Positions 1-64,000 of a stretch of 64,000 bases of DNA are shown piece by piece (within the stretch, counting starts at the first letter, position 1; the number at the start of each line of letters is the position of its first letter). A model generated the notes under the pieces. It was not told where the DNA came from and did not search any database. It saw only the letters and a list, made by a program, of their open reading frames with translations. The DNA comes from Candidatus Kerfeldbacteria bacterium (lineage in GTDB: Bacteria; Patescibacteriota; Patescibacteriia; UBA10025; JAHIVO01). A program made the translations under genes and the position numbers. The stretch covers positions 408,007 through 472,006 of the forward strand of contig JACROE010000002.1 of the NCBI GenBank assembly GCA_016214565.1, written 5' to 3'.

Positions 1-106
1 CATGGACTTTATTATTGAAGCCCCCTTCAAATTATTAGTGGAAACGACCGAGGACTGGGTAAGCTTTCAGGAGCAGAAGAAAGAGGAAACATTTTAGGGA
101 AAGCTG
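1..106 (+). CDS. possible 3' end of a plus-strand CDS running in from the left edge
   Basis: Frame 2 is open from the window edge to TAG at 104-106 (MDFIIEAPFKLLVETTEDWVSFQEQKKEETF*). It converges on the pilin gene and shares the hairpin terminator. No recognisable domain. Confidence 0.2.
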
Positions 107-117
107 ATATTTTTTAA

Positions 118-155
118 CATAAAAACACTCCTGCGCGAGCAGGAGTGTTTTGCAA
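118..155 (-). terminator. rho-independent terminator downstream of the pilin gene (possibly bidirectional)
   Basis: Perfect 13-bp stem aaaacactcctgc/gcaggagtgtttt with a 4-nt loop (122-151). On the minus strand it is followed by a T-run (plus-strand AAAAA at 117-121). It sits 13 nt beyond the pilin stop. Confidence 0.55.
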
Positions 156-167
156 ATATATCGTATG

Positions 168-617
168 TTATCGGCTAACCGTGATGGTGGTGGTGAGCTC
201 AGCGCTTGGAGCCGTAACCGTAACTCGTCCTGAAGTGGCATTCTGAGAAATCTGATAGCCAGAATTATAGGTGGTACAGTCAGTATAGCTGCCGGTCTGC
301 GGATCAGCCGGAATGGCGGTGACATAAATACCAGTCGTACCAACTAAATCATCGCAGATATCAATTCCGCCATTACTAACGGTGGTAGGAACAGCGGTAA
401 TGGCTGCGGGAACCTCACCATTATTATCAACGGCATATTGATGAACGGCATTCAAAATTGCATTCACATCATTCCAACGCTGGGCATTCCGCGCTTGAGC
501 AAATTGGCGTCCCGGATTGATGGCAATAATGACGATCGCCGCCAAAATACCAATGATTCCAATGACGACCAAAAGCTCTAAAAGGGTAAATCCATGAATT
601 TTTTTGCCTTTGTTCAT
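168..617 (-). CDS. pilA: type IVa major pilin / pseudopilin (prepilin with class III leader)
   Basis: N-terminus MNKGKKIHG|FTLLELLVVIGIIGILAAIV has a G-1/F+1/E+5 prepilin peptidase site and a hydrophobic N-terminal helix. The Thr/Ser-rich C-terminal half contains a Cys pair. Confidence 0.85.
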   Translation of the reverse strand: MNKGKKIHGFTLLELLVVIGIIGILAAIVIIAINPGRQFAQARNAQRWNDVNAILNAVHQYAVDNNGEVPAAITAVPTTVSNGGIDICDDLVGTTGIYVTAIPADPQTGSYTDCTTYNSGYQISQNATSGRVTVTAPSAELTTTITVSR

Positions 618-688
618 ACGTACCTTAATAAATTATTAATTGAATAGCTATAGTATACCATAACAAAAATTCTGGGCAATCGGTCAAT

Positions 689-1954
689 CTATCCGTTTGG
701 TCGTATCATTAATACAATCAAAAATACAATAATCAGACCAAAGAAAATCATCAATAATAATTTCGTTCGTTTTGATGTGCTGGGGGGTCCTGCATGCATC
801 GCACGCTGGGGAGCCGGCGTGGCCACGGGTAGATGAGTTGCCGTGCCCCGATGAAACCAGTGACCAACAGCTAGCCGACGGTGCGTCTCTTCATGCCGCA
901 ATAGATTAAGCCCCTGATGCAATCGAGTGTGAGTTGCCCCACGCAGGGCTAAGCCGGCAACCGTCGCATAGAGCACACGACGATTATCATCGGGAAATTG
1001 AGCTCGATTATAATTCAGACCGTGTAAGGGATTGCCGATGATGACGGGTAAACGAAGCTGATCATGAACATACCGATCCAACCCCGGCAATAAACTACTT
1101 CCGCCAACAAGGATTGCTTGGCTCACGGCGAAACCAGTCTTATGTTCATAATACAATATGGAGGTGCTAATACGTTCAATAATTTGATGTAACGGCTCGG
1201 CGAGCTCAGCAGCAGTTTGGATATTTACCAATCGTTCTCGTTTTAAACGCACCGCTTCCTCAGTGCTGATATTGCGACCGCGCATCAATGCCTGAGTAAA
1301 AGCATGCCCAGCCACCGGAACCGTATATGAATAGCGAATGCCATGACGGTCAAATATAGTTATGGTGCTCGCTCGCGACCCAATGTCAAGTATAAGCGTA
1401 GGTGGGACTGGCCCAGCAGGTATGATGGCGCGTGCCAAAGCCGCCGACTCAGGTTCGATGACAATCGGAGTAATCCCAGCCGCTAACAAAGAAGTGCGTA
1501 ATGTATCAACAATATCTCGAGCACACGCCACATAGACAACGTCAATACCCTCAGGTCCACGCGATAAAATCTGATAATCATGATATACCTGGTCGAACGC
1601 TAAGGGGAGCGTTTCCTCAGCCATAAATTGGACGGATTCGCCAATCCGATCTTCAGGAACAGCACCAGGAACGGTAAAAACATATAAATATAATTGTGTT
1701 TCCGGAATGGCAATAATGGCACGGTGTCCGCCATGGTGATCAACATTTGCCGACATAAGCAGCCGATGCACGGCACTCACGAATTTGTCCTTCATGTCCA
1801 CCCGGCCGTTTACCACCGTGCCGGACTCAAGCTCCACCCGGCCAGCGGTACGGATCAGAGGGCGCCCAAACCGACTACCAATTTCCATCAATTCAATGGA
1901 ATGATCGGAAAGATCGATGCCAAACGTACGTTGGGAAAAAGAAAATCGTGCCAT
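689..1954 (-). CDS. pilM: type IV pilus assembly protein PilM (actin-like ATPase) with a C-terminal transmembrane tail
   Basis: Begins FGIDLSDHSIELMEI, typical of PilM, and has an actin/HSP70-like fold signature throughout. The last ~25 aa, LLLMIFFGLIIVFLIVLMI, form a TM helix resembling a PilN N-terminus. Confidence 0.75.
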   Translation of the reverse strand: MARFSFSQRTFGIDLSDHSIELMEIGSRFGRPLIRTAGRVELESGTVVNGRVDMKDKFVSAVHRLLMSANVDHHGGHRAIIAIPETQLYLYVFTVPGAVPEDRIGESVQFMAEETLPLAFDQVYHDYQILSRGPEGIDVVYVACARDIVDTLRTSLLAAGITPIVIEPESAALARAIIPAGPVPPTLILDIGSRASTITIFDRHGIRYSYTVPVAGHAFTQALMRGRNISTEEAVRLKRERLVNIQTAAELAEPLHQIIERISTSILYYEHKTGFAVSQAILVGGSSLLPGLDRYVHDQLRLPVIIGNPLHGLNYNRAQFPDDNRRVLYATVAGLALRGATHTRLHQGLNLLRHEETHRRLAVGHWFHRGTATHLPVATPAPQRAMHAGPPSTSKRTKLLLMIFFGLIIVFLIVLMIRPNG

Positions 1955-1955
1955 A

Positions 1956-3167
1956 CTATTGCTGTAATGATCCGGTGAATTGATAAATAGGGGAAATAAT
2001 TGCCACTGCTAAAAATCCAAGTACTAACCCGATGATAATCAATAAGGTAGGCTCCAAAACAGTTGATAAATTTTTTGTAGCCGCATCAACTTCTTCTTCA
2101 TAAAAAGAAGCTAAGTAACCCAGGCTTGAATCAAGCTTACCCGTGCGCTCACCAACACCAATCATGCGAGTGGCCATGTCAGGAATATACTGGCTGGTGG
2201 CAAAAATTGAAGAAAGTGTCTGCCCCTTCTGTACACCGACCTGCGCCGACATCAGCAAATCACGATACACCGTATTTTCAATAGCCTGCGCCGTAATGCC
2301 CAGACTCTCATTTATCGTGATACCGCTCTTCAATAAAATGGAAACAATCCGGGTCAGTCGAGCAATATTTGCATTACGGATCAGTCGCTGCACGACTGGC
2401 ATCCGCAGGTACAAACGATGCATGACGCGGCGTACTGGAGGGGCAACCAGCGCCACGCGTAAACCAATGATGCATACGGCTGCTCCAGCCAACACATACC
2501 ATCCATAATCAACTAAAAATGTTGCAATGCTGAGAAAGACAACCGTGGTAGGCGGCAACGCAATCCTAAATGTATCAAATAATTGTACTAATTTAGGCAA
2601 TATGAAAATACTCAAACCAATCCCCAAGACAACCGTGGCCGAGAGGACAATACCAGGATATAGCAATGCTGATTTTACCTTCCGCTTAAGTTCATAATCT
2701 TTTTCTAATTCCGAAGCAATGTACTCGAGATTCTCCTCTAAAGTGCCACTCGCTTCACCGATACGAATCATGCCAACCATAATCGAGGTAAAGACGCGGG
2801 GATACCGGCTCATCGCGTCACCTAAACTTTTTCCATTTGATACGTCGCGAATGAGCTCTGCCACCACGCGCTGCATGGTTTGGCTGGCATTTTGTCCCTG
2901 AATAGTATCAAGTGATTCAACCAATGAAAGGCCGGCTCGAAGCATAATCGCTAAATGGCGGGCAAAAATCACTTTATCCAGCGCGCCAACCCGCCCACCC
3001 AATCCACTAGTATTAGTCAATGAAAAGCCGCCGGTCGCTGGAGCAATCGAAAGTATAGATAAATTTCTCTGGCGTAATTGTTGCGCCACATCGGTAGCCG
3101 TGTCTGCGGCCAGCGTTCCCCGCTGAACAATGCCTCGTGGCGTAGTTGCGATATAGCGATAGTCCAT
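1956..3167 (-). CDS. pilC: type IV pilus inner-membrane platform protein PilC (GspF family)
   Basis: Two GspF-type repeats and three TM blocks, in the expected position between pilB and pilM. The stop overlaps the pilM start region. Confidence 0.85.
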   Translation of the reverse strand: MDYRYIATTPRGIVQRGTLAADTATDVAQQLRQRNLSILSIAPATGGFSLTNTSGLGGRVGALDKVIFARHLAIMLRAGLSLVESLDTIQGQNASQTMQRVVAELIRDVSNGKSLGDAMSRYPRVFTSIMVGMIRIGEASGTLEENLEYIASELEKDYELKRKVKSALLYPGIVLSATVVLGIGLSIFILPKLVQLFDTFRIALPPTTVVFLSIATFLVDYGWYVLAGAAVCIIGLRVALVAPPVRRVMHRLYLRMPVVQRLIRNANIARLTRIVSILLKSGITINESLGITAQAIENTVYRDLLMSAQVGVQKGQTLSSIFATSQYIPDMATRMIGVGERTGKLDSSLGYLASFYEEEVDAATKNLSTVLEPTLLIIIGLVLGFLAVAIISPIYQFTGSLQQ

Positions 3168-3195
3168 AATAAAAACCCTCCCAAAAACTTCTTCG

Positions 3196-4887
3196 TTAGG
3201 TATTGGCCGCCCTTAAAACCTCGTCAACCGTGGTAATACCTCGTTTTGCCTTTTCCAGACCATCATCAAGCATAGTGCTCATCCCCTCGGCTATCGCCGC
3301 CTGGCGGATCACGTCGCTGTTTGCCCGTTGCATAATTAATTGCCGTATACGCTCCGTCATTTCGAGGACTTCAAAAATACCGACGCGCCCCTCAAAGCCA
3401 GTGTTATTGCACAACGCACATCCCTTGCCCCGATACAAACGAAATCCTTTTTCAGAAAAGCCAATTGCCTGCGCACGCGCCTCCCCAAGCAAGCTGGCAT
3501 AGCGCGACAATTCGACTGAATCTGGCGTATAGCTCTCAATGCACCCACGATGAATCTTGCGTACCAAGCGCTGAGCTAAAGCAACGTTTACCGTTGACGC
3601 AATCAAAAAAGGTTCGATTTTCATATCCAGCAGTCGGGGCAAGGTAGTCGGCGCGTCATTAGTGTGCAGCGTAGACAACACGAGGTGACCGGTCATAGCC
3701 GCATTGATGGCGATGCTGGCAGTCTCTTCATCTCGAATTTCACCCACCATAACAATATCAGGGTCTTGGCGGAGAATTGACCGCAAGCCAAGCGCAAACG
3801 TGAGATTGGTTTTTGAATCAACCTGTATCTGATTAACGCCATCAATATCATATTCGACCGGGTCTTCAATGGTAGAAATATTTACTTCACGCGTATTCAA
3901 AATTTTTAATAACGCATACAGGGTGGTGGTTTTACCGCTACCCGTGGGCCCGGTAGCTAAAATCATTCCGTGCGGCCGACGCACCGTCAGTTCAAGCTTA
4001 CGCATATCCGATTCGTTCATCCCCAGCTCTACCAGACTGAACTGACGGGATTTCTCGGTTAAGAGCCGCATCACAACTTTTTCTCCATCAGAAACAGGGA
4101 TGACTGAGACGCGGACGTCTACCTGCTCATCTTCGGTCGGGAAATCAAGGCGACCATCCTGAGCGGCCCGATGTTCATCCGTCCGCAGTTTGGCCATGAT
4201 TTTTATGCGAGTGATGATAAACGCATGCAATTCCTTGGGCAGCGTCACCACATCATGGAGAATGCCATCGATACGAAATCGGATGACCACTGATTCCTCG
4301 TGCGGTTCAATGTGCACATCGGAAGCCTTATTTTCATAGGCATAATGCAGAATTGTATCAACAATTCGCGTGATCGGCAGTTCGCGATTGGCCGCTGGCG
4401 TACCTTGCGCCGCCGCGACATTATGTTGAATAATATCATCAAAAGCCTCGGTCAACTCCTTGCGATAAAACTTCAACGCGTCATTAATATTGCGCACCGT
4501 AGTATAGTGCGGGATGACGCGATGGCCTGTTTTTTTCTCAATAAAATATTTCAGCTCCTCATTAGTTGGATCAACCATGGCGACCTTGAGGCCGTCACCG
4601 GTTTGCTCAAATGCGAGGAGGCGTTGGCGTTTTGCCACCAGCTCAGGAATGACCCGCAAAACCGAATCAGGAATCTGTTTGGTCGTCACGTTGACGTACG
4701 GTACGCTATATAGATCCGCGATAATTTGGCCGAGGTTTTCATCGCTGACTAATTCAGCTTCAACCAATTCCTGCTCAACCGAAGTATGGTGTTCACGCGC
4801 ACGCGCCACAGCCGAACTAAACTGATCCTCAGTAATAAGTTCAGCGGCAAGTAATTCACGCTTCAGCTGTTCCTGATCAAGCGCCAT
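3196..4887 (-). CDS. pilB: type IV pilus assembly ATPase PilB (GspE family)
   Basis: Walker A GPTGSGKTT, Asp/His boxes and a C-terminal CxxC...CxxC tetracysteine, plus an N-terminal GSPII_E_N-like domain. Likely start is MALDQEQ (4887); the track ORF extends to 4920. Confidence 0.9.
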   Translation of the reverse strand: MALDQEQLKRELLAAELITEDQFSSAVARAREHHTSVEQELVEAELVSDENLGQIIADLYSVPYVNVTTKQIPDSVLRVIPELVAKRQRLLAFEQTGDGLKVAMVDPTNEELKYFIEKKTGHRVIPHYTTVRNINDALKFYRKELTEAFDDIIQHNVAAAQGTPAANRELPITRIVDTILHYAYENKASDVHIEPHEESVVIRFRIDGILHDVVTLPKELHAFIITRIKIMAKLRTDEHRAAQDGRLDFPTEDEQVDVRVSVIPVSDGEKVVMRLLTEKSRQFSLVELGMNESDMRKLELTVRRPHGMILATGPTGSGKTTTLYALLKILNTREVNISTIEDPVEYDIDGVNQIQVDSKTNLTFALGLRSILRQDPDIVMVGEIRDEETASIAINAAMTGHLVLSTLHTNDAPTTLPRLLDMKIEPFLIASTVNVALAQRLVRKIHRGCIESYTPDSVELSRYASLLGEARAQAIGFSEKGFRLYRGKGCALCNNTGFEGRVGIFEVLEMTERIRQLIMQRANSDVIRQAAIAEGMSTMLDDGLEKAKRGITTVDEVLRAANT

Positions 4888-5284
4888 TCGGGTCAGCCAG
4901 GTAGTGATTAACCTTATCAACGAGGTCCATGAGCCCTACGTCTGATTTCACTAAATAATCAACGGCGCCAAGAGCCGTACCGCGCGCCCGATCTGATTCT
5001 TGGCCGAGGTTAGACAGAATAACGACGGGGATATCTTTGGTTCCATCTTTGAGCTTCAGTTCCTCAAGTACAGCAAACCCGTCTTTTCCGGGAAGCATAA
5101 GATCAAGCAAGATAATATCCGGGCGTTCCGTCTCGGCCTTGCGGAGCGCTTCATCACCAGAAATAGCTACCGACACATTGAAACCACTATTGCGAAGCTT
5201 ATTACTGTAAATCTTCAGTAATGATTGCTCATCTTCGACCAATAAGATATTCTTTGTAATTGGCATATGTTTAATCCTGTTCAA
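4877..5284 (-). CDS. stand-alone response-regulator receiver (CheY-like; PilH/PilG-like)
   Basis: ILLVEDEQ...DIILLDLMLPGKDG...K pattern (acid pocket, phospho-Asp, conserved Lys). No output domain. 135 aa. Confidence 0.85.
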   Translation of the reverse strand: MNRIKHMPITKNILLVEDEQSLLKIYSNKLRNSGFNVSVAISGDEALRKAETERPDIILLDLMLPGKDGFAVLEELKLKDGTKDIPVVILSNLGQESDRARGTALGAVDYLVKSDVGLMDLVDKVNHYLADPNGA

Positions 5285-6110
5285 TGGGTAAGGTGAAATA
5301 TACTGTGGTACCCTTATTTTCCTTAGAGTCTAGCCAGATTTCTCCGCCGTGAGCAGTGACAATCATACGCGCGAGAAAAAGGCCAATACCTGAACCCTGG
5401 GTGTTTTTTTGAATCACATTTTTCCCCCGAGTAAACTTAGTAAACACCTCATCCAATTGATCCTGCGGTACACCTACGCCGTTGTCTGCAACAGAAAAAC
5501 GAATGGCACCATCGCGCTGCTCAAGCGTGATAACCGCTCGGCCCTTACCATTAGTATATTTTATCGCGTTAGTTAAAATATTCTCAATGACTTGTCGCAG
5601 TTTAATCCGATCAGCCTGCACCGACGGCAAAGCCGAGGCGGGCGGCGTATAGACCAGCTCGCAATTTGAAGCTCGTGCCAATGGGGTTAATTTGCTAACC
5701 TCCTCGGCAACTAATTCCTCGAGTTGTATCCGTTCTAAATGAATAATCAGTTTATCGATGTCGAGACGAACGACCTCAAGATAATCATTCACTAATTTAA
5801 TGGTGTCATGATTGATATCAAGGGCTTCCTGCAGATACTCCTTTTGTCCGTCATTGAGAGGTCCCTGATCGCCCGTTAAAACACCTTCAAGATACCCCTT
5901 AATCACAGAAAGCGGGGTTCGCAATTGATGGCTGATGATCGAAATAAATGCCGAACGGCGATTGTCAGCCTTTTGTCGCTCAATTTGACGGATGCGGTAC
6001 ATCCGTCTGTAGAAGTACCCGGCACACCCAATCGCACCAACCAACAGTATCAATAAAACAATAGTTAACGACGACATACTTTTATATAAAAAGTAGGTTA
6101 AAAATAACAC
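5271..6110 (-). CDS. minimal sensor histidine kinase (one N-terminal TM helix, HisKA + HATPase_c, no sensor domain)
   Basis: H-box ISHQLRTPL, N-box LTNAIKYT and G-boxes DNGVGVP/GSGIGL. A single TM helix at the N-terminus. It overlaps the receiver gene by 14 nt, suggesting translational coupling. Confidence 0.85.
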   Translation of the reverse strand: MLFLTYFLYKSMSSLTIVLLILLVGAIGCAGYFYRRMYRIRQIERQKADNRRSAFISIISHQLRTPLSVIKGYLEGVLTGDQGPLNDGQKEYLQEALDINHDTIKLVNDYLEVVRLDIDKLIIHLERIQLEELVAEEVSKLTPLARASNCELVYTPPASALPSVQADRIKLRQVIENILTNAIKYTNGKGRAVITLEQRDGAIRFSVADNGVGVPQDQLDEVFTKFTRGKNVIQKNTQGSGIGLFLARMIVTAHGGEIWLDSKENKGTTVYFTLPIEQD

Positions 6111-6189
6111 GAAAAAGTGTTTTTGTCAACGAACATCATAACCTGTCCCTCAAGAATATTCTTTTCCAATCGCTGTATGATTCTGGATA

Positions 6190-6218
6190 TTGACGAAATG
6201 GCGTTTCCATGCTACAAT
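6190..6218 (+). promoter_or_regulatory. sigma70-type promoter upstream of pilT
   Basis: TTGACG (6190-6195), 17-nt spacer, TACAAT (6213-6218). It lies in the divergent intergenic region between the kinase operon and pilT. Confidence 0.5.
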
Positions 6219-6391
6219 GATGATAGTTAAAACAAAAATAAAAACTATGTCATATCATTTAACCGAACGTTTTTCGTTTACGACTCCTGTTTTTTCAAAA
6301 AACCTCGGCCATGACATCTACTATGCACGTAAAGACAATCGTCCGCTGCTCATCATGCTTGTGCTGAAGCGGCTTTTAACCACACCTTTGT

Positions 6392-7447
6392 ATGGCAAAA
6401 ATCGACGACATATTTAATAAAGCAATCGGGCGCGGCGCCTCAGACATCCACCTGACGGTTGATCGAAAACCAATTTTTCGGGTTGACGGAGAATTAGCCG
6501 AAATGAACGGTGACGTCAAACCGCTAACCGCCAAAGCGCTGCAAGAGATGATTTTTGAAATCCTCACTGACAAGCAGCAACAAATTTTGTTACATGAGCG
6601 TGAGCTCGATTTTTCATACGAAATTAATAACCACGGACGGTTCCGGGTCAATTGTTTCTGGGAACGAGATAACATTGCTCTGGCGGCGCGTATTATTTCG
6701 GGAGTCATCCCAGCTATGCAAGATCTGTTAATGCCAGAAATCGTGTACGACTTGATGCGTATGAAACAAGGTCTCGTGCTGGTAACAGGCCCAACCGGCA
6801 GCGGTAAGTCAACCACGCTGGCGGCTATGATTAATCTGATAAACCAGGAGCGAGCGGCGCACATCGTCACCCTCGAGGATCCAATTGAATTTGTCTACCC
6901 ACCTAATTCGGGGAAAAGCCTGATTGTCCAACGCCAATTATCATCAGACATGCTGTCGTTTGCCAGCGCCCTGAAGCACGTACTGCGCCAAGACCCCAAT
7001 GTCATTCTGGTCGGTGAAATGCGTGATTTGGAAACGATTGGCACAACGATTACGCTAGCCGAAACAGGGCATTTGGTGCTAGCCACCCTCCACACCTATA
7101 ATGCCGGCCAAACCGTTGATCGTATCATCGACGTATTCCCACCCCACCAACAGCCTCAAGTTCGACTTCAATTATCCCTCTTCCTCAAAGGCATCATTTC
7201 TCAACAGCTTTTGCCCAAAATCGGCGGAGGGCGTATTGCTGCCAGAGAAATTCTTATCAATAATCACGCGATTGGAAACCTCATCCGGGAAAACAAGATT
7301 CCCCAGATTAAAACAGTTATCCAGACCAGTGCTGACGAGGGAATGTTTACGATGGACCAAGATCTGAAACGATTATACGAGGACGGATTTATTGAAAAAG
7401 ACATCGCCAAAAGCTACATGGCCACGCCTCAAGCTCTCGACGCTTGA
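6392..7447 (+). CDS. pilT: twitching-motility / pilus retraction ATPase PilT
   Basis: N-terminus ASDIHL...PIFRVDGEL, Walker A GPTGSGKST, and the length and organisation of PilT/PilU. Confidence 0.9.
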   Translation: MAKIDDIFNKAIGRGASDIHLTVDRKPIFRVDGELAEMNGDVKPLTAKALQEMIFEILTDKQQQILLHERELDFSYEINNHGRFRVNCFWERDNIALAARIISGVIPAMQDLLMPEIVYDLMRMKQGLVLVTGPTGSGKSTTLAAMINLINQERAAHIVTLEDPIEFVYPPNSGKSLIVQRQLSSDMLSFASALKHVLRQDPNVILVGEMRDLETIGTTITLAETGHLVLATLHTYNAGQTVDRIIDVFPPHQQPQVRLQLSLFLKGIISQQLLPKIGGGRIAAREILINNHAIGNLIRENKIPQIKTVIQTSADEGMFTMDQDLKRLYEDGFIEKDIAKSYMATPQALDA

Positions 7448-7550
7448 AATCAAAGTAATTACGCGCTACTATTGACCATACCAATCATCTCGATAGGGTA
7501 AGGTTGCTTTTATACGCCGCGCGTGCTAGAGTTGCCTGATTCTATTCACC

Positions 7551-7567
7551 CGCGCCCGTAGCTCAAC
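7551..7567 (+). repeat. 17-nt direct repeat copying the 5' end of tRNA-Arg (upstream copy)
   Basis: cgcgcccgtagctcaac at 7551-7567 is identical to 7888-7904, the start of the intact tRNA. It is followed by nested hairpins (ccccgac..gtcgggg; ctccgac..gtcggag) rather than a cloverleaf. Confidence 0.8.
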
Positions 7568-7625
7568 CCCGACGCTTCAGTCGGGGCTCCGACCTCCTAC
7601 GGGAGCGTCGGAGCGGATAAAAATT

Positions 7626-7898
7626 ATGCGTGGCTACGTCTACATATTGCGAGATAATAAAGGTAAACTATACATCGGCAGTACGATTGATCTCAACCGA
7701 CGTTTGACTCAACATCAGGTAGGCCACACGAAAACAACCCACCGAATGATTGAGCCAAAACTTGTATTCAAACAACTGTTCTCTACAATTGCTGAAGCCC
7801 GACGCACCGAACGAAAACTGAAAGCGTGGAAGCGTAAAGATTATATTGAAAAAATAATTGAAGACGGATATATTAGGATTACTCTTGCGCGCCCGTAG
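7626..7898 (+). CDS. small GIY-YIG nuclease-domain protein (UPF0213/YhbQ-like)
   Basis: MRGYVYILRDNKGKLYIGSTIDLNRRLTQHQ matches the GIY-YIG core (GIY, YIG, Arg, later Glu). 90 aa. Its last codons and stop (gcg cgc ccg tag) are the 5' acceptor stem of tRNA-Arg. Confidence 0.75.
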   Translation: MRGYVYILRDNKGKLYIGSTIDLNRRLTQHQVGHTKTTHRMIEPKLVFKQLFSTIAEARRTERKLKAWKRKDYIEKIIEDGYIRITLARP

Positions 7899-7963
7899 CT
7901 CAACGGATAGAGTGCTGGTCTTCGGAACCAGTGATGGGGGTTCGATTCCCTCCGGGCGCACCA
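7889..7963 (+). tRNA. tRNA-Arg (anticodon TCG)
   Basis: Cloverleaf by eye: acceptor GCGCCCG/CGGGCGC, D-arm GCTCAACGGATAGAGT, anticodon stem CTGGT/ACCAG with loop CTTCGGA (U33, TCG, G37), T-arm GGGGGTTCGATTCCCTC, encoded CCA. Confidence 0.85.
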
Positions 7964-7989
7964 AGCGACCGAGCGAACAGATTACTATC

Positions 7990-8066
7990 GGACGATTAGC
8001 TCAGTTGGTTAGAGCGCCTCGTTTACACCGAGGAGGTCGTAGGTTCGACTCCTACATCGTCCACCA
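7990..8066 (+). tRNA. tRNA-Val (anticodon TAC)
   Basis: Acceptor GGACGAT/ATCGTCC, D-arm GCTCAGTTGGTTAGAGC, anticodon stem CCTCG/CGAGG with loop TTTACAC, T-arm GTAGGTTCGACTCCTAC, encoded CCA. Confidence 0.85.
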
Positions 8067-8096
8067 CGAACGACAACTAACGGTTATCAATAACTT

Positions 8097-8348
8097 ATGC
8101 AATACGTCCTTGGCTTTATCATGATCGGTATCGGCTTCGTCATCACCTGGAAGGCTGACTGGCTGGTCAATAATTTTGGCAGAGTCGCCTGGGCCGAAGA
8201 ACATCTGGGTATGGACGGTGGCACCCGTCTATTCTGGAAATTAATTGGCATTATTGTTATTATCGGTTCATTCTTGTATATGACTGGTGCGCTGCAGGCA
8301 ATCATCCGTGGCATATTTGGCAGCTCATTTTCTTCGGTCAGCAGCTAG
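8097..8348 (+). CDS. small hypothetical membrane protein (2 TM)
   Basis: 83-aa ORF between tRNA-Val and tRNA-Ala with two clear hydrophobic helices. No recognisable motif. Confidence 0.4.
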   Translation: MQYVLGFIMIGIGFVITWKADWLVNNFGRVAWAEEHLGMDGGTRLFWKLIGIIVIIGSFLYMTGALQAIIRGIFGSSFSSVSS

Positions 8349-8514
8349 AAAACGAGACGCGTAGCAATACGGCCAATCAATAAATTTGAAAGGTCAATGG
8401 CAACACTCAATACCCGAGCCTGACCATAGGGCGGGCGAGGGAGAGGGGCAATGATGCCAAGGGTGCAGTGGACAGCGTCAGCTGTACGCGAAACCCGCAG
8501 CATCATTGAGACGA

Positions 8515-8590
8515 GGGCCCTTAGCTCATTTGGTAGAGCGCCGCGTTTGCAACGCGGAGGTGACCGGTTCGAGCCCGGTAGGGTCCACCA
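8515..8590 (+). tRNA. tRNA-Ala (anticodon TGC)
   Basis: Acceptor GGGCCCT/AGGGTCC including a G3:U70 wobble, the alanine identity element. D-arm GCTCATTTGGTAGAGC, anticodon stem CCGCG/CGCGG with loop TTTGCAA, T-arm ACCGGTTCGAGCCCGGT, encoded CCA. Confidence 0.85.
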
Positions 8591-8630
8591 AAAAACTCCT
8601 CAACATTTCGTGAAGGAGTTTTTTGTTTTT
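8591..8630 (+). terminator. rho-independent terminator after tRNA-Ala
   Basis: Stem aactcct/aggagtt with loop caacatttcgtga, followed by TTTTTTGTTTTT. Confidence 0.6.
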
Positions 8631-8637
8631 CTAATTG

Positions 8638-8781
8638 TTAGACGGTTTCGTCTTCCAATTCCTCAGGATTTTCCTCGTCTTCTCCGGTGAAGGTTGGCTC
8701 GGCGCCCATTCCATCTCCTTCCCCTTCGCCATAAAAATCACGATTGATATCGTCAGACGTAGGTCGCACGGGAATTCCCAT
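8638..8781 (-). CDS. possible small, highly acidic peptide (47 aa)
   Basis: Minus-strand ORF MGIPVRPTSDDINRDFYGEGEGDGMGAEPTFTGEDEENPEELEDETV*, found by manual translation and below the ORF-track cutoff. It lies just upstream of the Wzy-like gene. No other support. Confidence 0.2.
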   Translation of the reverse strand: MGIPVRPTSDDINRDFYGEGEGDGMGAEPTFTGEDEENPEELEDETV

Positions 8782-8787
8782 AAAGCA

Positions 8788-10110
8788 TTATGAATTAATT
8801 ATTTTCTCTTGTGGAGCTGGCAAGCCCCGAAGGGTAACCGCCAACCCAATTAAAGTCCAAAATTGAATGGCTAAATCATTTTTAAAATAAGGGGTATCAA
8901 GCAGTCCATGCACAAGCAGTACAATCATCGCCGCCATCAGCCCAATCGCCAGTGACCGTACCTCAGCATCTGCTTGCCGCAGTGCTCGCCGTATCATTTG
9001 GAAAAAACGTACCATCATAATACAAAATATTACGACACCCGCCAACCCCATCTCAATCCACAAGGATAACCATAGGTGATCGGGGTTGGGGAAAAACTCT
9101 GTGTGTGACGCTTCTTTATAATCACCGTAGACCACTGGGAAACTCGCTAAACCAGTACCCAATACCGGATGATCCTGAATAATGCGAGTCGCTCCTTTCC
9201 ACATCACGAGCCGCACGTCAGTGGACACGTCAGACGCCTGAACGACATCCATAATATTACTTCGAATCGCCGGAATCATTAAGGCAGCGACGGCCATCAC
9301 TAACAAGCCCGCCCAAAGCGCGCGGCGATAGCGGGAAAAAAAACTAACTACCACCAAACTGACGAGCACCCCTGCTATCGCGCCGCGGGAAACAGAAAAC
9401 AATAGTGCCACCAAACTAAACGTCAGCACGCCAATGACAAATCCGTGCTCACGGACTGTTTCCCAGAGCGTCCCCCGCCATAGGCGCGCTGCGCCAAAGA
9501 GTAAACCGAGAAACAACCCCATAATCGGACCAATGATTTTCCCGACTGCGGTAGGGAATGGAAACATGCCGGTAGCTCGAGCCGGGGATTCGAGGCCATA
9601 CCCACCCGGAATGCTCAAAATATTCGTATATTGCAAAAGCGTCACAAAACCAATCACCACGGCGAGCACCCCGAGCGCCCACACAACTCCGCGCACCTGC
9701 TGACGCGTTTTAATGGTATTAACAAATACTATGAAAAACAACGCTGGTTCGATGATATATGCTTTCCATAAACCTAGCGCCGCACGCACATCAGGTGAAA
9801 TAGCCACAGCCAGAACTCCGGCTACCACCCAGGCAATGAGTAGCCAACGCCAAGGGGAAAATACGGAAGACGCGTGGGTGCGACTACGTTCTTGAATAGC
9901 GCGCCAGCTCCACGTCACCACAACAATGATAACCATAAGCTCAAGCAGCGTCATGGGTAACGGCCCGACATTAAAACGAATCAAGTATACCGGTAAAAAC
10001 AAAATCACGAGCGTCACTGCCCAATCAAGCATGCGCCAGGCAAGATATGCCCAGATGAAAGCAAATATAATTACTATAACGGCATCAAGCATATCCATAG
10101 TGTACATCAT
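8788..10110 (-). CDS. O-antigen ligase / Wzy-type polymerase family membrane protein
   Basis: About 10-12 TM helices and a Wzy_C-like motif H-x3-L-x4-E-x-G-x2-G (DHLWLSLWIEMGLAGV) in a late loop. Confidence 0.65.
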   Translation of the reverse strand: MMYTMDMLDAVIVIIFAFIWAYLAWRMLDWAVTLVILFLPVYLIRFNVGPLPMTLLELMVIIVVVTWSWRAIQERSRTHASSVFSPWRWLLIAWVVAGVLAVAISPDVRAALGLWKAYIIEPALFFIVFVNTIKTRQQVRGVVWALGVLAVVIGFVTLLQYTNILSIPGGYGLESPARATGMFPFPTAVGKIIGPIMGLFLGLLFGAARLWRGTLWETVREHGFVIGVLTFSLVALLFSVSRGAIAGVLVSLVVVSFFSRYRRALWAGLLVMAVAALMIPAIRSNIMDVVQASDVSTDVRLVMWKGATRIIQDHPVLGTGLASFPVVYGDYKEASHTEFFPNPDHLWLSLWIEMGLAGVVIFCIMMVRFFQMIRRALRQADAEVRSLAIGLMAAMIVLLVHGLLDTPYFKNDLAIQFWTLIGLAVTLRGLPAPQEKIINS

Positions 10111-10130
10111 TTACTCAGCCAGCTCCACCA

Positions 10131-11627
10131 CTAATCAGTAGGGGGCGCCACACGCAGCACCCTCAGGGGGCCTGACTGCCAGGCTGATTGTACATCACCG
10201 AATGCACTCCATTGATCAATCGGATACTGAGGACTCACCACTATACGATAATCAAGGCCTGCCGAAACCACCGAGGGCGCTATGCCAGCCCTCATAAAAA
10301 GATACGAAAAGCTTCGGTCATACGAACCCAGGGGATATGACTGCACGGTGAATGATACACCGTTCGCATCATCAGTAATCAATTGAACCGCTGCCTGCAT
10401 TTCATCTAAACGCAATGGATACGAACTAGCGCGCGAACCAGTTGGCGCTAGGTCATGCACGAGCTGTACAGAAAACCAAGCCTGTACAAAACAAAGGAAG
10501 ATGACGATCGACCCGCAAACCAATTGTGCCAATCGGTGTTTCCCAACAACATACATCAGCCAGCCAACGAACAGAAAAGGCACGGGAAATAATATGGCAA
10601 AATAATGTGTTGGGATTGCTTCCTGGTATTGAGCAAAAATTAATAATGGTACCAAGAACCAGAGTGTCATGATGATCAGGCGCTCTTTCTGCTGTGGCGA
10701 TTTCCAGGCGCGCACTGTATGAACGCCAATACCCAGAACCAATATCACCAGAAGCGACTGCCACCATCGCGAGGGGACTCCATGAGTGAGACAGTCCTGA
10801 AAAAAGTTCTCCACCAAATGATACAAGCGATCAAGGCGTTGCCCAATCGATAGCGTGTGTGGACTATCTGACTGTGTCATCACGCGGATAAAACCTCGTG
10901 CGTTAGCCAATCGATTCGTAATATCGTAAATAATTGTTGGGAGATTCATGGCGGCAACCAGTAGCAAGCCCAAAAAATATTGCCACCAGCGAAATCGCGG
11001 CCGATAGTAAACCCCGAGTATTCCTAACATTACAGGTACCACAAGCAGCGCCGTACCATGAAGCTGAATGATCGCGCCTACAGCGATACCAAGAACATAG
11101 AGATGCCACGCGACTGGTTGCATTTTCTTCTGAATAATCTGAATAGCGCACCACATGATCACCAGCATAAAGAATGGAACCACATTCGGATTCCAGGCCC
11201 ATCGGCCATAGTACACCATCAAAAAACTGGTGCTATAGAGTGCAGCGGCAGCCAGGCCGGCACGCCAATCCCAGAGTGCACGACCAATCGCGTAGATGAA
11301 TATGATACTCAGTGACGAAAAAATCGCAATTGTTACCGCACCAGCCGTGGGCGAACTATTCGACACAAGATAACCAGGAGCAAGTAGATAATAAAAGAAT
11401 GCTCCGAGATGAAAATCGGGCCGATTATTAGGGGCGGCTGGTCCGAGCAGTGGGATTGATTCGCCAGTTACCAGCTGATTCACGACAAATGCATCCCGTC
11501 CTTCGTCTGTCCCGAAATGCATGCTGGGGCCAACGTCAACTAGGCGCAACAATGACCCGACAACCACTACCACGGCCAGGAGCGCCATTTCAAACGCGTG
11601 TCGTCGTAGCCAATTACGTATGCGCAT
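10131..11627 (-). CDS. GT-C fold glycosyltransferase (GT39/ArnT/PMT-like)
   Basis: N-terminal HFGTDEGRDAFVVNQL resembles the first-loop acidic motif of ArnT/PMT GT-C enzymes. Polytopic, 498 aa. Confidence 0.6.
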   Translation of the reverse strand: MRIRNWLRRHAFEMALLAVVVVVGSLLRLVDVGPSMHFGTDEGRDAFVVNQLVTGESIPLLGPAAPNNRPDFHLGAFFYYLLAPGYLVSNSSPTAGAVTIAIFSSLSIIFIYAIGRALWDWRAGLAAAALYSTSFLMVYYGRWAWNPNVVPFFMLVIMWCAIQIIQKKMQPVAWHLYVLGIAVGAIIQLHGTALLVVPVMLGILGVYYRPRFRWWQYFLGLLLVAAMNLPTIIYDITNRLANARGFIRVMTQSDSPHTLSIGQRLDRLYHLVENFFQDCLTHGVPSRWWQSLLVILVLGIGVHTVRAWKSPQQKERLIIMTLWFLVPLLIFAQYQEAIPTHYFAILFPVPFLFVGWLMYVVGKHRLAQLVCGSIVIFLCFVQAWFSVQLVHDLAPTGSRASSYPLRLDEMQAAVQLITDDANGVSFTVQSYPLGSYDRSFSYLFMRAGIAPSVVSAGLDYRIVVSPQYPIDQWSAFGDVQSAWQSGPLRVLRVAPPTD

Positions 11628-13062
11628 CGCTCATGGAAATATTTTGTGCTGCTACTAAAAAAGCTATGGCAAACCAAACGTGCATTATATACAGCGTTGA
11701 AAATGTCTGATACTGGATAATTATGCCGATCACCGCGGCTAATGATGCGACGAGTACCGCCCGAAGATACCCATCACGGGTAATGCGGATAGCCCGAAAC
11801 GTGCGTATAAGCAGTAGCACCAGCAAGCTCAAAAAACTAATCAGCCCGAGTAATCCGGTCTCCGCCAAAATTTCGATAAACTCATTATTAACAATCTTCC
11901 AGCCGTCATCAGGCATATACGCAGGGTGAGGGGCCACCCAGGGACCGAACGCCCCCACACCTACACCGAGCAACCGGTCTTCCTGCCAGGCGAGCGAGGC
12001 TTGCTCAAACGTGTACACCCGCTCATTAAATGAAGCCCCGTAAAAAACATTGATGACATGCTCCTGAAATTTTTCTAGTGTAAATAATCCGCCGCCTGCC
12101 CCCAATGCGCGGAGCACAATCCAGCCGACGATCACTCCCACCAACACGAACGACACGATTAACCGCGGTCGCAACACGCGCTTGAGATAAAATAGCGCAA
12201 TCACCATGAGCATCCCGGCAATGGCGATATATGCGCCACGCGATACCGTAAGGATAAAAGCTACCATTCCCAGACCAAAGAGAACAAGCGCGACTGTCCC
12301 GGTCATGGCGCTTCGTTGTGATAAAAAGAAAGTAAAGACAATTGCAATCGGCAATAATAAATAATTAGCAAAGTACAGTGGCTCGTATGCAGTTGACTGA
12401 ACTCGAGTGAAGCCAAGCACGTCCTGGGTGTACAAATCGCGCAGGCCGGTAATTTCGGGAGGGAGTCCCAACATATCACCGGCAAACTGGAACAGGCCAA
12501 ATGCACTGACTAAAACGTAACTGATCAGCATAACCGCAATCAATCGTTTGATTTGAGCGGTATTGGTTATCAGATTTGGAATCCAAAATACTAAGCTGGC
12601 AGTAAATGTAATATATGCTAAAACGATAATGGAGCGCGGCAAATTTGGAGTATTAATGAGCGACATAACGTTTACCGCAAGAAAAATACTGAGTGGCAGT
12701 AACAGTGGATTGCGAACCAAACGCGCCGGGCGATCCATGACTTGATGAATTAACCACGCTACGGCGGTAGCAAACAACATAATTTGGCTTAAACGAATGG
12801 TCACCCCGCCAAGCTCATATGCCCCCAATCGCTCAAACGGCAACGCCGCGGCAATAACATATACCCCGAACGACGGCCGACGCACTATCAAGAGCACCAC
12901 GGCGATAAACACCACCGCAGCACACCCAAAATACCACGGCGCCATCGTTAGTCCCAGGCTAAGCCCGAGCACGCCGCACAGCATGACCACTAATAAGAGG
13001 CGATCGATTAGAGACATTTCGTCGAGCCAGGCGATACGCATATTAGTGGACCAAAAGCGCAT
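11614..13062 (-). CDS. O-antigen ligase / Wzy-type polymerase family membrane protein (paralog)
   Basis: Polytopic, with an EFIEILAETGLLGLISF motif (E-x-G-x2-G) after a large loop. Overlaps its neighbour by 14 nt. Confidence 0.6.
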   Translation of the reverse strand: MRFWSTNMRIAWLDEMSLIDRLLLVVMLCGVLGLSLGLTMAPWYFGCAAVVFIAVVLLIVRRPSFGVYVIAAALPFERLGAYELGGVTIRLSQIMLFATAVAWLIHQVMDRPARLVRNPLLLPLSIFLAVNVMSLINTPNLPRSIIVLAYITFTASLVFWIPNLITNTAQIKRLIAVMLISYVLVSAFGLFQFAGDMLGLPPEITGLRDLYTQDVLGFTRVQSTAYEPLYFANYLLLPIAIVFTFFLSQRSAMTGTVALVLFGLGMVAFILTVSRGAYIAIAGMLMVIALFYLKRVLRPRLIVSFVLVGVIVGWIVLRALGAGGGLFTLEKFQEHVINVFYGASFNERVYTFEQASLAWQEDRLLGVGVGAFGPWVAPHPAYMPDDGWKIVNNEFIEILAETGLLGLISFLSLLVLLLIRTFRAIRITRDGYLRAVLVASLAAVIGIIIQYQTFSTLYIMHVWFAIAFLVAAQNISMSDAHT

Positions 13063-14167
13063 AAAATTGCTGCATCATGCGCACCTCACTGAAATCGTGC
13101 GCGACTCGATCATAGGCCGCGTCAACCATGGTACGAACGGCTGATCGATTGTTATACAACCATAATAATTGATCGGCTAAATCCTGGCTATTGCCCGGTT
13201 GCGCCAAACGACCGTTCACCCCATGCGTAATGATTTCACCAGTACCGCCGATCCGCGAAGCAATCACGGGAATGCCGCTGGCCATTGCTTCCAGGATGGT
13301 GATGCCGAATGATTCTCGGGTAACGGACGGTAAGACATACGCATCAAAATAATGGTACCAGGGCGCTACATCGCGCTGGCGGCCAATCCATTGCACGTGC
13401 TCTTTCAGATCAAGCCGTTCCGTCAACCAAGTTAATTTTTTCCGCTCACTCCCTTCACCAACAATAATCAATCGAGCAAATGGAACAAACTCGCGAACAA
13501 TTTTCAAAGCATGCAATAAATATTCAATTCCCTTTTCTTTCTCAAGCCGTGCTACACAACCAATATTATAGCGTGCCGATTTCTCCCAATCATAATCCTT
13601 ACGCACGAACTGCTTCAAATTAATCCCCGTATAAATCACCTGAATCCGCTCAGCGGGGACATGAATATCGTCTTGGAGTTGGGTGGCGATGACATGAGAT
13701 ACGGGAACGATGTTAACCAAGCGAGCCATTCGAGCGTACCACCAACGCAAGGGATTTTGCGATAGCCAGCGCTCGCAGGTCACGTGTTCGATCCAAATAA
13801 CGCGCATACCACACAATCGGGCAGGAATGGTGCCTAATATTTTTTCAGTAAGCGACAAACAATACAAAGTCCGTACTCCATGACGCAATCGATACCACAG
13901 CAACAATCCAAGCAATGAAAGTCCGGCCAACGGCGCGGTAAAAGGCCACAGTAAGAGTGTCCAACGAGAAACTGGTTCTGGGCCCGCCCACCAGCGCATA
14001 GCCAGCCATCGTCGAGCGCGGAACTCCTTCAGGAGTACTCGGCAGGAGCCGGCAAAGAAAAAAGACAGTCCCTTCTTTTGCATCGCTTCCACAATCATAA
14101 GCGTATGGCGCTCACCACCGCCAAAAAGTGAAGAATAGGGAAATTTTAATATGAGAATTGGCCGCAT
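13043..14167 (-). CDS. glycosyltransferase family 4 (GT-B, 'group 1')
   Basis: C-terminal EX7E region SVTRESFGITILEAMASGIPVIASRIGGTGEII and a GT-B architecture. Confidence 0.8.
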   Translation of the reverse strand: MRPILILKFPYSSLFGGGERHTLMIVEAMQKKGLSFFFAGSCRVLLKEFRARRWLAMRWWAGPEPVSRWTLLLWPFTAPLAGLSLLGLLLWYRLRHGVRTLYCLSLTEKILGTIPARLCGMRVIWIEHVTCERWLSQNPLRWWYARMARLVNIVPVSHVIATQLQDDIHVPAERIQVIYTGINLKQFVRKDYDWEKSARYNIGCVARLEKEKGIEYLLHALKIVREFVPFARLIIVGEGSERKKLTWLTERLDLKEHVQWIGRQRDVAPWYHYFDAYVLPSVTRESFGITILEAMASGIPVIASRIGGTGEIITHGVNGRLAQPGNSQDLADQLLWLYNNRSAVRTMVDAAYDRVAHDFSEVRMMQQFYALLVH

Positions 14168-14170
14168 ACG

Positions 14171-15589
14171 CTATCGACGAATACTAATAATTTCTCGAAT
14201 GGTGTCAGTCGTGACGGCTCGCATAACTAATAACCCCACACCATAGGCAATCACCCCGCCGATGATCGCCAGCAGCACATGCGCGTCGCGCAATATGAAA
14301 ATTACCGCTCCCATCGCCGCGCACGCCACGACAACTTTAGCCATGGTGCCAAAGCGTGGCCACACTTTGCTGGTAATGCCCACGATGCTGATCATCGAAA
14401 GTGTAATCAAAAACTCGGCCACAATGCGTACCACCGCCGCTCCATAATATGAATGCGCGGGGATGGCGACCATATATCCTACTAACGCTATCCCTGCAAT
14501 CGCTCCGTACAACCAAAGCGTAGCACGCTGACGATTAAGCGCTACCACCGTATTGCCAAACAAATTACCAACAAAAATGATTCCCGTAGCAACTATTAAT
14601 AAACGTAAAATATCCGGCGAAGCCGAGAATTCAGGGGCAACTAAATGCATAATGGGGTCAGCTAACAGCATCGTGCCCACAATCAAGGGGAGCGCTACCA
14701 TCAGCATCGCATCATATGATTTTTGTAATATGCCGCGAAAACGTTCCCGGTCACCGCTCACCCATGCCGCGGTTAACAACGGCAACACCAAGCCGGCAAA
14801 CATGGCGGGGAATGTCACGAGTACTTCTAACACCTTATTAGCTGCACCATACAAGCCAACGGCCGCATCACCCTGATAATGGGAGAGAAAAAGTACGTCA
14901 GTTTTGAAATACAATAAATTAAATCCGATCGATAGGGCGATTGGCCACGCGTCTCGAATCACCGACCGCCAGACTTCCCAATCAAATCGTAAACGGAGCC
15001 GAATAAACTGCCGGCTGAAGACGTACGTCATCATGAAATTCACGAGACTGCTGACACTCACTACCGCCAATATCCAGAGTAAATTCAAATCAAGCACGAC
15101 ACACCCGTATGTTCCGGCTACCAGTACGATTCGACCTACCACTTCAGCGATGACCACTTTATCCATGCGCATGTGCTTCTGAAATATCCCGGATAACACT
15201 TGGTTGAGCGTAATGCCAAAAAAGGACAGCGTGGTGATCAGCACGCCCATCTTAACTATACTCGGGTAATCAAAAAATAAAATGACCAGCGGCGCTAAGC
15301 CTAGAAACACTACCGCTGAAATTAACCGCAAGGTTAAAATATTACTCGCGACTGCGTCAGCATCAATGCCCGGCTCTGATATGCGCTTCACCAAAATAAC
15401 ATACAGCCCCATATCCACCAGAATGCCAAAGAGTTGCAGATACGCCATCACAATGGTGTACTGTCCAAATCCTGCTTCGCCCAAATACCGCGTCAACAGT
15501 CCCACCACAACAACGCCGATGATGGTGCTGATTCCTTTGCCGATTATTTGAACGATAGTATTATGCGCAATGGCGCGAGTATTTGACAT
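14171..15589 (-). CDS. Wzx-type oligosaccharide flippase (MOP superfamily)
   Basis: About 12-14 TM helices, polysaccharide-biosynthesis-protein-like. Probable start is MSNTRAIAHNTIVQIIGKG; the track ORF extends to 15661. Confidence 0.7.
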   Translation of the reverse strand: MSNTRAIAHNTIVQIIGKGISTIIGVVVVGLLTRYLGEAGFGQYTIVMAYLQLFGILVDMGLYVILVKRISEPGIDADAVASNILTLRLISAVVFLGLAPLVILFFDYPSIVKMGVLITTLSFFGITLNQVLSGIFQKHMRMDKVVIAEVVGRIVLVAGTYGCVVLDLNLLWILAVVSVSSLVNFMMTYVFSRQFIRLRLRFDWEVWRSVIRDAWPIALSIGFNLLYFKTDVLFLSHYQGDAAVGLYGAANKVLEVLVTFPAMFAGLVLPLLTAAWVSGDRERFRGILQKSYDAMLMVALPLIVGTMLLADPIMHLVAPEFSASPDILRLLIVATGIIFVGNLFGNTVVALNRQRATLWLYGAIAGIALVGYMVAIPAHSYYGAAVVRIVAEFLITLSMISIVGITSKVWPRFGTMAKVVVACAAMGAVIFILRDAHVLLAIIGGVIAYGVGLLVMRAVTTDTIREIISIRR

Positions 15590-15667
15590 ACGATATTGGC
15601 TGAGCAAAAAATGTGTACAGTAACAAAGTTCTCTGGAATTAATATAGCTTAGCATGCACATCGCTCA

Positions 15668-15696
15668 TTGACAATTGAGTTTTTTTATGCTATCAT
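15668..15696 (+). promoter_or_regulatory. sigma70-type promoter ahead of the SpoIID/LytB-repeat operon
   Basis: TTGACA (15668-15673), 17-nt spacer, TATCAT (15691-15696). About 175-nt leader containing a palindrome gcttgaaattcaagc. Confidence 0.45.
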
Positions 15697-15871
15697 ATAG
15701 AGGTACAGAAAAAAATAAACGCTTGTCGCTTAGCTGAGTGCTCGGCAAAAAATAAAAAAATTGGCGCTGATGTAAAAATACCATTGACGCCAACCATCTG
15801 ACACTCATACTGAGCGGCTTGAAATTCAAGCGGCGATATTATCGTCGCACAAAACAAAAACAAACATCATT

Positions 15872-17779
15872 ATGTACCAGCGCCATACCACCGCGCTCTT
15901 CGGAGCGTTGATGCTATTGCTCATCATCCCCTTTATACCCGGCTACCTCCAACAGGTTATGGCCGAGAATATTATGATACCAGTGGTTGCCCCGGATGCC
16001 GTCCAACCCAGCGTAACGGCCTACCTGACCAGCGGATATGTAGGGTCGCTTGGCTATCTCGACATGCCCGTTTCTCGGGCGCCACAAGTATTAGGTGTAA
16101 GCTATGAGCGAGCCCCCGCATATCGCGCACAGGAAGTAGATCGTTCTCACGGCGTGATCCGCATGAACCCGGAGCAAGCAGTGACCATTTGGATTGATTT
16201 TGAAAATACCGGCACCACTACCTGGTACAATGACGGCCCAAATTTTGTCGCACTCAATTTAACCAATCCCACCAACCGCACCAGTCAATTCCATCACGCA
16301 TTTTGGCCAGCCTCCTATCGACCGGCGAAACTGCTTCAGCGAGAAGTTCGGCCTGGTGAAATAGGTCGATTCCGCATTGCCCTTCAGGCTCCAGCCACGC
16401 CTGGTCTGTACCAGGAGCACTTCCACCTAGTCGCAGAAAACCTCGCCTGGATTGATGGTGGTTATGCCACCATCGATATCGGTGTTGGCCAAAGCGTGGC
16501 ACAGCGCCCCGATTATCGTGCCCGCGAGACGGAGCGAAGCCAGGGCGGCACGATCGCTCTACCGCCAGGCAAAGCGTTTACCTTTTGGATTGATTTTGAG
16601 AATACGGGGCTGAAAAATTGGTACAATACTGGCAATAATTTTATCGCAGTCAACGTGGACAAGCCAATTGGCCGAGTCAGCGCCTTCCAGCATCCCTTTT
16701 GGAGCGAATATTATTACCGACCCGGACGGCTGGCACAGAGCCGAATATACTCGGGGGAGCGCGGACGATTCTACTTCGCCCTCAAAGCCCCGGCTACCCC
16801 GGGTTATTACACTGAATCGTTTGCCCTGGTTGCTGAACATAAAATGTTTATCCCGGGTGGAACATTCACTATTACCTTTAAGGTAGGAAATCAAGAGGTC
16901 GGAGTAGCGGGGAGCGCCCCGGGCGAGCCGACCGTACGCATTGGTATCTATGAAGCAACTCAGCCAGTCACCATCGTGCCCAGTGGAGAGTACACGATGG
17001 CCAATGTGCTCACGGGCACCAGCGAACGGAAAAGTGGCGGCACGCCAGTCACCATCGCTACCAACATATCTACCCATTGGCGCATTGAGCCAATTGATCC
17101 CGTCGGAGTGAGCACGATAAGTAGTTATGAAAACCGCCCTGCCTGGAAACCATCGCTCAATGACAATACATTCCGCGGCGCTATTGAGGTGCGCAGTAAA
17201 CCAAATGCCAGCAGCGCCTGGGTCATTAATGAACTCCCGGTAGAATCATACCTGAAAGGTTTAGCCGAGGTTTCAAATGGACAACCCTCCGAATATCTCA
17301 AATCATTGATCGTGGCAGCGCGCTCCTACGTTCTCTGGCACCATAATCGAGGTGGGAAATATCCTGAACTTGGTTTTGATATCAACGCAATAACCGATCA
17401 AGTATACCGAGGCTACGGATTTGAGCAACGCTCGACCGATCCGCTGGGCGCCATCCAGGCAACCGCCGGCACGGTGATTACCCATCCAAAAGCAATCAGC
17501 GAGATGAATCCTTCAGGCATCGCTGTAGCGGCATACTCATCGGGTACTGACGGACGCACCCGGAGTTACCAGGAAGTTTGGGGAGGCACTCAATTCCCCT
17601 GGCTGGTTTCGGTGGCTGATCCCTATGGCATCATCAGCAACCCCACAACGCTATCCGGCAATCACATGGTGGGCATGTCGGCGAATGGTGCCCGTGGCTA
17701 TGCGCTCAACGAACAAAAAACATTTGACTGGATTCTCCAGCACTATTACACCGGTACAGCCACGAAAAAAATATATTAG
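15872..17779 (+). CDS. secreted SpoIID/LytB-domain protein with two tandem ~125-aa N-terminal repeat domains
   Basis: N-terminal signal/TM segment. Repeat A (aa 84-207) and repeat B (aa 215-339) share WIDFENTG..WYN..NF.A.N....R.S.F.H.FW..YRP..L.......GE.GRF..AL.AP.TPG.Y.E.F.LVAE. The C-terminal block YVLWHHNRGGKYPELGFDINAITDQVYRGYGFE...SSGTDGRTRSYQEVWGGT matches SpoIID/LytB. Confidence 0.7.
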   Translation: MYQRHTTALFGALMLLLIIPFIPGYLQQVMAENIMIPVVAPDAVQPSVTAYLTSGYVGSLGYLDMPVSRAPQVLGVSYERAPAYRAQEVDRSHGVIRMNPEQAVTIWIDFENTGTTTWYNDGPNFVALNLTNPTNRTSQFHHAFWPASYRPAKLLQREVRPGEIGRFRIALQAPATPGLYQEHFHLVAENLAWIDGGYATIDIGVGQSVAQRPDYRARETERSQGGTIALPPGKAFTFWIDFENTGLKNWYNTGNNFIAVNVDKPIGRVSAFQHPFWSEYYYRPGRLAQSRIYSGERGRFYFALKAPATPGYYTESFALVAEHKMFIPGGTFTITFKVGNQEVGVAGSAPGEPTVRIGIYEATQPVTIVPSGEYTMANVLTGTSERKSGGTPVTIATNISTHWRIEPIDPVGVSTISSYENRPAWKPSLNDNTFRGAIEVRSKPNASSAWVINELPVESYLKGLAEVSNGQPSEYLKSLIVAARSYVLWHHNRGGKYPELGFDINAITDQVYRGYGFEQRSTDPLGAIQATAGTVITHPKAISEMNPSGIAVAAYSSGTDGRTRSYQEVWGGTQFPWLVSVADPYGIISNPTTLSGNHMVGMSANGARGYALNEQKTFDWILQHYYTGTATKKIY

Positions 17780-17805
17780 CCAATCTCTGCTATAATGACT
17801 GCGGT

Positions 17806-18474
17806 ATGTCTATTATTGGTCCAAACATAGAAATTACTGAGTCAGATTGGCGCAATATGACCGACGAGCTACAGAATTACGCCCGCGGTCATTTTTGGCG
17901 CGACTATACCTGGCACGCCGCCCGCATGTCGGTGATTGACCCCGAACAATTTAAAAGTGTCCTCATCACTGATAATGAGTGGATAGGCATGCTGCGGGAA
18001 TTAGAAAACTACCGCCGCCAAGAAAATTGGGACGCTTTTGCCGCGCGCCTTGCGCGCATGAAGCTTATTGACGCCGAACGATCACGCAATATCGAAATCT
18101 CAGATGCGCAGTGGGCAAACATCCTCAACATACTGAAAAAAACTGTCATGCAAAACAATTGGATCCTCTTTGCCTCCCACGCGCACCACATGAAAACAAT
18201 TGATCCGGAGCGGTTCGCTAAAATTTCCATTGAAGACAAGGCGTGGCAAGGCATGCTAAAAAAACTTGATGAATTTCGAGGCAATGATATTGCAGGAAAA
18301 TTTACCAAGCACGCCTCATACCTGAAAAGTATTAATCCAGAACGATTCAAAGCAATTCGTATTTCTGCCTCTGATTGGCAAGTAATTGCCCAGGAGCTTC
18401 AACTCAAGCGACAAAAAAACTATTGGGCGGCATTTGCCGCACAAGCCAGCAGAATAAAAACGTTATTTGATTAA
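17806..18474 (+). CDS. unrecognised protein made of five tandem ~44-aa repeats
   Basis: Repeats at nt 17827-17964, 17965-18096, 18097-18228, 18229-18360 and 18361-18471. Consensus I-[STE]-[DE]-x-x-W-x-x-[MI]-L-x-x-L-x-x-[YF]-x4-NW-x2-FA-x4-[MI]-K-x-I-[DN]-PERF-K. I recognise no family. Confidence 0.55.
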   Translation: MSIIGPNIEITESDWRNMTDELQNYARGHFWRDYTWHAARMSVIDPEQFKSVLITDNEWIGMLRELENYRRQENWDAFAARLARMKLIDAERSRNIEISDAQWANILNILKKTVMQNNWILFASHAHHMKTIDPERFAKISIEDKAWQGMLKKLDEFRGNDIAGKFTKHASYLKSINPERFKAIRISASDWQVIAQELQLKRQKNYWAAFAAQASRIKTLFD

Positions 18475-18476
18475 CT

Positions 18477-19205
18477 ATGAATCAACTTCCTGTGAACCTT
18501 CGTATGTGGCGCAGCGCAATACTGCTTGCGTTCGGCATCTTGGTGGTGCTGGTGGGTTATGTGTACCTCTATAACGACGGATTAACGGCGCTCGCCTGGA
18601 GCCAGGCCGTGGCGGGCACTGCCGCACTCATGATTGGTATTTCTTTTGCCCTCTCTGGCATCGGCTACTGGTGGGATTTCCTGGATGCCCGCGTCGGCTA
18701 CCGTAAATATTACGGTCTAGTCGGGTACTATTTTGCCCTGCTACACTCGGTCATGCTGCTCTTCATCTTTCCCAATCGATATTGGTATGGATTTTTTGAA
18801 AACTTTTTTACACCAAACATCATCCTTGGCCTGATCGCCATGACCATTCTAACGATGATGGCAATTGTCTCAAATAATTGGGCAATGCGGCGCCTGGGGC
18901 CAATTCACTGGCGGCAACTCTTGCGCCTTGGATACCTCGCTTATGCGCTCTTAATTGTTCGAGCGCTATATATAGAAGGGGGGAATTGGCTTGCCTGGCT
19001 TCGATCATTTGATGGATTGCCGCCGCCTCGATTAATAGTCTCCATTTGTGCTGCCGCGGTTATTATCTTCCGTGGATCGGTATTTATTTCGAAAAAAGCG
19101 CGAGCGGCTCGAGCCCAGACGCTCGCCAGCCAGCCGGCACCGGCGTCAGCGGAAAATAAAACCCCCGCCGCTGATATGCACCAGGGCGGGGAGAGCAATC
19201 AATAA
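18477..19205 (+). CDS. polytopic membrane protein with spaced His residues (possibly ferric-reductase/MsrQ-like)
   Basis: About 6 TM helices with conserved-looking His in TM2 (ALLHSV) and at PIHW. The start is 3 nt after the repeat gene's stop, so it is in an operon. The heme-binding call is tentative. Confidence 0.4.
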   Translation: MNQLPVNLRMWRSAILLAFGILVVLVGYVYLYNDGLTALAWSQAVAGTAALMIGISFALSGIGYWWDFLDARVGYRKYYGLVGYYFALLHSVMLLFIFPNRYWYGFFENFFTPNIILGLIAMTILTMMAIVSNNWAMRRLGPIHWRQLLRLGYLAYALLIVRALYIEGGNWLAWLRSFDGLPPPRLIVSICAAAVIIFRGSVFISKKARAARAQTLASQPAPASAENKTPAADMHQGGESNQ

Positions 19206-19213
19206 CTGATTGC

Positions 19214-19741
19214 TTATTTGACGAGGCCGAGCCGGCCGATACGAGCCGCCACCGAGCCCAGGGGTCGCTGCATCAGTGCCGCAATTTCACGCCCGGTATG
19301 ACGGGGATAGAGCCGCCGCAACCGGCGATCTGCCTGTTTTGTCCAGGGCAATTCGACTCTCCCGTTACGGTGAATCGTTTTTTTGGTCAGGCCCAGTAAC
19401 TGCGCCTGATGGTAAATCGAGTCCCGGGTTCGCCGAAGCGAAATGCACAATTTCGCCATCGGAGTAGTCGCATACTGGCGACGAAGTTTGCGTTTTTCCG
19501 CGGCTGACCACGGTGTGCCTGATTTCACATGGATACGGGCCGAAACTTTCGGACGGCTGACCTGAGAGATTGGCTGTTTGTCGCCGAATACTGCCAGGAG
19601 CAGCCCGCGATATCGAAGGCAAATCGTCGGTTTGCCATTCATCGTGGTTGGCACCATTGACCGAGCGAATCTCAAACGCTGACCGAGCTGCTGCAGATTC
19701 CCCACCTGAACCGACGGTACCAAGGTTCCCTGTCGAGCCAT
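19214..19741 (-). CDS. DNA-binding protein with two tandem GcrA-like HTH repeats
   Basis: Repeats WSAAEKRKLRRQY....MAKLCISLRRTRDSIYHQAQLLGL and WTKQADRRLRRLY.RHTGREIAALMQRPLGSVAARIGRLGL match the GcrA N-terminal domain pattern W-[ST]-x2-E-R-x2-L-x2-L-[WY]...[IV]A..LG...[TN]AV..[KQ]..RLGL. Basic. The start may be an internal Met (MVPTT or MNGKP). Confidence 0.6.
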   Translation of the reverse strand: MARQGTLVPSVQVGNLQQLGQRLRFARSMVPTTMNGKPTICLRYRGLLLAVFGDKQPISQVSRPKVSARIHVKSGTPWSAAEKRKLRRQYATTPMAKLCISLRRTRDSIYHQAQLLGLTKKTIHRNGRVELPWTKQADRRLRRLYPRHTGREIAALMQRPLGSVAARIGRLGLVK

Positions 19742-19823
19742 ACTATCCTCCTTGATGCTGTGTAAGAGCTATTCTTCGTTTATATTCAGCAAACCTATCA
19801 CACGATTCAAACGAACGTCAAGT

Positions 19824-19862
19824 CATCAACATGACGTCTCCAAAGCTATGAAATAGATAACC
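19824..19862 (-). repeat. orphan copy of the queA 3' coding end (39 nt, 36/39 identical to 20604-20642)
   Basis: The reverse complement reads GYLFHSFGDVMLMT*, against the queA C-terminus YRFHSFGDAMLMV*. It lies about 85 nt upstream of the first GcrA-like gene. Confidence 0.75.
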
Positions 19863-20048
19863 ACACAGTACGATCGTCAACGACAGTACATTCCTTATGC
19901 ATATGATTTCCGTGTCTCAATATGTATCCCGAAGAAATGCCATAAGCTGCATTAAACTATCGTGTCGCCCAAATCCGCAATCCTAAGTAATATAAATAAA
20001 AAGAGAGCCCTTCATAGGACTCCCTTAACAGTATGACTTCCAGATAAC

Positions 20049-20480
20049 CTACCAGGCCACCAGCAGTCGCGGCCGCTTAAACCGTTTCGGCTCTCTGAGC
20101 TGACGCGGTGGCAGCTTATTGATGCTGAAGTAAGCTGCCTGCTTCCGTATGGCACTGGGAGTCCGTTTGAGCTGTGTGGCCATCCACCGGGTGATAGAGA
20201 ACGGATAGTATCGGCGCAAAAAGTTCAGTTCTGAACGAAGCCACGGCCGTTTGACATACTGCTTTTTGCTCCGCCATGTCCTTGATGCGGGCAACTCAAG
20301 CGCGCTATCTAACGCCATAAACCGGATTCTGATTCCGCACAATGCAGCCTGCTTACGCACGGCATTCATTGACCGACCAAGTCTCTCTGCTACCCATTCG
20401 GTGGGATACTCACCATAGAGCTCGAACAAAAGAAACCTTTCATTTTCGCTCCAACGATTGCCGGCTCGCTGTTGAGACAT
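20049..20480 (-). CDS. DNA-binding protein with two tandem GcrA-like HTH repeats (paralog)
   Basis: Repeats WSENERFLLFELYGEYPTEWVAERLGRSMNAVRKQAALCGI and WLRSELNFLRRYYPFSITRWMATQLKRTPSAIRKQAAYFSI, with the same architecture as 19214-19741 but diverged. A plausible minus-strand promoter lies about 60-95 nt upstream (TTGACA at 20571-20576 on the minus strand). Confidence 0.6.
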   Translation of the reverse strand: MSQQRAGNRWSENERFLLFELYGEYPTEWVAERLGRSMNAVRKQAALCGIRIRFMALDSALELPASRTWRSKKQYVKRPWLRSELNFLRRYYPFSITRWMATQLKRTPSAIRKQAAYFSINKLPPRQLREPKRFKRPRLLVAW

Positions 20481-20597
20481 GCGATATCCTCCTTCTGTTT
20501 TTCTATTTCAATATATCGAAGAACTATTATTTATCACGTGAATAGATTATATTAGCCCCCTATTAATTTGATTGTCAATAGGCGCTCATAGAGCGGC

Positions 20598-21632
20598 CTA
20601 CACCATCAACATAGCGTCTCCAAAGCTATGAAATCGATAACCGCGCCGCAGTCCACTGCGATAAGCGCGGAGAATCTTCTCTCGTCCAGCAAAAGCCGAT
20701 ACCAATAATAAAAGGCTTGATTGCGGTACATGAAAATTAGTAATCATGGCGTCCGTCATCCGGAACCCGTACCCGGGATAAATATAAGTATTGATCCAAC
20801 CCTGAAAAGCGCCGATGTGTTTTCGTGCCAGCGCGGTTTCTAACACTCGAACAGATGTGGTGCCCACCGCGATCACGCGCCGGCCTTCTTTCTTTGCTTG
20901 GTGAATCCGCCGCGCCGTTCCACCATCGACAACAGCATGTTCCCGATGCATACGATGCTTGGTAATATCATCGGTGGTAATCGGTTGAAACGTACCAAAA
21001 CCCACATGCAATGTCACATACTCCAGTTGCACACCCATACGTTTCAGTTTAAGCAACAACCGCTTGGTAAAATGAAACCCCGCTGTGGGCGCCGCCACGG
21101 AGCCGATCGGACCAGCATACACGGTTTGATAATCGGGCAATCGGGCAGCGCGTTTAATGTAGGGCGGGGTGGGGGTCGAACCAATCAACTCGGCAATACG
21201 CCGAACCCGATCGGGCAAAGCGGAAAATCGCACCTGCCAAACGCCGGCACTGCCTTGTTTGCTGATCACCCCCGATAACCCACGGCCAAACCGCAGCCGC
21301 ATTCCGATACGCCGAATTTTTCCGCCGATGAGCACCTCCCAAGTTTTGCCGTGCCTAGGACGCAATAAAAATACTTCGAGCTTACCGCCGGTTTCTTTCC
21401 GCGCCATTAATCGGGCGGGGAAGACTTTGCTGTTGTTGAAGACGAGGACGTCGCCCGGCTGAAGAAATTGGGGCAGATCAAAAAAATGGCGGTGCTGCAA
21501 AACGCCGGTCTGCCGATCCATCACCAACAACCGCGAGTGATCCCGCGGTCGGATTGGCTTCTGGGCAATTGCCTGCGACGGCACACGATAATCAAACTGT
21601 GCCAGGCGGAGTCGGGGGTAGCGTTTGGGCAT
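20598..21632 (-). CDS. queA: S-adenosylmethionine:tRNA ribosyltransferase-isomerase
   Basis: QueA-typical N-terminus (L.DFDY.VP...IAQ.P...RD.S.LLV) and C-terminus (GYRF.SFGDAMLM), about 340 aa. Confidence 0.85.
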   Translation of the reverse strand: MPKRYPRLRLAQFDYRVPSQAIAQKPIRPRDHSRLLVMDRQTGVLQHRHFFDLPQFLQPGDVLVFNNSKVFPARLMARKETGGKLEVFLLRPRHGKTWEVLIGGKIRRIGMRLRFGRGLSGVISKQGSAGVWQVRFSALPDRVRRIAELIGSTPTPPYIKRAARLPDYQTVYAGPIGSVAAPTAGFHFTKRLLLKLKRMGVQLEYVTLHVGFGTFQPITTDDITKHRMHREHAVVDGGTARRIHQAKKEGRRVIAVGTTSVRVLETALARKHIGAFQGWINTYIYPGYGFRMTDAMITNFHVPQSSLLLLVSAFAGREKILRAYRSGLRRGYRFHSFGDAMLMV

Positions 21633-22218
21633 TAGAAGTTGGTTGAGCAGCGCCGGGAGTAGTTATCGACGCCGCTGGTTGATAGGCATTATGTAAATCA
21701 AGGATGTGTTTGGCGACCAGGTCGGCATTCGGCACATCGGCAAACATGAACCGATCCTGCTCTGAAGCGGTTTGCACACTGATGCTACCATAACGGAAAA
21801 TAGTGGGAAGAAAACCCTTGGTCTCGCTACTCACATCTTGGATTTGATTGAGCAGTAATTCAGAGGTTGTGCGATGAAATAATCCATGCTGCTCCGTCGC
21901 AATAATCCGCTTATTAGTAATAAACCAAACGTCTAAATAATAATCAACCCAGGCATGGTAGATAAATAAAGTAATATACAGATAAAAAATACTGCCCAAT
22001 AACACCAGTAATAAATAAGCGAGACTAGCCTGATCGTCGAGTAGTATGGTGAATCGGTACAAGAGGAACACAATCACTACCGGCAGTATCCCGCCGATGA
22101 GAAACATGAAGATGCGGCTACCTAAGGCAACCTTATGCCGACGCAATACTTGATCAACCCGCTCGTCAGCCGATAATCCTGGCAGATAATAGTTACTCCA
22201 GTCCTTCATTGGCGTCAT
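21592..22218 (-). CDS. membrane protein with a bacterial PH (YdbT/YdbS-like) domain
   Basis: Two N-terminal TM helices, then a bPH_2-like block (WFITNKRIIATEQHGLFHRTTSELLLNQIQDV...). Overlaps queA by 41 nt. Confidence 0.5.
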   Translation of the reverse strand: MTPMKDWSNYYLPGLSADERVDQVLRRHKVALGSRIFMFLIGGILPVVIVFLLYRFTILLDDQASLAYLLLVLLGSIFYLYITLFIYHAWVDYYLDVWFITNKRIIATEQHGLFHRTTSELLLNQIQDVSSETKGFLPTIFRYGSISVQTASEQDRFMFADVPNADLVAKHILDLHNAYQPAASITTPGAAQPTSNAQTLPPTPPGTV

Positions 22219-22453
22219 TTATAAATGGTAGGGAAATCGAAATCGGCTCATTCCAGGGGAAATCTTTCAGGACGGCAAAGGTACCCAAGATAATACCGAC
22301 GGTAAAAACTAAGAAAAGAAGTGACATAATAATGCTAGGTGCTCGCAAATGCGAAAAACGAATCACATGGTAAATATTGAGCAGGCCCATGAAAACAAAC
22401 GCGCTGATTATCAACACATATACAATCACGATGTAGACGGGTGTAAATTCCAT
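22193..22453 (-). CDS. small 2-TM membrane protein (YdbS-like partner)
   Basis: 86 aa, two hydrophobic helices. Overlaps the downstream PH-domain gene by 26 nt, resembling the ydbS-ydbT pairing. Confidence 0.4.
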   Translation of the reverse strand: MEFTPVYIVIVYVLIISAFVFMGLLNIYHVIRFSHLRAPSIIMSLLFLVFTVGIILGTFAVLKDFPWNEPISISLPFINDANEGLE

Positions 22454-22497
22454 ATGAAAATAGTATACCCTGTTTGTCCGCTGCCATCTAGGTCAGC

Positions 22498-23184
22498 TTG
22501 ACCGAGCCGAAGGGAATCCGTACAATGAAGCCCACTATGACAAAACGAACAATGCACATCAGCATAACCGTACTCCTGGTAGTTGCCACGGTGACTGTTG
22601 GCTATTTGGTATTCCAAAAATGGCGGGGGAACACCAATGTCGTGGCAGGTGACATCACGGTGATACCTGGAACACGAACGAATACCAACGTGGTCCCGGT
22701 TCATCGGGTGCCACTCGAACGAGGCGAGCCGAATCGCATCCACATCCCTGATCGAGATATACAAGCGCCCGTCGTATACGTCGAAGAGGCCAATGAAGAA
22801 CGATTTCAGGAAGCACTAGCAAGCGGCGTGGTACACTATCCAGGAACAGCGGCGGTTGGTGAGCTCGGCAATCCCTACATCTTTGGACATTCATCTGACT
22901 ACGCCTGGAAACCGGGCAGCTACAAAAAAGTGTTTGCCCCGCTGGTAGATATCCCGATAGGTACGGCGGTGCGCATTACTAATGACGCGGGAGAACTATA
23001 CATCTATACAGTGATTGAAACAAAAGTGGTGGGCCCGAAGGACGTTTCTGTACTAGATCAATACAATAATGAGCGATATATGCTCACCCTGCAGACATCC
23101 TATCCAATCGGAACCGCGCTCAAACGGTTTATCGCCGTGTGTGAGCTGGATAGTGAAGCAACGTTTGGCCCGGCCACTAACTAG
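22498..23184 (+). CDS. sortase-family protein whose TLXTC catalytic Cys reads as Ser (TLQTS)
   Basis: Aligns by eye to SrtA: FGHSSD (His loop), LTLQTSYP (for LTLITCDD) and KRFIAVCEL (for RKIFVATEV, the Arg). N-terminal TM anchor. The Ser is codon tcc. Confidence 0.6.
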
Positions 23185-24206
23185 ACCAGTTTGCTCTGCA
23201 AATTCTTTGGCTCTTCTTTGCCTAAATGGCGATAAGCGGCTGCCGTAGCTACCCGTCCCCGCGGCGTCCGCGCCAGGAATCCAATCTGCATCAAGAATGG
23301 CTCGTAGACATCTTCGAGCGTGCTTTGATCTTCGGCAATCGCCGCCGCAATCGTATTCAGGCCGACCGGCCCGCCGGAATAATGATCAATAATATAATGA
23401 AGAATCTTCCGATCAGTTTCGTCTAGGCCAAAAGCGTCAATTGCCAGGCGCTCCAATGCTTCATTGGCCATGGCTACCGTGATCGCTCCATCGCCTTTGA
23501 CCTGTGCGTAATCACGGACACGTTTTAAAAGCCGATTGGCGATGCGCGGCGTTCGTCGTGCCCGCTTAGCAACTTCTGCCAGTGCTTCGGGTTCTGCTGA
23601 AACGCCTAAAATCTTGGCAGATCGTTTAATAATCTGCTCAATGTCTTTCTGCTCATAAAAATCCAAGCGATACACATTGCCAAACCGATCCCGGAGCGGG
23701 GAGGAGAGGAGATGCACCCGCGTCGTCGCGCCGACTAAGGTAAAGCGAGGCAAATCCAAACGTAAAGTTTTTGCTGATGGGCCTTTACCCACTACGATAT
23801 CAAGTGCGTACTCCTCCATAGCCGGATAGAGCACTTCCTCGATCAAGCGATTCAATCGATGAATTTCATCAATAAATAAAATATCTCCATCGTTAAGATT
23901 GGTAATGATGGCGCCGAGGTCTCCCGCTTTCTCAATGGCTGGACCGGAGGTAACGCGAATATTAACCCCCATCTCGGCCGCGATAATATGGGCAAGAGTA
24001 GTTTTGCCAATGCCGGGCGGACCATGGAGCAGGACGTGCTCAATCGGCTCGTCGCGCTTTTTAGCCGCCTGCATAAAAATTGTCAGGTTGTCTTTTACTT
24101 TCTCCTGACCAATAAATTCATTAAGTGTCTTTGGCCGCAAACTCAAATCAAAACCGTCATCCTCGGCTTGTTCCTCCTGAGCTACAATGCGATCAGTCGT
24201 CACCAT
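23181..24206 (-). CDS. ruvB: Holliday junction branch-migration helicase RuvB
   Basis: Walker [10 protein letters not shown], Walker B DEIHRL, sensor motifs, and a RuvB N-terminus ([19 protein letters not shown]). Confidence 0.9.
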
Positions 24207-24218
24207 GGCACTCTATAA

Positions 24219-25268
24219 TTATTTTTTCTTGCGGTGGGCGGGCTTGCGTTTACCGGGTTTGCTTGATGTGGCTAAGCGTTTTGCTGCGGCACCGCGTCGA
24301 ACGCGAATCAACCCTGCGACAGGCACTATTTCCACGCCGCGTGACTCAATTTCGTCCAGAAATAAATTCATCCCGAGCGAATCCGATGACATATGCCCAG
24401 CAATAATCACATTCAAATGGTGTTGCTCTGCTTGCTTCTTGTGCTCTTCCTGCATATGCATACCAATGATGGTGCCGACGCCGGCATGAGCCAAGCGTTC
24501 ATACATGTCTTTTGAACCAGAGGTGCCGCCCGTCACTTCCGTTACCGCAATTTTACCCACAAACCGATCCTCGGTACCCGCATAAAGCACGGGGCCGGCT
24601 TTTAATTTCGTGGCTGCCTGGTATTCTGGGATTTCTTTGAGTAGGCGCATAATATCACCAACCGTATCAATCTCTTTGCTCTTACGTTCAAAGAGTCGCA
24701 TCAGGAAGGTGGCCACCATATTGTCGGTAGTCGTATGCGTGCACAGGAGCGGATAGCCCAGCAGCCGAGCAGCATCAACCACGCGATTATGATTAATCGG
24801 ACTCACTGATCGGGACACCTCGCTCATGCGGAGATGAATCAATGATTCTGCAACGGTAATAGGAACGCCATAGGTTTCCATAATTTCCGCCTGCATATGC
24901 ATGACTTCATGCAGACCAGCTAACGCGGCGCCAATCGGATGGTGCGCCCAAACCAGATCAATAGGTTTGCCCATATCTGATAATTCCTTGGCAAGCAATA
25001 CCTCTTCAGTACCAATATCAATGCCAACCATAGCTCGACGGATCGGACGATCAGGGGACGCATTGAAATAGCGCGTATCAGAATACGGATTCGTCAACGA
25101 TTCTCGATCGTATTCTTTCTTCTCGTCGGCTGTCATGTGTGCAAATCGCTTTGCTTCGCGTGCCAATTTACGAGATAACGCAGCGCGACCGCGCAAATCG
25201 TTTTCAATGCCGCGACGGATGGCTAAATCGTAAATTTGTTTGATGGTCATCATAGTGATAGTAATCAA
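24219..25268 (-). CDS. Nif3/YqfO-family dinuclear-metal protein
   Basis: Conserved His clusters (WAHHP, MHMQ, AGHMSSD) and the overall Nif3-like pattern. Lys-rich C-terminal tail. Confidence 0.5.
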   Translation of the reverse strand: MITITMMTIKQIYDLAIRRGIENDLRGRAALSRKLAREAKRFAHMTADEKKEYDRESLTNPYSDTRYFNASPDRPIRRAMVGIDIGTEEVLLAKELSDMGKPIDLVWAHHPIGAALAGLHEVMHMQAEIMETYGVPITVAESLIHLRMSEVSRSVSPINHNRVVDAARLLGYPLLCTHTTTDNMVATFLMRLFERKSKEIDTVGDIMRLLKEIPEYQAATKLKAGPVLYAGTEDRFVGKIAVTEVTGGTSGSKDMYERLAHAGVGTIIGMHMQEEHKKQAEQHHLNVIIAGHMSSDSLGMNLFLDEIESRGVEIVPVAGLIRVRRGAAAKRLATSSKPGKRKPAHRKKK

Positions 25269-25345
25269 TCAGAAAATTAGCCTACTCATAGTACCACCTG
25301 CCCGCACCCCTTGACAAGGTTCAGTAGGCATGCTATCATGGCCTG

Positions 25346-25520
25346 TTCATTAATAAATCTCTCATTTTCGGTACCTCCAGAAAGGTGCGAAAATCAAAGG
25401 AGTACGCCAGCCTGCAGTCACGACAAGCATGGAGGTTGTTCATATTCGGATGATCGGGGATTCGTCCTTGGCCATACCAGGGAACAACCTTCTTGACTGC
25501 AGACTAGTGTACTTTTTTTG
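25346..25520 (+). ncRNA. candidate small structured RNA (unrecognised) with its own promoter
   Basis: Promoter TTGACA (25311-25316), 17-nt spacer, TATCAT (25334-25339). The transcript would contain long-range pairing ctgcagtca (25412-25420)/tgactgcag (25494-25502) and aggttgttc (25433-25441)/gaacaacct (25482-25490), and end at a T7 run (25514-25520). No plus-strand ORF follows. Confidence 0.25.
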
Positions 25521-25551
25521 TACCAAAAAACAGCCTCGCCGGCCGAGGCGG
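25521..25551 (-). terminator. rho-independent terminator of the VanW-like gene
   Basis: Stem gcctcg/cgaggc (25534-25549) directly after the stop at 25552. On the minus strand it is followed by a T-run (plus-strand AAAAAA at 25525-25530). Confidence 0.5.
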
Positions 25552-27417
25552 CTACAGCGCCTCTTCGGTTGCCGCGGGTTCAGCCGGAGTCGGCTCAACT
25601 CCAATCAGACACACTTCCTGCCACGGTTTATAATGACTGCGAAACGTTTCCTCCATCACCTCCCCATTAGCATAGGTTACCGTCCGATTAAACTCAGCGT
25701 CAGCGCCGGTGTGGGCTTTTTCTGTACACTTTTTGACCCCGGGAGCGAGGTCGGTAGTTTCGATCAGCTTGGTTGGCCCCGGCGGTGCTAAATTATAAAT
25801 CCGCGGATTGGTCAGAGATACTGTTCGACCATCGTCGGTGCCATATAATCGAAAAACAAGTTCATCGCCATTGATTTCTGTAGTTAGTAAGACGTGATGT
25901 CCAGTGTCATTGATAAATTTGAAATCCGGTGCCGGATCATAGATGGTTGCATCAGTCCCCGCGGGTTCGTAATACGAGACGCGGTACGAATGATTCTTCC
26001 GTTCAGTTATTTTCAAACCCGCATCAAGTACTGAGCGGAAGGTGGTGGTGCCAATCTGGCACAGCCCTCCGCCATATTCAGGCACGGTCTTATTGCCTTT
26101 GATAACCAACTCTTGTTTGTAACCGTGCTCACCATCTATTTCTCCCAGTGCATTGATCAGAGAAAACTCTTCTCCAGGTTTGATCATCAAACCATTCAGC
26201 GCACTAGCCCCAACGCCGATATTATGTCGACGATTAGCGGGACTTCCTTTAAAATTGGAGCGGCCTTCACCAATTAATTCTTTGATGCCATAGCTCAGGG
26301 CGCTCCCCTCGGTTGCTTCGGGTGCAATAATATCAACGACGAGTTGTGCTGATTGAGCGTCGCTCTGAATCATGGCATTTAACTCAACTACAGAAGCTGC
26401 GATATCGACGGTTCTACCTTCTTCCGCTGGCTGAAATTCAGTCACTCGACCATTGCTTACCTGAAATTTTGATTCTTTGACGGCAACGTCAACTCCAGTT
26501 GCAACCTCTTCTAAAAAAGCCACGGCCTGATCATTGTCTAAAACAACGGTGAATACGCCATCAACCGCTGCTGGCCGTATCCATGCCGCAATCTGATCAC
26601 GGGTTATCTCCCATTTTTTTTCATCAAACTGCAACTGATATGGTGCCCGGGCTAATACATCACCAACGGTAGAAATAAGCGTGGTAGCTTCCGCGGCGTC
26701 TACGTCGGGTTGGTCGGGCTGCAAACTAATCGGAATCGACGCGGTCTGCATTGATAACAATTGGGAAGTAATGGAGCTCATAATATCCGTATAGGAAAAA
26801 GCGGTGCCCGCTTCTGCCGGAGCTACGGTAATCGAGTCATCCGCAATGACAAATACTGCATCATGCGCGGGTGCTTCATAGGCGCTCAACAATGCCTTCA
26901 GCGCTTTTGACATGGCCACCGCATCAATGCTCAAGCTGGGACGGTATGTTTTTCCCCGAAGAGCATAGTAGGCGCGCTCAGGGTAACTCATACTTCGCTG
27001 ATCAGCGATAATATCATTCAAAGACTCGTCAATGTGGTACGACGCAAGTGGTGTAGCCAATTCTGGGTTGGCCGCATCGCCATACACCATTTCCAAACCA
27101 ACCGCGTGTGCGTCATACACCAAGGTGATCCCCGTATCTAATAACTCATTAGTATGGCGTACGAGGGCGTCGCGGGCAGCATCATATGATCGATCTCCAA
27201 TATCATATGTGCCCACACGGGTATGAGGCAACAATCGAGCATCAAATTGCGCGCCATAGGCAAATGTTCCGAGCAAAACTGAACCCCCCACCACGATAGA
27301 GATCCCGAGCACTAACAGTGGGGCCCGATATGTTCGAAAAGAAAAACGTGGCGCCGTAGAACTAGGAGCTTTCGTGCTGTTACTCTTTTTTGTCGTTTGT
27401 TTTTTTGCCATACACAA
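25552..27417 (-). CDS. VanW-family protein (secreted/anchored, G5-like N-terminal region)
   Basis: N-terminal TM anchor. The C-terminal half carries the VanW signature around EYGGGLCQIGTTTFRSVLDAGL. Confidence 0.7.
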   Translation of the reverse strand: MCMAKKQTTKKSNSTKAPSSTAPRFSFRTYRAPLLVLGISIVVGGSVLLGTFAYGAQFDARLLPHTRVGTYDIGDRSYDAARDALVRHTNELLDTGITLVYDAHAVGLEMVYGDAANPELATPLASYHIDESLNDIIADQRSMSYPERAYYALRGKTYRPSLSIDAVAMSKALKALLSAYEAPAHDAVFVIADDSITVAPAEAGTAFSYTDIMSSITSQLLSMQTASIPISLQPDQPDVDAAEATTLISTVGDVLARAPYQLQFDEKKWEITRDQIAAWIRPAAVDGVFTVVLDNDQAVAFLEEVATGVDVAVKESKFQVSNGRVTEFQPAEEGRTVDIAASVVELNAMIQSDAQSAQLVVDIIAPEATEGSALSYGIKELIGEGRSNFKGSPANRRHNIGVGASALNGLMIKPGEEFSLINALGEIDGEHGYKQELVIKGNKTVPEYGGGLCQIGTTTFRSVLDAGLKITERKNHSYRVSYYEPAGTDATIYDPAPDFKFINDTGHHVLLTTEINGDELVFRLYGTDDGRTVSLTNPRIYNLAPPGPTKLIETTDLAPGVKKCTEKAHTGADAEFNRTVTYANGEVMEETFRSHYKPWQEVCLIGVEPTPAEPAATEEAL

Positions 27418-27651
27418 CTACGAGCGCAATAGCGTATTTAATACGGCACGTGCCAGCTCCTCACGATGCTGCTCTTCAGAGAGCGGAGTGGAGAGGACAA
27501 GCTGAAAAACAGCCCCCTGAGTCAGCGCTTCAGGCAAGTCCTTGATGGGCCAGCGGACAATTTGATGATCTGCCAATTCTAAAAGCGCCTGCGTTCCTTC
27601 AAACCCTTTGACGGTAACCGTGGTTTGGTACGCGGCCGGTGTCATCATCAT
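27418..27651 (-). CDS. DUF3006-like small protein
   Basis: 77-aa pattern G.EG.QALLEL.D.QIVRWP...LPE....GAV matches my recollection of DUF3006. It is 3 nt downstream of the Hsp20 gene. Confidence 0.4.
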   Translation of the reverse strand: MMMTPAAYQTTVTVKGFEGTQALLELADHQIVRWPIKDLPEALTQGAVFQLVLSTPLSEEQHREELARAVLNTLLRS

Positions 27652-27655
27652 GGGA

Positions 27656-28162
27656 TTATTCCTCGTGGACGCGAACGACCGTTACTTTGTTTACTTTTTC
27701 AGCTTTGGGTAATGTCACGCTCAGGACCCCATTACGAATGGTGGCCTTGATCTGGTCAATCTTCACATCGCAGGGGAGAATAATGGATCGAGAAAACCCG
27801 CCCCAATAACATTCACGGTAAAAATAATCCTGATCAGATACTTCATGATCCTTTTCGCGTTTGCCGCGAATGGTAATCATGTCATTATTAACTGAGATAT
27901 CAATGTCTTCCGGTTTAACGCCGGCAATGGTGGATTTGATGACAATCTCGTCAGTAGTCTGATAGACGTCGACCGCCAATTGCCCGGCAAAATCATCGTC
28001 GTCCAGCCAATTCTGATCAATAGCGCGTGGAGTCGAAGCAGACACTGCTTTGCCATTCGACGCAGCCAAATCACGAGTAAAGTCATACTCGTATTCGTCT
28101 TTTCGCTTTTCCTTGGTGTTTGTGGTATTTTTTGAAGCTGATGCCATATCAATATCGCTCAA
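27656..28162 (-). CDS. Hsp20/alpha-crystallin small heat-shock protein
   Basis: ACD core AVDVYQTTDEIVIKSTIAGVKPEDIDISVNNDMITIRGKRE...GGFSRSIILP...GVLSVTLPK. Confidence 0.85.
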   Translation of the reverse strand: MSDIDMASASKNTTNTKEKRKDEYEYDFTRDLAASNGKAVSASTPRAIDQNWLDDDDFAGQLAVDVYQTTDEIVIKSTIAGVKPEDIDISVNNDMITIRGKREKDHEVSDQDYFYRECYWGGFSRSIILPCDVKIDQIKATIRNGVLSVTLPKAEKVNKVTVVRVHEE

Positions 28163-28262
28163 AGATGCAATTAGTATACAATATTAATACAAGAAGTGCT
28201 AGTATAATGGGCATGCATTGACGCGCGCCAATAAGTACGCTACGATTGGCGATACTACATTT

Positions 28263-28276
28263 ATGGCCCCATCGTC
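28263..28276 (+). repeat. 14-nt direct repeat copying the 5' end of tRNA-Glu (upstream copy)
   Basis: atggccccatcgtc at 28263-28276 and again at 28309-28322, the last 2 nt before tRNA-Glu plus its first 12 nt. The copies are 32 nt apart. Confidence 0.7.
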
Positions 28277-28310
28277 CCTGCCACTGGCCATAAACGAACT
28301 ATTCAACCAT

Positions 28311-28385
28311 GGCCCCATCGTCTAACGGTTAGGACACCACGCTTTCAATGTGGTAACCGGGGTTCGATTCCCCGTGGGGCTACCA
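28311..28385 (+). tRNA. tRNA-Glu (anticodon TTC)
   Basis: Acceptor GGCCCCA/TGGGGCT, D-arm GTCTAACGGTTAGGAC, anticodon stem CCACG/TGTGG with loop CTTTCAA, T-arm CGGGGTTCGATTCCCCG, encoded CCA. Confidence 0.8.
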
Positions 28386-28436
28386 TAATCATACAAAAAA
28401 AGCCCAGTCACCGTTGAGCGCATCATCGTACAATGC

Positions 28437-28799
28437 CTATGCGGTTTTTTTGTGTCGCGTCATCATCCACACCACCGCACCACCGAGTAAGAGCACCGCG
28501 GCAATAATGATAACCATGGCGTCAGTGGATGAAATTTCGCCGCGACTCTGAGCCGTGGCGCTGGTATTTGATGCTGTGCTGGCCGGCTGGGCAATTCGAT
28601 TATTCAAAACGCTCGAAGGCATTGTCTTGACTTCATTAATCGGAGCGCTATCACCCTGAGTGATTACGTCGGGGGTTTCACTGAAGAGGCCAGCGGCATC
28701 GGGCTCGCTCGTAAGTGCAAAGGCGGGCGTAGCGACTGAAACGAAACACCAGGCGATAACGAATGTACATACTAGAGTGCGAAAACGCATAAACTGCAA
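28437..28799 (-). CDS. secreted protein with signal peptide and C-terminal TM anchor plus basic tail
   Basis: N-terminal signal sequence (..VATPAFA|LTSE), Ser/Thr-rich middle, C-terminal hydrophobic helix followed by TRHKKTA. No clear LPXTG/LAXTG. Confidence 0.45.
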   Translation of the reverse strand: MQFMRFRTLVCTFVIAWCFVSVATPAFALTSEPDAAGLFSETPDVITQGDSAPINEVKTMPSSVLNNRIAQPASTASNTSATAQSRGEISSTDAMVIIIAAVLLLGGAVVWMMTRHKKTA

Positions 28800-28922
28800 T
28801 ATGGCCTTAAAAATTCAATACATTGAATAATAAAAACCTTGAATTATTATTAGTATAGCATAGGTACGCCAAGCGTGCCTCCACCAAGTGACGGAGCCAG
28901 GTGTGGTACAATACACCTAACT

Positions 28923-29942
28923 ATGCGTATCTTAGGGATAGAAACAAGTTGCGACGAAACGGCTGTCAGCATTATCACGGGCAATCGCGGACGACTAAAA
29001 ATCGAAGCGCACGTCGTCTCCAGCCAAATCGCCACCCACCGGAAATACGGCGGCGTGGTGCCTGAAGTTGCCGCGCGACATCATGTGCACAACATGATCC
29101 CGGTCATCATGGAAGCCCTGCGCACGACGCACCGAACACCGGATGATATTGATGCCATTGCGGTGACGCGCGGTCCAGGTTTGATTACCTCCTTGCGGGT
29201 CGGCGTGCAAACCGCCAAGACCCTGAGCTATGTCTGGAATAAACCGCTGATCGGGGTCAATCATATGGAGGGGCACGTCTATGCAAACTGGTTAGACCAA
29301 TCAAACATTACTTTCCCCGTGCTCTGTCTGGTAGTATCAGGCGGACATACCCAGCTAATCCTGATGACCGACCATGGTCAATACCGATTGCTCGGACAAA
29401 CCAGAGATGATGCGGCCGGAGAAGCATTTGATAAAGTCGCTAAGATGCTCAAGCTGCCGTACCCCGGTGGGCCACGCATACAGAAACTCGCTGTTAAAGG
29501 GAATGCGCAGCGCTTCAACTTCCCTCGGCCGATGCTCAATCAAAACAATGATGACTTCAGTTTTGCCGGATTAAAGACTGCTGTGCTCACCGTGCTCACC
29601 AACCACTATCAATCAAAAAAACCGCCGCTGGCTGACATCTGCGCTTCATTTCAGCAGGCGGTCATCGATGTTCTGGTGCAAAAAACAATCCGCGCTGCCA
29701 ACCAATACCACACCAAAAGCGTCATCCTCGCTGGTGGAGTGGCGGCCAACCAACCGCTGCGCGAACAACTCAAACAAGCCGTCCGCACCCTGAACCCCCG
29801 TATCAAGTATGGCACTCCGCCGCTCTCACTCTGTACTGATAACGCGACAATGATTGCCATGGCCGGATATGCCCAGGCGCGTAAAAAACGGTTTGATGAC
29901 TGGCATACCATGGAAGCCGACCCCAATTGGGAACTCGTCTAA
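28923..29942 (+). CDS. tsaD: tRNA N6-adenosine threonylcarbamoyltransferase TsaD (Kae1/YgjD family)
   Basis: MRILGIETSCDETAVSI start, His pair HMEGH...H, and a GGVAAN motif. Likely start is 28923; the track ORF begins at 28875. Confidence 0.9.
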   Translation: MRILGIETSCDETAVSIITGNRGRLKIEAHVVSSQIATHRKYGGVVPEVAARHHVHNMIPVIMEALRTTHRTPDDIDAIAVTRGPGLITSLRVGVQTAKTLSYVWNKPLIGVNHMEGHVYANWLDQSNITFPVLCLVVSGGHTQLILMTDHGQYRLLGQTRDDAAGEAFDKVAKMLKLPYPGGPRIQKLAVKGNAQRFNFPRPMLNQNNDDFSFAGLKTAVLTVLTNHYQSKKPPLADICASFQQAVIDVLVQKTIRAANQYHTKSVILAGGVAANQPLREQLKQAVRTLNPRIKYGTPPLSLCTDNATMIAMAGYAQARKKRFDDWHTMEADPNWELV

Positions 29943-29969
29943 TGGCTGATTTTCGGGTACACTGTATAC

Positions 29970-32492
29970 ATGAAACCCCTGGAAAAAGCCTACGAACCAC
30001 AATCAATTGAACAAGCCATCTATCAGCGCTGGGAGCGGTCAGGATTTTTTAATCCTGACAAATTGCCGGGTAAACGCACCAAGACATTTAGCGTAGCCAT
30101 GCCCCCGCCAAACGTGACTGGGGAATTGCATCTGGGGCATGCTACCGGCATCACCATCCAGGACATTTTGACGCGATTCTACCGGATGCGTGGGTACAAA
30201 GCGCTCTATCTGCCGGGCACTGACCACGCTGGTATCTCTACGCAGGTAATGGTAGAACGTCTCATCGCAGAGTCAGGGCTTGACCGACACACCCTGGGGC
30301 GTGAGGCATTCCTGAAGCACGTCTGGGATTGGAAGAAAAAATACGGCAGCCGCATTACCGAGCAAATCCGCCAGCTCGGCGCCTCGTGCGATTGGTCACG
30401 CGAACATTTCACCATGGATCCTAAGCTTACCGAGGCAGTTCAGCATGCCTTTATCACCATGTATAAGGACGGACTTATCTATCGCGGAAATCGAATTGTG
30501 AACTGGGATCCAAAAAGCCGAACCGCGCTGTCCGATCTGGAAGTAAAACACGTCGAAACAACCAGTAAGCTCTACTACATCAAATATCCTCTCTTTGGCA
30601 GTACCAAATATGTAACCGTCGCCACGACTCGTCCTGAAACTATGCTTGGCGATACCGCGGTCGCCGTTAATCCCGATGATGCGCGATACAAAGAGTACAT
30701 CGGTAAAAGTGTGCTGATCCCTATCGTTAATCGCGAAGTGCCGATCATCACCGACAAACGCGTTGACCCAGCTTTTGGCACTGGCGCGGTCAAAGTTACT
30801 CCCGCCCATGACCCGCTGGATTATGAAATCGGCCAGGACCATCATCTCCCCATCATCAATATTATTGGCATGGATGGCATGCTCACAAAAGAAGCGGGGG
30901 AATATTATGGCAAAAGCGTTCAGCAAGCACGCCAACTTATTATTCAACGTTTAGACGAGGAAGAATTGCTGGAAAAAACTATTGATTACCTGCACAATCA
31001 AGCCCGATCCGAACGAACCAGCGCTCCGATTGAACCGCTCATCTCTCGCCAATGGTTTGTCAAAATGGATAAACTCGCCGCAGCTGGACTGCGCGCAGTC
31101 AAACAGAAAAAAATCGCCATCATCCCTGACCGATTTGATAAAGTCTACACGCACTGGCTGGAAAATATCAAAGACTGGTGTATTTCCCGACAATTATGGT
31201 GGGGTCATCAAATCCCGATTTGGTACAAAGGCGACGAGGTGCGTGCTTCAATCAAAAAACCAGGAAATGGCTGGGTGCAAGACGAGGACACATTGGACAC
31301 CTGGTTCTCTTCGGGACTCTGGACCTTTGCCACCTTAGGCTGGCCGAAGCGCGGGACGGCTGACCTCAAGCGCTATCATCCCACCACGGTCATGGAAACC
31401 GGCTGGGATCTAATTTTCTTCTGGGTAGCACGCATGATTATGCTGAGCCTGTACTTCACTAAATCAATTCCCTTCAAAACAGTGTACCTGCACGGCATGG
31501 TACTGGATAAAGACGGCAAAAAAATGTCCAAGTCAAAAGGTACGGGCGTTGATCCAATCCCCATGACCCAAAAGTACGGCACTGACGCCATTCGCTTATC
31601 ACTCATACTGGGCACGACGCCCGGACAAGACTTCCGTCTCTACGAAGAAAAGATTGCTGGCTACCGAAATTTCATCAATAAGCTGTGGAACGTTGCGCGG
31701 TATGTATTGGCACATCCGAAGACGAAGGAACCACTGCGCCTGACGACCTTAGCTGACCAATGGATTATGAGCCGGCTCCAGGGATTAATCACCACCGTGA
31801 CTACCCACATCGAATCGTACAACTTTTCGGAAGCCGGCACCGCACTCTATGACTTCCTCTGGCGCGAGTTGGCTGATTGGTACATTGAGCTTTCGAAATC
31901 TCATCTAAACGTTCCGCTGCTCTACCATATCCTGGAAACGTTTCTCGCGTTAGCCCACCCCTACATGCCCTATGTGACCGAGGAGGTTTGGTCGAGATTA
32001 TCGGGCACCGAAAAAAAATCTATGCTCATCGTACACGCCTGGCCTCAGGCTCAACGCCGCTACCACAATACTGAAGCAGAAAAAAAATTCACCACCCTTC
32101 AGGACTTCGTCGGCAGCATTAGAAATATTCGCGCTGAAGAGAAAATATCGCCCACCACACTCATTGATGCGGTGATTAGCGGTAAGCGCCAGTCAGTCAT
32201 TATTGAGCATCAGGAAAGTATTATGCGCCTGGCTCGATTAAAATCACTCACGGCCAGCCCCATTACCAAACCAACGGGAACCATCACCGGTCTTGATTTT
32301 GCCTTAGATTATACCCGTGACGACACCTCAATCAACAAAGAACTGCATCAATTATCAGAATACATTCAGCGCTTAGAACAAAAGCTCTCGAATGCTAATT
32401 TCATTGACCATGCCCCGGAAGCGGTCATTGAGGGAGAGCGGGAAAAATTAGCCGAAGCGCGAGAACGGCTTCAGTCTTTGACTCGCGGTTAG
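29970..32492 (+). CDS. valS: valyl-tRNA synthetase
   Basis: PPPNVTGELHLGHA (HIGH), KMSKSKGT (KMSKS), editing domain, and a C-terminal coiled coil, all ValRS-like. Confidence 0.9.
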   Translation: MKPLEKAYEPQSIEQAIYQRWERSGFFNPDKLPGKRTKTFSVAMPPPNVTGELHLGHATGITIQDILTRFYRMRGYKALYLPGTDHAGISTQVMVERLIAESGLDRHTLGREAFLKHVWDWKKKYGSRITEQIRQLGASCDWSREHFTMDPKLTEAVQHAFITMYKDGLIYRGNRIVNWDPKSRTALSDLEVKHVETTSKLYYIKYPLFGSTKYVTVATTRPETMLGDTAVAVNPDDARYKEYIGKSVLIPIVNREVPIITDKRVDPAFGTGAVKVTPAHDPLDYEIGQDHHLPIINIIGMDGMLTKEAGEYYGKSVQQARQLIIQRLDEEELLEKTIDYLHNQARSERTSAPIEPLISRQWFVKMDKLAAAGLRAVKQKKIAIIPDRFDKVYTHWLENIKDWCISRQLWWGHQIPIWYKGDEVRASIKKPGNGWVQDEDTLDTWFSSGLWTFATLGWPKRGTADLKRYHPTTVMETGWDLIFFWVARMIMLSLYFTKSIPFKTVYLHGMVLDKDGKKMSKSKGTGVDPIPMTQKYGTDAIRLSLILGTTPGQDFRLYEEKIAGYRNFINKLWNVARYVLAHPKTKEPLRLTTLADQWIMSRLQGLITTVTTHIESYNFSEAGTALYDFLWRELADWYIELSKSHLNVPLLYHILETFLALAHPYMPYVTEEVWSRLSGTEKKSMLIVHAWPQAQRRYHNTEAEKKFTTLQDFVGSIRNIRAEEKISPTTLIDAVISGKRQSVIIEHQESIMRLARLKSLTASPITKPTGTITGLDFALDYTRDDTSINKELHQLSEYIQRLEQKLSNANFIDHAPEAVIEGEREKLAEARERLQSLTRG

Positions 32493-32502
32493 GGAGCGGC
32501 TC

Positions 32503-32700
32503 CTACTTACGCGCCCGGGCGGACCGACCCAGGTCTTCTTTGCTCATTCCATGATAATCCCGACCCTCATGGAATGCTTGATTATGTTTCCGCTCTTCTT
32601 CCCATCGATCACGCGCTTCATGCTGCTCTCGAACTTTTTCCGAGGCCTGCGCCTGGATTCGATGGATTTCTCGCTCACTGATGGAACCAAATTCGCCCAT
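32503..32700 (-). CDS. possible small highly charged protein (65 aa)
   Basis: ORF between valS and the second PilB-like gene, Lys/Arg/Glu-rich and possibly helical. No known motif. Confidence 0.25.
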   Translation of the reverse strand: MGEFGSISEREIHRIQAQASEKVREQHEARDRWEEERKHNQAFHEGRDYHGMSKEDLGRSARARK

Positions 32701-32720
32701 ATTTTTTTATGGTTAGTTGC

Positions 32721-34532
32721 TTATTTGGTGACTTTGAATACTTCATCGATTGTGGTAATGCCCTGCAAAGCCTTGAGAATGCCATCCTGCTGCATAGTTA
32801 ACATACCCGCCTTGTGACCCTCTTCTTTAAGGGCGTATTCAGAAACCTTGCCTGACAAGATCAGTTGTTCAATATTTGGATTCATAGTCAGCATTTCAAA
32901 TATACCGATACGTCCACGAAACCCGGTTTCATGGTTTTCCGGTGTTGGGATACCCCGATAAAATTTCAGATGCTGTGAATCGACGTTTCTCCGCATCTCC
33001 TGCGGAATGGATTCAAGCACTTGATGCACCAATTCAAGCTGGGCCGCTTCAGGCGTATATTCCTCCTTATGCGCCGGGTCAATCCGACGAACCAGCCGCT
33101 GACCGATTAATAAATTCAAAGCGGGTGCTAAGAGAAATGGTCGGACATTCATCGCCAACAACCGCGGGATGGCTCCGGCGGCGCTATTCGTGTGCAGCGT
33201 TGAAAGCATGAGATGCCCGGTCAAAGCTGCCTGAATGGCAATTTCTGCCGTTTCTTGATCTCGAATTTCACCGACCATCACAATGTCGGGATCTTGGCGT
33301 AAGACCGCCCGCAGTCCAGTGGCAAACGTAAACTGCTGCCGGCCGGTCGTTCCCGACTTCAATAAAGTACGGATGTCTTCTTTTTCGCCCGATTGCTCGC
33401 CGCCCTGCACTTGGCTCTGGGTCACACCCTTCAAACGATATTCAATCGGGTTTTCCAGAGTAATTATTTTTGATTCTGGGCTGTTCAATTTTTTTAATAT
33501 CGCATACAGCGTCGTCGTTTTACCAGAGCCAGTGGGGCCAGTCGTGATAATCATGCCATTCGGTCGGCTCATTTCTCGAATCAATATGTCGTAGGCGGGA
33601 CCAACCAAGCCCATGCCGTCCAGTCCAATGCCGGTGGATGATGACATAAGCAACCGCATCACAATACTTTCGCCATACGCGCTCGGTACTGTCGATACAC
33701 GCACGTCAATAAAATCATTCGTCATGAAGATGGTAAACCGACCGTCTTGGGGGATATCTGAAACGTTTATTTTTAGTTTGGCCAATAATTTCACTCGATT
33801 AATCACCTTGGGCCACATCTTCTTCTGCAACATGGCAGCGTCATACAACACGCCATCAACGCGAAATCGAACCTTGACGTCATCTTGCTCTGCTTCGATA
33901 TGCACATCCGATGCCTGGGACTGGATAGCGGTGGCCATGATGATGGTAAATAGGTCGCTGGTAGAGACATGCTGGATCTTTTCCTGAAGCTCACGGAATG
34001 ATTTTATGTCTCGTTGGTATTTCTTCAAATCCTCCTCCTTAATCTCAATACCAGCCACGTACGTGCGTGGGCGGGGGAGGGCGGCATACAGCTTCAATGC
34101 TGCATCCAAGCTAAGTGCGGACAACGCATATAAATCACCATGACACTGTGTTTCTTCCTGAATGGCATCAAATTTTTTCTGCACTTCGGGATCGAGAGGA
34201 TTAATCGCTCCCAAACGAAATTCGCGGTCAGTCTTAAAAAAACAGACCGCCTGCAACGATCGGGCCACGTCTTCATCTATCAAGATAAGAGCTTCAGGCG
34301 CAATCGGGAACCCTTTCAGGTTAATATATCCGACGCCCATTCGCTGCGCCTCTTCCTGAGTTGCCTCCTCTTTCCTCTTGGCTTCAATTTCATGAATCTT
34401 TGATTTCAATTTTTCTTCAACCTCTTCAGATGAAACCTGTGGGGCGCCATCGTGAGATTGACGAATCAAGTCATCAATACTTCGCTCATGTTTTGAAGTA
34501 ATATCCTGGTTCATACCCACGCAGTATACCAA
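32721..34532 (-). CDS. second GspE/PilB-family secretion/pilus ATPase (orphan)
   Basis: Walker A GPTGSGKTT, Asp and His boxes, an N-terminal GSPII_E_N-like domain. No CxxC tetrad seen at the C-terminus. It is not next to other pilus genes. Confidence 0.85.
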   Translation of the reverse strand: MVYCVGMNQDITSKHERSIDDLIRQSHDGAPQVSSEEVEEKLKSKIHEIEAKRKEEATQEEAQRMGVGYINLKGFPIAPEALILIDEDVARSLQAVCFFKTDREFRLGAINPLDPEVQKKFDAIQEETQCHGDLYALSALSLDAALKLYAALPRPRTYVAGIEIKEEDLKKYQRDIKSFRELQEKIQHVSTSDLFTIIMATAIQSQASDVHIEAEQDDVKVRFRVDGVLYDAAMLQKKMWPKVINRVKLLAKLKINVSDIPQDGRFTIFMTNDFIDVRVSTVPSAYGESIVMRLLMSSSTGIGLDGMGLVGPAYDILIREMSRPNGMIITTGPTGSGKTTTLYAILKKLNSPESKIITLENPIEYRLKGVTQSQVQGGEQSGEKEDIRTLLKSGTTGRQQFTFATGLRAVLRQDPDIVMVGEIRDQETAEIAIQAALTGHLMLSTLHTNSAAGAIPRLLAMNVRPFLLAPALNLLIGQRLVRRIDPAHKEEYTPEAAQLELVHQVLESIPQEMRRNVDSQHLKFYRGIPTPENHETGFRGRIGIFEMLTMNPNIEQLILSGKVSEYALKEEGHKAGMLTMQQDGILKALQGITTIDEVFKVTK

Positions 34533-34577
34533 AAAAGAGTCTCTGGGTAAACGGACACCTATTCGCTTTTCACCACT

Positions 34578-35723
34578 CTATGAGCGGCTCTGTAAGAATT
34601 TTTTTGCAATGTCAACGACGATGCGCTCGCCAGCGAGCAAATCGGGTTGAGGAACTGAAAAACGAGTAAAATTGCGCGTGCCAGTGGGGTGATACTCTTT
34701 GTACATGGTCATCCCATCGATCGCTTTGACCGTGCTCACGATGACGCCGACGCGCTCACCGTCTTCGAAAAGCACGAGAACTATTTCCGCGTCAGGAGTA
34801 TTCACAATCAACTCATCAACCACGCCGTCTAATTCACTCGAACCTGCTCCTGATTTCTCAAAATCTTGTTTATTCAATAATGACCAGACCACCCGGCCGT
34901 TCAAATCGGTTTTGAGGCGAGCTAAAGCGCGACCCCACAAACGGAGGGTATTGATTGATTTCGTTTGGTACAAATTTTTGATAACTGCTTCTCGCCGTGC
35001 GCCATTTTCAATCAAGTGACTGCTGATAGCCAATGATTTTGGCGTGACGGTAGTTGTTTGGAAGCTCTTAGTCTTCGAAATGATACCGGCTAAAAGATTG
35101 GTAGCAATGAACTCGTCTAAAATATTATTTTTCAATTCGCGCAGGAGCTCAAATATAATCTCCGACGTGGAGGTCGCGACGAGATCAACAATATTTATTT
35201 CCCCAAAATATTCATTGGCCGGATTATGATCAATATTAATGATCGGGGTGTGATAAAAGAACTCGGTATTCTGATCGTATAATTTACCTAAACTCTCAAG
35301 CTCCGGCGCGTCAATCACAATGATCAAATCAAATTCATACGATGAGGCTGAAGACGTCACGTCCCGCGCTTCAAAAAAACCGCTCTTCGGCGTAATGAAA
35401 ATATCGAGTCGCTTTTGGTCATTGCTGAAGTCATAACTCAGCTCTTCGACAGGCGTACGAGAAACATCCAATGAAATAATAAACTTTCGCAATGCCGTCA
35501 GATCAGAATGAATCGCCTCGCTTTTCGGTAAAAATTGGTGCGACGCCGGCACGCGAAAATCACTCGCGACAACAACCGAATTCTTTTTCATTTTTTCCAA
35601 AGCTAAATGAAGCCCCAGTCCAGCGGCAACGGCGTCGGTCGACGGATTAATTGGCAAAGCAATAACAATGTTAGTGCTTTTATGTAATACGTCAGCAGCT
35701 TGTTGATGCGTAGATCGTTCCAT
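34578..35723 (-). CDS. DHH-family phosphoesterase (NrnA-like nanoRNase/pAp phosphatase) with a C-terminal extension
   Basis: DHH motif region (IDHNP), a DHHA1-like GGH-type region, and about 70 extra C-terminal aa. Confidence 0.65.
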   Translation of the reverse strand: MERSTHQQAADVLHKSTNIVIALPINPSTDAVAAGLGLHLALEKMKKNSVVVASDFRVPASHQFLPKSEAIHSDLTALRKFIISLDVSRTPVEELSYDFSNDQKRLDIFITPKSGFFEARDVTSSASSYEFDLIIVIDAPELESLGKLYDQNTEFFYHTPIINIDHNPANEYFGEINIVDLVATSTSEIIFELLRELKNNILDEFIATNLLAGIISKTKSFQTTTVTPKSLAISSHLIENGARREAVIKNLYQTKSINTLRLWGRALARLKTDLNGRVVWSLLNKQDFEKSGAGSSELDGVVDELIVNTPDAEIVLVLFEDGERVGVIVSTVKAIDGMTMYKEYHPTGTRNFTRFSVPQPDLLAGERIVVDIAKKFLQSRS

Positions 35724-35901
35724 ACTATCAATACAATAGATAACCCATCCTCAATCAGGATGTGTTCTGTAGCGCGCAAATGATACCCTGTCCAACTGGG
35801 AAAAAGTCTCAGATGTGCATCACAGAAATCAATTGAGTATACTGGGCAGGCAGTTGCCTGTCAAGCTTGGCGGGCAGTATATTCTACCGTACAATACGAC
35901 T

Positions 35902-36348
35902 ATGCAAAAAATTACAAAATCGGTAGCCGAAACGAAGAAATTTGCTGAAACCTTAGCAAAAAAATGTCGTGGGGGAGAGATCTATGCGCTGATCGGCACC
36001 CTGGGGAGCGGCAAAACCGCCTTTACCCAAGGTTTTGCCCGTGGCCTTGGGATACGACGACATATCCCCAGTCCAACCTTTACCTTGCTAAATCTTTACC
36101 CGATTGCCCGACGGGGGCGGCTGGCCTATTTTTGCCATGTCGACCTATACCGGCTGCGTCATATCACCGAGCTATCAGAAATCGGCCTCAGCGAATGGTT
36201 GGGGAGGGCTGACACCGTCACCGTGATCGAATGGGCGGATCGGATGAGTCAATCACTTCGCCATGCGTCCCATATCAGCATCCAATTCCGGGTACGGAGC
36301 GAATCATCTCGAACGCTGCTCCTCCAGCGCCACCACGCCCGTGCCTAA
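35902..36348 (+). CDS. tsaE: tRNA threonylcarbamoyladenosine biosynthesis ATPase TsaE (YjeE)
   Basis: P-loop GTLGSGKTAFTQG, SPTFTL motif, about 150 aa. Start MQKITK is at 35902; the track ORF begins at 35815. Confidence 0.85.
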   Translation: MQKITKSVAETKKFAETLAKKCRGGEIYALIGTLGSGKTAFTQGFARGLGIRRHIPSPTFTLLNLYPIARRGRLAYFCHVDLYRLRHITELSEIGLSEWLGRADTVTVIEWADRMSQSLRHASHISIQFRVRSESSRTLLLQRHHARA

Positions 36349-36650
36349 ATAGGGGCCGAGGCCTCGGTGGCAGCGCGCACCGGCGTCGTCGTATCATCAA
36401 CGACCATCTTTTTTTTCGTAACTGAAATTACCTGGCTCGGTGCGACTAATAACTCGGTGTTGTCCAGCAAGCTGCCGAGTAAATCTGTGCGCCGCACCAC
36501 ATAATGCTGAACCTGATGCGCATTCATATCAAGCTGCACATCGACTACAGTGCCGAGGTGCGTGCCTGATTTAGTATACACCGGCAAATCACGAAGTTGT
36601 TTTGTGCTCCAGCGTTGTTCCATTGGTTTGGTCTCCGGACGGGGATGCAT
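36345..36650 (-). CDS. PRC-barrel-like small protein
   Basis: LRDLPVYTKSGTHLGTVVDVQLD resembles the PRC/RimM-like barrel. It overlaps the yidC 3' end, so the true start is probably internal. Confidence 0.35.
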   Translation of the reverse strand: MHPRPETKPMEQRWSTKQLRDLPVYTKSGTHLGTVVDVQLDMNAHQVQHYVVRRTDLLGSLLDNTELLVAPSQVISVTKKKMVVDDTTTPVRAATEASAPI

Positions 36651-37389
36651 GATGCCGCTTTAAAACAAAATACTGTTGCGCGATAGTGAAGAGAGTGGAT
36701 ACGAGCCAATAGAGCGTCAGTCCGGCGGGGAACTGGATGCCGAAGAAAACTGTCACGGCGGGGAGAACGTAGCGCATTTGCTTATTCATACTGGCCGTCA
36801 TGCTTTCATCCTTCGCACCAGGCACGGCAGGCGGCTGTTTGCGGCTTAACATATTTGATTGGAAGAAGGTGGCCAAGCCCGCAATTATAGCGAGAGCCCA
36901 ATTTTTCGTCTGCGACAAATCAATAAAACCAAGAAATTGAGAATTGATTGCCTTGCTGGTAAAGATATCGCGCATCGGCCCGTATAAATGTTCTAATTGC
37001 TCTGCCATCAAGATATGCGTCGTCGGATCAGTCTGGGACACGGCGAGAAACGCTCGATACAAAGCAATAAGTATGGGTAATTGAATCAACAACGGCAAAC
37101 ATGAAGAAAGGGGGTTAACCTTGTTCTCCTTATAAAACTTCATGGTTTGTCGGCCCAGCTCTTCTCGATCATTTTTATACTTTTGCTGTAGCGCCTGTAA
37201 TTGCGGCTGGGTTTCTTGCAATCGCTTTTGGGCTACAATCGACGAACGGGAAGGGAAATACAGGATGCCTTTGATCAGTAGGGTCAATAAAATAATTGCC
37301 GCCCCCAGATTAGGGATGTAATGATAAATAAAAACAAGGGCGTTCAGTATCGGTTCGAGTAAAATGAGATTAAATATGTCTCCAATCAT
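36589..37389 (-). CDS. yidC: membrane protein insertase YidC/Oxa1 (short form)
   Basis: Conserved TM2 region LLIKGILYFP...Q.LQ.KYK.D...........YKE.KVNP...CLPLLIQLPI.IALY. Confidence 0.85.
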   Translation of the reverse strand: MIGDIFNLILLEPILNALVFIYHYIPNLGAAIILLTLLIKGILYFPSRSSIVAQKRLQETQPQLQALQQKYKNDREELGRQTMKFYKENKVNPLSSCLPLLIQLPILIALYRAFLAVSQTDPTTHILMAEQLEHLYGPMRDIFTSKAINSQFLGFIDLSQTKNWALAIIAGLATFFQSNMLSRKQPPAVPGAKDESMTASMNKQMRYVLPAVTVFFGIQFPAGLTLYWLVSTLFTIAQQYFVLKRHHASPSGDQTNGTTLEHKTTS

Positions 37390-37409
37390 GAAGGTAGCAA
37401 ATAAATTAA

Positions 37410-37652
37410 TTATCGGTCGGGGACGGGGTCATGGCCTGGTTCGTGCCAGGGGTTGCATCGCAAAATTCGCCGCATACCCAGCCAACTGCCGCGCCACAGG
37501 CCATGGCGGGAAATAGACCGGTGGGTATATTCCGAGCAGCTCGGATACAGTCGGCAATACCCGTACGGATGCCGGTAGGAAAACCACCCATGATCGGGTG
37601 AGATCGTGCGCTGATACAAGCGAATTAATGATAAGACAAGGGTAGACATCAT
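37410..37652 (-). CDS. yidD: membrane protein insertion efficiency factor YidD
   Basis: LIRLYQRTISP......CR..PSCSEY...I..HG...G..L...RILRC.PWH.GG.D.V. Confidence 0.85.
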   Translation of the reverse strand: MMSTLVLSLIRLYQRTISPDHGWFSYRHPYGYCRLYPSCSEYTHRSISRHGLWRGSWLGMRRILRCNPWHEPGHDPVPDR

Positions 37653-37655
37653 AGA

Positions 37656-38000
37656 TTAACGATTGAGCAGGCGGCCGCGATGGAGCAGGGTACGAACGGT
37701 TTGCTGCAACAGCGAGGCGGACATTGTCGCGCTCGGTGTACGCGCAATAAAGATAATATCATACCCGCTTTTCACGGTTGGGCGTTCAGCAGCCACAAAA
37801 GCTCGGAGCCGGCGCTTCACTTGATTGCGCACGGTGGCCTGCTTGCTTACCTTGACGCCAACAATAAACCCAAAACGTGTGTGGGGTCGATGGGTCTCCT
37901 GAAATTTCATTACCAGTGCTCGGCTATGAACGGCGACACCGCGTCGGTGTAAGCGATCCCAGTCAGCACGACGGGCAATGCGCAGTGGACGCGGCAACAT
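37656..38000 (-). CDS. rnpA: RNase P protein component
   Basis: Basic 114-aa protein, FG..V.KK.....RN..KR..RE motif, between rpmH and yidD. Confidence 0.8.
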   Translation of the reverse strand: MLPRPLRIARRADWDRLHRRGVAVHSRALVMKFQETHRPHTRFGFIVGVKVSKQATVRNQVKRRLRAFVAAERPTVKSGYDIIFIARTPSATMSASLLQQTVRTLLHRGRLLNR

Positions 38001-38021
38001 AGAGGCGCGAGTAGCTAGTAA

Positions 38022-38159
38022 TTAGCTGGACAACACCCGCCGACCGCGGCGGCGGCGGCGAACTAATATTTTCCGTCCGCCCACTCGTCGAGAACGATTG
38101 CGAAATCCATGAACACGGCTGTGGCGACGTTTTTTGGGTTGATAGGTACGTTTAGACAT
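38022..38159 (-). CDS. rpmH: 50S ribosomal protein L34
   Basis: Manual translation of the minus strand gives [45 protein letters not shown], a canonical L34. Too short for the ORF track. Classic rpmH-rnpA-yidD-yidC synteny. Confidence 0.85.
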
Positions 38160-38341
38160 AAACAAAATATTCCTAAAGGGACAATAAGCTAGTCCTCAGT
38201 ATACCAGGGCACACTGCCTGGGTCAACGGAAAACCGCTATCCACTATTCATGCACAGGTTATGCACTTTATCCTCGTGGGAGCGGGTTCTGCCAATCAAC
38301 GAACTATGGTACCATGAGTAAACATTTAGGAAGTTTTTTCT

Positions 38342-39706
38342 ATGGACACCAAACAACTGTGGGATGCCGTCTTGGGAGAGCTCGAGCTATCACTTAGCAA
38401 GGCAAATTTCACCACCTGGTTTAAAAATACATACGTCGACACCTTTGCGGATGGTTCGGTGATTATTGCGGTGCCCAATGCATTCACCAAAACGTGGTTA
38501 GAAAATAAATACCACAAGGAGATCGTTAAGGCAATTCAGAACGCCACCGACAATTCAGTAAAATCAATCACCTACGCTGTCAAAAGCGGCCGCCCCGGTG
38601 GCACGGTTGGTCCAAGTATAGATGCGGCTCGCACGAGCGACGCGGCCGTAGCCGAACCCGTTCCCGCGGCACGCAACGGCTTTGGCCTCAACGCACGATA
38701 TACATTCGATAGTTTTATTGTTGGTAAAAGCAATGAATTAGCTCATGCCGCCTGCCTGGCGGTTAGCCAGCGCCCCGGCGAAGTATACAACCCCCTCTTC
38801 CTCTATGGCGGAGCTGGCTTGGGTAAAACGCACTTGATGCAAGCGATCGCCCACGAAGTCCTTAAGCGGTGGCCGGATAAGTCAATTATTTATGTTAGTT
38901 GCGAAAAGTTCACCAATGAATTTATCCAATCAATCAGTAGCGGTGAAGCCGATCGATTTAAAAATCACTATCGCTCCGCGGATTTATTGCTGATTGATGA
39001 TATTCAATTTCTCGCTGGCAAAGAGGGCACCCAGGAAGAGTTTTTTCATACGTTCAACGCCTTACACCAGCAAAACAAACAAATTGTCGTTAGCTCTGAC
39101 CGCCCTCCCAAGGCCATCCCAGCGCTCGAAAGTCGCCTGGTATCGCGCTTCGAGTGGGGTATGATTGCGGATATTTCGCAGCCAGATTTTGAAAACCGCG
39201 TAGCTATTTTAAAGGCTAAGGTTAGAGAAAAATCAGCCACCTTACCCGATGACGTCATCACCGCAATCGCCACAACCGTACAGAGTAATGTCCGAGAGCT
39301 TGAGGGTGCTCTCAATCGGATCATCGCCTATCACCAGCTGGATAATTCCACGCCAAGCGCCCAATCCGTCAAATCAATTCTCTCCAGCATGTCCGAGCAC
39401 CAAAAGCGCGACGGGGCAATCACCGTCAAACAGATTATCACCACCGTTGCTGATTTTTTTGATGTCGGTGTCGATGACGTGCTGGGTAGCAGCCGTAAAA
39501 AAGAACTGGTTAACCCACGGCAAATCTGCATGTTCCTTATGCGCGAAGAGGCTAAGTGCTCCTATCCGACCATTGGACACGAGTTGGGCGGCCGTGACCA
39601 CACCACTGCTATGCACGCATACGAAAAGATTAAAAAAGCGGTTAATGATGATGAAAAAATCCGTCATGATATTAATTTAATCCGACAACGATTGTTCAAC
39701 GAATAG
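38342..39706 (+). CDS. dnaA: chromosomal replication initiator DnaA
   Basis: Domain I start, AAA+ Walker A GGAGLGKTHL, Walker B LLLIDDIQF, sensor motifs, and a C-terminal DNA-binding domain. Confidence 0.95.
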   Translation: MDTKQLWDAVLGELELSLSKANFTTWFKNTYVDTFADGSVIIAVPNAFTKTWLENKYHKEIVKAIQNATDNSVKSITYAVKSGRPGGTVGPSIDAARTSDAAVAEPVPAARNGFGLNARYTFDSFIVGKSNELAHAACLAVSQRPGEVYNPLFLYGGAGLGKTHLMQAIAHEVLKRWPDKSIIYVSCEKFTNEFIQSISSGEADRFKNHYRSADLLLIDDIQFLAGKEGTQEEFFHTFNALHQQNKQIVVSSDRPPKAIPALESRLVSRFEWGMIADISQPDFENRVAILKAKVREKSATLPDDVITAIATTVQSNVRELEGALNRIIAYHQLDNSTPSAQSVKSILSSMSEHQKRDGAITVKQIITTVADFFDVGVDDVLGSSRKKELVNPRQICMFLMREEAKCSYPTIGHELGGRDHTTAMHAYEKIKKAVNDDEKIRHDINLIRQRLFNE

Positions 39707-39985
39707 GTTTACATTGTGGATGAGATGCGCATGGACAGTGTATGCACACAGGCTCAACTGAGGACAGACAGCGCTTCATGTCTGTATAAAAAATAAAAAT
39801 AAAGTTGACTTTCCCTTTTTTAAAAACTTGTCCACATATAGTTCTCTTTTCGTTCGCATGCCTATACACATCTTATACCGGCGAAGGATGATGAATCTCT
39901 TTATTCCATCGGTGTAAAAAAACTTATCCACGCTGTCCACTCCCTTATTATCATTATTATCAATATCTTAATCTATTAAATCTCT
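39707..39985. promoter_or_regulatory. probable oriC (DnaA-box cluster plus AT-rich unwinding element)
   Basis: DnaA-box-like 9-mers TTGTGGATG (39714-39722, reverse orientation), TTGTCCACA (39828-39836), TTATCCACG (39924-39932), cTGTCCACt (39933-39941). AT-rich tracts at 39784-39804 and 39945-39985. dnaA-dnaN context. Confidence 0.6.
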
Positions 39986-41086
39986 ATGAAGATAATTTGC
40001 ACACAAGAAAATTTAGCGACTGGCCTCTCCCTGGTCAGCCATGTAGCGAGTAAAAATATTTCCCTACCCATTCTTAACAACGTGCTGATTAAAGCGGAAA
40101 AGGGTAGTGTCACGCTCATGACAACAAACCTTGAAATCGGGATTATTACTCAGGTTCGCGGCAAGGTCGAACAAGAAGGATCCATAACCGTACAGGCAAA
40201 AACACTTAATGATTATGTAGCGCTTTTACCGAAGGAAAACATTGAATTGGAGCTTATTGAACAAACCCTCCATGTGCGTGCTACAAAGGCAAAAACCTCA
40301 ATGAAAGGGGTTGACCCGTCTGAATTCCCATTAATTCCGACAGTTGAGGCTCAGCGAGAAATATCTATCCCCGCTGCCCAACTCAAAGATGCGCTGACGA
40401 GCGTGGCCTTTGCTGCGGCGTATGACGAAACTAGACCAGAGATCAGCGGTGTGTTATTCCAATTCAACGGTACTGCGCTGACGCTGGCCGCAACCGATAG
40501 CTATCGCCTCGCTGAGCGAACGATGACCTTGGCCGAATCAGTACCCGAGTATCACGTCATTATTCCCATGCGTACTGCTCAGGAGTTGATTCGAATAATT
40601 CAGGAGGTAGGCGATTCGGTAAACATTAAGAGCAATGAGAATCAAATAGTTTTCAGCACCGGTGGCGTCTCGCTCACCTCTCGGATCATTGAGGGGCACT
40701 ACCCTGATTATAAACAAATTATTCCTCAGGAATCGGCCACGCGGGCCACGCTGCAGGTGCGCGCTTTTGCGAACACCGTGAAACAGGCTAGTTTATTCTG
40801 CAAGCCGGGGAGCAATGACATCTTGCTTATTTTTGATAAGCCCGCCGGACGCATCACGGTATCGGCAACCAACGTCCAGATTGGAGCCAGTGAATCACAA
40901 TATGAAACAGAAATTGCTGGCGAATCAAATGACATCATTTTTAATCATCGTTTTCTCCAGGAGGGATTGCAAAATATTACAACTGACGAGTGTGTTATAG
41001 AGTTGACGACCAATAGCAGTCCCGCGCTCATTAAGCCGAAAGGAAAGGATGATTACGTGTATATCATCATGCCGATCAAGCAGTAG
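39986..41086 (+). CDS. dnaN: DNA polymerase III beta sliding clamp
   Basis: 366 aa with the three-domain clamp pattern and MKI.C....L N-terminus, directly downstream of dnaA. Confidence 0.9.
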   Translation: MKIICTQENLATGLSLVSHVASKNISLPILNNVLIKAEKGSVTLMTTNLEIGIITQVRGKVEQEGSITVQAKTLNDYVALLPKENIELELIEQTLHVRATKAKTSMKGVDPSEFPLIPTVEAQREISIPAAQLKDALTSVAFAAAYDETRPEISGVLFQFNGTALTLAATDSYRLAERTMTLAESVPEYHVIIPMRTAQELIRIIQEVGDSVNIKSNENQIVFSTGGVSLTSRIIEGHYPDYKQIIPQESATRATLQVRAFANTVKQASLFCKPGSNDILLIFDKPAGRITVSATNVQIGASESQYETEIAGESNDIIFNHRFLQEGLQNITTDECVIELTTNSSPALIKPKGKDDYVYIIMPIKQ

Positions 41087-41105
41087 CCGTTTCGTAACGC
41101 ACCTA

Positions 41106-41147
41106 TCTAAAAACCGCTCTCGGATTCTCCGGGGGCGGTTTTGGTTT
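41106..41147. terminator. bidirectional rho-independent terminator between dnaN and the PBP1A gene
   Basis: aaaaaccgctctcgga...tccgggggcggttttt: a GC-rich hairpin flanked by an A-run on one side and a T-run on the other. Confidence 0.5.
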
Positions 41148-43778
41148 TTATGGAGCGCTATTTACATTCGTGGCAGGAGTGGGGAGATAATTGATAGTGG
41201 TGGTTGTGCTGGCGCTATTACCCACGTCATCATACACGGTTGCGGTAATATCATGGAAACCCACTACCGTCCCTTTGGGAATAGTGTATTCGAGACTAAA
41301 AGGCGACCTAGTTGCCGTTGGCATCGCGGTACCATCAAACGAATATTCAACCTTGGTAATTTTTCGCGGCTTCGGGGCACTCACGGAAACGGTGACGCTC
41401 AGAGCGGCCTGGTCAACCGTGTCGCCGGTGATGGGCGCGGTAATACTGATTTCAGGTGCGCGATCTGGATCATGTATCTTACAATCTTCAAGCGCAGGAA
41501 GTGTCTCAAGGTAATTATTTTTTTCCGCCCAACGGCGAATGGGTTCTTCCCAGCGCTGGTATTGTGGGTCGGCACTCGGGTTATTTGGGACTGGTCCGCG
41601 CGGGTCATCCTTATTGACGTAGTGTAAAATAGTATGGGCAATACGCACAGTTTTTTCCGCGATAAATTTTTTCGGATAGGCGTCTTTGCATTCGTCGGGT
41701 ATGCGGTTACCTGTAATTGAATCAACCAGGATAGTGGTGCCACCCTCGAGTTCGCCGCGTAAGACGGGTTTGCTGACCGGGTCTGCCGCCGGTCTTTGAA
41801 ATGGCTCGGCCGGACCGCCGACCGTTCGTTTCATAAATTCGTGCCAGATTGGCGCCGCGACGATTGAGCCATCAGCGCCGCGCCTCATCTCTGAATTATC
41901 ATTATTGCCTACCCAGACGCCAGTAGCATAGGAAGGCGTGTAGCCCATCGTCCAGGCATCGCGGTAGTCATTGGTCGTTCCGGTCTTTGCGGCGACTGGC
42001 CGGCCGGGTAGCGTGAGGTAGCCTCCGGCACCAAAAATATACGCACGAGAGCTATCATCTGACAGAACGTCATTGAGTAGGCGGAGCGCTTTTGCATCAA
42101 AGACCTCCTCGGAGCGCTCTTCGTATTGTTCTAAAATTTTTCCTTGGGGGTCTTCGACGCGCAAGATGCCGGTCGGTGGGTGGTATATTCCTTCGCGGGC
42201 AAACGTAGCAAAAGCCGCCGTGTGCTCAAGCAGAGTAACCTCTCCGCCGCCCAAGACAAGCGAGAGTCCAAACCGACTGCGATCACCCAAGGTAGTGTAA
42301 CCTAATTTTTGTGCGTTCTCCAAGACCGTATCAATCCCCGCTAGGTATAATGTTTTGACCGCGGGAATGTTAAGTGAGCCTGCCAGCGCCTTCCGCATAG
42401 TCAATGGGCCGCGTTCACCGAGGTCGTAATCTTTTGGCTCGTAATCCGGGCCGTCAGTTTTGAATTTGGTGACTAAATCAAAGAGGATGGTATTATCCGT
42501 ATAGCCCTTGGCAAACGCGCTGGCATACACTAACGGTTTAAATGAGGAACCGGGTTGGCGGGGGCGAAGCGCAACGTTGACCTGACCGTCAATTGATTCG
42601 TCAAAGTAATCTTTGGATCCGACCATAGCGAGGATTTGCCCGGTTTTCGTCTCGATATTTACGAGCGCGGCATTGCTTGCATTATATCGCTCGGCATTTT
42701 TTGGCGCGTATTTTTCAATAACCTCTTCGGCAACCTGCTGCTTATCAATATTGAGCGTGGTGATGACTTTCAGGCCGCCTTGCTCGACGACCGTCTCGCC
42801 ATATTTGTCCGCCAGCTGCTCGCGTACCCAGAGGACGAAGTGGGGTGCGCGAATATTTTCGTATGGGGGGCGAAGTTTTTCTAGAAGATTAATCGTCTTG
42901 GCCTCATCAGCCTGCTCTTTTGTGATATATCCCTGCTCCACCATCGTATCCAGCACCAAATGAATGCGCACGCTTAACGCGTCTACATTGTTGCCATAGG
43001 GTGAGTAGTAGGTGGGCCGATTTGGGATGGCAGCGAGGAACGCCGCTTCGGCAAGGGTCACATCCCGCACTGATTTACCGAAGAAGGACTGCGCTGCCGC
43101 CTCGACTCCGTACCGTGTGGAGCCAAATGGGATTTCATTAAAATACATTTGCAGAATCTGATCCTTGGTGAAATTTTGCTCCAATTGGTAGGCTAAAATT
43201 AACTCTTTCAGCTTACGGGTGTAGGAGCGCTCGTCAGTAAGGATTGCGTTTTTTACAAATTGTTGGGTGATGGTTGAACCGCCTCGCTGTGGACAGAGGC
43301 CGCCGAGATTACCCACTACTTCATGACAGACCGCCTTGGCGATGCCGGGCAAGTCAAACCCTTTATGGTTATAGAAGTCATTATCTTCGATGGCAATAGT
43401 TGCCTGCTTCATGATATCCGGCACGTCCTTTATTTGGATCAGCGTTCGTTGGACGTCGCCGTGGATCTCGTAGAGCAGCGTGGTTTCATCTCGTGCGTAA
43501 ATTTTGGTGCTCTGGGCCACCGATCGATCAATTACTTTATCTGGGTCAGGCAGGTCGCGTGATACCCAAGCAAACGCCGCCACTCCGCCAATTACCGCTA
43601 GCACTATCAAAATGCCGAGACCAGGCAGGCCGTAGCGGGTTAGTTTTTTCTTCCAGCCTTTCGGTCGGGGGCGTTGAGCGGACGACCGTTTTTCATGCGC
43701 AGCGCCAGAAATCTGGCTGACGCGCTGGCCAATCTTGCGAATACGGAAATTTGGTTGTTGCAGCGAAGGGATAGGCAT
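41148..43778 (-). CDS. class A penicillin-binding protein (PBP1A-type transglycosylase/transpeptidase) with a C-terminal extension
   Basis: N-terminal TM helix. GT51 motifs (IAIEDNDFYNHKGFD, GGSTITQQ), transpeptidase SxxK (GSSFKP) and KTGT. About 150 extra C-terminal aa ending in Ig-like TATVYDDVGNS. Confidence 0.9.
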   Translation of the reverse strand: MPIPSLQQPNFRIRKIGQRVSQISGAAHEKRSSAQRPRPKGWKKKLTRYGLPGLGILIVLAVIGGVAAFAWVSRDLPDPDKVIDRSVAQSTKIYARDETTLLYEIHGDVQRTLIQIKDVPDIMKQATIAIEDNDFYNHKGFDLPGIAKAVCHEVVGNLGGLCPQRGGSTITQQFVKNAILTDERSYTRKLKELILAYQLEQNFTKDQILQMYFNEIPFGSTRYGVEAAAQSFFGKSVRDVTLAEAAFLAAIPNRPTYYSPYGNNVDALSVRIHLVLDTMVEQGYITKEQADEAKTINLLEKLRPPYENIRAPHFVLWVREQLADKYGETVVEQGGLKVITTLNIDKQQVAEEVIEKYAPKNAERYNASNAALVNIETKTGQILAMVGSKDYFDESIDGQVNVALRPRQPGSSFKPLVYASAFAKGYTDNTILFDLVTKFKTDGPDYEPKDYDLGERGPLTMRKALAGSLNIPAVKTLYLAGIDTVLENAQKLGYTTLGDRSRFGLSLVLGGGEVTLLEHTAAFATFAREGIYHPPTGILRVEDPQGKILEQYEERSEEVFDAKALRLLNDVLSDDSSRAYIFGAGGYLTLPGRPVAAKTGTTNDYRDAWTMGYTPSYATGVWVGNNDNSEMRRGADGSIVAAPIWHEFMKRTVGGPAEPFQRPAADPVSKPVLRGELEGGTTILVDSITGNRIPDECKDAYPKKFIAEKTVRIAHTILHYVNKDDPRGPVPNNPSADPQYQRWEEPIRRWAEKNNYLETLPALEDCKIHDPDRAPEISITAPITGDTVDQAALSVTVSVSAPKPRKITKVEYSFDGTAMPTATRSPFSLEYTIPKGTVVGFHDITATVYDDVGNSASTTTTINYLPTPATNVNSAP

Positions 43779-43781
43779 AGG

Positions 43782-44681
43782 TTACCGATGGCGAGGAACA
43801 ATAAGTGTAGCACCAATTACTCCGGCATCATAATGTAATTTTGACACGACGATTTTTGTTTTCTTGAGTATTGCCGGCGCGATTAGCGGCCTCATATGTT
43901 TGAGGGCCGGCTTGATGAGCATTGGCAGGTGGGCAAGGCCACCACCGAGCACAATAATTTCTGGAGAGTAAGCGTGGATAGCATTCGCCAGCCCGATTGC
44001 CAGCGAAGTGCTGGCACGAGCCATCACCTGCTTCGCCACCCGTTTTCCCGCTCGCGCCGCAGCCACGATGTCATATGAAGAAAGTTTGGCGCCGGTTTTT
44101 TGGCGGTAGATTGATTGGAGGGCTCGGCCGGAGACCAGCGCTTCGAAATGGCCGTAACGACCACAGCTGCAACGAGCGAGCGAAGGAGATTCAATTATGG
44201 TATGGCCAAATTCAACGGCGTTAAAGCCGCCGTGGTAGATTCTTTTGTTGATGACAAGCCCGGCACCAATGCCCGTGCCGATGGTGATCGAGAGAACAGT
44301 GTTGTATTTTTTCCCTAGGCCAACGGTAGCTTCGGCGAGTGCGATGCAGTTTGCGTCATTATCAATTCTAACCGGGACGCGGTACTTTTTCTCAAGGATT
44401 TTTTGTAGGGGGACCCGGTGCCAATTGTGTGGCAGATTTGGCGATTCGGCTACGATCCCGGTGGCCGTGTCCACGGTGCCGGTAATGCCAACGCCGATAC
44501 CCCCGATGGTCTGGGTACTAAAAAACCGATCAATTGCCTGGGTAATGCTTTTGAGCGTGCGTGCGGTGTCGCGAATGTCATTGGGCAGTTGGTCGCTGGC
44601 GATGACCTGGTGGGCGTCAGTTATGATACCTACTTGGATTTTAGTGCCGCCAATATCGAGGCCAATAGTGCGTCTAGGCAT
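43782..44681 (-). CDS. ROK-family sugar kinase (glucokinase-like)
   Basis: IGLDIGGTK N-terminus and the ROK zinc motif CSCGRYGHFEA. Confidence 0.8.
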   Translation of the reverse strand: MPRRTIGLDIGGTKIQVGIITDAHQVIASDQLPNDIRDTARTLKSITQAIDRFFSTQTIGGIGVGITGTVDTATGIVAESPNLPHNWHRVPLQKILEKKYRVPVRIDNDANCIALAEATVGLGKKYNTVLSITIGTGIGAGLVINKRIYHGGFNAVEFGHTIIESPSLARCSCGRYGHFEALVSGRALQSIYRQKTGAKLSSYDIVAAARAGKRVAKQVMARASTSLAIGLANAIHAYSPEIIVLGGGLAHLPMLIKPALKHMRPLIAPAILKKTKIVVSKLHYDAGVIGATLIVPRHR

Positions 44682-44751
44682 GGGTAATATTTGTTGTGAA
44701 ATCCTTTTTATTATACCAAAGTTACGGTATACTATAAACTACGAATAGGCT

Positions 44752-45939
44752 ATGAAAACTATTTCAAAAGACACAATCCATGAGGTCATGACACGCGGAG
44801 TGGCAGAAGTTGTTGTGGCGGAGAGCCTCTCACAGAAGCTCACATCGGGGAAGCGACTTCGAGTGAAGCTTGGCATTGACCCCACCTCCCCGAAGCTGCA
44901 CCTGGGGCATACCGTTGTATTACGCAAATTGCGCCAGTTTCAGCAGCTGGGGCACCGAGTAATTTTTTTGGTTGGCGATTTTACGGCTCGTATTGGCGAC
45001 CCTAGCGGTAAGCTGTCTGCCCGTCAGCCGCTCACCGAAAAAGAAATCAAGGTGAACATGAAGTCCTATGTGAAACAAGCAGCGCGCATTTTGGACATTA
45101 ATAAAACTGAAGTACGCTATAACTCCGAATGGCTGAAGCCAATGGATTTTGCCGAGCTTTTTCAGCTGACCAGCTACTTCACCGTCAATCAGATGCTGGA
45201 GCGGGATATGTTCCAGGAGCGACTGAAAAAAATGAAGCCACTCTGGGTGCATGAGTTGATGTATCCGATTTTGCAGGGGTATGATTCGGTTGCCCTGCGT
45301 GCCGACCTTGAGCTGGGTGGCACTGACCAGACGTTTAATGTATTAGCCGCCCGTACTATCCAGCCGCGCTATGATCAGGAACCACAGGACATCATGACCG
45401 TGCCATTGATCGAGGGTACGGATGGTGCGCACAAAATGAGTAAGAGTGTAGGCAACACAATAGAGCTGGATGACACCCCCCAGGACATGTTTGGCAAAGT
45501 GATGTCGCTTCCCGATTCGCTCATTATTAAGTATTTTACTTTATTAACCGACGTGTCCTTGAAGCAGATTGGCGAGTATGTACAGGCGATGCGCTCAGGG
45601 GACAACCCGCGCGATTTCAAAGTACTGCTGGCACGCGAACTGGTGACCATGTATCACAGCGCCAACGCGGCGACGAAAGCAGCGGCTGATTTCTCCTCGA
45701 CGTTCACTCACAAGCAAGCGCCAAAAGATATTCCTGAAAAATCTATCAAAGGGAAAGATTTGAAGACTAATGCTGACATGGTGGCCTTCCTTTTTAGCGT
45801 AAGCAAATCCGAAGCGCGTCGATTGATTGGCCAAAACGCGATTGAATGTGATGGCGTACAGGTAGTTGACCCGAATAAGCGCCCGATGCACGGGATGTAT
45901 AAAAAGGGCCGGCATTATATGAAAGCGGTGCTTGTATAG
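44752..45939 (+). CDS. tyrS: tyrosyl-tRNA synthetase
   Basis: PTSPKLHLGH (HIGH), FLVGDFTARIGDPSGK, KMSKS (AHKMSKSVGN), and a C-terminal S4-like domain. Confidence 0.85.
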   Translation: MKTISKDTIHEVMTRGVAEVVVAESLSQKLTSGKRLRVKLGIDPTSPKLHLGHTVVLRKLRQFQQLGHRVIFLVGDFTARIGDPSGKLSARQPLTEKEIKVNMKSYVKQAARILDINKTEVRYNSEWLKPMDFAELFQLTSYFTVNQMLERDMFQERLKKMKPLWVHELMYPILQGYDSVALRADLELGGTDQTFNVLAARTIQPRYDQEPQDIMTVPLIEGTDGAHKMSKSVGNTIELDDTPQDMFGKVMSLPDSLIIKYFTLLTDVSLKQIGEYVQAMRSGDNPRDFKVLLARELVTMYHSANAATKAAADFSSTFTHKQAPKDIPEKSIKGKDLKTNADMVAFLFSVSKSEARRLIGQNAIECDGVQVVDPNKRPMHGMYKKGRHYMKAVLV

Positions 45940-45975
45940 TCCGAGCTTTTTGATGAAGGCCTTTGGCGATAAAAA

Positions 45976-46014
45976 CAAAAAAACAGTCGCAAGCATGGAG
46001 CGGCTGTTTTGATG
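45976..46014. terminator. terminator after tyrS (possibly bidirectional)
   Basis: Stem acagtcgc/gcggctgt (one mismatch) followed by TTTTGATGTTT, preceded by an A-run. Confidence 0.4.
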
Positions 46015-46020
46015 TTTGTG

Positions 46021-46407
46021 TTAGTTGCAATTCTCCAGTGTCGGAGCGGCGTTTTCGAGTGCGCCCAATGGTTGGTTGGTCCATTGGTCAATTTCTATTA
46101 ATCGAGCGGGACGGTGGCATAATTCAAGGAAGACTTGGTTGACTTGGCTGGGCAGGAGTCCGGCATTTGATTCAATTGTATCAGCTGCCAGGGGCAGAAC
46201 TAGCGGCTCCCCTGTTGCAGCTCCCAGCACCGTAGGGTTCGAAATCCGAGCAATTGAGGCGGTCGGAGTGGAAATAGTAGCCTGGTAAGAGATGGCAAAA
46301 CCAGCCCCGAGCGCGGTTACCGCGAGAATTGCGACAATATAGAAGAGGGGTGATTGGTATGTCATATGAATTGACCTGTATCTTACCTCCTGCGAAAAAT
46401 ACGTCAA
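46021..46407 (-). CDS. hypothetical membrane-anchored/secreted protein
   Basis: N-terminal TM/signal segment PLFYIVAILAVTALGAGFAI. No recognisable domain. Confidence 0.35.
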   Translation of the reverse strand: MTYFSQEVRYRSIHMTYQSPLFYIVAILAVTALGAGFAISYQATISTPTASIARISNPTVLGAATGEPLVLPLAADTIESNAGLLPSQVNQVFLELCHRPARLIEIDQWTNQPLGALENAAPTLENCN

Positions 46408-46444
46408 GGTGGATAATTGACTATTCCCCTTCCTATGCTACCGT

Positions 46445-47467
46445 GTGGGTATTCCTATGGATCAGAAAACGCCACTTCATCATAAAGCTCAGCAGATCGC
46501 TCAGGAGCGCGGATTTCATATTCGAAAGAAGATTTACGAAGCGTGGGAGCCGGGCCGCCCAATACCGCGTAACATAATTTACCTGGGCACGTGGCAGGAT
46601 AAACCGGCCGCTTTTAAGATATATGATGAACGGCGGTTGAGTGACGAGCCGCTGGCATTGCAAGCCTGGTTACAGCACAGTACCAGCACCCAGCTGATTG
46701 CCCCGGCATTGTATGATTTTGCCATAGCGTCGCCCCATGCGGGTTGGCTGATCATGGAAGAATTGCCCACGCCAGGCGGCTTCTTCGCTTCCCCACTGTC
46801 AGTTGAGGCGCGGGAGCGTTTTCTTCAATTGTATCAATGGTATCGAGTAGAATTTCCGAAGCAGCCGACTCGTCAGCTCTCACTCGCCGAAAAACTGCCC
46901 GCAGCTGAGTATCACCAGTATCGGATTTATCGTTGGTTCGAACAGGCAGTGCACGCTGAGGAAGCGCGCCGGTTGCGGCATCAGCCGACGCTATTGTCTG
47001 AAACCGAGTTCCCCCTTCTTTTTAGGCGCGCTATGGCCATCATTGGAAAACTTTTTGCGGGCAGGGCGATGGTCTGGTCGCATGGGCATTTCAAGCCCAA
47101 AGAACTTTATCATGATGAAACGCGTGATCGGTATTATTTAACTGATTTTGCCCATGTCAAAATGTACCCGGAGGGGTATGAGCTGGGGTTTATGGTGTGG
47201 GCCGATTATTTAATGTCCGGGGATTGGCGATTGCCGTATGCGGAGTGGGCGCTGCCGGTTCGGTCCTGGCGACGACGATTAGTGCGGGTGGCCATCGGAC
47301 TTGGTCTGCGCGAGCCAGCTGAGCTGATTCGAGGCAGCCTGATTGAGCGGTCGCTGGGCACTATTTTAGCTGACATTGTTGCCCGCGAGCAGCCCATTGA
47401 ACAGCAGAAAAAGCATCTGGCATTATTGATGCAGCTGCTGACTGAGCTTGTGACTGATATTCGCTAG
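46445..47467 (+). CDS. protein-kinase-like (aminoglycoside phosphotransferase/CotS/maltokinase-fold) family protein
   Basis: Brenner-like HGHFKPKEL and DFAHV (DFG-like) motifs. About 340 aa. Similar N-terminal architecture to 50028-51011. Confidence 0.45.
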   Translation: MGIPMDQKTPLHHKAQQIAQERGFHIRKKIYEAWEPGRPIPRNIIYLGTWQDKPAAFKIYDERRLSDEPLALQAWLQHSTSTQLIAPALYDFAIASPHAGWLIMEELPTPGGFFASPLSVEARERFLQLYQWYRVEFPKQPTRQLSLAEKLPAAEYHQYRIYRWFEQAVHAEEARRLRHQPTLLSETEFPLLFRRAMAIIGKLFAGRAMVWSHGHFKPKELYHDETRDRYYLTDFAHVKMYPEGYELGFMVWADYLMSGDWRLPYAEWALPVRSWRRRLVRVAIGLGLREPAELIRGSLIERSLGTILADIVAREQPIEQQKKHLALLMQLLTELVTDIR

Positions 47468-48444
47468 TGTCCTCGGTAGAATTTCGCGGCGTCTTCGGGT
47501 GCGACCGTGTTCACAATAACCTTTGAACCAAGCTCTACGCCGGCCCAGGTGTCACGGCGGGGGCATACCCGTAGATAAAAGTATTCTTGCGCGTCGGTGA
47601 CGGTTTGATGCATGTAGAAATTGTAGGGAAGCTGCAACTCATTCAAACGCTTGATAATTTTTTTGAGCACTTTTGCGAGCGACTTCAATTCGTCTTCCTC
47701 AAGGACGGTGATATTGTCTGCTTGCCGTTTTGGCACAATCCACGCTTCATAATTGTAGGATGAAGCGTAGGGGCAGAAAGCGGTGAGATATTTGTCACTG
47801 TAGATACGGCGCGGCCCGCGGGCTTCGTCCTGGGCTAATTTTTTATAGTAGGAGATGCCATTTTTCGTTTGGTAGGCATTAGCTCGGCTGAGTTTGTTAA
47901 TTATATGGCTCGGCACAAAGCCAGCCGCCATGATTTGAGAGTGGGCGTGTACCAGTGAAGCGCCGGCAACACCACCGTGGTTTTTGAAAATAATAATATA
48001 CTTGATTTTTGGATCTTGCATGAGAGCCAGGGTGCGCGCCACGTATGCTTTCAGCACTCGGTAGACGTGGGCCTCGCCAAATTCTGCAAATTCTTTATTA
48101 TGGTGGGGTGTTTCGATAACCACTTCCTGATGACCGTAGGCTTTAGGGTTGTCTGGACTGACAAAAGGGAAGATATTTTTTATAACCTTAATTTCCCACC
48201 ATTCGTCGGGCCCTTCTTGATACAGAGGCCGTTGCGACATCATTTTTGTTTCCAAGCAGAACGGACAGTCCTTCGATTTGACCGGCACATCCTGGACGCG
48301 TTGTGTATCATGTGGGCGTTTGGCGCGTTTGGGCGCTACGATAATAAAGCGATCGTGGATTTCATCAATCCGGATTTCGCTATTAGTAGGGAATATTTTA
48401 ACCTCGGGGAGAGGCTTCTTATTTGTTTTTTTTGACGTTGGCAT
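47464..48444 (-). CDS. GalT-family (HIT superfamily) hexose-1-phosphate nucleotidyltransferase/phosphorylase-like protein
   Basis: Zinc knuckle DCPFC, HIT-type HAHSQI (H-x-H-x-Q), and GalT-like length and organisation. Confidence 0.6.
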   Translation of the reverse strand: MPTSKKTNKKPLPEVKIFPTNSEIRIDEIHDRFIIVAPKRAKRPHDTQRVQDVPVKSKDCPFCLETKMMSQRPLYQEGPDEWWEIKVIKNIFPFVSPDNPKAYGHQEVVIETPHHNKEFAEFGEAHVYRVLKAYVARTLALMQDPKIKYIIIFKNHGGVAGASLVHAHSQIMAAGFVPSHIINKLSRANAYQTKNGISYYKKLAQDEARGPRRIYSDKYLTAFCPYASSYNYEAWIVPKRQADNITVLEEDELKSLAKVLKKIIKRLNELQLPYNFYMHQTVTDAQEYFYLRVCPRRDTWAGVELGSKVIVNTVAPEDAAKFYRGH

Positions 48445-49921
48445 AGTGTGGTTTGCTCGCTGTAGTAATCAGTTTGTCGTAGAGTGCTTGATAGGCGCGA
48501 GCTGAGGCTTCCCAGGAAAAATCCAGTTCCATATCATGCATGACTACAGTATGCCATGATTTTGGCTGCTGATAAAGGGTGATCGCTCGCTGGATGGCGC
48601 TGCGGAATGCATCGGCGGTTAATTCGGTGAAGACAAAGCCCTCTCCGTCCGTTCCATCAGCTCGAACCTCGTGCACAGTGTCTTTCAGTCCTCCCGTGGC
48701 TCGGACAATTGGCAGGGCGCCATAGCGCATGGCAATCATCTGTCCTAGGCCGCACGGCTCATAGCGGGAGGGCATGAGGAAAGCGTCGCTGCCGGCATAG
48801 ATCTGATGGGCCAGGGCATTATCAAATCCAATGCGTACCGCAATTGATTCGGGGTGACGTAGCGCCGCGTCGGTCATCAGCTTCTCCAATGTTTCAAGCC
48901 CGGTGCCCAAGACAATGAGCTGGGCGCCCATGGCGGCAATATCATCAGCGATGTCGGCCAGGAGATCGACGCCTTTTTGCTGAGCCAGGCGCGTGACAAT
49001 GGCCAAGAGGGGCTTTTCGGGCGCCGGGGGCAGCCCCATTGTTTTTTGCAGGGCCGCTTTGCAGGCAATTTTGCCGGCACGGTCATTGTTTGAGAATTTT
49101 TTTGTAATTAAGGGATCAGTAGCGGGGTCAAATATACTTACATCAATGCCATTTAAAATGCCGGACAAATCAGCGCGGCGAGTCGCAATGTCTCCCTCCA
49201 GTTTGGCGCCGTATTCTGGGGTGAGTATTTCCTCGGCATACGCCTGCGATACCGCGTTCAGAGCATCGGCGGTTAAGATGCCCTGGCGTAGGCTGATTAA
49301 CATCCCATCTTTTGTATTAGCCAGCACGGGATGGTCTGCTATGGAGAAGCCTAAAAGGTTAAGCACGGTTTCTTGGGTGTACCAGCCCTGGTATTCTAAA
49401 TTGTGAATAGTGAGCAGCGTTTTTGCTTTGGCCAGTTTTGGATCTGATTTACCCAGCACATCCTTGATCAAGGGCACCATGCCAACATGCCAGTCCTGGC
49501 AGTGAATGATGTCGGGGTACCATGCTAGCGCGGCAGGAAGCGCCACGGCGGCCCGGGAAAAGAAAAGGAATCGCTCTGCCTCATGCTTGGTTTTCTCAGG
49601 ACCGGTTATTTCATCAAAATAAATACTCCCTGTACCCAAGTAGTGGGGGTTATCGATGAGATACAGTGGCACTTGGCTATCCGGGATCGTAGTTTGAAAG
49701 ATGCTGATATATTCAGTGGTCCCCGCAAATGCAACGGGCACTTTTTCCGCAACCAGCTTCATTGCATTTGGTGGGAGCGTAATAGTGCTGTATTTTGGCA
49801 TGACTGCTCGGATATCAGTGGTGTTGCTGATAAGTGCTTTGGGTAGGGCGCCAGCCACATCGGCAAGACCACCAACTTTTGCTAATGGTGCTAGTTCAGC
49901 AGCAATAAAGAGTACGTTCAT
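48419..49921 (-). CDS. glgA: glycogen/starch synthase (GT5)
   Basis: MNVLFIAAELAPLAKVGGLADVAGALPKAL (the K-x-GGL motif) and a GT-B C-terminal domain. Start at 49921; the track ORF extends to 50083. Confidence 0.85.
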   Translation of the reverse strand: MNVLFIAAELAPLAKVGGLADVAGALPKALISNTTDIRAVMPKYSTITLPPNAMKLVAEKVPVAFAGTTEYISIFQTTIPDSQVPLYLIDNPHYLGTGSIYFDEITGPEKTKHEAERFLFFSRAAVALPAALAWYPDIIHCQDWHVGMVPLIKDVLGKSDPKLAKAKTLLTIHNLEYQGWYTQETVLNLLGFSIADHPVLANTKDGMLISLRQGILTADALNAVSQAYAEEILTPEYGAKLEGDIATRRADLSGILNGIDVSIFDPATDPLITKKFSNNDRAGKIACKAALQKTMGLPPAPEKPLLAIVTRLAQQKGVDLLADIADDIAAMGAQLIVLGTGLETLEKLMTDAALRHPESIAVRIGFDNALAHQIYAGSDAFLMPSRYEPCGLGQMIAMRYGALPIVRATGGLKDTVHEVRADGTDGEGFVFTELTADAFRSAIQRAITLYQQPKSWHTVVMHDMELDFSWEASARAYQALYDKLITTASKPHYANVKKNK

Positions 49922-50027
49922 AGGGTGCGTGGAAATATTTGTTTCTGCTATTAGTGTACCATGAAAATCGTTTCCGCCGGTAATTGGCCGAGTCTGGTTT
50001 GGCGCACAAAGCCCGGTGCAATAATAT

Positions 50028-51011
50028 TTACCGGGAAGGAAATTGTGGGTACTGCCGAAGCTGTTTGGCAGCGGCTCGGGCAAGATGAGAAAAGTGAGCG
50101 CGTCGGGGGTAAAAATGATACCCGACTACATTGAAGAGAGATTGAATAAAGACCGTCATATCCCATAGTCGTTTGGCGTCGGGATAGTGGCGATAGGCGT
50201 GTTCGTAATGTTTTTGCCATGCCGCTTGCCAGCGGGGGCGCTCGTGGGCGCGGAGCCACATCGCTACATAGTCATAGGTAGGAAGGGCCCAGCCAATATT
50301 TTCCCAATCAATGATTTTCCATTGTTTCCCGGCGCGAAGGAAATGCGCCGGATACAGTTCTTGGTGTGCCAGTACGCGCGGGGCACGTTTGAATACTTTG
50401 TCGGCTGCCATAAAATATGGTCGACAGCTGGCAGCAAATCCCGGCTGTTGCATAAAGGTGTCTACTAACTGCGCGTAGGGTGCGATAAATTTCCACAGGA
50501 AGCTCGGCAATTGCGGAGAATAGAGCAGTGATTGAAAAGATTTGGGGAAGACGCTAATTTTTTGTTGCTGCAGTGAGGCGAGTGTTGTTCCTATCTGTCG
50601 TTGTGAAGATTGATTGAAAAATGAGTTTACATATTTTGTTTCATTGTGTGGCTGCAGTGCGCCTGTACCACGTATTTCTTCGCGGATGTACCAGGCATGT
50701 GGACTGATACCCCCATGCCATACGCGTGGCGTGGCGCGTGAAAGTGGTGAGCGTAATTTTTGAATGGTCGATAGGAAGAGGTATTCCCTCCCCAGTTTTT
50801 CATTCGTCAATCGCTCCTGAGCGATCGGTCGTATGGTCATTTTAAATATTGCGGGTCGTCCGTGGTATGTACCGCTCGCCAAAAAATACCGCGGACCACG
50901 GGAACGTATTTGGGTAAGGTGAAACTTTTTTTCTTCCATCAACGCAGTGATGCGTGCCATTAGCCGGCGTTGCGCCGGAGCAGAGAGTGGCGGATGTTTT
51001 CCCATCACCAT
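50028..51011 (-). CDS. protein-kinase-like (APH/CotS-fold) family protein, possibly catalytically degenerate
   Basis: IIDWENIGWALPTYDYVAM (the IDWE motif), but the catalytic-loop position reads AHQELYPAH, with no HGD. Confidence 0.4.
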   Translation of the reverse strand: MVMGKHPPLSAPAQRRLMARITALMEEKKFHLTQIRSRGPRYFLASGTYHGRPAIFKMTIRPIAQERLTNEKLGREYLFLSTIQKLRSPLSRATPRVWHGGISPHAWYIREEIRGTGALQPHNETKYVNSFFNQSSQRQIGTTLASLQQQKISVFPKSFQSLLYSPQLPSFLWKFIAPYAQLVDTFMQQPGFAASCRPYFMAADKVFKRAPRVLAHQELYPAHFLRAGKQWKIIDWENIGWALPTYDYVAMWLRAHERPRWQAAWQKHYEHAYRHYPDAKRLWDMTVFIQSLFNVVGYHFYPRRAHFSHLARAAAKQLRQYPQFPSR

Positions 51012-51013
51012 AG

Positions 51014-52396
51014 TTAGTGTTTGGTGGTCAGCTGATCTTGTTTTTCTTTAAGCTCGTTGACTCGATTGCGGATTTGGGCGGCGCGTTCGTATTCCTGAGC
51101 ATCTGCTGCTTCGTGCATTTGCTTCTCGAGATTGTCCAGCATTTGCTTGAATTCATCAGCCGGAATATAGGGGATGTCAGTGGTGATGCGCTGGGTCACA
51201 TCTTCGTCGGCTGATTTGGCCATAACGTCTACCTTGCCGCTGCGTTGCCATTCAAAAGCAGTGAAGATAATATTTTGATACAGTTCTTGAGCGTGCATTT
51301 TCTCTTGCTCTGAGAGTTGAGAGCGCTGCACTATTTCCTTGAGATCTTTGGCGCCCGCTTCTATCATTTCGATACTCCACCAGGGCATCGCTGACGCCCA
51401 CCAGTACTGGTCAGAGTGTACACCGCGGTCAAGCCGCTCGCGCAATACGGGGTAATCAGGATGGGTGGGACCTAATTTTTCCACGGCGGAAATAGCCATA
51501 TAGGTGAGCTCCCATTGCATGGCATGGATTTCATTATCCTTATCCTGCCAGCGGGAATACGGTGTGTTTTGTTCAATATCCCGTTTCATCAGTGCCCACG
51601 ATGATGGTCGGGGGTCAATGGCTGCTCGTTTAGAAAAATGGCTTGGCAGATCGCTGAGGGTGGCAGCGGTGAGCTCTGGTGTCTCATAGAGGTCAAACAG
51701 GAGCTGCTCAAGACCGGGGCGATGGTGTCCAAACGTTTCCCCATCCATTGCCGTGATGAGGTATTCATTATTATTCACTCGTTCGCCAAGTAGTTTCACT
51801 AGCATGCTTCCGGAAAAGACGCTCATGCCAATTTCTGCGGAAAGGATGCGGAAACTGGCGGCTCGCTCTCGGAAAAAAACAAAGAAGTCATCAAAACCTT
51901 TGAGCGCATAAATAGTTGACCAGTCAACCTGGTTTAGGTCGCCTGAGTGAGCCAACTCATCCAAAATCATCCAGCGATATCCGAGCTTGGCGACTGTTTC
52001 GCCAACCGCACGGCTATAGGCCATTTCGGGCGGGAAAAATCCGGTTGGATTGTAAATGTCACCAAAGAATTTTTTATTAGTGATGGTGTTGAGTTCAATT
52101 TGGCGCTTGATTTCAGATTCTGGCATGAGAGGGAGGAAGGGGTGGTATTTGGCGCTGGCGGTCAATTCAATTTGCCCCTTCTCTGCTAAGAATCTAATAT
52201 CGCGAATAACATCTTTACAATTATATCGATCAAAGAGTTCGGTCAAGCCAGCGTTAATATTAAGTGTTAGTTTGGCGCTGGGGTGTTTTTTGAGGCCGCT
52301 CATGAGTTTGCGGTAGCTCTCATTGGCGATTTTTTTTACCCAATATTCTTTTTGGGTGGGTGGTTGATAGATATGGAGAAAGTTTGCCCAATACAT
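51014..52396 (-). CDS. glycoside hydrolase family 57 protein with a C-terminal UVR-like helix
   Basis: N-terminal WANFLHIYQPP...HPFLPLM...FFPPEMAYS resembles the GH57 (alpha-amylase/branching/4-alpha-glucanotransferase) core. The C-terminus ADAQEYERAAQIRNRVNELKEKQ resembles a UvrB/C UVR motif. Start MYWANF is at 52396. Confidence 0.7.
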   Translation of the reverse strand: MYWANFLHIYQPPTQKEYWVKKIANESYRKLMSGLKKHPSAKLTLNINAGLTELFDRYNCKDVIRDIRFLAEKGQIELTASAKYHPFLPLMPESEIKRQIELNTITNKKFFGDIYNPTGFFPPEMAYSRAVGETVAKLGYRWMILDELAHSGDLNQVDWSTIYALKGFDDFFVFFRERAASFRILSAEIGMSVFSGSMLVKLLGERVNNNEYLITAMDGETFGHHRPGLEQLLFDLYETPELTAATLSDLPSHFSKRAAIDPRPSSWALMKRDIEQNTPYSRWQDKDNEIHAMQWELTYMAISAVEKLGPTHPDYPVLRERLDRGVHSDQYWWASAMPWWSIEMIEAGAKDLKEIVQRSQLSEQEKMHAQELYQNIIFTAFEWQRSGKVDVMAKSADEDVTQRITTDIPYIPADEFKQMLDNLEKQMHEAADAQEYERAAQIRNRVNELKEKQDQLTTKH

Positions 52397-52404
52397 AGGT
52401 GTGG

Positions 52405-53637
52405 TTATGATGAAGTTATTTTTTTGCCCCCAATATAATGAACATAGGTATACGGGCTCGCCGCGAGATACCGATCCGCGATGCGCTTGAATCGATTTTG
52501 TTTTTGCCAGACCTCGGCAGTATGGATAATATGATCGGCGTATGTTTGTGCCCAACGTTGTTTTGGTGCAAGGAGATTGGCTAACTCAACCCATTCGGTT
52601 GCTTTGGACACTATGATTTTTTGGCTCCACCACGGTTTGGCTGAGGCCCACCACCATTGGTCTGACGCACAATATTGATCAAGCAATGTACGTGCTTTGG
52701 AATATTCAGGATGTTTTACGCTTTTTTGTACCAGCGCAATCACTCGACTACATAATTGCCATTGTAACTGGTGGATAGAATTGGTTGCGTCATCCCAAAG
52801 AATATAGGGCTGCCGTCGTCGTAATTCTTCAGGTCGGGAAGACCAACTAGAACGACGTGGGGTGGTTGGTCGCGCGACTGGCGTTTGTTTAATTAATTCT
52901 GAAATAGTAACTGTTTGCACGCGCTTGTTGGTCACCAGTCGTTCCCAAAGCCGTTCGGCGCCGGGGCGATGATGACCCAGGGTTTCGCCGTCCATGGCGG
53001 TAATAAATGCATGACCGGTATAGGCGGTGTGATCAACCTCATCCCAGAATGCGTTTGGTTTATTCAGCGGGATATGAAAGGCGATATAATCACTAAGCCA
53101 TTTATTTCGATAGATGACCGTTTGACCAGTGTGTGTATGTCGGTAGCGAAATGTAGGATCAATGGCACCTAATTCCCCACGCTGGGCAATTTCATCCAAG
53201 ATGAACCAGCGGAATCCCAGCTGTTGAGTGAGCGTAGCGACACGGGGGTCATACGCCATTTCTGGGAAGAAAAATCCTCGTGGTTGGTAGATTGATCCAA
53301 AATAGGCACGATTAACTTTTGTATTACGTTCAATTTGGCGCAACACTTCGTGACTTGGCAATTTAGGCAGTATCGGATGATAGATAGCCGAGCCCACTAG
53401 TTCAACTTGTCCACGCCGGGCAGCGGCAGTAATGAGACGAATGATGTCTCGGTACCCATGGTGGGCAAGCTGTTCAGTCAGCGATGCGCTCACGTTGAGG
53501 GTGATATGAATGTGGGGATGTCGTCGGAGTACCTGTAACAGTGGTCGGTAACTCTCACGAACGACTTTTCGAATAATCTGGAGCGACCACTGGGGTGGTT
53601 GGTAGATATGGAAAAAATTTGCCCAAGTTATTCTCAT
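52405..53637 (-). CDS. glycoside hydrolase family 57 protein (tandem paralog)
   Basis: MRITWANFFHIYQPP...HPILPKL...FFFPEMAYD has the same GH57 signature. 410 aa, no UVR tail. Confidence 0.7.
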   Translation of the reverse strand: MRITWANFFHIYQPPQWSLQIIRKVVRESYRPLLQVLRRHPHIHITLNVSASLTEQLAHHGYRDIIRLITAAARRGQVELVGSAIYHPILPKLPSHEVLRQIERNTKVNRAYFGSIYQPRGFFFPEMAYDPRVATLTQQLGFRWFILDEIAQRGELGAIDPTFRYRHTHTGQTVIYRNKWLSDYIAFHIPLNKPNAFWDEVDHTAYTGHAFITAMDGETLGHHRPGAERLWERLVTNKRVQTVTISELIKQTPVARPTTPRRSSWSSRPEELRRRQPYILWDDATNSIHQLQWQLCSRVIALVQKSVKHPEYSKARTLLDQYCASDQWWWASAKPWWSQKIIVSKATEWVELANLLAPKQRWAQTYADHIIHTAEVWQKQNRFKRIADRYLAASPYTYVHYIGGKKITSS

Positions 53638-55109
53638 GCGCGTTTGCTTTTGTTTTTTTTAGCCAGCGCGTATAGTTGGACGTACTTCTGCGCAGGCAAT
53701 TCCCAGGAATAGGTTTGTTGCATACCGCGGCGCATAAGTTCTTCCCAGGCACTTGGGTATTTATAGTTTTCCATTGCCCGGGCGACGGCGATTAAGAAAT
53801 CGGCCGTGCTGTAATGCTTGAAGACGAAACCATTGCCTTTTCGGGTGCGGGGATTGAAATTAGTTACGGTGTCTGAAAGTCCGCCGGTTTCATGAACGAT
53901 CGGCACGGAGCCGTACCGTAGGCTGATTAATTGCGACAGTCCGCAGGGCTCAAAGCGCGATGGCATCAGGAACATATCAGAACCTGCATACGTTAATGAG
54001 GCTAGCTCCTCGGTAAACGGAGTATAGATGCCAATCTTTTTTGGGTGTTTTTTTGCAATGCGCTTAAAGAAGGCGATGTACTCCCGAAAACCGCTACCCA
54101 CAATGACCATTTGTAGTGGTAGACGGATAAGTACGTCGATTGATTCCATGATTAAGCGAAATCCTTTTTGTTCGGTGAGGCGGTTCACCACGCCGATTAA
54201 GGGGATATCGGGATTTTGGTCGAGCCTAACTTTTTTTTGCAATGCCAGTTTGTTTTTTTTCTTCCGGGAGAGTGAGCTAACGTCGAATGGGTAGGGCAAG
54301 TTATTATCAAAGGCTGGGTTATTGACGGCGTAATCAATGCCATTGATAATGCCGTAGAGGTCGCTTTTGCGTTGGCGTAGCAATCGATCTAGGCCCTGTC
54401 CGAGTTCTGGTGTTGTGATTTCTTCGGCATACCGCTCGCTGACCGTATTGATCAAATCAGCATACACGATGCCACGCTTGGTGAAATTAAGATTGGCGAT
54501 TTGCTGCGACGCAGTTTTCGTTGGGTCGCCTCGTCCGGGGTCTATTTTTTTAATAGGCACTTCCCACCAATTACTCCCCATTTGGTAGGTAAGATTGTGC
54601 AGCGTATAAAGTGTGGCAGTCCGTTTGAGTGAAGGATAGCGATTACGATGTTTAGATAAGAAGTTAGGGATCAGCCCGGTTTGCCAATCATGGCAGTGTA
54701 TGACGTCAGGACGGAGTTTCAAAAGTTCAATCAATTTCAGAGTAGCAATGTTAAATACAAAGAAGCGCAGATTGTCGTTTGGGTAGCCATAAATATGGGA
54801 GCGGCTGCCGAAGAGTTGGTTGTTATGGATAAATAGTATTGTCAGGTGACGATTATACTGTAATTTATTAAAGGTGATACTATACTTTGTTTTACCTACT
54901 GAGACGGTGGCTTTCCCCGGAACCGCCACCATATTAAGATTTTGCTGCTGCATGAATTTATAAAACGGGGTGATCAAATACACCGTGTGTCCATTTTCAG
55001 ACAGGGCTTTGGGCAATGATTTGGCCACATCGGCCAAACCGCCGGTTTTGGAATACGGCGCCACCTCTGAGGCAACACTGACAATGCGTAATTTTTTTGC
55101 TGCAGCCAT
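53634..55109 (-). CDS. glgA: glycogen/starch synthase (GT5), second copy
   Basis: LRIVSVASEVAPYSKTGGLADVAKSLPKAL (K-x-GGL) and a GT-B fold, diverged from the first glgA. Confidence 0.85.
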   Translation of the reverse strand: MAAAKKLRIVSVASEVAPYSKTGGLADVAKSLPKALSENGHTVYLITPFYKFMQQQNLNMVAVPGKATVSVGKTKYSITFNKLQYNRHLTILFIHNNQLFGSRSHIYGYPNDNLRFFVFNIATLKLIELLKLRPDVIHCHDWQTGLIPNFLSKHRNRYPSLKRTATLYTLHNLTYQMGSNWWEVPIKKIDPGRGDPTKTASQQIANLNFTKRGIVYADLINTVSERYAEEITTPELGQGLDRLLRQRKSDLYGIINGIDYAVNNPAFDNNLPYPFDVSSLSRKKKNKLALQKKVRLDQNPDIPLIGVVNRLTEQKGFRLIMESIDVLIRLPLQMVIVGSGFREYIAFFKRIAKKHPKKIGIYTPFTEELASLTYAGSDMFLMPSRFEPCGLSQLISLRYGSVPIVHETGGLSDTVTNFNPRTRKGNGFVFKHYSTADFLIAVARAMENYKYPSAWEELMRRGMQQTYSWELPAQKYVQLYALAKKNKSKRA

Positions 55110-55115
55110 AGAGAT

Positions 55116-55613
55116 TTAGGTGGGGAGATGGGTGTGTGCGCCGCACAGGGCGATAGCTAATGCATCAGCCATATCATCCGGTCGTGGCAGGGAGCGCAAT
55201 TTGAGGATTTGTTTAACCATTTTTTGCATCTGGGATTTATCCGCCTGGCCATAGCCAGTGACTGCTTGTTTGACTTGAAGGGGGGTAAATTCGCAGATGC
55301 GGCAGCCCATCTGGATTGCGGCGAGGTAAGCAACGCCGCGGGCTTGGCCAACCGTAAGTGCGGTCGTAACATTCCGAGCAAAAAATAATTGTTCAATAGC
55401 GACGACGTCGGGGCGGTACCGCTGCATCAGGCCAGTCAGATCGTCATAGATAGTGTGCAGTCGTTTACCGAATGCCATCTGGGCTGGCGTCGTGACCGTA
55501 CCTGCGCTGATGATGTGGTATCCGGTTGCCCGTTCCTGGATAATGCCATATCCGGTTGTGGCGAGGCCCGGATCAATCCCCATGATGATGGGCTTCGGTT
55601 TAGATTTCCGCAT
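55116..55613 (-). CDS. ruvC: Holliday junction resolvase RuvC
   Basis: IMGIDPGLATTGYGII start with the RuvC catalytic Asp/Glu pattern. 165 aa. Confidence 0.85.
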   Translation of the reverse strand: MRKSKPKPIIMGIDPGLATTGYGIIQERATGYHIISAGTVTTPAQMAFGKRLHTIYDDLTGLMQRYRPDVVAIEQLFFARNVTTALTVGQARGVAYLAAIQMGCRICEFTPLQVKQAVTGYGQADKSQMQKMVKQILKLRSLPRPDDMADALAIALCGAHTHLPT

Positions 55614-56322
55614 TGGTAAAGATATTGGTAACGTCTTCGCTTTCCTCTAGCTCTTCAATAAGTTTTTGGATGCCGTTGCGTCCTGCTTCATCCAGGGGCA
55701 CGGTGGATTGGGGGACTGATTCGATTTCGGTACTGGTGAGGCGGAATTGATTTTTTTCAAGATGTTTTTTGAGGCTGGGCAATGATTCTGGCGTGCTGGT
55801 GATCGTGAATCCTTCGGGATCAGTACGAATATCTTCGGCGCCACCTTCGATGGCCGCTAATTCAAATGCTTCAGGATCGCTCACGTCTTCTCGATCAACG
55901 CGGATAATCCCTTTTGACGTAAACATCCAGCGAACGCTATTGGTACTTCCTAAATTAGCATTATTATGTGAGAGTATTCGTTTGATGTCGCTGGCGGTGC
56001 GGTTTTTATTGTCGGTGGCCGCCTCAATAATGACGGCTACACCATGGGGGCCATAGGCTTCATAAACAACCTCTTCGATGATAGCGCCTTCACCAACTCC
56101 GGCGGCACGCTGGATAGCCCGTTCGATGTTATCATTTGGCATATTAGCGGAGCGTGCCGTATCAATCGCCATGCGTAATCGAAAATTCATTTCCGGATCC
56201 GGGCCACCCTGCTTAGCCGCAACGGAAATACCCTTTGCTAATTTGGTAAAAAGGCCACTACGACGTTGGTCGGTGACCGCTTTTTGACGTTTAATTTGTG
56301 CCCATTTCGAGTGACCAGACAT
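55600..56322 (-). CDS. yebC: YebC/PmpR-family DNA-binding regulator
   Basis: MSGHSKWAQIKRQKA...NMPNDNIERAI. Start at 56322; the track ORF extends to 56400. Confidence 0.85.
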   Translation of the reverse strand: MSGHSKWAQIKRQKAVTDQRRSGLFTKLAKGISVAAKQGGPDPEMNFRLRMAIDTARSANMPNDNIERAIQRAAGVGEGAIIEEVVYEAYGPHGVAVIIEAATDNKNRTASDIKRILSHNNANLGSTNSVRWMFTSKGIIRVDREDVSDPEAFELAAIEGGAEDIRTDPEGFTITSTPESLPSLKKHLEKNQFRLTSTEIESVPQSTVPLDEAGRNGIQKLIEELEESEDVTNIFTNAEI

Positions 56323-56423
56323 AGCGCTACCGATGGGTGAAAAATATTCTGATAACCTTTGTACTATACCATATTTTTGTGTTATTATCAATGGTATCAC
56401 GTTAAACTTTCACCGTCTTTTTT

Positions 56424-57497
56424 ATGCGGATTTTAGATAATCGATCGGTCGTAAAACGATATGATCGTTCTGGTATGCTCGGTTCGATTGAATCACTTGC
56501 TTTGCAATGCCAGCAGGCCTGGGATGACACTCGACACATCATTGTTCCTCCAGCATTTCGCAGGGTGCGGCACATTGTGATAAACGCTATGGGCGGTTCG
56601 GCGCTTGGCGCTGATGTTATTCGTACTGTTTTTCAAGATCGGCTACCGTTACCGCTGATACTGACCAATCAGTATACCGTTCCGAAATTTGTTGATCGGG
56701 ATACATTATATATAGTATCGAGTTATTCAGGCACAACCGAGGAAATAACCGCAAGTATCGCGCCAGCCGTTCGTGCTCGAGCAAAGTTAATGATTATATG
56801 CGCCGGAGGAACCCTCGCTCGCTACGCTCGCCAGCATAAAATCCCCGCATATATTTTCACTCCACGATTTAACCCATCCCAACAGCCGCGCATGGCAGTC
56901 GGATATTCAGTGGCTGGGATTCTGGGTTTACTGTGCCAAGCTGGGCTGCTCAAAATTACTCAATCTGAATTTAATCAGGTAATTAGACAGATTGTGATGG
57001 CGCACGCATCGTTGGGCATAGCACGCCCAACCGTGCGTAATGTGGCTAAACAAACGGCTCAGGCGGTGCATGGTCGGGTGCCGGTGATTATTGCAGCCGA
57101 GCATCTATCGGGGATTGCTCACGTTATGGCAAATCAAGTGAACGAAAATAGCAAAGCGTTTTCCAATTTTTTTCTTATTTCGGAAATGAATCACCATTTG
57201 ATGGAGGGTCTGCGTTTCCCGAGGTCTAATAAGCGAAATTTAGGGTTTATTTTTTTGGAATCACGCTCGTATCATCCACGGAATCAGCGGCGCTTTGCCA
57301 TTACTCAGCGCGTGTTGACTCGGGCCGGCATTCCTTTTGTCCGGTATCAGGTGAAGGGGCCCACGGTGTTTGCTGAGGCGATGCAGGCGTTGACATTTTC
57401 TGGGTATGTTGGTTTTTATGGCGCGTTGCTCAATAAGATTGACCCGTCACCGATACCGGTGGTTGATTATTTCAAAAAAGAATTGTCTCGGTCCTGA
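56424..57497 (+). CDS. bifunctional phosphoglucose/phosphomannose isomerase-type SIS-domain protein
   Basis: Two SIS-like halves (INAMGGSALGADV; SYSGTTEE) and an overall archaeal-type PGI/PMI pattern. Confidence 0.6.
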   Translation: MRILDNRSVVKRYDRSGMLGSIESLALQCQQAWDDTRHIIVPPAFRRVRHIVINAMGGSALGADVIRTVFQDRLPLPLILTNQYTVPKFVDRDTLYIVSSYSGTTEEITASIAPAVRARAKLMIICAGGTLARYARQHKIPAYIFTPRFNPSQQPRMAVGYSVAGILGLLCQAGLLKITQSEFNQVIRQIVMAHASLGIARPTVRNVAKQTAQAVHGRVPVIIAAEHLSGIAHVMANQVNENSKAFSNFFLISEMNHHLMEGLRFPRSNKRNLGFIFLESRSYHPRNQRRFAITQRVLTRAGIPFVRYQVKGPTVFAEAMQALTFSGYVGFYGALLNKIDPSPIPVVDYFKKELSRS

Positions 57498-57500
57498 CAA

Positions 57501-59147
57501 TTGGTACCGTCCCGTGCTAAGCTGCTTATGAGCAGTCTCCGCCTCCATGCTTGGTGGGGACTGCTGCGTCTGAATCTACTTACGATGCTTTTCATTTCCC
57601 AAACTACTCGTCGATTCTTCCCCTGGGCATTGCTTCTAGTCGGCAGTCTGGGGATTTTTATATGGATACAATCAATTGATACATTTCCTGATCCGGATTC
57701 GTTTTATCATATCGAAATGTCCAGGCAAATTGCTGCGCAGGGAGTGATGACCACCTTTCCCTGGCTTCAAGTTTCGACGCTGCGGGATGCCTATATTGAT
57801 CAGCATTTTTTGTATCACGTTTTTTTGATTCCTTTTACGCACTTTTTTGATCCCATTCAAGGAACTAAATTCGCCCACGTGCTGTTGAATACCGGCTTTA
57901 TTATGTTGGCGTATGGATTGCTGCGGCGCGAGCGTGTGCCTGGAGCATTTTGGTTCGCCGTGCTTCTCCTTGCTTCTTCTCCATTTATGTTTCGACTGAA
58001 CCTGGTGAAGGCGCCGGTCGTTTCATTATTATTTTTAGTTGGTGGATTGTATTTATTGTTTCGCTATCGGTATGTGCCGTTATTTTTCTTGGCAGCCGGG
58101 TATGTATGGGCGTACGGCGGGTTTAGCATTTTGATCATGGCAAGCGGGTTTTACGCTTTCGTCAGTTTAGTGCTGGATGCGTTTCGGCTCGGCGGGCGTT
58201 TAGCCTGGCCGAACATTTTGCGGGCAAGCAAAGAGCTGCGGATGCTCGGCGTCGTCTTAGCGGGTACCACCGTAGGAATTTTTATTAACCCTCATTTTCC
58301 CGTTAATCTTCAATTTTATTGGCAGCAATTTGTTCAGATCGGAGTGGTAAACTATCAGAAAGTTATTGCGGTAGGTGGTGAATGGTACCCATACCAATGG
58401 CTTAATTTATTGACCAGCACCGCCTTGATCACCGTTTTAGTATTATCTTCTCTGGTTCTGGGTGCTGCTTTTTGGCGGAGACTGGGGCGCAAACAATTGA
58501 CACTCGCCCTTCTGTTTATTGTATTTTTGGTGTTCACTCTCAAGTCAAAACGTTACGTGGAATATTACGTCCCCGTCGCCGTTATTTTTAGTGCGATGAT
58601 GTTCCGGGCTGTCGCTGGGGATCATTGGAAACAAGAGTGGTTGCCCCTGCTGCGTCGTTGGACCCGACAGTATTTGATCGTGACTATTATTGTAAGCCTT
58701 TATTTAGTCATTGGCAGTGTGGCGATTATGACCAAAGACGTCAAACGACTGCATCAAGATTATCTGAGTGGTATTTCGACTGAACGATTCGCCGGTGTAG
58801 GGGCGTGGATGCGTGATCATATCACCACTGGCGCCATCGTTTTCCATTCAAGCTGGGATGAGTTCCCCATTTTATTTTATCGCAGTCCCCAGGCGTATTA
58901 CATCGCCGGCCTTGATCCGACCTTTTCCTACACGTATAATGTCGATTTGTGGAATAGTATCGTCGATATTACGACGGGAAAGCAAAAGGAGGGCATCTAT
59001 CAGACGATTCGCGATACGTTTCACGCGCAATATGTTTTTGTGGAATCCAATCATGCAGCGTTCAACTCTGCGGTGAAGCGGACGGACGGGTTTCGCCAAG
59101 TGTATCGCGACGGTGAGGCGATTATTTATGAAGTGGTGTCTGAATAA
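57501..59147 (+). CDS. GT-C-fold glycosyltransferase-like polytopic membrane protein
   Basis: About 12+ TM helices. The first-loop acidic motif DPDSFYHIEMSRQIAAQG resembles the ArnT/PMT signature, and there is a large C-terminal soluble domain. Confidence 0.5.
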   Translation: MVPSRAKLLMSSLRLHAWWGLLRLNLLTMLFISQTTRRFFPWALLLVGSLGIFIWIQSIDTFPDPDSFYHIEMSRQIAAQGVMTTFPWLQVSTLRDAYIDQHFLYHVFLIPFTHFFDPIQGTKFAHVLLNTGFIMLAYGLLRRERVPGAFWFAVLLLASSPFMFRLNLVKAPVVSLLFLVGGLYLLFRYRYVPLFFLAAGYVWAYGGFSILIMASGFYAFVSLVLDAFRLGGRLAWPNILRASKELRMLGVVLAGTTVGIFINPHFPVNLQFYWQQFVQIGVVNYQKVIAVGGEWYPYQWLNLLTSTALITVLVLSSLVLGAAFWRRLGRKQLTLALLFIVFLVFTLKSKRYVEYYVPVAVIFSAMMFRAVAGDHWKQEWLPLLRRWTRQYLIVTIIVSLYLVIGSVAIMTKDVKRLHQDYLSGISTERFAGVGAWMRDHITTGAIVFHSSWDEFPILFYRSPQAYYIAGLDPTFSYTYNVDLWNSIVDITTGKQKEGIYQTIRDTFHAQYVFVESNHAAFNSAVKRTDGFRQVYRDGEAIIYEVVSE

Positions 59148-59149
59148 AT

Positions 59150-60346
59150 ATGCGAATACGGCTTATTACCTGGGGAGTATTGGTAATCGTTAGTTGCTGC
59201 GCCATGGTAGTACTATGGGCGCCTGATTTCATTCAGGTGCCATTTGGGAGCGAGGGAGCGAAAGCGCGATTGATCCGGGATGATCACGAGCTTGATATTT
59301 TTTATCAGCGGGGTTCATGGGTGACGCGCGGTATAACACCGTATGATGCCAGTATTTTTCAGGAATATCCGCAGGCAGGTTTAGCCTATATTACGCTACC
59401 CTATTTGTTTGGCAACGAGTATGAGACGTATCGTTGGGTATTGGTTGTCATGAATACGGTGACGCTGGTTAGCCTGGTCGTCATCAGCCTGCGCCTCTTA
59501 AAAAAACTTAATCGTTCCCCTTGGTATATTTTTTTACTACTCCTGCCCTCGATGCTGTATTTTGGGTTGAGTCGGTTTGATGTGCTGGTCGCATTAGCAG
59601 TTCAGATTGGATTATTATTGATATTGAGTCATCGATGGCGTTGGGCCGCGATTTTGTTTGCCGTCGCTTTTTTAATTAAATGGTATCCCATTATTTTTCT
59701 CCCGTTGTTGTATGCATATATCAAGCAGACCGAGGGAGAGCGAGCCAGCCGAGTGATACGAGAATTTTATTTGATTGGGGTGAGTATCGTGGCGAGCGTG
59801 TTGGTCGCCAGCTTTGTTGTTGATGGATTCGTTTCATTGCGTCCGTATTTGTTTCATGGAGCTCGAGCTGGCGGTGTTGGCAGTTTATATTTTATGCTGT
59901 TGCAAGGCCCCCTGCTGTCTACTGGCATCCCACCATTGAATTATTTAGGGCTCACTGTTTTTCTGCTGCTGCAGGTCAGTCTTCCGTTGTATGCACTCGT
60001 ACAATGGCGGGTGGTTGCTCAGTGGCTCATAACACCACGTCAGCTGATTCTCTGGATGAGTTTGGCGACGGTTTTGTTTACTTTATTTTCTCGATTTTAT
60101 TCACCACAGTGGATCGTCTGGTTTGTGCCACTCTTGTTGCTGGTGGCCGACAAACGGCTTGCCGGGTTGATCATCGGGTACGATATTTTAAATTATGTAA
60201 GTTTTCCTTTGATTTGGCAGGTGTGGGGCCCATTTTCAACTGGATATTTATGTATATCCCTCGTGATCATAGTTTGTTTAGTGCTGATTGTGAGACGAGT
60301 TTTTTTGCTAATATTAGATAAAAAAGAACTTGCTCCATCTGAATGA
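59150..60346 (+). CDS. polytopic membrane protein (putative GT-C/DUF2029-like glycosyltransferase)
   Basis: About 10 TM helices. Start is 3 nt after the preceding stop. No soluble domain. Confidence 0.4.
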   Translation: MRIRLITWGVLVIVSCCAMVVLWAPDFIQVPFGSEGAKARLIRDDHELDIFYQRGSWVTRGITPYDASIFQEYPQAGLAYITLPYLFGNEYETYRWVLVVMNTVTLVSLVVISLRLLKKLNRSPWYIFLLLLPSMLYFGLSRFDVLVALAVQIGLLLILSHRWRWAAILFAVAFLIKWYPIIFLPLLYAYIKQTEGERASRVIREFYLIGVSIVASVLVASFVVDGFVSLRPYLFHGARAGGVGSLYFMLLQGPLLSTGIPPLNYLGLTVFLLLQVSLPLYALVQWRVVAQWLITPRQLILWMSLATVLFTLFSRFYSPQWIVWFVPLLLLVADKRLAGLIIGYDILNYVSFPLIWQVWGPFSTGYLCISLVIIVCLVLIVRRVFLLILDKKELAPSE

Positions 60347-60428
60347 ATGGCGTATACTTTTGGCAGATTGTGAGTTCTGTGTGATTTGGCCAGCTACCCG
60401 ATAAGATAGAAGAAAGTGACCGCACCCT

Positions 60429-61892
60429 ATGCTCAATCGCGCTTTCGCCGCAGACATTCAAAAAAAACCGGCTCGTCAAAATGTCGTGATGAGGTTTGCC
60501 ATTACCTTGTCCATTATTTTTTTTCTATTCACGTTATTGGCGCTCTTTACTGCCCAGCGTCATGTGAGTGAACTCACGGTGACGACTGGCTTCATGGTAG
60601 TCAACACCCGGGCCGTCAGTTTGTTGTTGGCCGCTATTTTTTTGGTGTACGCATTATTTTTTTGGAAATGCAGGCGCTCTGTTCAGGAAAAAAATGGATG
60701 GCGCTGGATATGTATTGGTGCCGTGCTATTTATTGCCATTCTCTTGGTAAGCCCGCCATTTCTCTCCGCTGATGTATACGGATATGTCGTGCGTAGTATT
60801 ATAACCACCAACCACGAGATTAATCCCTACCAGATCGCACCTGCTGAATTAGGGTACAGCTCAATCGTCATCTGGCCTGAGCAAGTGATGCGATATGGCC
60901 CCGTGTATGTGCTCTATAGCCTTGGTCTAACTCGAGTAGCAGGCGATTCAATTGCCCTCAATGTAATAATCTATCGTCTAGCAAATATAGGTTGGTTAGT
61001 TCTCTCAAGCTGGTTGATATATAAAATTTTACTGGTTCGTTCTCGTGAGGCCGCTCGAATTGGCACTGCATTTTTTTTATGGAACCCTTTTATATTATTT
61101 GAAGTAGTTCACTCCGCGCATAATGATATTATGCTATTGGTTGCCGTATTGGGCGCACTTTTTTTGATTCAACGCCAACGGTACCTGTATGCAATTTGGG
61201 TATTGTTGGTTGGTGCTTTAATCAAATATAGCTTAATCGTTTTGATTCCCTTCGTTGTTGTCTTGATTTTTCGGCAGACGGCGATATGGTGGAAAAAGAT
61301 TGTGACTATCATTGGCGCAATTTTGGGCGCCACTATTTTTACCGCTGTTGCGTATTGGCCGTTTGGCGGCTGGTCGTCAAATGTAGAAAATTTGCGAGGG
61401 GCATTTTATAGCCTTGAATTTATCACGCTGCCAAAAGCAGTGGTGTTAAGCTTGGTGCACCTGTTGGGCGATTGGTTTTCGCTTGATCCCGCGCAGCTTG
61501 GTTGGATGACGCGGAATGCCTATGTTGGCGTTTTTGTTCTCATTTTGCTGGCTGCCCTGTGTCTGCCTGGCCGTTCCTGGCGATTTGAAAGTTTAGTTAA
61601 GCGTTTTTTTTGGGTACTGCTGATGCTTGTGATGCTTCTCAGTATCAAGCTTAATATTTGGTATCTCGTTTGGATACTGCCATTAGCCCTACTGGTTGAT
61701 AGCACAATCTATATTTGGAATTTTGTGCTCCTAACCGCTTTTGGGCTATTATTTTATAATGAAATGGGCGTGTTCGTTGTAACAGTTCTGCTCTGGATTT
61801 CGATGGTATTGGTTAAGCTATTTGATTTTTCTCAATTTCGCTTAGGTCTAATGCCGAAAAAATTGTCAGAAATTAAACATGATATCAAATAA
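60429..61892 (+). CDS. polytopic membrane protein (putative GT-C-like glycosyltransferase)
   Basis: About 12 TM helices with aromatic-rich loops. Overlaps the downstream GT2 gene by 14 nt. Confidence 0.4.
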   Translation: MLNRAFAADIQKKPARQNVVMRFAITLSIIFFLFTLLALFTAQRHVSELTVTTGFMVVNTRAVSLLLAAIFLVYALFFWKCRRSVQEKNGWRWICIGAVLFIAILLVSPPFLSADVYGYVVRSIITTNHEINPYQIAPAELGYSSIVIWPEQVMRYGPVYVLYSLGLTRVAGDSIALNVIIYRLANIGWLVLSSWLIYKILLVRSREAARIGTAFFLWNPFILFEVVHSAHNDIMLLVAVLGALFLIQRQRYLYAIWVLLVGALIKYSLIVLIPFVVVLIFRQTAIWWKKIVTIIGAILGATIFTAVAYWPFGGWSSNVENLRGAFYSLEFITLPKAVVLSLVHLLGDWFSLDPAQLGWMTRNAYVGVFVLILLAALCLPGRSWRFESLVKRFFWVLLMLVMLLSIKLNIWYLVWILPLALLVDSTIYIWNFVLLTAFGLLFYNEMGVFVVTVLLWISMVLVKLFDFSQFRLGLMPKKLSEIKHDIK

Positions 61893-62850
61893 AAAAATTG
61901 CAGTTGTTGTTCCGGCCCATAATGAGGCAGATCATATCGCCGAGGTAATACGATCAATGCCGTCATTTGTGGATCATATTGTTATTGTGGATGATTACAG
62001 CAGTGATCAGACAGTGAATATCGTTACATCCATGCAAGCAAGCGATGCGGGAGATCGCTGTATTATCTTACGGCATACGTATAATCAAGGAGTTGGCGCG
62101 GCGATCGCGACCGGCTATCGGTGGGCGAACGAACATCAGGTGCCGGTGACGACAGTGATGGCGGGTGATGGGCAAATGGATCCGGCTGAATTAGCACATA
62201 TTATTGCCCCGGTGGTGGATGGTCAAGCGGAATATGTGAAAGGCAACCGGTTGATTTACGCTGATGTGTGGAATGTGATGCCGAAATATCGTTTTTTGGG
62301 GAATTCTTTTTTATCATTATTGACTAAAATTGCTTCCGGATATTGGAAAATGGTCGATTCACAAACCGGCTATACTGCGATTAGTCTTCAGACGTTGCAG
62401 CGGATTGACCTGAAGGCGCTGTATCCATCCTATGGGTTTCCTAATGATCTACTCGTTAAATTGAATGTCATTAATGCCCGCGTGGTTGAGATACCAATTC
62501 GACCTATTTATGCCGGACAAAAATCGGGCATACGCTTGAGCAGTGTCATCCCGAGAATATCGTGGTTGCTATTACGGGGTTTTGTGTGGCGGTTATGGGT
62601 GAAATATGTCGTGCGTGATTTCCACCCGCTTGTCTTTTTTTACAGCTTTGGCATTTTGTTTTTCAGCATTGGATCACTTTTCGGCTTATATCTGGTTGTG
62701 TATCGTTTAGCCGCCGGGCCCGTCTCCACCACCAGCGCATTATTTGCTTCATTATTTTTTATTTCGGGACTTCAGTCATTATTCTTTGCCATGTGGTTTG
62801 ACATGGAGGATAATAAGGAATTATTTATCAAGCGAGACGATCGGCGATGA
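61879..62850 (+). CDS. GT2 polyprenyl-phosphate sugar synthase (Dpm1/GtrB/ArnC-like) with C-terminal TM helices
   Basis: IAVVVPAHNEADHI, DD..SDQT (DxD-type), and two C-terminal TM helices. Confidence 0.8.
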   Translation: MISNKKIAVVVPAHNEADHIAEVIRSMPSFVDHIVIVDDYSSDQTVNIVTSMQASDAGDRCIILRHTYNQGVGAAIATGYRWANEHQVPVTTVMAGDGQMDPAELAHIIAPVVDGQAEYVKGNRLIYADVWNVMPKYRFLGNSFLSLLTKIASGYWKMVDSQTGYTAISLQTLQRIDLKALYPSYGFPNDLLVKLNVINARVVEIPIRPIYAGQKSGIRLSSVIPRISWLLLRGFVWRLWVKYVVRDFHPLVFFYSFGILFFSIGSLFGLYLVVYRLAAGPVSTTSALFASLFFISGLQSLFFAMWFDMEDNKELFIKRDDRR

Positions 62851-62897
62851 TGAAGCGTGGACACATGATATTTGAGTACATAACGATTTAATCCAAT

Positions 62898-63821
62898 ATG
62901 CCGGTAACTCATTTAGTGAAGCGCGCGCTGCGGATTCTGATGGGAGTTATTGTGGCCGCTTCAATATGTGTACCACTATTTTCATATTGGACGGACGTAC
63001 GTGCGGCATTTGTTCATTTGAAATTTGGCCATTTGTCCGTCGCGTTCATCAGTATGGTTGCTAGTTTTTTGTGGTTGGCGTGGTGCTGGCACCGTTTGGC
63101 CAAGCCGGGTGGATTTCAACCGGGTATGCGTCAGGCGCTGTTTTTATATTCTCAAACCGCGCTGATACGGTATATCCCGGGCAATATTTTTGGGCTGGCA
63201 GCAAAAGCTCTGATGATGCGTCGTTGGGGGGTTCGTCCGCAACAAGCCATGTATTTGATGGTGTATGAATCGGGGGTGCTCTTGTGGTCGGGTATGATTA
63301 CTTTTTTTCTCGTATCATTTCTGATTCCAGAAACAGCATTATTGCGTTGGCTCATTGGCATTTTGTGTTTCGTGGCCGCTTTATTTCTTTTTTACCCGAT
63401 GCGCTTTGTTCAATTATTATACTGGATTAAACCATCACTCTCAGTGCAAATCGTTCCCGATCAATCTCGAGTAACAACGGTACTCACCTATCTGGGGTAC
63501 TGGGCATTAACGGGCCTGAGCTTTGCGTATGGTATTACCGCCGCAGGGGAAAGCATTCCTCATCACCTTCTGCAATCCATTGGCATTTTTGCCGTGAGCT
63601 GGGTAATTGGTTTTTTAGTGCTCATTACCCCTTCGGGCGTTGGCATTCGAGAATGGTGTATGGTACTGTTACTTCAGCAGTCAATTCCGATCGCCATCGC
63701 GATTACTATTGCGTTTGTAGCCCGCATTATTTTCATTTTCAGCGAACTGGTGGCATATGGACTGACTTATTTAATTGTATTTATTTCATCTTCTGATGTC
63801 AGAGCGCATGACAACATATGA
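62898..63821 (+). CDS. flippase-like / lysylphosphatidylglycerol-synthase-TM-like (UPF0104) membrane protein
   Basis: About 8 TM helices and the YIPGNIFGLAAKALMMRRWGV motif typical of this flippase-like domain, next to a GT2. Confidence 0.6.
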   Translation: MPVTHLVKRALRILMGVIVAASICVPLFSYWTDVRAAFVHLKFGHLSVAFISMVASFLWLAWCWHRLAKPGGFQPGMRQALFLYSQTALIRYIPGNIFGLAAKALMMRRWGVRPQQAMYLMVYESGVLLWSGMITFFLVSFLIPETALLRWLIGILCFVAALFLFYPMRFVQLLYWIKPSLSVQIVPDQSRVTTVLTYLGYWALTGLSFAYGITAAGESIPHHLLQSIGIFAVSWVIGFLVLITPSGVGIREWCMVLLLQQSIPIAIAITIAFVARIIFIFSELVAYGLTYLIVFISSSDVRAHDNI

Positions 63822-64000
63822 ACGCTATACCGTGTGGGCCGTTTCAATCGTGCTCGTGGTCGTAACCGCACTCCCATTTATTTTTGGCTATCTTCAGCGC
63901 CCGGTGGGCATGGTTTTTACCGGCCTGCATCATCTCGCGCCGGGGGATACCAATGTATTTCTTTCCATGATTGAACAAGTGCGACAGGGGGAAGGCGTTT
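63808..64000 (+). CDS. 5' part of a membrane protein gene running off the right edge
   Basis: MTTYERYTVWAVSIVLVVVTALPFIFGYLQRPVGMVFTGLHHLAPGDTNVFLSMIEQVRQGEGV..., one TM helix and then an open frame to the window end. Overlaps the preceding gene by 14 nt. Confidence 0.4.
   Translation, partial: MTTYERYTVWAVSIVLVVVTALPFIFGYLQRPVGMVFTGLHHLAPGDTNVFLSMIEQVRQGEGV

Follow-up and report, generated by a model that had tools for sequence, protein, structure and literature searches.

We describe a minimal nuclease cassette of Patescibacteria chromosomes, made of a conserved double DNA hairpin followed by a single-domain GIY-YIG open reading frame, which is found behind a truncated tRNA copy and directly 5′ of an intact tRNA gene. 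The reading that we favor, and that we judge probable, is that of a homing-type, nuclease-driven cassette which enters tRNA genes at a fixed internal position and restores the tRNA. A first-pass annotation of the locus had already proposed a homing-type mini-element at a tRNA gene: the integrase-less nuclease cassette accompanied by an intact tRNA stands, but the target that was proposed, i.e., the tRNA 5′ end, has to be replaced by an internal site (15/16 in this locus, 10/11 or 33/34 in other clades of the family).

The locus was analyzed in a 64-kb window, i.e., the whole stretch of Candidatus Kerfeldbacteria DNA under study. In this window, the 17-nt sequence CGCGCCCGTAGCTCAAC is present in two exact copies, at 7551-7567 and 7888-7904 (+ strand), for an expectation of 0.01 (100 shuffles), and no third copy was found in the 64 kb even with up to two mismatches allowed. 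The downstream copy is located at the start of an intact tRNA-Arg(TCG) (7889..7963, + strand), identified by ARAGORN and scoring 69.6 bits as an Rfam tRNA. The upstream copy, or ψ5′ fragment (+ strand), carries tRNA-Arg positions 1-15 (7552-7566) and is followed by two hairpins on the + strand, both obtained by folding and by motif scan: h1 (CC-CCGAC-gcttca-GTCGG-GG, 7567..7586) and h2 (CT-CCGAC-ctcctacgggagc-GTCGG-AG, 7587..7613). Together, they form a double-hairpin module of 47 nt (7567-7613, + strand), hereafter H. The sequence read right after the hairpins (fragment b′, CGGATA, 7614..7619, + strand) corresponds to tRNA-Arg positions 16-21. Thus, the upstream copy comprises tRNA positions 1-21 and is split at 15/16 by 47 nt. 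The exact repeat had been recognized at first pass, as had the two adjacent strong hairpins; both are real, but the upstream copy is longer than the 17 nt then reported, and the hairpins do not have the coordinates 7568-7620 that they were given. The fold of 7540-7630 reaches −39 kcal/mol (z = −4.07), and none of 200 shuffled sequences was equally stable.

The GIY-YIG ORF (90 aa, 7626..7898, + strand) runs into the intact tRNA. Its last codons GCG CGC CCG and its stop TAG (7896-7898) correspond to tRNA positions −2 to 10, so that the end of the ORF lies within the tRNA, as previously claimed, with an overlap of 10 nt, and that the stop codon is made of U8-A9-G10 of tRNA-Arg(TCG). Downstream of this tRNA, 26 nt precede a tRNA-Val, and there is no downstream ψ copy. 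A Pfam scan of 10 ORFs assigned the neighbors of the cassette to type IV pilus, two-component system, and glycosyltransferase genes, and confirmed that no integrase or transposase, including HUH transposases, is present within 6 kb on either side. A tRNA-integrating island or prophage is rejected, since no integrase is present and since the repeat corresponds to tRNA positions 1-16 and not to the tRNA 3′ end. A group I or group II intron is rejected as well, on the basis of the lack of a ribozyme core in Rfam and of the complete, uninterrupted tRNA found after the ORF. More generally, the Rfam scan of 6500-9500, with E-values up to 1, gave tRNAs only; hence, the hairpin region contains no known ribozyme, intron, or riboswitch. 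Since the intrinsic terminator scan of the locus found none, the hairpins do not correspond to a usual terminator of PilT either. Neither a second GIY-YIG gene nor a second double-hairpin module was detected in the 64-kb window by tblastn and blastn-short, and the only other strict CCGAC…GTCGG match of the window (33271-33289) is isolated and looks like chance.

The ORF located between the repeats had been described as a GIY-YIG nuclease, and its product indeed matches Pfam PF01541 over residues 3-71 (E = 1.6e-14, 54.4 bits for a cut-off of 22.6). Among 28 homologues, the putative catalytic residues Y6, Y16, G18, R26, and H30 do not vary, and E62 is kept in at least 90% of the proteins. Family members are single-domain proteins of 84-91 aa (typically around 87 aa), and those of 87-90 aa consist only of the catalytic domain and of a basic tail of about 20 aa, with no separate DNA-binding domain. 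The ORF is intact in 74 of 76 family loci. In a profile comparison with the PDB, the nearest solved structures are the UPF0213 proteins 1zg2 (E = 4.1e-11) and 1ywl (E = 3.1e-8), followed by Slx1 and I-TevI. As far as can be judged from its sequence, the protein would be a stand-alone minimal GIY-YIG nuclease of the UPF0213 type. The UPF0213/COG2827 family (1zg2 BH0048, 1ywl EF2693, and E. coli YhbQ) gives the best sequence match among solved structures and shares with the cassette proteins the single domain and a similar size; the difference lies in the conserved C-terminal tail of the cassette proteins, KRKDYIEKIIxDGYIK, which appears to be limited to this subfamily. We know of no function and no tRNA linkage for UPF0213 proteins.

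The association of hairpin module and GIY-YIG gene, which had been suggested as a search target beside other tRNAs, recurs at many of them. A search using one genome per species identified 103 relatives, and the best 80 of these 103 were examined, which makes 81 loci with the window; nearly all belong to Patescibacteria (CPR). A tRNA on the same strand starts at most 40 nt after the ORF in 69 of the 81 loci, and 62 of these 69 also carry H at most 45 nt before the ATG (counting all loci, H is at this position in 70/81). The ORF stop is formed by tRNA positions 8-10 (U8-A9-G10) in 20/81 loci. The partner tRNAs are Arg (with five anticodons), Thr, His, Val, Phe, Ile, Lys, Ala, Pro, Met, and Asp. 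The own 5′ end of the tRNA is repeated 66-130 nt before the ATG in 44/76 loci, versus 0/73 downstream control regions, and the resumption of the tRNA sequence after H, 5-18 nt long, is also found in other loci. Several cassettes can be present in single MAGs. At a larger scale, a profile search among 1.84 billion representative proteins gave 1,898 clusters (50% identity) at E ≤ 1e-10. No relative was found in IMG/VR, and the INPHARED phages gave only two weak partial matches in Staphylococcus phages (30% identity, E = 6e-4); a phage origin was rejected on these grounds. The recurrence also bears on an alternative that was raised from the start, namely that the locus is a tandem tRNA-Arg duplicate that has decayed, the ORF between the two copies being unrelated. 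Part of the tRNA (positions 1-21) is indeed copied upstream. However, the identity of this copy is perfect up to a sharp boundary, where it stops, and the copy is split by a conserved module. Moreover, most loci have an upstream copy that ends around position 21-26, independently of the type of tRNA, more than 60 loci share the structure, and neither ARAGORN nor Rfam detects a cloverleaf upstream. We give this explanation next to no chance of being correct.

The hairpins noticed at first pass are more than incidental cargo, and constitute a conserved, covarying module cleanly inserted in the truncated tRNA copy. Across the loci, H interrupts a tRNA copy cleanly and its units have the form NN-CCGAC-loop-GTCGG-N′N′, two in tandem. 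The two base pairs flanking the CCGAC/GTCGG core are paired in 236/251 and 233/251 candidates, versus 137±5 and 145±5 with shuffled partners, and the third position outward is unpaired. Thus, the stems of H are 7 bp long and covary. Moreover, h1-type hairpins carry an unpaired G after CCGAC and h2-type hairpins an unpaired C before GTCGG, which means that the second hairpin is the reverse-complement form of the first and that H is two-fold symmetric. This symmetry fits a recognition of H as DNA, without proving it. The loops measure 4-45 nt, and some of them enclose a further hairpin of the same kind. Of the 248 hairpins found in the 5-kb loci, 159 precede the ATG by less than 200 nt, and most others adjoin the tRNA copies of the cassette. 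Two other ideas on H were rejected: the variable dinucleotides at the stem base follow no consistent rule that would derive them from the target, and a spliced mini-intron does not account for an intact tRNA being nearly always kept beside the cassette and for most H-bearing copies being truncated.

The position of H inside the tRNA is fixed within each group of cassettes. In Arg tRNAs, all isoacceptors included, H is found at 15/16 (TTCAA-H-YGGATAG); in a mixed group of Phe, Lys, Ile, Met, Val, and Thr tRNAs, at 10/11 (TAG-H-CTCAG); in the Thr group, at 15/16 (CTCAG-H-TTGG); and in the His group, at 33/34, i.e., in the anticodon loop (CTCTG-H-TGGCA). In a neighbor-joining tree, the nuclease proteins group by site and not by tRNA identity. 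This is illustrated by the orthologous loci L052 and L066, which are around 80% identical and contain the same tRNA fragment: H is at 15/16 in the former and at 10/11 in the latter, in agreement with the GIY clade of each locus. The site thus goes with the lineage of the nuclease. H lies in or beside a CNNNG pentamer at 36/39 sites, for a background of 0.07 per position, which is a hint only because the loci are mutually related. CNNNG is the motif preferred by the nuclease domain of I-TevI.

The link between site and nuclease clade argues against H being a small mobile palindrome in its own right, comparable to REPs, MITEs, or mitochondrial double-hairpin elements (DHEs), which only dispensable tRNA fragments would tolerate and whose link to the GIY-YIG gene would be indirect. 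Several features would suit such an element: its units nest in loops, are found in tandem duplicate (L067), and have hit the same ψ fragment twice (L051 and L016), and H has covarying stems and a two-fold symmetry as in the head-to-head dimers of REPs (PMC3733652). REP/BIME sequences are GC-rich hairpins of small size that often form inverted dimers and are sometimes nested or clustered, and the CGTC REPs have no known mobilizing enzyme (PMC3733652). Nevertheless, H is not dispersed, since there is a single module in 64 kb and the copies found in the loci cluster at the cassette, its insertion site follows the nuclease clade, and no HUH transposase is encoded nearby; we thus regard an independent H as quite improbable. 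In contrast to REP/BIME mobilized by RAYT, which are dispersed genome-wide, carry a tag outside the stem (GTAG), and depend on an HUH enzyme, H has a CCGAC/GTCGG stem core, is confined to cassettes, and has no HUH enzyme in its vicinity. An assignment to the CGTC-tagged REPs was rejected, the resemblance being superficial only. In form only, H also resembles the DHEs, which are clean insertions of about 26-80 nt made of two neighboring GC-rich stem-loops; H measures 47 nt, has two stems with a 7-bp core, and is cleanly inserted.

The insertion itself can be seen by comparison with relatives. It had been suggested at first pass to look for empty sites, in which the sequence upstream of the repeat joins an intact tRNA-Arg directly, and one such site was found. 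A metagenomic relative, L082, whose PilT is 77% identical, lacks the cassette and presents the same synteny as the window, i.e., PilT, tRNA-Arg(TCG), tRNA-Val(TAC), a small membrane ORF, and tRNA-Ala(TGC). L082 is the only clear empty site; in the more distant L084, L086, and L094, tRNA-Arg(TCG) also comes directly after PilT. In L082, a promoter-like layout (TTGATT, a spacer, and TATGGT) is found upstream of tRNA-Arg, at a distance similar to that of a putative promoter of the resident tRNA in the window (TTGCTT-17 nt-TAGAGT, 7504..7532, + strand), which scores 7/12, below the scan threshold. Since the layout of L082 aligns with the one found 5′ of the truncated copy of the window, this truncated copy occupies the ancestral tRNA start. 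The 7504..7532 motif may thus be the original promoter, now located upstream of a truncated tRNA copy. At the species level, exact look-ups of the GIY-YIG protein, PilT, and the 83-aa neighbor returned two short contigs, both matching the window: L162, which comes from a second sample of this species and runs past PilT, is filled, and L001, the contig of the GIY-YIG protein, carries the cassette. Serial insertion is indicated by L003, in which a remnant of an older GIY-YIG ORF, its 3′ end, precedes the ψ5′ fragment.

A second promoter-like motif is found inside the cassette. TTGAAA-17 nt-TATATT (7846..7874, + strand, 10/12) lies within the C-terminal codons of the ORF (IEK…GYI), and its −10 box ends 14 nt before the tRNA +1. 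In the family, this motif takes the form TTGA(A/G)A, 17 nt, TA(T/C)ATT, and reaches at least 9/12 in 41/69 loci versus 11/69 for a control ORF segment. Because it overlaps a conserved peptide and is not independent of it, we can only infer a promoter function. The ORF and the tRNA are tightly spaced, which, together with the promoter-like motif embedded in the ORF, suggests that they are co-expressed, and could as well point to a fixed host arrangement, in which a GIY-YIG protein with a tRNA-related or repair role would be co-transcribed with the tRNA and the fragments would be by-products of local recombination; UPF0213 is, moreover, a widespread family. Yet the partner tRNA varies between genomes, a close relative lacks the gene at the locus, and the target fragments, the serial insertions, and the presence of several copies in one genome are typical of mobile elements. 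A fixed host arrangement is, in our opinion, very unlikely.

The loci also present other layouts. In 19 loci, the intact tRNA is followed by a 5′-truncated copy of the same isoacceptor carrying H at the same site. The 3′ acceptor strand of these downstream copies often belongs to a different allele (e.g., L014 and L040), and in L071, L026, and L064 the downstream copy is identical to the intact tRNA over 41-64 nt. In L053 and L059, H interrupts full-length tRNAs. An H-interrupted copy comes after the ORF in 10 loci, where the intact tRNA is located further on, upstream, or is not seen. Finally, three loci (e.g., L035) have the ORF and the tRNA with neither ψ fragment nor H. Among the 35 well-parsed loci, the acceptor strand of the ψ5′ fragment is that of the adjacent tRNA in 25, and in L019, L052, L066, and L081 the upstream fragment and the adjacent tRNA are different alleles. 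The first-pass annotation had proposed that the cassette brings its own replacement tRNA 5′ end. The intact tRNA is rebuilt, as this implies; the different-allele fragments and the second H-interrupted copies found downstream indicate, however, that a cassette carrying a replacement 5′ end alone is an incomplete idea.

An alternative is a cleave-and-rescue-like element, in which the mobile unit would be the ORF with a complete, functional tRNA and the resident tRNA would be destroyed by H inserted at the cut site and left as ψ fragments on one side or on both. The H-interrupted downstream copies of the 19 loci, with their often different alleles or their 41-64 nt of identity to the intact tRNA, the full-length interrupted tRNAs of L053 and L059, and the allele differences between ψ5′ fragment and adjacent tRNA in L081, L052, and L066 are all in line with it. 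On the other side, the window has no downstream ψ copy, the ψ5′ acceptor strand matches that of the adjacent tRNA in the 25/35 loci mentioned above, and the intact tRNA shows no recoding of the site, which would leave the rescue without evident immunity. On balance, we consider this explanation unlikely.

The homing-type reading can be detailed as follows. In the window, 7567-7888, which includes H, b′, the leader, the ORF, and at least the regenerated 5′ part of the tRNA, would be an insertion into the resident tRNA-Arg(TCG) at the D-loop position 15/16, and one member of a large family of selfish elements of Patescibacteria. The nuclease would break a naive tRNA gene at its clade-specific site, in the D-arm or in the anticodon loop. 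The break would be repaired by copying the cassette-bearing allele (homing, by synthesis-dependent strand annealing): the left end would pair with the ψ5′ fragment beside H, and the new strand would re-anneal through the 60 nt of tRNA located downstream of the site. This would produce the common layout, ψ5′-H-b′-ORF-tRNA, and other annealing points would give the rarer ones. The outcome is directly observed, with the putative resident promoter and tRNA positions 1-15 upstream, H at the junction, the ORF against the tRNA +1, and an intact tRNA after it. The conserved 3′ end of the ORF probably provides the tRNA with its promoter. As the resident tRNA is regenerated, the cassette is nearly neutral to the host despite its highly conserved target. 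The integration of a circle through the 17-nt repeat, by a Campbell-type mechanism, cannot place a complete H at both junctions, an arrangement found in the loci with two H modules; it was rejected as the main route and kept as a variant only.

Three main points weigh against the homing-type reading, to which can be added the single clear empty site (in a relative with a PilT only 77% identical), the filled L162, the three loci devoid of ψ fragment and H, and the different-allele fragments. The site is uninterrupted in the regenerated tRNA, which should be cleavable, as is also the case for SegB of phage T4; the protein contains no DNA-binding domain to account for a clade-specific site preference; and the scheme leaves unaccounted for the matching acceptor strands after a jump to a new tRNA type. 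Another possibility is that the ψ copy and H serve as a bipartite guide, made of RNA transcribed from the resident tRNA promoter or of single-stranded DNA, in which H binds the nuclease and the two tRNA arms pair with the naive target on both sides of the cut. There is little likelihood of such a guide in our estimation; if it existed, the retargetable, clade-specific cutting by an 87-aa nuclease would represent a nucleic-acid-guided GIY-YIG system.

The closest known system to the cassette is SegB of phage T4, a protein of about 220 aa with a DNA-binding domain. This free-standing GIY-YIG enzyme cleaves conserved motifs of tRNA genes, including sites in its own genome (PMC2330249), and drives segmental amplification and duplication of tRNA genes (PMC13096335). 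The two systems have in common a GIY-YIG gene located between tRNA genes, the absence of an intron, a conserved target in tRNA genes, and an own genome that is still cleavable. They differ in that the SegB target is a 27-bp site centered on the T-ψ-C motif, whereas the cassettes of Patescibacteria use the D-arm or the anticodon loop, and in that SegB is a phage protein, whereas the present family is chromosomal and encodes proteins of 87-90 aa. Moreover, a fixed position 5′ of the tRNA, a truncated copy of the target, and a double hairpin, which are all present in the cassettes, are not reported for SegB.

Other mobile elements resemble the cassette by their logic, and those of mitochondria are its nearest analogues in form. 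Mitochondrial mobile ORFs (“mORFs”, e.g., Allomyces atp6-ORF360 and the Glomus mobile ORFs) bring a replacement piece of their target gene: the free-standing endonuclease ORF is located at the gene end, part of the gene is duplicated, its function is kept, and a remnant is left. GC-rich elements with two stem-loops (double-hairpin elements and GC clusters) are found in the same mitochondrial genomes. However, mORFs belong to organelles, lie at the 3′ end of protein-coding genes, and involve other nuclease families or larger proteins, and the likeness is one of form. Islands and prophages driven by an integrase are also flanked by a direct repeat made of a partial tRNA and regenerate the tRNA, but they use the tRNA 3′ end and a tyrosine or serine integrase, whereas the cassette has a 5′ repeat and no integrase.

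Full-text searches of the literature found no description of the cassette arrangement, and it is not mentioned in a recent survey of Patescibacteria tRNA introns. If the cassette is a free-standing homing endonuclease gene, its unusual features are the minimal size, the fixed position directly 5′ of a tRNA with a partial duplication of the target, and the dedicated double-hairpin module. A conserved double-hairpin DNA module is here tied to a specific enzyme, and such an enzyme link has long been missing for organellar GC clusters, for double-hairpin elements, and for some bacterial palindromic repeats. The family also raises a sharp biochemical question, i.e., how an 87-aa nuclease devoid of a DNA-binding domain has a site preference that differs between clades. 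For annotation, the cassettes account for tRNA pseudo-fragments and over-long gene calls in CPR genomes. So far, homing endonuclease genes have mostly been described in phages, organelles, introns, and inteins. If our reading is true, these genes would also occupy a niche that is new to them, i.e., tRNA genes on the chromosomes of Patescibacteria, whose genomes are tiny and reduced, and the cassettes would represent a new way into an essential gene, by duplicating the front of the tRNA instead of splicing and perhaps by supplying a promoter from their own coding sequence.

Among the database entries of the GIY-YIG family, many gene calls run to 110-130 aa, compared with about 87 aa for the typical protein, and the match begins near residue 30. 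At L066, one of the related loci that we compared with the window, the over-long call (2396-2761) arises because the gene caller starts at a GTG or TTG codon further 5' and runs on through the hairpins, and the other over-long calls in the family probably represent the same systematic annotation artefact. In eight related loci (L002, L012, L018, L030, L046, L051, L058, and L079), CCGACG-loop-CGTCGG hairpins are nested in the loops of like hairpins, 5' of the GIY-YIG ATG, and a single tRNA fragment carries tandem or double hairpin modules in L067, L051, L016, and L042.

Several arrangements around neighboring tRNA genes were also observed. In the related locus L035 (2230-2400 and 2421-2834), two tandem tRNA-Arg fragments carry hairpins and lack an ORF. 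An intact tRNA-Arg(TCT) follows them; 7 nt 3' of this intact gene lies the GIY-YIG ORF, which abuts tRNA-Val, with neither a Val fragment nor hairpins. In L082, the syntenic metagenomic locus without the cassette (contig Ga0185342_1000095), a partial tRNA-Ala(TGC) duplicate (4150-4205, covering approximately positions 8-56) lies directly 5' of the intact tRNA-Ala (4229-4305), and contains neither ORF nor hairpin module. In the window, an imperfect inverted repeat of 28 nt (8449-8508; 71% complementary, 4-nt spacer), other than the CCGAC type, is found just 5' of tRNA-Ala (8515-8590). Compared with its ortholog L052, L066 also presents an insertion of about 1.1 kb between tRNA-Arg and tRNA-Val (2826-3968). 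It contains a 139-aa ORF on the minus strand (3397-3816) which, judging by its HNH-like motif (HHINANKVDNRIENL), is a putative nuclease gene of a second kind adjoining tRNAs.

Within the GIY-YIG ORF of the window, the codons for the conserved C-terminal peptide (YIEK...GYI) contain a sigma-70-like promoter motif (7846-7874). Such a motif occupies the equivalent position in 41 of 69 related loci, its -10 box ending 8-20 nt 5' of the tRNA +1. This embedded promoter-like motif may be a reason for both the conservation of the C-terminal peptide and the constant spacing between the ORF and the tRNA.

What the first reader, a model, noticed from the sequence alone, without database searches (positions are those of the whole stretch)
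17806..19205. Unrecognised 5 x 44-aa tandem-repeat protein translationally coupled to a His-bearing polytopic membrane protein
The 222-aa product is essentially nothing but five consecutive repeats with a strict consensus (I-[ST]-[DE]-x2-W...L...NW..FA....[MI]K.I[DN]PERFK). It has no signal peptide. Its stop is 3 nt before the start of a 6-TM protein with conserved-looking histidines, possibly b-type heme ligands. It sits in an operon with a secreted SpoIID/LytB protein. I do not recognise the repeat as any described family. The regular W/NW/PERF spacing suggests a solenoid scaffold that could dock onto the membrane partner.
Basis: seen in the sequence. Interest (0 to 1): 0.65.

Follow-up and report, generated by a model that had tools for sequence, protein, structure and literature searches.

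The report
Unnamed helical-repeat protein of Patescibacteria
The gene is real and encodes a five-repeat helical scaffold protein from a large, unnamed family of candidate-phyla-radiation bacteria, but its membrane neighbour lacks the usual haem-binding histidines and is only a lineage-specific partner, so this is a modestly interesting new protein family, not a new redox machine.

Summary
The 222-aa ORF at 17806-18474 (+) does consist of five in-register 44-aa repeats (periodicity z = 23). It is a conserved gene: ungapped orthologues occur in at least 17 Patescibacteria species, with saturated dS and dN/dS of 0.08 or less. No Pfam, NCBIfam, PHROG, PADLOC or PDB model matches it. AlphaFold gives a confident all-helical solenoid with no Foldseek neighbour in PDB or BFVD.

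An exhaustive repeat-profile search found 245 cluster representatives of the same unnamed family. Most are 265-300 aa, with N- and C-terminal tails that the window protein lacks. In Parcubacteria-type contigs they form arrays of 6-13 paralogues interleaved with an AAA+ ATPase and a VWA protein.

The downstream 6-TM protein has the STEAP/ferric-reductase fold. The canonical bis-His haem pair is Tyr/Arg in this family, and His/Arg in the window. The tight junction between the two genes (-1 to +8 nt) exists only in a crown subgroup and was lost repeatedly. The older linkage is to the upstream SpoIID/LytB gene.

The best reading is a cytoplasmic protein-interaction scaffold co-expressed with envelope proteins. 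The fold and family are shown. Docking to the membrane protein is only inferred.

The parts
17806..18474 (+). Repeat protein ('REP'), 222 aa. It is a predicted cytoplasmic all-alpha solenoid of five 44-aa units.
   Evidence: ORF; periodicity. AF2 gives pLDDT 90.9 and pTM 0.86, with 2 long helices plus 1 short helix per repeat. Orthologues in 17 species genomes are 29-82% identical. dN is 0.13-0.25 with saturated dS.
17827..17958 (+). Repeat 1 (aa 8-51): IEITESDW...GHFWRDYTWHAARMSVIDPEQFKS
17959..18090 (+). Repeat 2 (aa 52-95)
18091..18222 (+). Repeat 3 (aa 96-139)
18223..18354 (+). Repeat 4 (aa 140-183). This variant unit has DIxGKFTKHA in place of NWxxFA, and the variant is conserved as such across orthologues.
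18355..18471 (+). Repeat 5 (aa 184-222). It is truncated and lacks the final short helix.
18472..18479 (+). Junction TAA-CT-ATG between REP and the membrane protein (2-nt spacer).
   Evidence: The same or a tighter junction (-1 to +8 nt) occurs in 7 of 9 loci that have the membrane gene.
18477..19205 (+). 6-TM protein with the ferric-reductase/STEAP/MsrQ fold. The canonical haem ligand pair is H90/R162 here and Tyr/Arg in the family.
   Evidence: Pfam PF01794 scores 27.6 bits against a cut-off of 28. NCBIfam MsrQ and MamZ hits are weak. AF2 gives pLDDT 89.9. Foldseek matches STEAP1/2/4 at TM 0.64-0.67, E = 3e-5.
15872..17779 (+). Secreted SpoIID/LytB-domain protein with two NBR1-type Ig-like domains. 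It is the first gene of the co-oriented trio and ends 26 nt upstream of REP.
   Evidence: The SpoIID-then-REP order is conserved in nearly all orthologous loci.
15668..15696 (+). Best sigma-70-like promoter match (11 of 12, extended -10), in the divergent intergenic region upstream of the trio. No + strand terminator-like site lies between 15872 and 19205.
   Evidence: consensus scan only.

Best explanation
The ORF encodes a soluble, probably cytoplasmic, alpha-solenoid built from five ancient 44-aa three-helix repeats.

It is the single-copy, core-only branch of a large, unnamed repeat-protein family of Patescibacteria (CPR). This branch lacks the family's N-terminal leader and its C-terminal 'PExKxF' tail. 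It occurs in a Kerfeldbacteria-related clade.

Like other solenoids, it most likely works as a protein-protein interaction scaffold or adaptor. In this lineage it is co-transcribed with a secreted SpoIID/LytB-type peptidoglycan-remodelling enzyme. In a crown subgroup that includes this genome, it is also translationally coupled to a 6-TM ferric-reductase-fold membrane protein that has lost the bis-His haem site.

The proposed mechanism is that the solenoid binds the conserved, positively charged cytoplasmic loops of that membrane protein, or another envelope-associated partner where the membrane gene is absent. In this way it would organise or regulate a cell-envelope module.

Shown: the gene is real and under purifying selection; the repeat architecture; the solenoid prediction; family membership; the synteny pattern; the fold of the partner and its ligand loss.

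Inferred: cytoplasmic location, scaffold role, docking on the membrane protein, and the link to envelope remodelling.
For: - Repeat periodicity has z = 23.
- AF2 gives pLDDT 90.9, all helical, and 4 of 5 models agree.
- The repeat profile retrieves 245 cluster representatives, 107 of them at E <= 1e-10, each with 3-6 repeat matches. Their five repeats align in register with the window protein.
- 17 species-level orthologues were found. Ten of them align without gaps over 222 codons, with dN 0.13-0.25 and saturated dS. Repeat-specific motifs are conserved between orthologues.
- SpoIID precedes REP in the same orientation in nearly all loci, down to 29% identity.
- The REP-membrane protein junction is -1 to +8 nt in 7 of 9 loci that have the pair.
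- A relative (P0132) fuses five such repeats to a LysR-type HTH and effector-binding domain. This argues for a cytoplasmic interaction or sensor module.
- The membrane protein's predicted cytoplasmic loops (YRKYxGL, LGPxRWRxLLRLGY) are its most conserved parts. They include R76, which aligns with the STEAP1 FAD-site residue R161 (PMC7363144).
Against: - No direct evidence of any interaction exists; complex prediction could not be run.
- The membrane gene is absent beside REP in 12 orthologous loci, including the outgroups and a near-identical sister pair (L017 has it, L001 does not). REP therefore does not depend on an adjacent copy.
- Orthologues of the membrane protein in other Kerfeldbacteria and Patescibacteria have no REP neighbour.
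- The whole region (flippase, SpoIID, REP, queA, bPH, sortase, ruvB) is syntenic in this clade. Adjacency to SpoIID may therefore reflect inherited gene order rather than function.
- SpoIID is exported, while REP has no signal peptide.
- The AF2 model is a single-sequence prediction of an idealised repeat, and one of the five models failed (pLDDT 41).
Confidence: 0.4

Rival explanations
1. The solenoid docks onto a b-haem-binding redox membrane protein of the MsrQ/YedZ or ferric-reductase type and takes part in transmembrane electron transfer.
For: The partner has the ferric-reductase/STEAP fold. The window protein keeps one canonical His, H90, which aligns with STEAP1 H175. The gene junction is tight.
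Against: - The second axial ligand is Arg (R162, aligned with STEAP1 H268) in the window and in 73 of 78 homologues.
- The first ligand is Tyr in 71 of 78, including the 79%-identical relative P0003.
- Only the five most distant homologues, which are canonical YedZ-like proteins, carry His/His.
- No MsrP-type partner lies in the operon.
- From general knowledge, not tested here: CPR bacteria typically lack haem biosynthesis and respiratory chains.
Confidence: 0.08
2. The neighbourhood is inherited gene order only. REP works independently of SpoIID and the membrane protein. It could be a client or adaptor of an AAA+/VWA-type machine, or of another partner encoded elsewhere in the 1.1-Mb genome.
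For: - In six independent contigs of the wider family, the paralogues always sit with a MoxR-like AAA+ (AAA_5, 3.9e-11) and a VWA protein (1.9e-11).
- The region is broadly syntenic in the clade.
- The membrane gene has been lost repeatedly.
Against: - No AAA+ or VWA homologue lies in the 64-kb window or in the 12-kb orthologous loci.
- The window branch lacks the N- and C-terminal tails shared by the array members.
- Spacing of -1 to +8 nt with the membrane gene in several species suggests selected co-expression.
Confidence: 0.25
3. REP is a cytoplasmic holder or inhibitor (chaperone or 'immunity' type) for the SpoIID-like cell-wall enzyme before export.
For: SpoIID followed by REP is the oldest and most constant linkage. 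The gaps are 25-217 nt in most loci, and the order holds down to 29% identity.
Against: - SpoIID carries an ordinary N-terminal signal or anchor and would be exported unfolded.
- Locus L027 keeps REP without an adjacent SpoIID. In L017, L018, L021 and L029, 1.2-3.2 kb of other genes are inserted between the two.
- The wider family has no link to SpoIID.
Confidence: 0.1
4. REP is a modular nucleic-acid-binding solenoid of the PUF, TALE or PPR type.
For: It has three-helix repeats of about 40 aa. The window protein has pI 9.2.
Against: Charge is not conserved. Orthologue pI ranges from 4.9 to 9.6, and the wider family has a median of 5.2. There is no match to any RNA- or DNA-binding repeat model or structure.
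Confidence: 0.04

Closest known systems
Generic alpha-solenoid repeat proteins (TPR, Sel1, ARM, HEAT)
   Same: Tandem helical units of about 34-44 aa stack into an elongated scaffold. The three helices per ~44-aa unit resemble the ARM layout. The top, non-significant Foldseek hits are TPR proteins and designed helical repeats.
   Different: No sequence model of these families matches any of 20 members. The best Foldseek result is E = 0.2 with TM <= 0.32. The motif I-x-I-[ST]-x-x-D-W ... [ND]-W-x-x-F-[AS] ... M-K-I-[LI]-D-P is distinct.
Unnamed CPR repeat family found here (e.g. P0083, P0106, and P0133 of Ca. Staskawiczbacteria)
   Same: Five repeats align in register at 22-30% identity. Profile E-values reach 1e-31.
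   Different: Those proteins are 265-300 aa. They carry an N-terminal leader (MSFNPDRINIHELTIEEPEK...LPFDPE) and a C-terminal tail (AAEKVEVTDKGLEITM...PxPExKxF). They form arrays with AAA+ and VWA genes. The window protein has none of these features.
MsrQ/YedZ and STEAP ferric-reductase-domain membrane proteins (compared with the downstream gene)
   Same: Six-TM fold, with TM-score 0.64-0.67 to STEAP1/2/4. The cytoplasmic-side Arg equivalent to the STEAP1 FAD-site residue R161 is conserved.
   Different: The bis-His haem ligation is not conserved: His/Arg here and Tyr/Arg in the family. There is no MsrP or NADPH-binding domain partner in the operon. The Pfam score is just under the gathering threshold.
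SpoIID-SpoIIM-SpoIIP engulfment module of sporulating Firmicutes (recalled from general knowledge, not tested)
   Same: A SpoIID-type peptidoglycan enzyme is encoded together with a polytopic membrane protein.
   Different: No homology of the membrane protein to SpoIIM was tested or found. No SpoIIP gene is adjacent. CPR bacteria do not sporulate. This is a loose analogy only.

Membership tests
Described helical repeat families (Pfam TPR, Sel1, ARM, HEAT clans; cell-wall-binding repeats) | Significant match to a curated sequence model | tested here: not met
   Pfam scans of the window protein and 19-20 relatives found nothing above noise and no recurring family. NCBIfam, PHROGs and PADLOC also found none.
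Described helical repeat families (Pfam TPR, Sel1, ARM, HEAT clans; cell-wall-binding repeats) | Structural superposition on a solved repeat protein | tested here: inconclusive
Unnamed CPR 44-aa repeat family (defined here) | Five in-register ~44-aa units with W8, [ND]W23-24, F[AS]27-28 and MK-I-[LI]-DP | tested here: met
Unnamed CPR 44-aa repeat family (defined here) | N-terminal leader and C-terminal PExKxF tail; array with AAA+ and VWA genes | tested here: not met
   The alignment shows both tails absent. No AAA+ or VWA homologue lies in the window or the orthologous loci.
Ferric-reductase domain superfamily / MsrQ (downstream gene) | Six-TM FRD fold | tested here: met
   AF2 gives pLDDT 89.9. 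Foldseek matches STEAP1/2/4 at E = 3e-5, TM 0.64-0.67.
Ferric-reductase domain superfamily / MsrQ (downstream gene) | Pfam PF01794 gathering score | tested here: inconclusive
   27.6 bits against a cut-off of 28. Several homologues carry a precomputed PF01794 hit, and NCBI names the identical protein 'ferric reductase-like transmembrane domain-containing protein'.
Ferric-reductase domain superfamily / MsrQ (downstream gene) | Pair of axial His ligands for b-haem in TM3 and TM5 | tested here: not met
   The window has H90 and R162. The family has Tyr in 71 of 78 and Arg in 73 of 78. The reference ligands STEAP1 H175/H268 are from PMC7363144.
Ferric-reductase domain superfamily / MsrQ (downstream gene) | Adjacent periplasmic MsrP-type or cytoplasmic NAD(P)H/flavin partner | tested here: not met
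   The neighbours are REP and a convergent 175-aa HTH-like gene.
SpoIID/LytB (upstream gene) | TIGR02669 domain model at its curated cut-off | tested here: met
   87.3 bits against 83.3. Pfam SpoIID matches at 4.9e-11.

The most novel reading that the evidence does not exclude
The 44-aa repeat proteins are the client or adaptor set of an undescribed CPR-specific machine. That machine is built from a MoxR-like AAA+ ATPase and a zincin-VWA protein. The shared C-terminal PExKxF tails, present on both the paralogues and the ATPase, would serve as docking signals.

In a Kerfeldbacteria-related clade, a tail-less copy was co-opted with a haem-less ferric-reductase-fold membrane protein. Together they would control SpoIID-driven cell-wall remodelling, for example during division or attachment of these episymbionts.
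Probability: 0.1. Interest if true: 0.7.

Novelty: new variant of a known kind. Interest (0 to 1): 0.4.

Why it matters
- It defines a sizeable protein family that has no name in Pfam, NCBIfam, PHROGs or PADLOC: at least 245 clusters at 50% identity, mostly from Patescibacteria. The family has a clean repeat signature and a confident solenoid model.
- It shows that a whole Patescibacteria clade of ferric-reductase-fold membrane proteins has replaced the haem-binding His pair by Tyr/Arg. Automatic labels such as 'YedZ haem-binding subunit' on these proteins are therefore probably misleading.
- The array, AAA+ and VWA context of the wider family gives a concrete starting point for working out what these proteins do in organisms with very few characterised genes.
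- The window gene itself is an ordinary, single-copy member with no demonstrated mechanism.

Tried and rejected
- A tandem-repeat finder on the DNA found nothing. The repeats are ancient and visible only in protein.
- The first word-index homologue search found only one relative, P0001. The exhaustive profile search was needed.
- Weak single hits were treated as noise: Unc5h2 death domain at E = 1.1, AM410 at 15.9 bits against a 700-bit cut-off, and DUF7167, EVE and TPR_ELP1. None recurs across members.
- A viral-contig scan with the broad subfamily found nothing.
- Literature searches for SpoIID in Patescibacteria, Kerfeldbacteria, and MoxR/VWA in CPR found no description of this family or its arrays.
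- Nucleic-acid binding was rejected because charge is not conserved.
- I first read L001 as lacking SpoIID. That was withdrawn: the contig ends about 1 kb upstream, inside an insert like the one in its sister locus L017.
- The context of the LysR fusion protein P0132 was uninformative.

Full report
**1. Observation**

The ORF at 17806-18474 (+) is 222 aa and starts at the first possible start codon after an in-frame stop. Sliding the protein against itself gives BLOSUM62 sums of 238 at offset 44 and 187 at offset 88. The next best offset gives -42. Across 2000 shuffles the maximum over all offsets averaged -62 and never exceeded 4, so z = 23.

The units are aa 8-51, 52-95, 96-139, 140-183 and 184-222. 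They share 10-16 of 44 residues. At the DNA level they are 42-53% identical, and TRF finds no array. The duplication is therefore old.

The N-terminus (MSIIGPNIEITESDW) enters repeat 1 directly and has no hydrophobic segment. The stop TAA (18472-18474) is followed by CT and then the ATG of the next gene at 18477, a 2-nt spacer rather than 3. The upstream gene ends 26 nt before the start.

**2. The gene is real and conserved**

A scan of one genome per GTDB species found 17 loci with relatives at 29-82% identity, all in Patescibacteria-type MAGs. Several of these records are titled 'uncultured Gammaproteobacteria', but they carry the same Patescibacteria gene order.

The identical membrane protein is named by NCBI as coming from Candidatus Kerfeldbacteria, on a 1.116-Mb contig.

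Ten orthologues align to the window gene over all 222 codons without a gap. dN is 0.13-0.25, dS is saturated, and dN/dS is 0.06-0.08 where it can be computed.

Each repeat keeps its own peculiarities across orthologues. An example is DIxGKFTKHA in repeat 4, in place of NWxxFA.

**3. What the repeat protein is**

No curated model matches it:
- Pfam, NCBIfam, PHROGs and PADLOC scans of the window protein and up to 20 relatives gave only scattered sub-threshold hits. None recurs across members.
- phmmer and a family profile against all PDB sequences gave nothing below E = 0.06. The best hits were designed TIM barrels.

AlphaFold2 from the single sequence gives mean pLDDT 90.9 and pTM 0.86. Four of the five models score 88.6-90.9 and one fails at 41. 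Each repeat forms two long helices and one short helix (DPERF).

**4. A large unnamed family**

A profile of the single 44-aa unit (alignment A1) was searched exhaustively against 1.84 billion cluster representatives. It found 245 proteins at E <= 1e-3 and 107 at E <= 1e-10. Most are 265-300 aa with 3-6 repeat matches.

Their five repeats align in register with the window protein at 22-30% identity. They also carry two features the window protein lacks:
- an N-terminal leader (for example MSFNPDRINIHELTIEEPEK...LPFDPE);
- a C-terminal tail (AAEKVEVTDKGLEITM...PPLPEIKKF); about half end in PxPExKxF.

The only organism name attached to these proteins is Candidatus Staskawiczbacteria; apart from that the sources give only 'hypothetical protein'.

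In six independent contigs these proteins form same-strand arrays of 6-13 paralogues. The arrays are interleaved with two larger genes:
- a ~730-aa AAA+ ATPase (Pfam AAA_5 at 3.9e-11) whose own C-terminus ends PEIRKF or PEARQF;
- a ~725-aa protein with an N-terminal HEAGHH motif and a C-terminal VWA domain (1.9e-11).

Neither partner occurs in the window or in the orthologous loci.

One relative, P0132, fuses five repeats to a LysR-type HTH and effector-binding domain. This points to a cytoplasmic interaction or sensor module.

Net charge is not conserved. Orthologue pI ranges from 4.9 to 9.6, and the family median is 5.2. This argues against a generic nucleic-acid-binding role.

**5. The membrane partner**

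The 242-aa protein at 18477-19205 scores 27.6 bits on Pfam Ferric_reduct, against a cut-off of 28. It weakly matches the MsrQ and MamZ models.

Its AF2 model, built from a 26-sequence alignment, has pLDDT 89.9. It superposes on the STEAP1/2/4 transmembrane domains at E = 3e-5 and TM 0.64-0.67.

In STEAP1, the b-haem is ligated by H175 and H268 (PMC7363144). In the HMMER alignment these residues correspond to H90 and R162 of the window protein. Among 78 homologues:
- the first site is Tyr in 71 and His in 6;
- the second site is Arg in 73 and His in 5;
- only the five most distant, YedZ-like sequences have His/His, and the window protein is the only one with His/Arg.

The other histidines, H144 and H235, are not conserved either. 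The haem-ligand idea is therefore not supported.

The best-conserved segments are the predicted cytoplasmic loops, YRKYxGL and LGPxRWRxLLRLGY. They include R76, which aligns with the STEAP1 FAD-site residue R161. Whether a flavin is bound is unknown.

**6. Is the gene trio conserved?**

Synteny was scored in 21 non-redundant orthologous loci.

SpoIID followed by REP:
- Same strand, with a 25-217 nt gap, in most loci. This includes relatives at only 29-36% identity (L028, L030/L004).
- Four loci have 1.2-3.2 kb inserted between the two genes. In L017 and L021 the insert carries a reverse transcriptase plus a bAvd gene, the hallmarks of a diversity-generating retroelement.
- L027 has no adjacent SpoIID.
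- L001 is cut by the contig end, so its state is unknown.

REP followed by the membrane gene:
- Present in the window, L012, L013, L014, L015, L016, L017, L018 and L021.
- The junction is -1 to +8 nt in seven of these nine and about 99 nt in the other two.
- Absent in L001, L004, L019, L020 and L022-L030.

In a neighbour-joining tree of the repeat protein, the loci with the membrane gene are scattered within the crown group. All outgroups lack it, and the near-identical pair L017/L001 differ (no bootstrap).

Orthologues of the membrane protein in other Kerfeldbacteria and Patescibacteria sit in unrelated contexts without a repeat gene, for example HU | membrane gene, NAGPA.

The coupling to the membrane protein is therefore a lineage-specific acquisition that has been lost repeatedly. 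The link to SpoIID is older. However, the whole region is syntenic (flippase | SpoIID, REP | queA, bPH | sortase | ruvB), so inherited gene order cannot be excluded.

A strong promoter-like site lies upstream of SpoIID at 15668-15696. No + strand terminator-like site lies within the trio. These are consensus scans only.

**7. Interpretation**

The best-supported reading is a cytoplasmic alpha-solenoid adaptor from an undescribed CPR repeat family. It is expressed together with envelope proteins.

Docking on the cytoplasmic loops of the haem-less ferric-reductase-fold protein is plausible where that gene is present. It is inferred, not shown.

The rivals are:
- independence from the neighbours, with partners elsewhere in the genome;
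- a pre-export holder for SpoIID;
- a redox role;
- nucleic-acid binding.

I put the scaffold and envelope reading at about 0.4 and the haem and redox reading below 0.1.

**8. Novelty and score**

The kind of protein, an alpha-solenoid repeat scaffold, is well known. This repeat family is not described in any library searched, and no paper found describes it. It is best rated a new variant of a known kind.

The window gene is an unremarkable single-copy member. The more intriguing biology lies outside the window: the arrays with AAA+ and VWA genes and the shared C-terminal tail. Interest is 0.4.

Noticed in passing
L005 26-11260; L031 1322-12010; L033 325-16227; L034 2-14694; L038 1321-6476; L039 1008-12821: The wider repeat family forms same-strand arrays of 6-13 paralogous ~270-290-aa genes. 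The arrays are always interleaved with a ~730-aa MoxR-like AAA+ ATPase and a ~725-aa HEAGHH-plus-VWA protein. I could find no description of such a system.
   Followed up: partly
C-termini of P0083, P0084, P0106 etc. and of the AAA+ proteins L005 32-2245 and L033 2926-5097: The array paralogues (about 50 of 98) and the associated AAA+ ATPase end in the same C-terminal motif, P-E-x-[KR]-x-F (e.g. PPLPEIKKF, PEIRKF, PEARQF). This suggests a shared docking or sorting signal.
   Followed up: partly
window 18477-19205 and homologues P0002-P0079: A whole Patescibacteria clade of ferric-reductase-fold proteins has Tyr/Arg in place of the bis-His haem ligands, while the cytoplasmic YRKYxGL motif is kept. 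Several of these proteins are auto-annotated as 'YedYZ heme-binding membrane subunit'.
   Followed up: yes
L017 2982-5779; L021 2820-5789: A reverse transcriptase (RVT_1, 5.7e-18), a bAvd accessory gene (7.8e-16) and a 263-288-aa unknown gene are inserted between SpoIID and the repeat gene. This is probably a diversity-generating retroelement. The template and variable repeats were not searched.
   Followed up: partly
window 19214-19741 (-) and 20049-20480 (-): Two weakly paralogous genes (175 and 143 aa; BLASTP E = 2e-6) have no family match. Each contains two copies of a ~45-aa SANT/Myb-like motif (W-[ST]-x2-E-x3-L-x2-Y ... LG[LI]). The 175-aa gene also follows the membrane gene in L012.
   Followed up: partly
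P0132 (L041 1421-3310): A LysR-type regulator (HTH_1 plus LysR_substrate) is fused to five C-terminal copies of the 44-aa repeat. It sits on an Arg-rich contig next to an integrase. This shows that the repeat module is also used as a regulator domain.
   Followed up: partly
L017, L018, L020, L021, L023, L030 (record titles): Six GTDB-representative MAGs titled 'uncultured Gammaproteobacteria bacterium' carry the same Patescibacteria-type gene order as the window. The record titles are probably placeholders or mislabels.
   Followed up: no
P0001 (L001 995-1609) against window aa 86-103: The orthologue P0001 has an 18-aa deletion spanning the boundary of repeats 2 and 3. This would shift the solenoid register, yet its near-identical sister in L017 is full length. 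It may be an assembly error or a recent degenerative change.
   Followed up: no
window 7889-8590: A cluster of three tRNA genes (Arg-TCG, Val-TAC, Ala-TGC) lies on the + strand. tRNA-Glu lies at 28311-28385.
   Followed up: no

Follow-up and report, generated by a model that had tools for sequence, protein, structure and literature searches.

How did the end of a tRNA-modification gene come to be present twice in the genome of an uncultured groundwater bacterium, Candidatus Kerfeldbacteria (CPR / Patescibacteria), with a gene for a small basic protein lodged between the two copies? The window, by which we mean the whole 64-kb stretch of DNA that was analysed, carries on its minus strand queA, then the gene P2, then the gene P1 (Table 1). 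Both its Pfam match and its name in the NCBI record identify the queA product as tRNA preQ1(34) S-adenosylmethionine ribosyltransferase-isomerase. The last part of queA recurs downstream, as the original prediction had it, and the two copies form a 39-nt direct repeat with 36/39 identical positions and a spacing of 780 nt, which ranks best among the direct repeats of the window (blastn E = 3e-11). The downstream copy, to which we refer as the orphan, reads ...GYLFHSFGDVMLMT and is closed by its own stop codon, again as predicted; the copy inside queA is referred to as live. An assembly artefact is ruled out, since Logan assemblies of two different runs, made independently, are 100% identical over the whole structure.

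Table 1. Features of the queA, P2 and P1 locus in window coordinates
Feature	Position	Strand	Basis or remark
queA, 344 aa	20598-21632	minus	Intact; Pfam Queuosine_synth PF02547 2.6e-121; QueA in the NCBI record of the MAG
Live 39-nt repeat copy, encoding GYRFHSFGDAMLM of QueA	20604-20642	minus	
Present last codon of queA, GTG (Val), and stop TAG	20598-20603	minus	Alignment with L083 and the orphan
Unique part of the cassette, 741 nt	19863-20603	minus	Alignment with L083
Sigma-70-type promoter of P2, TTGACA-18 nt-TAATAT, 10/12	20549-20578	minus	Consensus match only
Shine-Dalgarno sequence of P2, AAGGAGGA, 6 nt 5' of ATG	20487-20494	minus	Read from sequence
P2, 143 aa, pI 11.4, two three-helix HTH domains	20049-20480	minus	
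Terminator-like hairpin, 11 pairs, then TTTTATTTAT	20001-20026	minus	Directly 3' of the P2 stop
Orphan 39-nt queA end, 36/39, encoding GYLFHSFGDVMLM	19824-19862	minus	
Last codon and stop of the ancestral, displaced queA end, ACT TGA	19818-19823	minus	L083 has GCT TGA
Native queA-P1 intergenic region with P1 ribosome-binding site AAGGAGGA	19742-19817	minus	Homologous to L083 832-909
P1, 175 aa, pI 12.0, N-terminal ~70 aa, then two HTH units	19214-19741	minus	

The comparison of relatives for presence or absence of the P2 segment, which had been proposed along with the prediction, supplies the first part of the answer. In a related metagenome contig, L083 (~75% nucleotide identity), queA is directly followed by the P1 orthologue alone (P0003, 77% identical to P1). 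Positions 3-824 of this contig correspond to 21426-20605 of the window and positions 787-2481 to 19862-18169, the one queA end of L083 thus aligning with both window copies of the repeat. The orphan runs on into the old queA-P1 spacer without a break, and both its tail, ACTTGA, and the sequence 3' of it are homologous to L083; the live tail, GTGTAG, and the sequence 3' of the live copy are without homology there. Since L083 joins queA to P1 through a single aligned end, these alignments show the window to carry a 780-bp insertion (741 nt of unique sequence and one 39-nt repeat copy) within the last 45 nt of queA, relative to the closest sequenced relative, which is also the one relative found with an empty site (n = 1). 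The two repeat copies have 6-7 derived states in common against L083, which indicates that the duplication took place after the split from that lineage. Formally, the L083 lineage might instead have lost P2 precisely, through recombination between the repeats. In four more distant relatives with conserved synteny neither P1 nor P2 is present, so that P1 counts as an earlier insertion at this site. None of the 79 queA loci in GTDB species genomes has a P-like gene. The junction between queA and the membrane gene varies across the clade, other and unrelated genes having been inserted there in L004 and L089.

The incoming DNA seems to have left QueA whole. The live tail GTG TAG has no homology to the ancestral tail and preserves the canonical three-residue tail after GDxM, a length of 3 aa being found in 114/116 homologues; judging from the alignments, this tail arrived with the insertion, completing a QueA of normal length. 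The orphan is the displaced ancestral queA end and is now decaying, with changes at conserved QueA positions: all three differences from the live copy are non-synonymous, and they include R>L at a site with R in 114/116 QueA homologues and A>V at a site with A, G or S in 116/116. A third degenerate queA end 3' of P2 or P1, prompted by the 8-mer GGTTATCT at the P2 stop, was considered and dropped as non-significant (p 0.25-0.3).

Homology ends sharply on both sides of the 39-nt repeat, and 5/6 positions of the final 6 nt differ between the live copy and the orphan beside 39 nt that were probably identical originally. Such abrupt borders, together with copies that probably did not differ at the time of the event and have since been set apart solely by decay-type changes in the orphan, are what a target-site duplication would leave, with unrelated DNA inserted between staggered cuts 39 nt apart and the gaps filled in. 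The agent might be an enzyme resembling transposases, casposases or Cas1, or else an accident of repair, and the valine codon and stop would be owed to luck or selection. We nonetheless find this improbable. Known transposases make target duplications of 2-15 nt, which a duplication of 39 nt far exceeds; the cassette has no terminal inverted repeats and P1 and P2 have no transposase domain; and we estimate the chance that random DNA would give a stop at the exact canonical position at about 4-5%.

Is the second gene a copy of the first? P1 and P2 are small basic proteins with tandem motif copies, as originally described, and each contains two copies of a ~43-aa unit, W-[ST]-x2-E...LGR[ST]..A[IV]...LGL, recovered in BLASTP self and cross matches, in the alignment and with AlphaFold. 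Their mutual identity is 25% (BLASTP, E 2e-6); P1 is closer to P0145, at 40% (E 3e-16), and the matches of P2 to P0143 and P0044 reach about E 5e-13. Nucleotide similarity between the two units, the 39-nt repeat aside, is confined to the ribosome-binding site. Given this low identity and the greater closeness of each to other family members, P1 and P2 are independent members of one large tandem Myb/GcrA-DBD-like HTH family and no recent duplicates. The designation of the two as diverged paralogs holds in that they belong to the same family, but not in the sense of a recent duplicate pair; a recent tandem gene duplication was rejected, since they are not mutual closest relatives and retain no residual nucleotide similarity.

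An ancient duplication in place, in which the queA end and the HTH gene were doubled together, the genes diverged, the repeats were kept alike by gene conversion and L083 lost one unit precisely, would account for two adjacent genes from the same rare family and for the layout of end, gene, end, gene, and recombination between the repeats could remove one unit cleanly. The original argument against a simple old tandem duplication is nevertheless borne out by the same sequence data, which appear largely to refute this scenario and leave it highly improbable: the identity of P1 is 77% with the L083 orthologue and 25% with P2, the 39-nt repeat and the ribosome-binding site are all that the two units have in common at the nucleotide level, the orphan decays instead of converting to the live copy, and both genes are missing from the four outgroups.

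The family to which both proteins belong comprises 10,436 representatives and is common to bacteria and phages, the members looked up being mostly unnamed. PHROG 323, 'transcriptional regulator, D5-like', matches P1 and P2 at 6e-15 and 5.5e-12; its small phage proteins have the fold in common with P1 and P2, but no phage genes were seen nearby. Scans of both proteins against Pfam, NCBIfam and PADLOC gave nothing significant, and a word-based homologue search returned one orthologue and one distant match for P1 and no relative for P2. Queries with P2, with the P1/P2 alignment and with a 20-nt piece of the repeat turned up neither the cassette nor P2 a second time, and no relative of either, in IMG/VR, phage genomes and JGI metagenomes; tblastn of P2 against 50,697 phage genomes was without a match, and the alignment found no relative in IMG/VR. 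At four other loci of the family no comparable gene-end repeats flank the genes, and the suggestion that further family genes might sit beside gene 3' ends with similar repeats was not borne out there.

Many phage proteins of 100-200 aa have the same tandem-HTH architecture, as seen among the BFVD structural neighbours, the same tandem HTH also occurring there in HNH, endonuclease I and Vsr-like proteins. Together with a weak match in PHROG, which ties the HTH region to an HNH endonuclease family (3.7e-5), and with the arrival of two independent family members at one locus, these neighbours could hint that P1 and P2 derive from free-standing homing endonuclease genes of phage type that lost their nuclease part, the tandem HTH recognising the 3' region of queA. 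We judge such descent to be a poor prospect: no nuclease domain or remnant was detected in P1 or P2, homing normally proceeds without duplication of the target sequence, and the site, lying between convergent genes, tolerates insertions in any case, as the unrelated genes in the two relatives mentioned above attest.

The AlphaFold model of P2, built with a 27-sequence alignment, folds residues 10-50 and 80-120 into one three-helix bundle each, with pLDDT above 90 (the single-sequence prediction reached pLDDT 53), and has a linker of ~30 aa between the HTH domains that is predicted to be flexible, and a basic C-terminal tail of 20 aa. The HTH unit takes the form of a three-helix bundle of Myb/homeodomain type, to which the GcrA DNA-binding domain is structurally the closest match. 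The family profile matches Cbp2 at 2.7e-7, c-Myb R2R3 at 1.3e-6 and the GcrA DBD at 0.0084. The predicted identity of the motif with the GcrA DNA-binding domain is thus upheld by the N-terminal fold but not by Pfam, the search of P1 and P2 with PF07750 giving no GcrA match even at E<=10. Among ten relatives from the family, seven pass Pfam GcrA, on model positions 2-50 only, and none matches PF07750 past model position about 50-60.

The likeness to GcrA of Caulobacter crescentus (PDB 5yiu; PMC5887438) accordingly lies in the N-terminal DNA-binding fold. The C-terminal domain of GcrA, which interacts with sigma-70 region 2 (PMC5887438), is lacking here: P1 and P2 each carry a tandem pair of HTH units instead, P1 stops at the second HTH and P2 has only its basic tail. 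GcrA binds preferentially to m6A-methylated GANTC promoters, and its host is an alphaproteobacterium, unlike the patescibacterial host of P1 and P2. Tandem repeats of the c-Myb R2R3 / SANT type differ from these bacterial proteins, in which the linker is long; neither P1 nor P2 has a direct match to Pfam Myb (PF00249, PF13921), and relatives pass the Pfam Myb thresholds. Cbp2, an archaeal CRISPR-repeat-binding double homeodomain-like protein (PDB 2lvs; PMC3597662), resembles them as a small basic protein made up of nothing but two linker-joined HTH domains. It gives the best profile match, covering both repeats, and the top Foldseek PDB match, which is weak (E 0.075), but it belongs to another domain of life and the window has no CRISPR array. 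From the fold we infer that P2 binds DNA as a bipartite monomer and most likely regulates transcription. Its two three-helix domains would then each contact a major-groove half-site of their own, in the way known from c-Myb R2R3 or Cbp2.

P2 is the sole gene of the cassette, and the signals around it show the insert to be, on the face of its sequence, a complete transcription unit with near-consensus promoter, strong Shine-Dalgarno sequence, P2 and intrinsic terminator. The near-consensus promoter foreseen for the second paralog was found as a consensus match, and the terminator-like hairpin was recovered in the RNA fold too. Apart from this terminator, the 243-nt stretch 3' of P2 folds no better than shuffles (z -0.28), and an Rfam scan of the region returned no RNA family.

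What could have brought such a unit to the end of queA? Our preferred explanation, to which we assign a probability of about one half, joins the insertion of the P2 unit via an att-like 39-nt core with the role of P2 as a DNA-binding regulator. The cassette would most likely have entered by conservative recombination within this core, bringing a mimic of the queA end with which the target gene survives. It may be a non-autonomous or decayed integrative element that has retained attL and attR, its recombinase having been lost or being supplied in trans, as for a cis-mobilizable element. An att-like core is suggested by the block of 39-nt identity at a gene 3' end with the end regenerated at canonical length, and by a perfect inverted repeat in the live copy, CATAGC-N9-GCTATG (6-9-6), which is short, absent from L083 and, at p about 0.016, a post hoc observation. 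Of the hallmarks of an att-type integrative element, the locus has the flanking direct repeats, one of them in the 3' end of an intact queA, and the empty site in L083, but not an element-encoded integrase: neither the cassette nor the genes called up to about 5 kb away contain an integrase or other recombinase, and ten further window ORFs, near tRNA genes and elsewhere, all proved to be housekeeping genes. The predicted module bracketed by att-like repeats therefore stands as an insertion with a rebuilt queA end, for which site-specific integration is a candidate mechanism. The cis-mobilizable elements (CIMEs) and decayed islands known from the 3' ends of genes (PMC5704250) likewise lack integration genes and leave the target gene intact; the present cassette differs in its length of only 780 bp, its single gene and its residence in an uncultured CPR bacterium, and parental element, integrase and excision are not on record for it.

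General recombination might have produced the same insertion, either through homology-facilitated illegitimate recombination, in which DNA taken up from a close strain paired with queA by homology at one end and was joined illegitimately at the other, or through a single Campbell-type crossover of a small circle with a queA-end segment, the 39-nt repeat being in that case the resident queA stretch that remained downstream of the junction. It predicts a topology identical to that seen, agrees with the lack of a recombinase in the cassette and the tested neighbouring genes and with the variable queA/membrane-gene junction, and would supply an in-frame last codon and stop at canonical length, as from an authentic donor queA. 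We rate it as somewhat unlikely on account of the donor that it requires. A donor with a near-identical 39-nt end should be closer than L083 and bring a P1 orthologue of >77% identity rather than a gene of 25%, and the replacement of 5/6 final nucleotides beside 39 probably identical ones is at odds with such closeness. In a sliding comparison of low resolution, moreover, queA identity to L083 is uniform (0.67-0.78) with no imported tract evident, and no donor was found in the collections searched.

Extending the att-like insertion to P1 as well, one could suppose that small tandem-HTH genes are the cargo or targeting module of integrase-less CPR cassettes, which are mobilised in trans, use the ~39-nt core at the queA 3' end and have stacked there, P1 first and then P2, in the manner of integron cassettes or pdif modules; this we consider very doubtful.

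As it stands, the locus is a well-documented and fairly ordinary insertion scar, the trace of a horizontal gene insertion. It offers a base-resolved example of gene gain in the Candidate Phyla Radiation, whose small, streamlined genomes have yielded few descriptions of mobile elements. It indicates that a conserved tRNA-modification gene tolerates insertion in its last codons if the incoming DNA restores the reading frame. If the repeats do turn out to serve recombination, few of the known att-flanked units would be as small as the cassette. The locus also draws attention to the large tandem Myb/GcrA-DBD-like HTH family, with its >10,000 representative clusters, to which both of the inserted genes belong.

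The best-ranking direct repeat of the 64-kb window (blastn E = 3e-11) is a 39-nt sequence whose two copies, at 20604-20642 and 19824-19862, agree at 36 of 39 positions with a spacing of 780 nt. The former (the live copy) constitutes the 13 full codons immediately preceding the final queA codon, and the latter (the orphan copy) is placed between the genes of P2 and P1, two small tandem-HTH proteins encoded downstream of queA. The paralog pair and repeated queA end of the original prediction are confirmed, and two Logan assemblies, derived independently from different sequencing runs, show 100% identity across the repeat–P2 structure. The source MAG is Candidatus Kerfeldbacteria (1.116-Mb contig; genes HZC01_02150 and HZC01_02155). 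Elsewhere in the window, a 195-nt direct repeat of 70% identity (3607-3801 and 33135-33329, 29.5 kb apart) probably represents two paralogous genes.

The one close relative of P1 is P0003 (77% identity), encoded on the 2.5-kb metagenome contig L083 in the order queA, 78 nt, P1 orthologue and then the same convergent membrane gene; the P2 gene is absent from this locus. BLASTN matches L083 3-824 to window 21426-20605 and L083 787-2481 to window 19862-18169, and because these ranges overlap, the single queA end of L083 (787-824) aligns to both window copies. In a three-way alignment the L083 queA end (GCT-TGA) and queA–P1 spacer have their homologues in the orphan copy with its ACT-TGA tail and in the sequence downstream of it, and the live copy is homologous to L083 upstream only, its GTG-TAG tail and the sequence beyond being new. 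The alignment and the match ranges together indicate that the window carries a 780-bp insertion, comprising 741 unique nt and one repeat, which interrupted the ancestral queA after ...TTGATG and ahead of ACTTGA. The suggestion that the repeats bracket an inserted second paralog is thus backed by a real empty site.

The live queA end keeps its canonical length, the Val codon and stop being supplied by the cassette; exactly three residues follow GDxM in 114 of 116 QueA homologues bearing the C-terminal motif. The orphan departs from the live copy at three nucleotides, having CTA for CGA (R>L) and GTC for GCT (A>V). Of the same homologues, 114 have R at the first of these positions, and all 116 have A, G or S, never V, at the second; since both replacements strike conserved positions, the orphan is a decaying relic. 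A search for a third copy of the queA end, in degenerate form, gave nothing. Both window copies have 6-7 derived bases in common relative to L083, which indicates that the duplication of the queA end is younger than the split from L083. An ancient tandem duplication has very little probability.

As a transcription unit the insert is self-contained, having its own promoter, Shine-Dalgarno sequence, P2 ORF and terminator-like hairpin. Searches of the cassette for a transposase, integrase, terminal inverted repeats or known RNA found none, and the window holds no further copy of it. At its right end, adjoining the orphan repeat, ACAGTAC occurs twice, 18 nt apart (19865-19871 and 19883-19889; seven occurrences in the 64-kb window), flanking the palindrome ACGATCGT; the pair could be protein-binding sites or a product of chance.

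Features of the queA locus and the P2 cassette (window coordinates)
Feature	Position	Strand	Remarks
queA	20598-21632	minus	344 aa; Pfam Queuosine_synth 2.6e-121
P2 promoter	20578-20549	minus	TTGACA-18-TAATAT; promoter scan
P2 Shine-Dalgarno		minus	AAGGAGGA; part of cassette
P2	20049-20480	minus	143 aa; downstream of queA
Hairpin	20026-20001	minus	11 pairs, with T-run; after P2
AT-rich spacer			138 nt; part of cassette
P1	19214-19741	minus	175 aa; downstream of queA
Ferric_reduct-like membrane gene	18477-19205	plus	convergent to P1; stop-to-stop distance 8 nt

P1 and P2 are 25% identical (E 2e-6), P1 is 40% identical to P0145 (E 3e-16), P2 matches P0143 and P0044 at E ~5e-13, and the P1 and P2 units have no nucleotide similarity beyond the ribosome-binding site, which together rule out recent duplication of one from the other. 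The gene of P0143, the closest P2 relative, is flanked by genes for a LexA-like repressor and an M48 peptidase; upstream of it, locus L085 contains a 61-nt perfect direct repeat with 93 nt spacing (6-159) and a 7-nt tandem array (CAGAAGT/G; 617-721).

How could the cassette have entered queA? The observed topology is obtainable by site-specific, homology-assisted and staggered-cut routes. We assign a probability of about 0.45-0.5 to conservative site-specific recombination within a 39-nt core common to element and queA, which is favoured by the length of the identity block, the location at a gene 3' end, the regeneration of that end at canonical length and a perfect CATAGC-N9-GCTATG inverted repeat in the live copy (p ~0.016 in shuffled 39-mers, post hoc). 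Against it stand the lack of an integrase in the cassette, the neighbouring genes and ten other ORFs, and of a second occurrence of the cassette in the collections searched. On this route the recombinase would either have since disappeared or operate in trans, and the cassette would then resemble a cis-mobilizable element (PMC5704250). The inverted repeat, CATAGC-TTTGGAGAC-GCTATG (20610-20630), is abolished in the orphan by the CT>TC change and is missing from L083. The window also contains a cluster of three tRNA genes (7889-8587) and an isolated one (28311-28382), with no integrase or island among the ORFs tested beside them (T2SSE-type ATPase, O-antigen ligase, Hsp20, TsaD). A less likely source of the same topology is homology-assisted illegitimate recombination or a single crossover involving DNA that bears a queA end: a donor so close in queA would be expected to carry a P1-like gene in place of one with 25% identity, and the identity of queA to that of L083 is even along the gene. 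Staggered cuts producing a true 39-nt target duplication are more doubtful still, as this length far exceeds known transposase duplications and the in-frame stop would require a ~4-5% coincidence. A homing-endonuclease-derived origin is compatible with insertion, yet unsupported.

Both proteins are very basic (pI 12.0 for P1, 11.4 for P2), and each contains a pair of ~43-aa units whose consensus is W-T-x2-E-x3-L-x3-Y-...-[IL]A-x2-LGR[ST]-x2-A[IV]-x3-A-x2-LGL. Pfam gives them no significant match to GcrA or any other family; PHROG 323, 'transcriptional regulator, D5-like', is matched by both, at 6e-15 and 5.5e-12. HMMER, run exhaustively with a profile of four sequences (E<=1e-3), recovers 10,436 cluster representatives, the best 150 of which are mostly 200-900 aa long and match the two-repeat profile over 3-10 stretches; the few named members come from Bacteroidota, Kapabacteria and metagenomes, mostly labelled hypothetical. 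Among ten relatives, the Pfam models Myb_DNA-binding, Sigma70_r4_2 and others of HTH type are matched; seven of the ten score above the GcrA gathering threshold, with the match invariably confined to model positions 2 to ~50-60. Against PDB sequences, a 27-sequence family profile matches Cbp2 (2lvs; 2.7e-7, both repeats covered), c-Myb R2R3 (1.3e-6) and the GcrA DNA-binding domain (5yiu; 0.0084), and the repeat unit is therefore a GcrA-DBD/Myb-like HTH. The predicted GcrA likeness consequently holds only at the level of the fold. GcrA proper is ruled out, because its function is defined by a C-terminal sigma-70-interacting domain (PMC5887438), which P1 and P2 lack. By analogy with c-Myb R2R3 and Cbp2 (PMC3597662), P2 may bind DNA as a monomer, each HTH domain occupying one major groove and non-specific contacts coming from the basic tail, and would act as a transcription regulator or similar DNA-binding factor. 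The L083 orthologue conserves residues 1-70 of P1 (19532-19741), for which no family is detectable; within this stretch, residues ~43-66 (RYRGLLLAVFGDKQPISQVSRPKV) resemble a third HTH repeat in degenerate form.

More distant relatives (L004, L088, L089 and L090; QueA identity 64-69%) retain the order RuvB, sortase, small ORF, bPH_2, queA, convergent membrane gene, 222-aa repeat protein and SpoIID. The end of the upstream bPH_2-domain gene (21592-22218) overlaps the queA start by 41 nt (21592-21632), likewise in relatives. The 222-aa ORF (17806-18474, plus strand), with no Pfam match on record, contains by eye about five internal ~45-aa repeats (..W..FA...A.MK.IDPERF..I.I.D..W..); all five related loci have an ORF of equal length here, and that of L004 is clearly homologous. 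No P-like gene is present at these four loci or at any of 79 queA loci taken from GTDB species genomes, which makes P1 an earlier insertion, shared with L083, and P2 a later one. At the queA/membrane-gene junction, L088 and L090 have the two genes directly adjoining, L004 (6018-6570) has a 181-aa membrane ORF and L089 (5015-6830) an extra 242-aa gene, both of these being unrelated genes, L083 has P1, and the window has P2 and P1 (19205-20600). The junction of queA and the Ferric_reduct-like gene is, on these comparisons, a variable spot across the clade.

The locus thus combines two known kinds of feature: an insertion of small size, with candidate att flanks, at a gene 3' end, and a Myb/GcrA-DBD-like tandem-HTH protein. 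Single-gene cassettes of this type may move as units in CPR bacteria.
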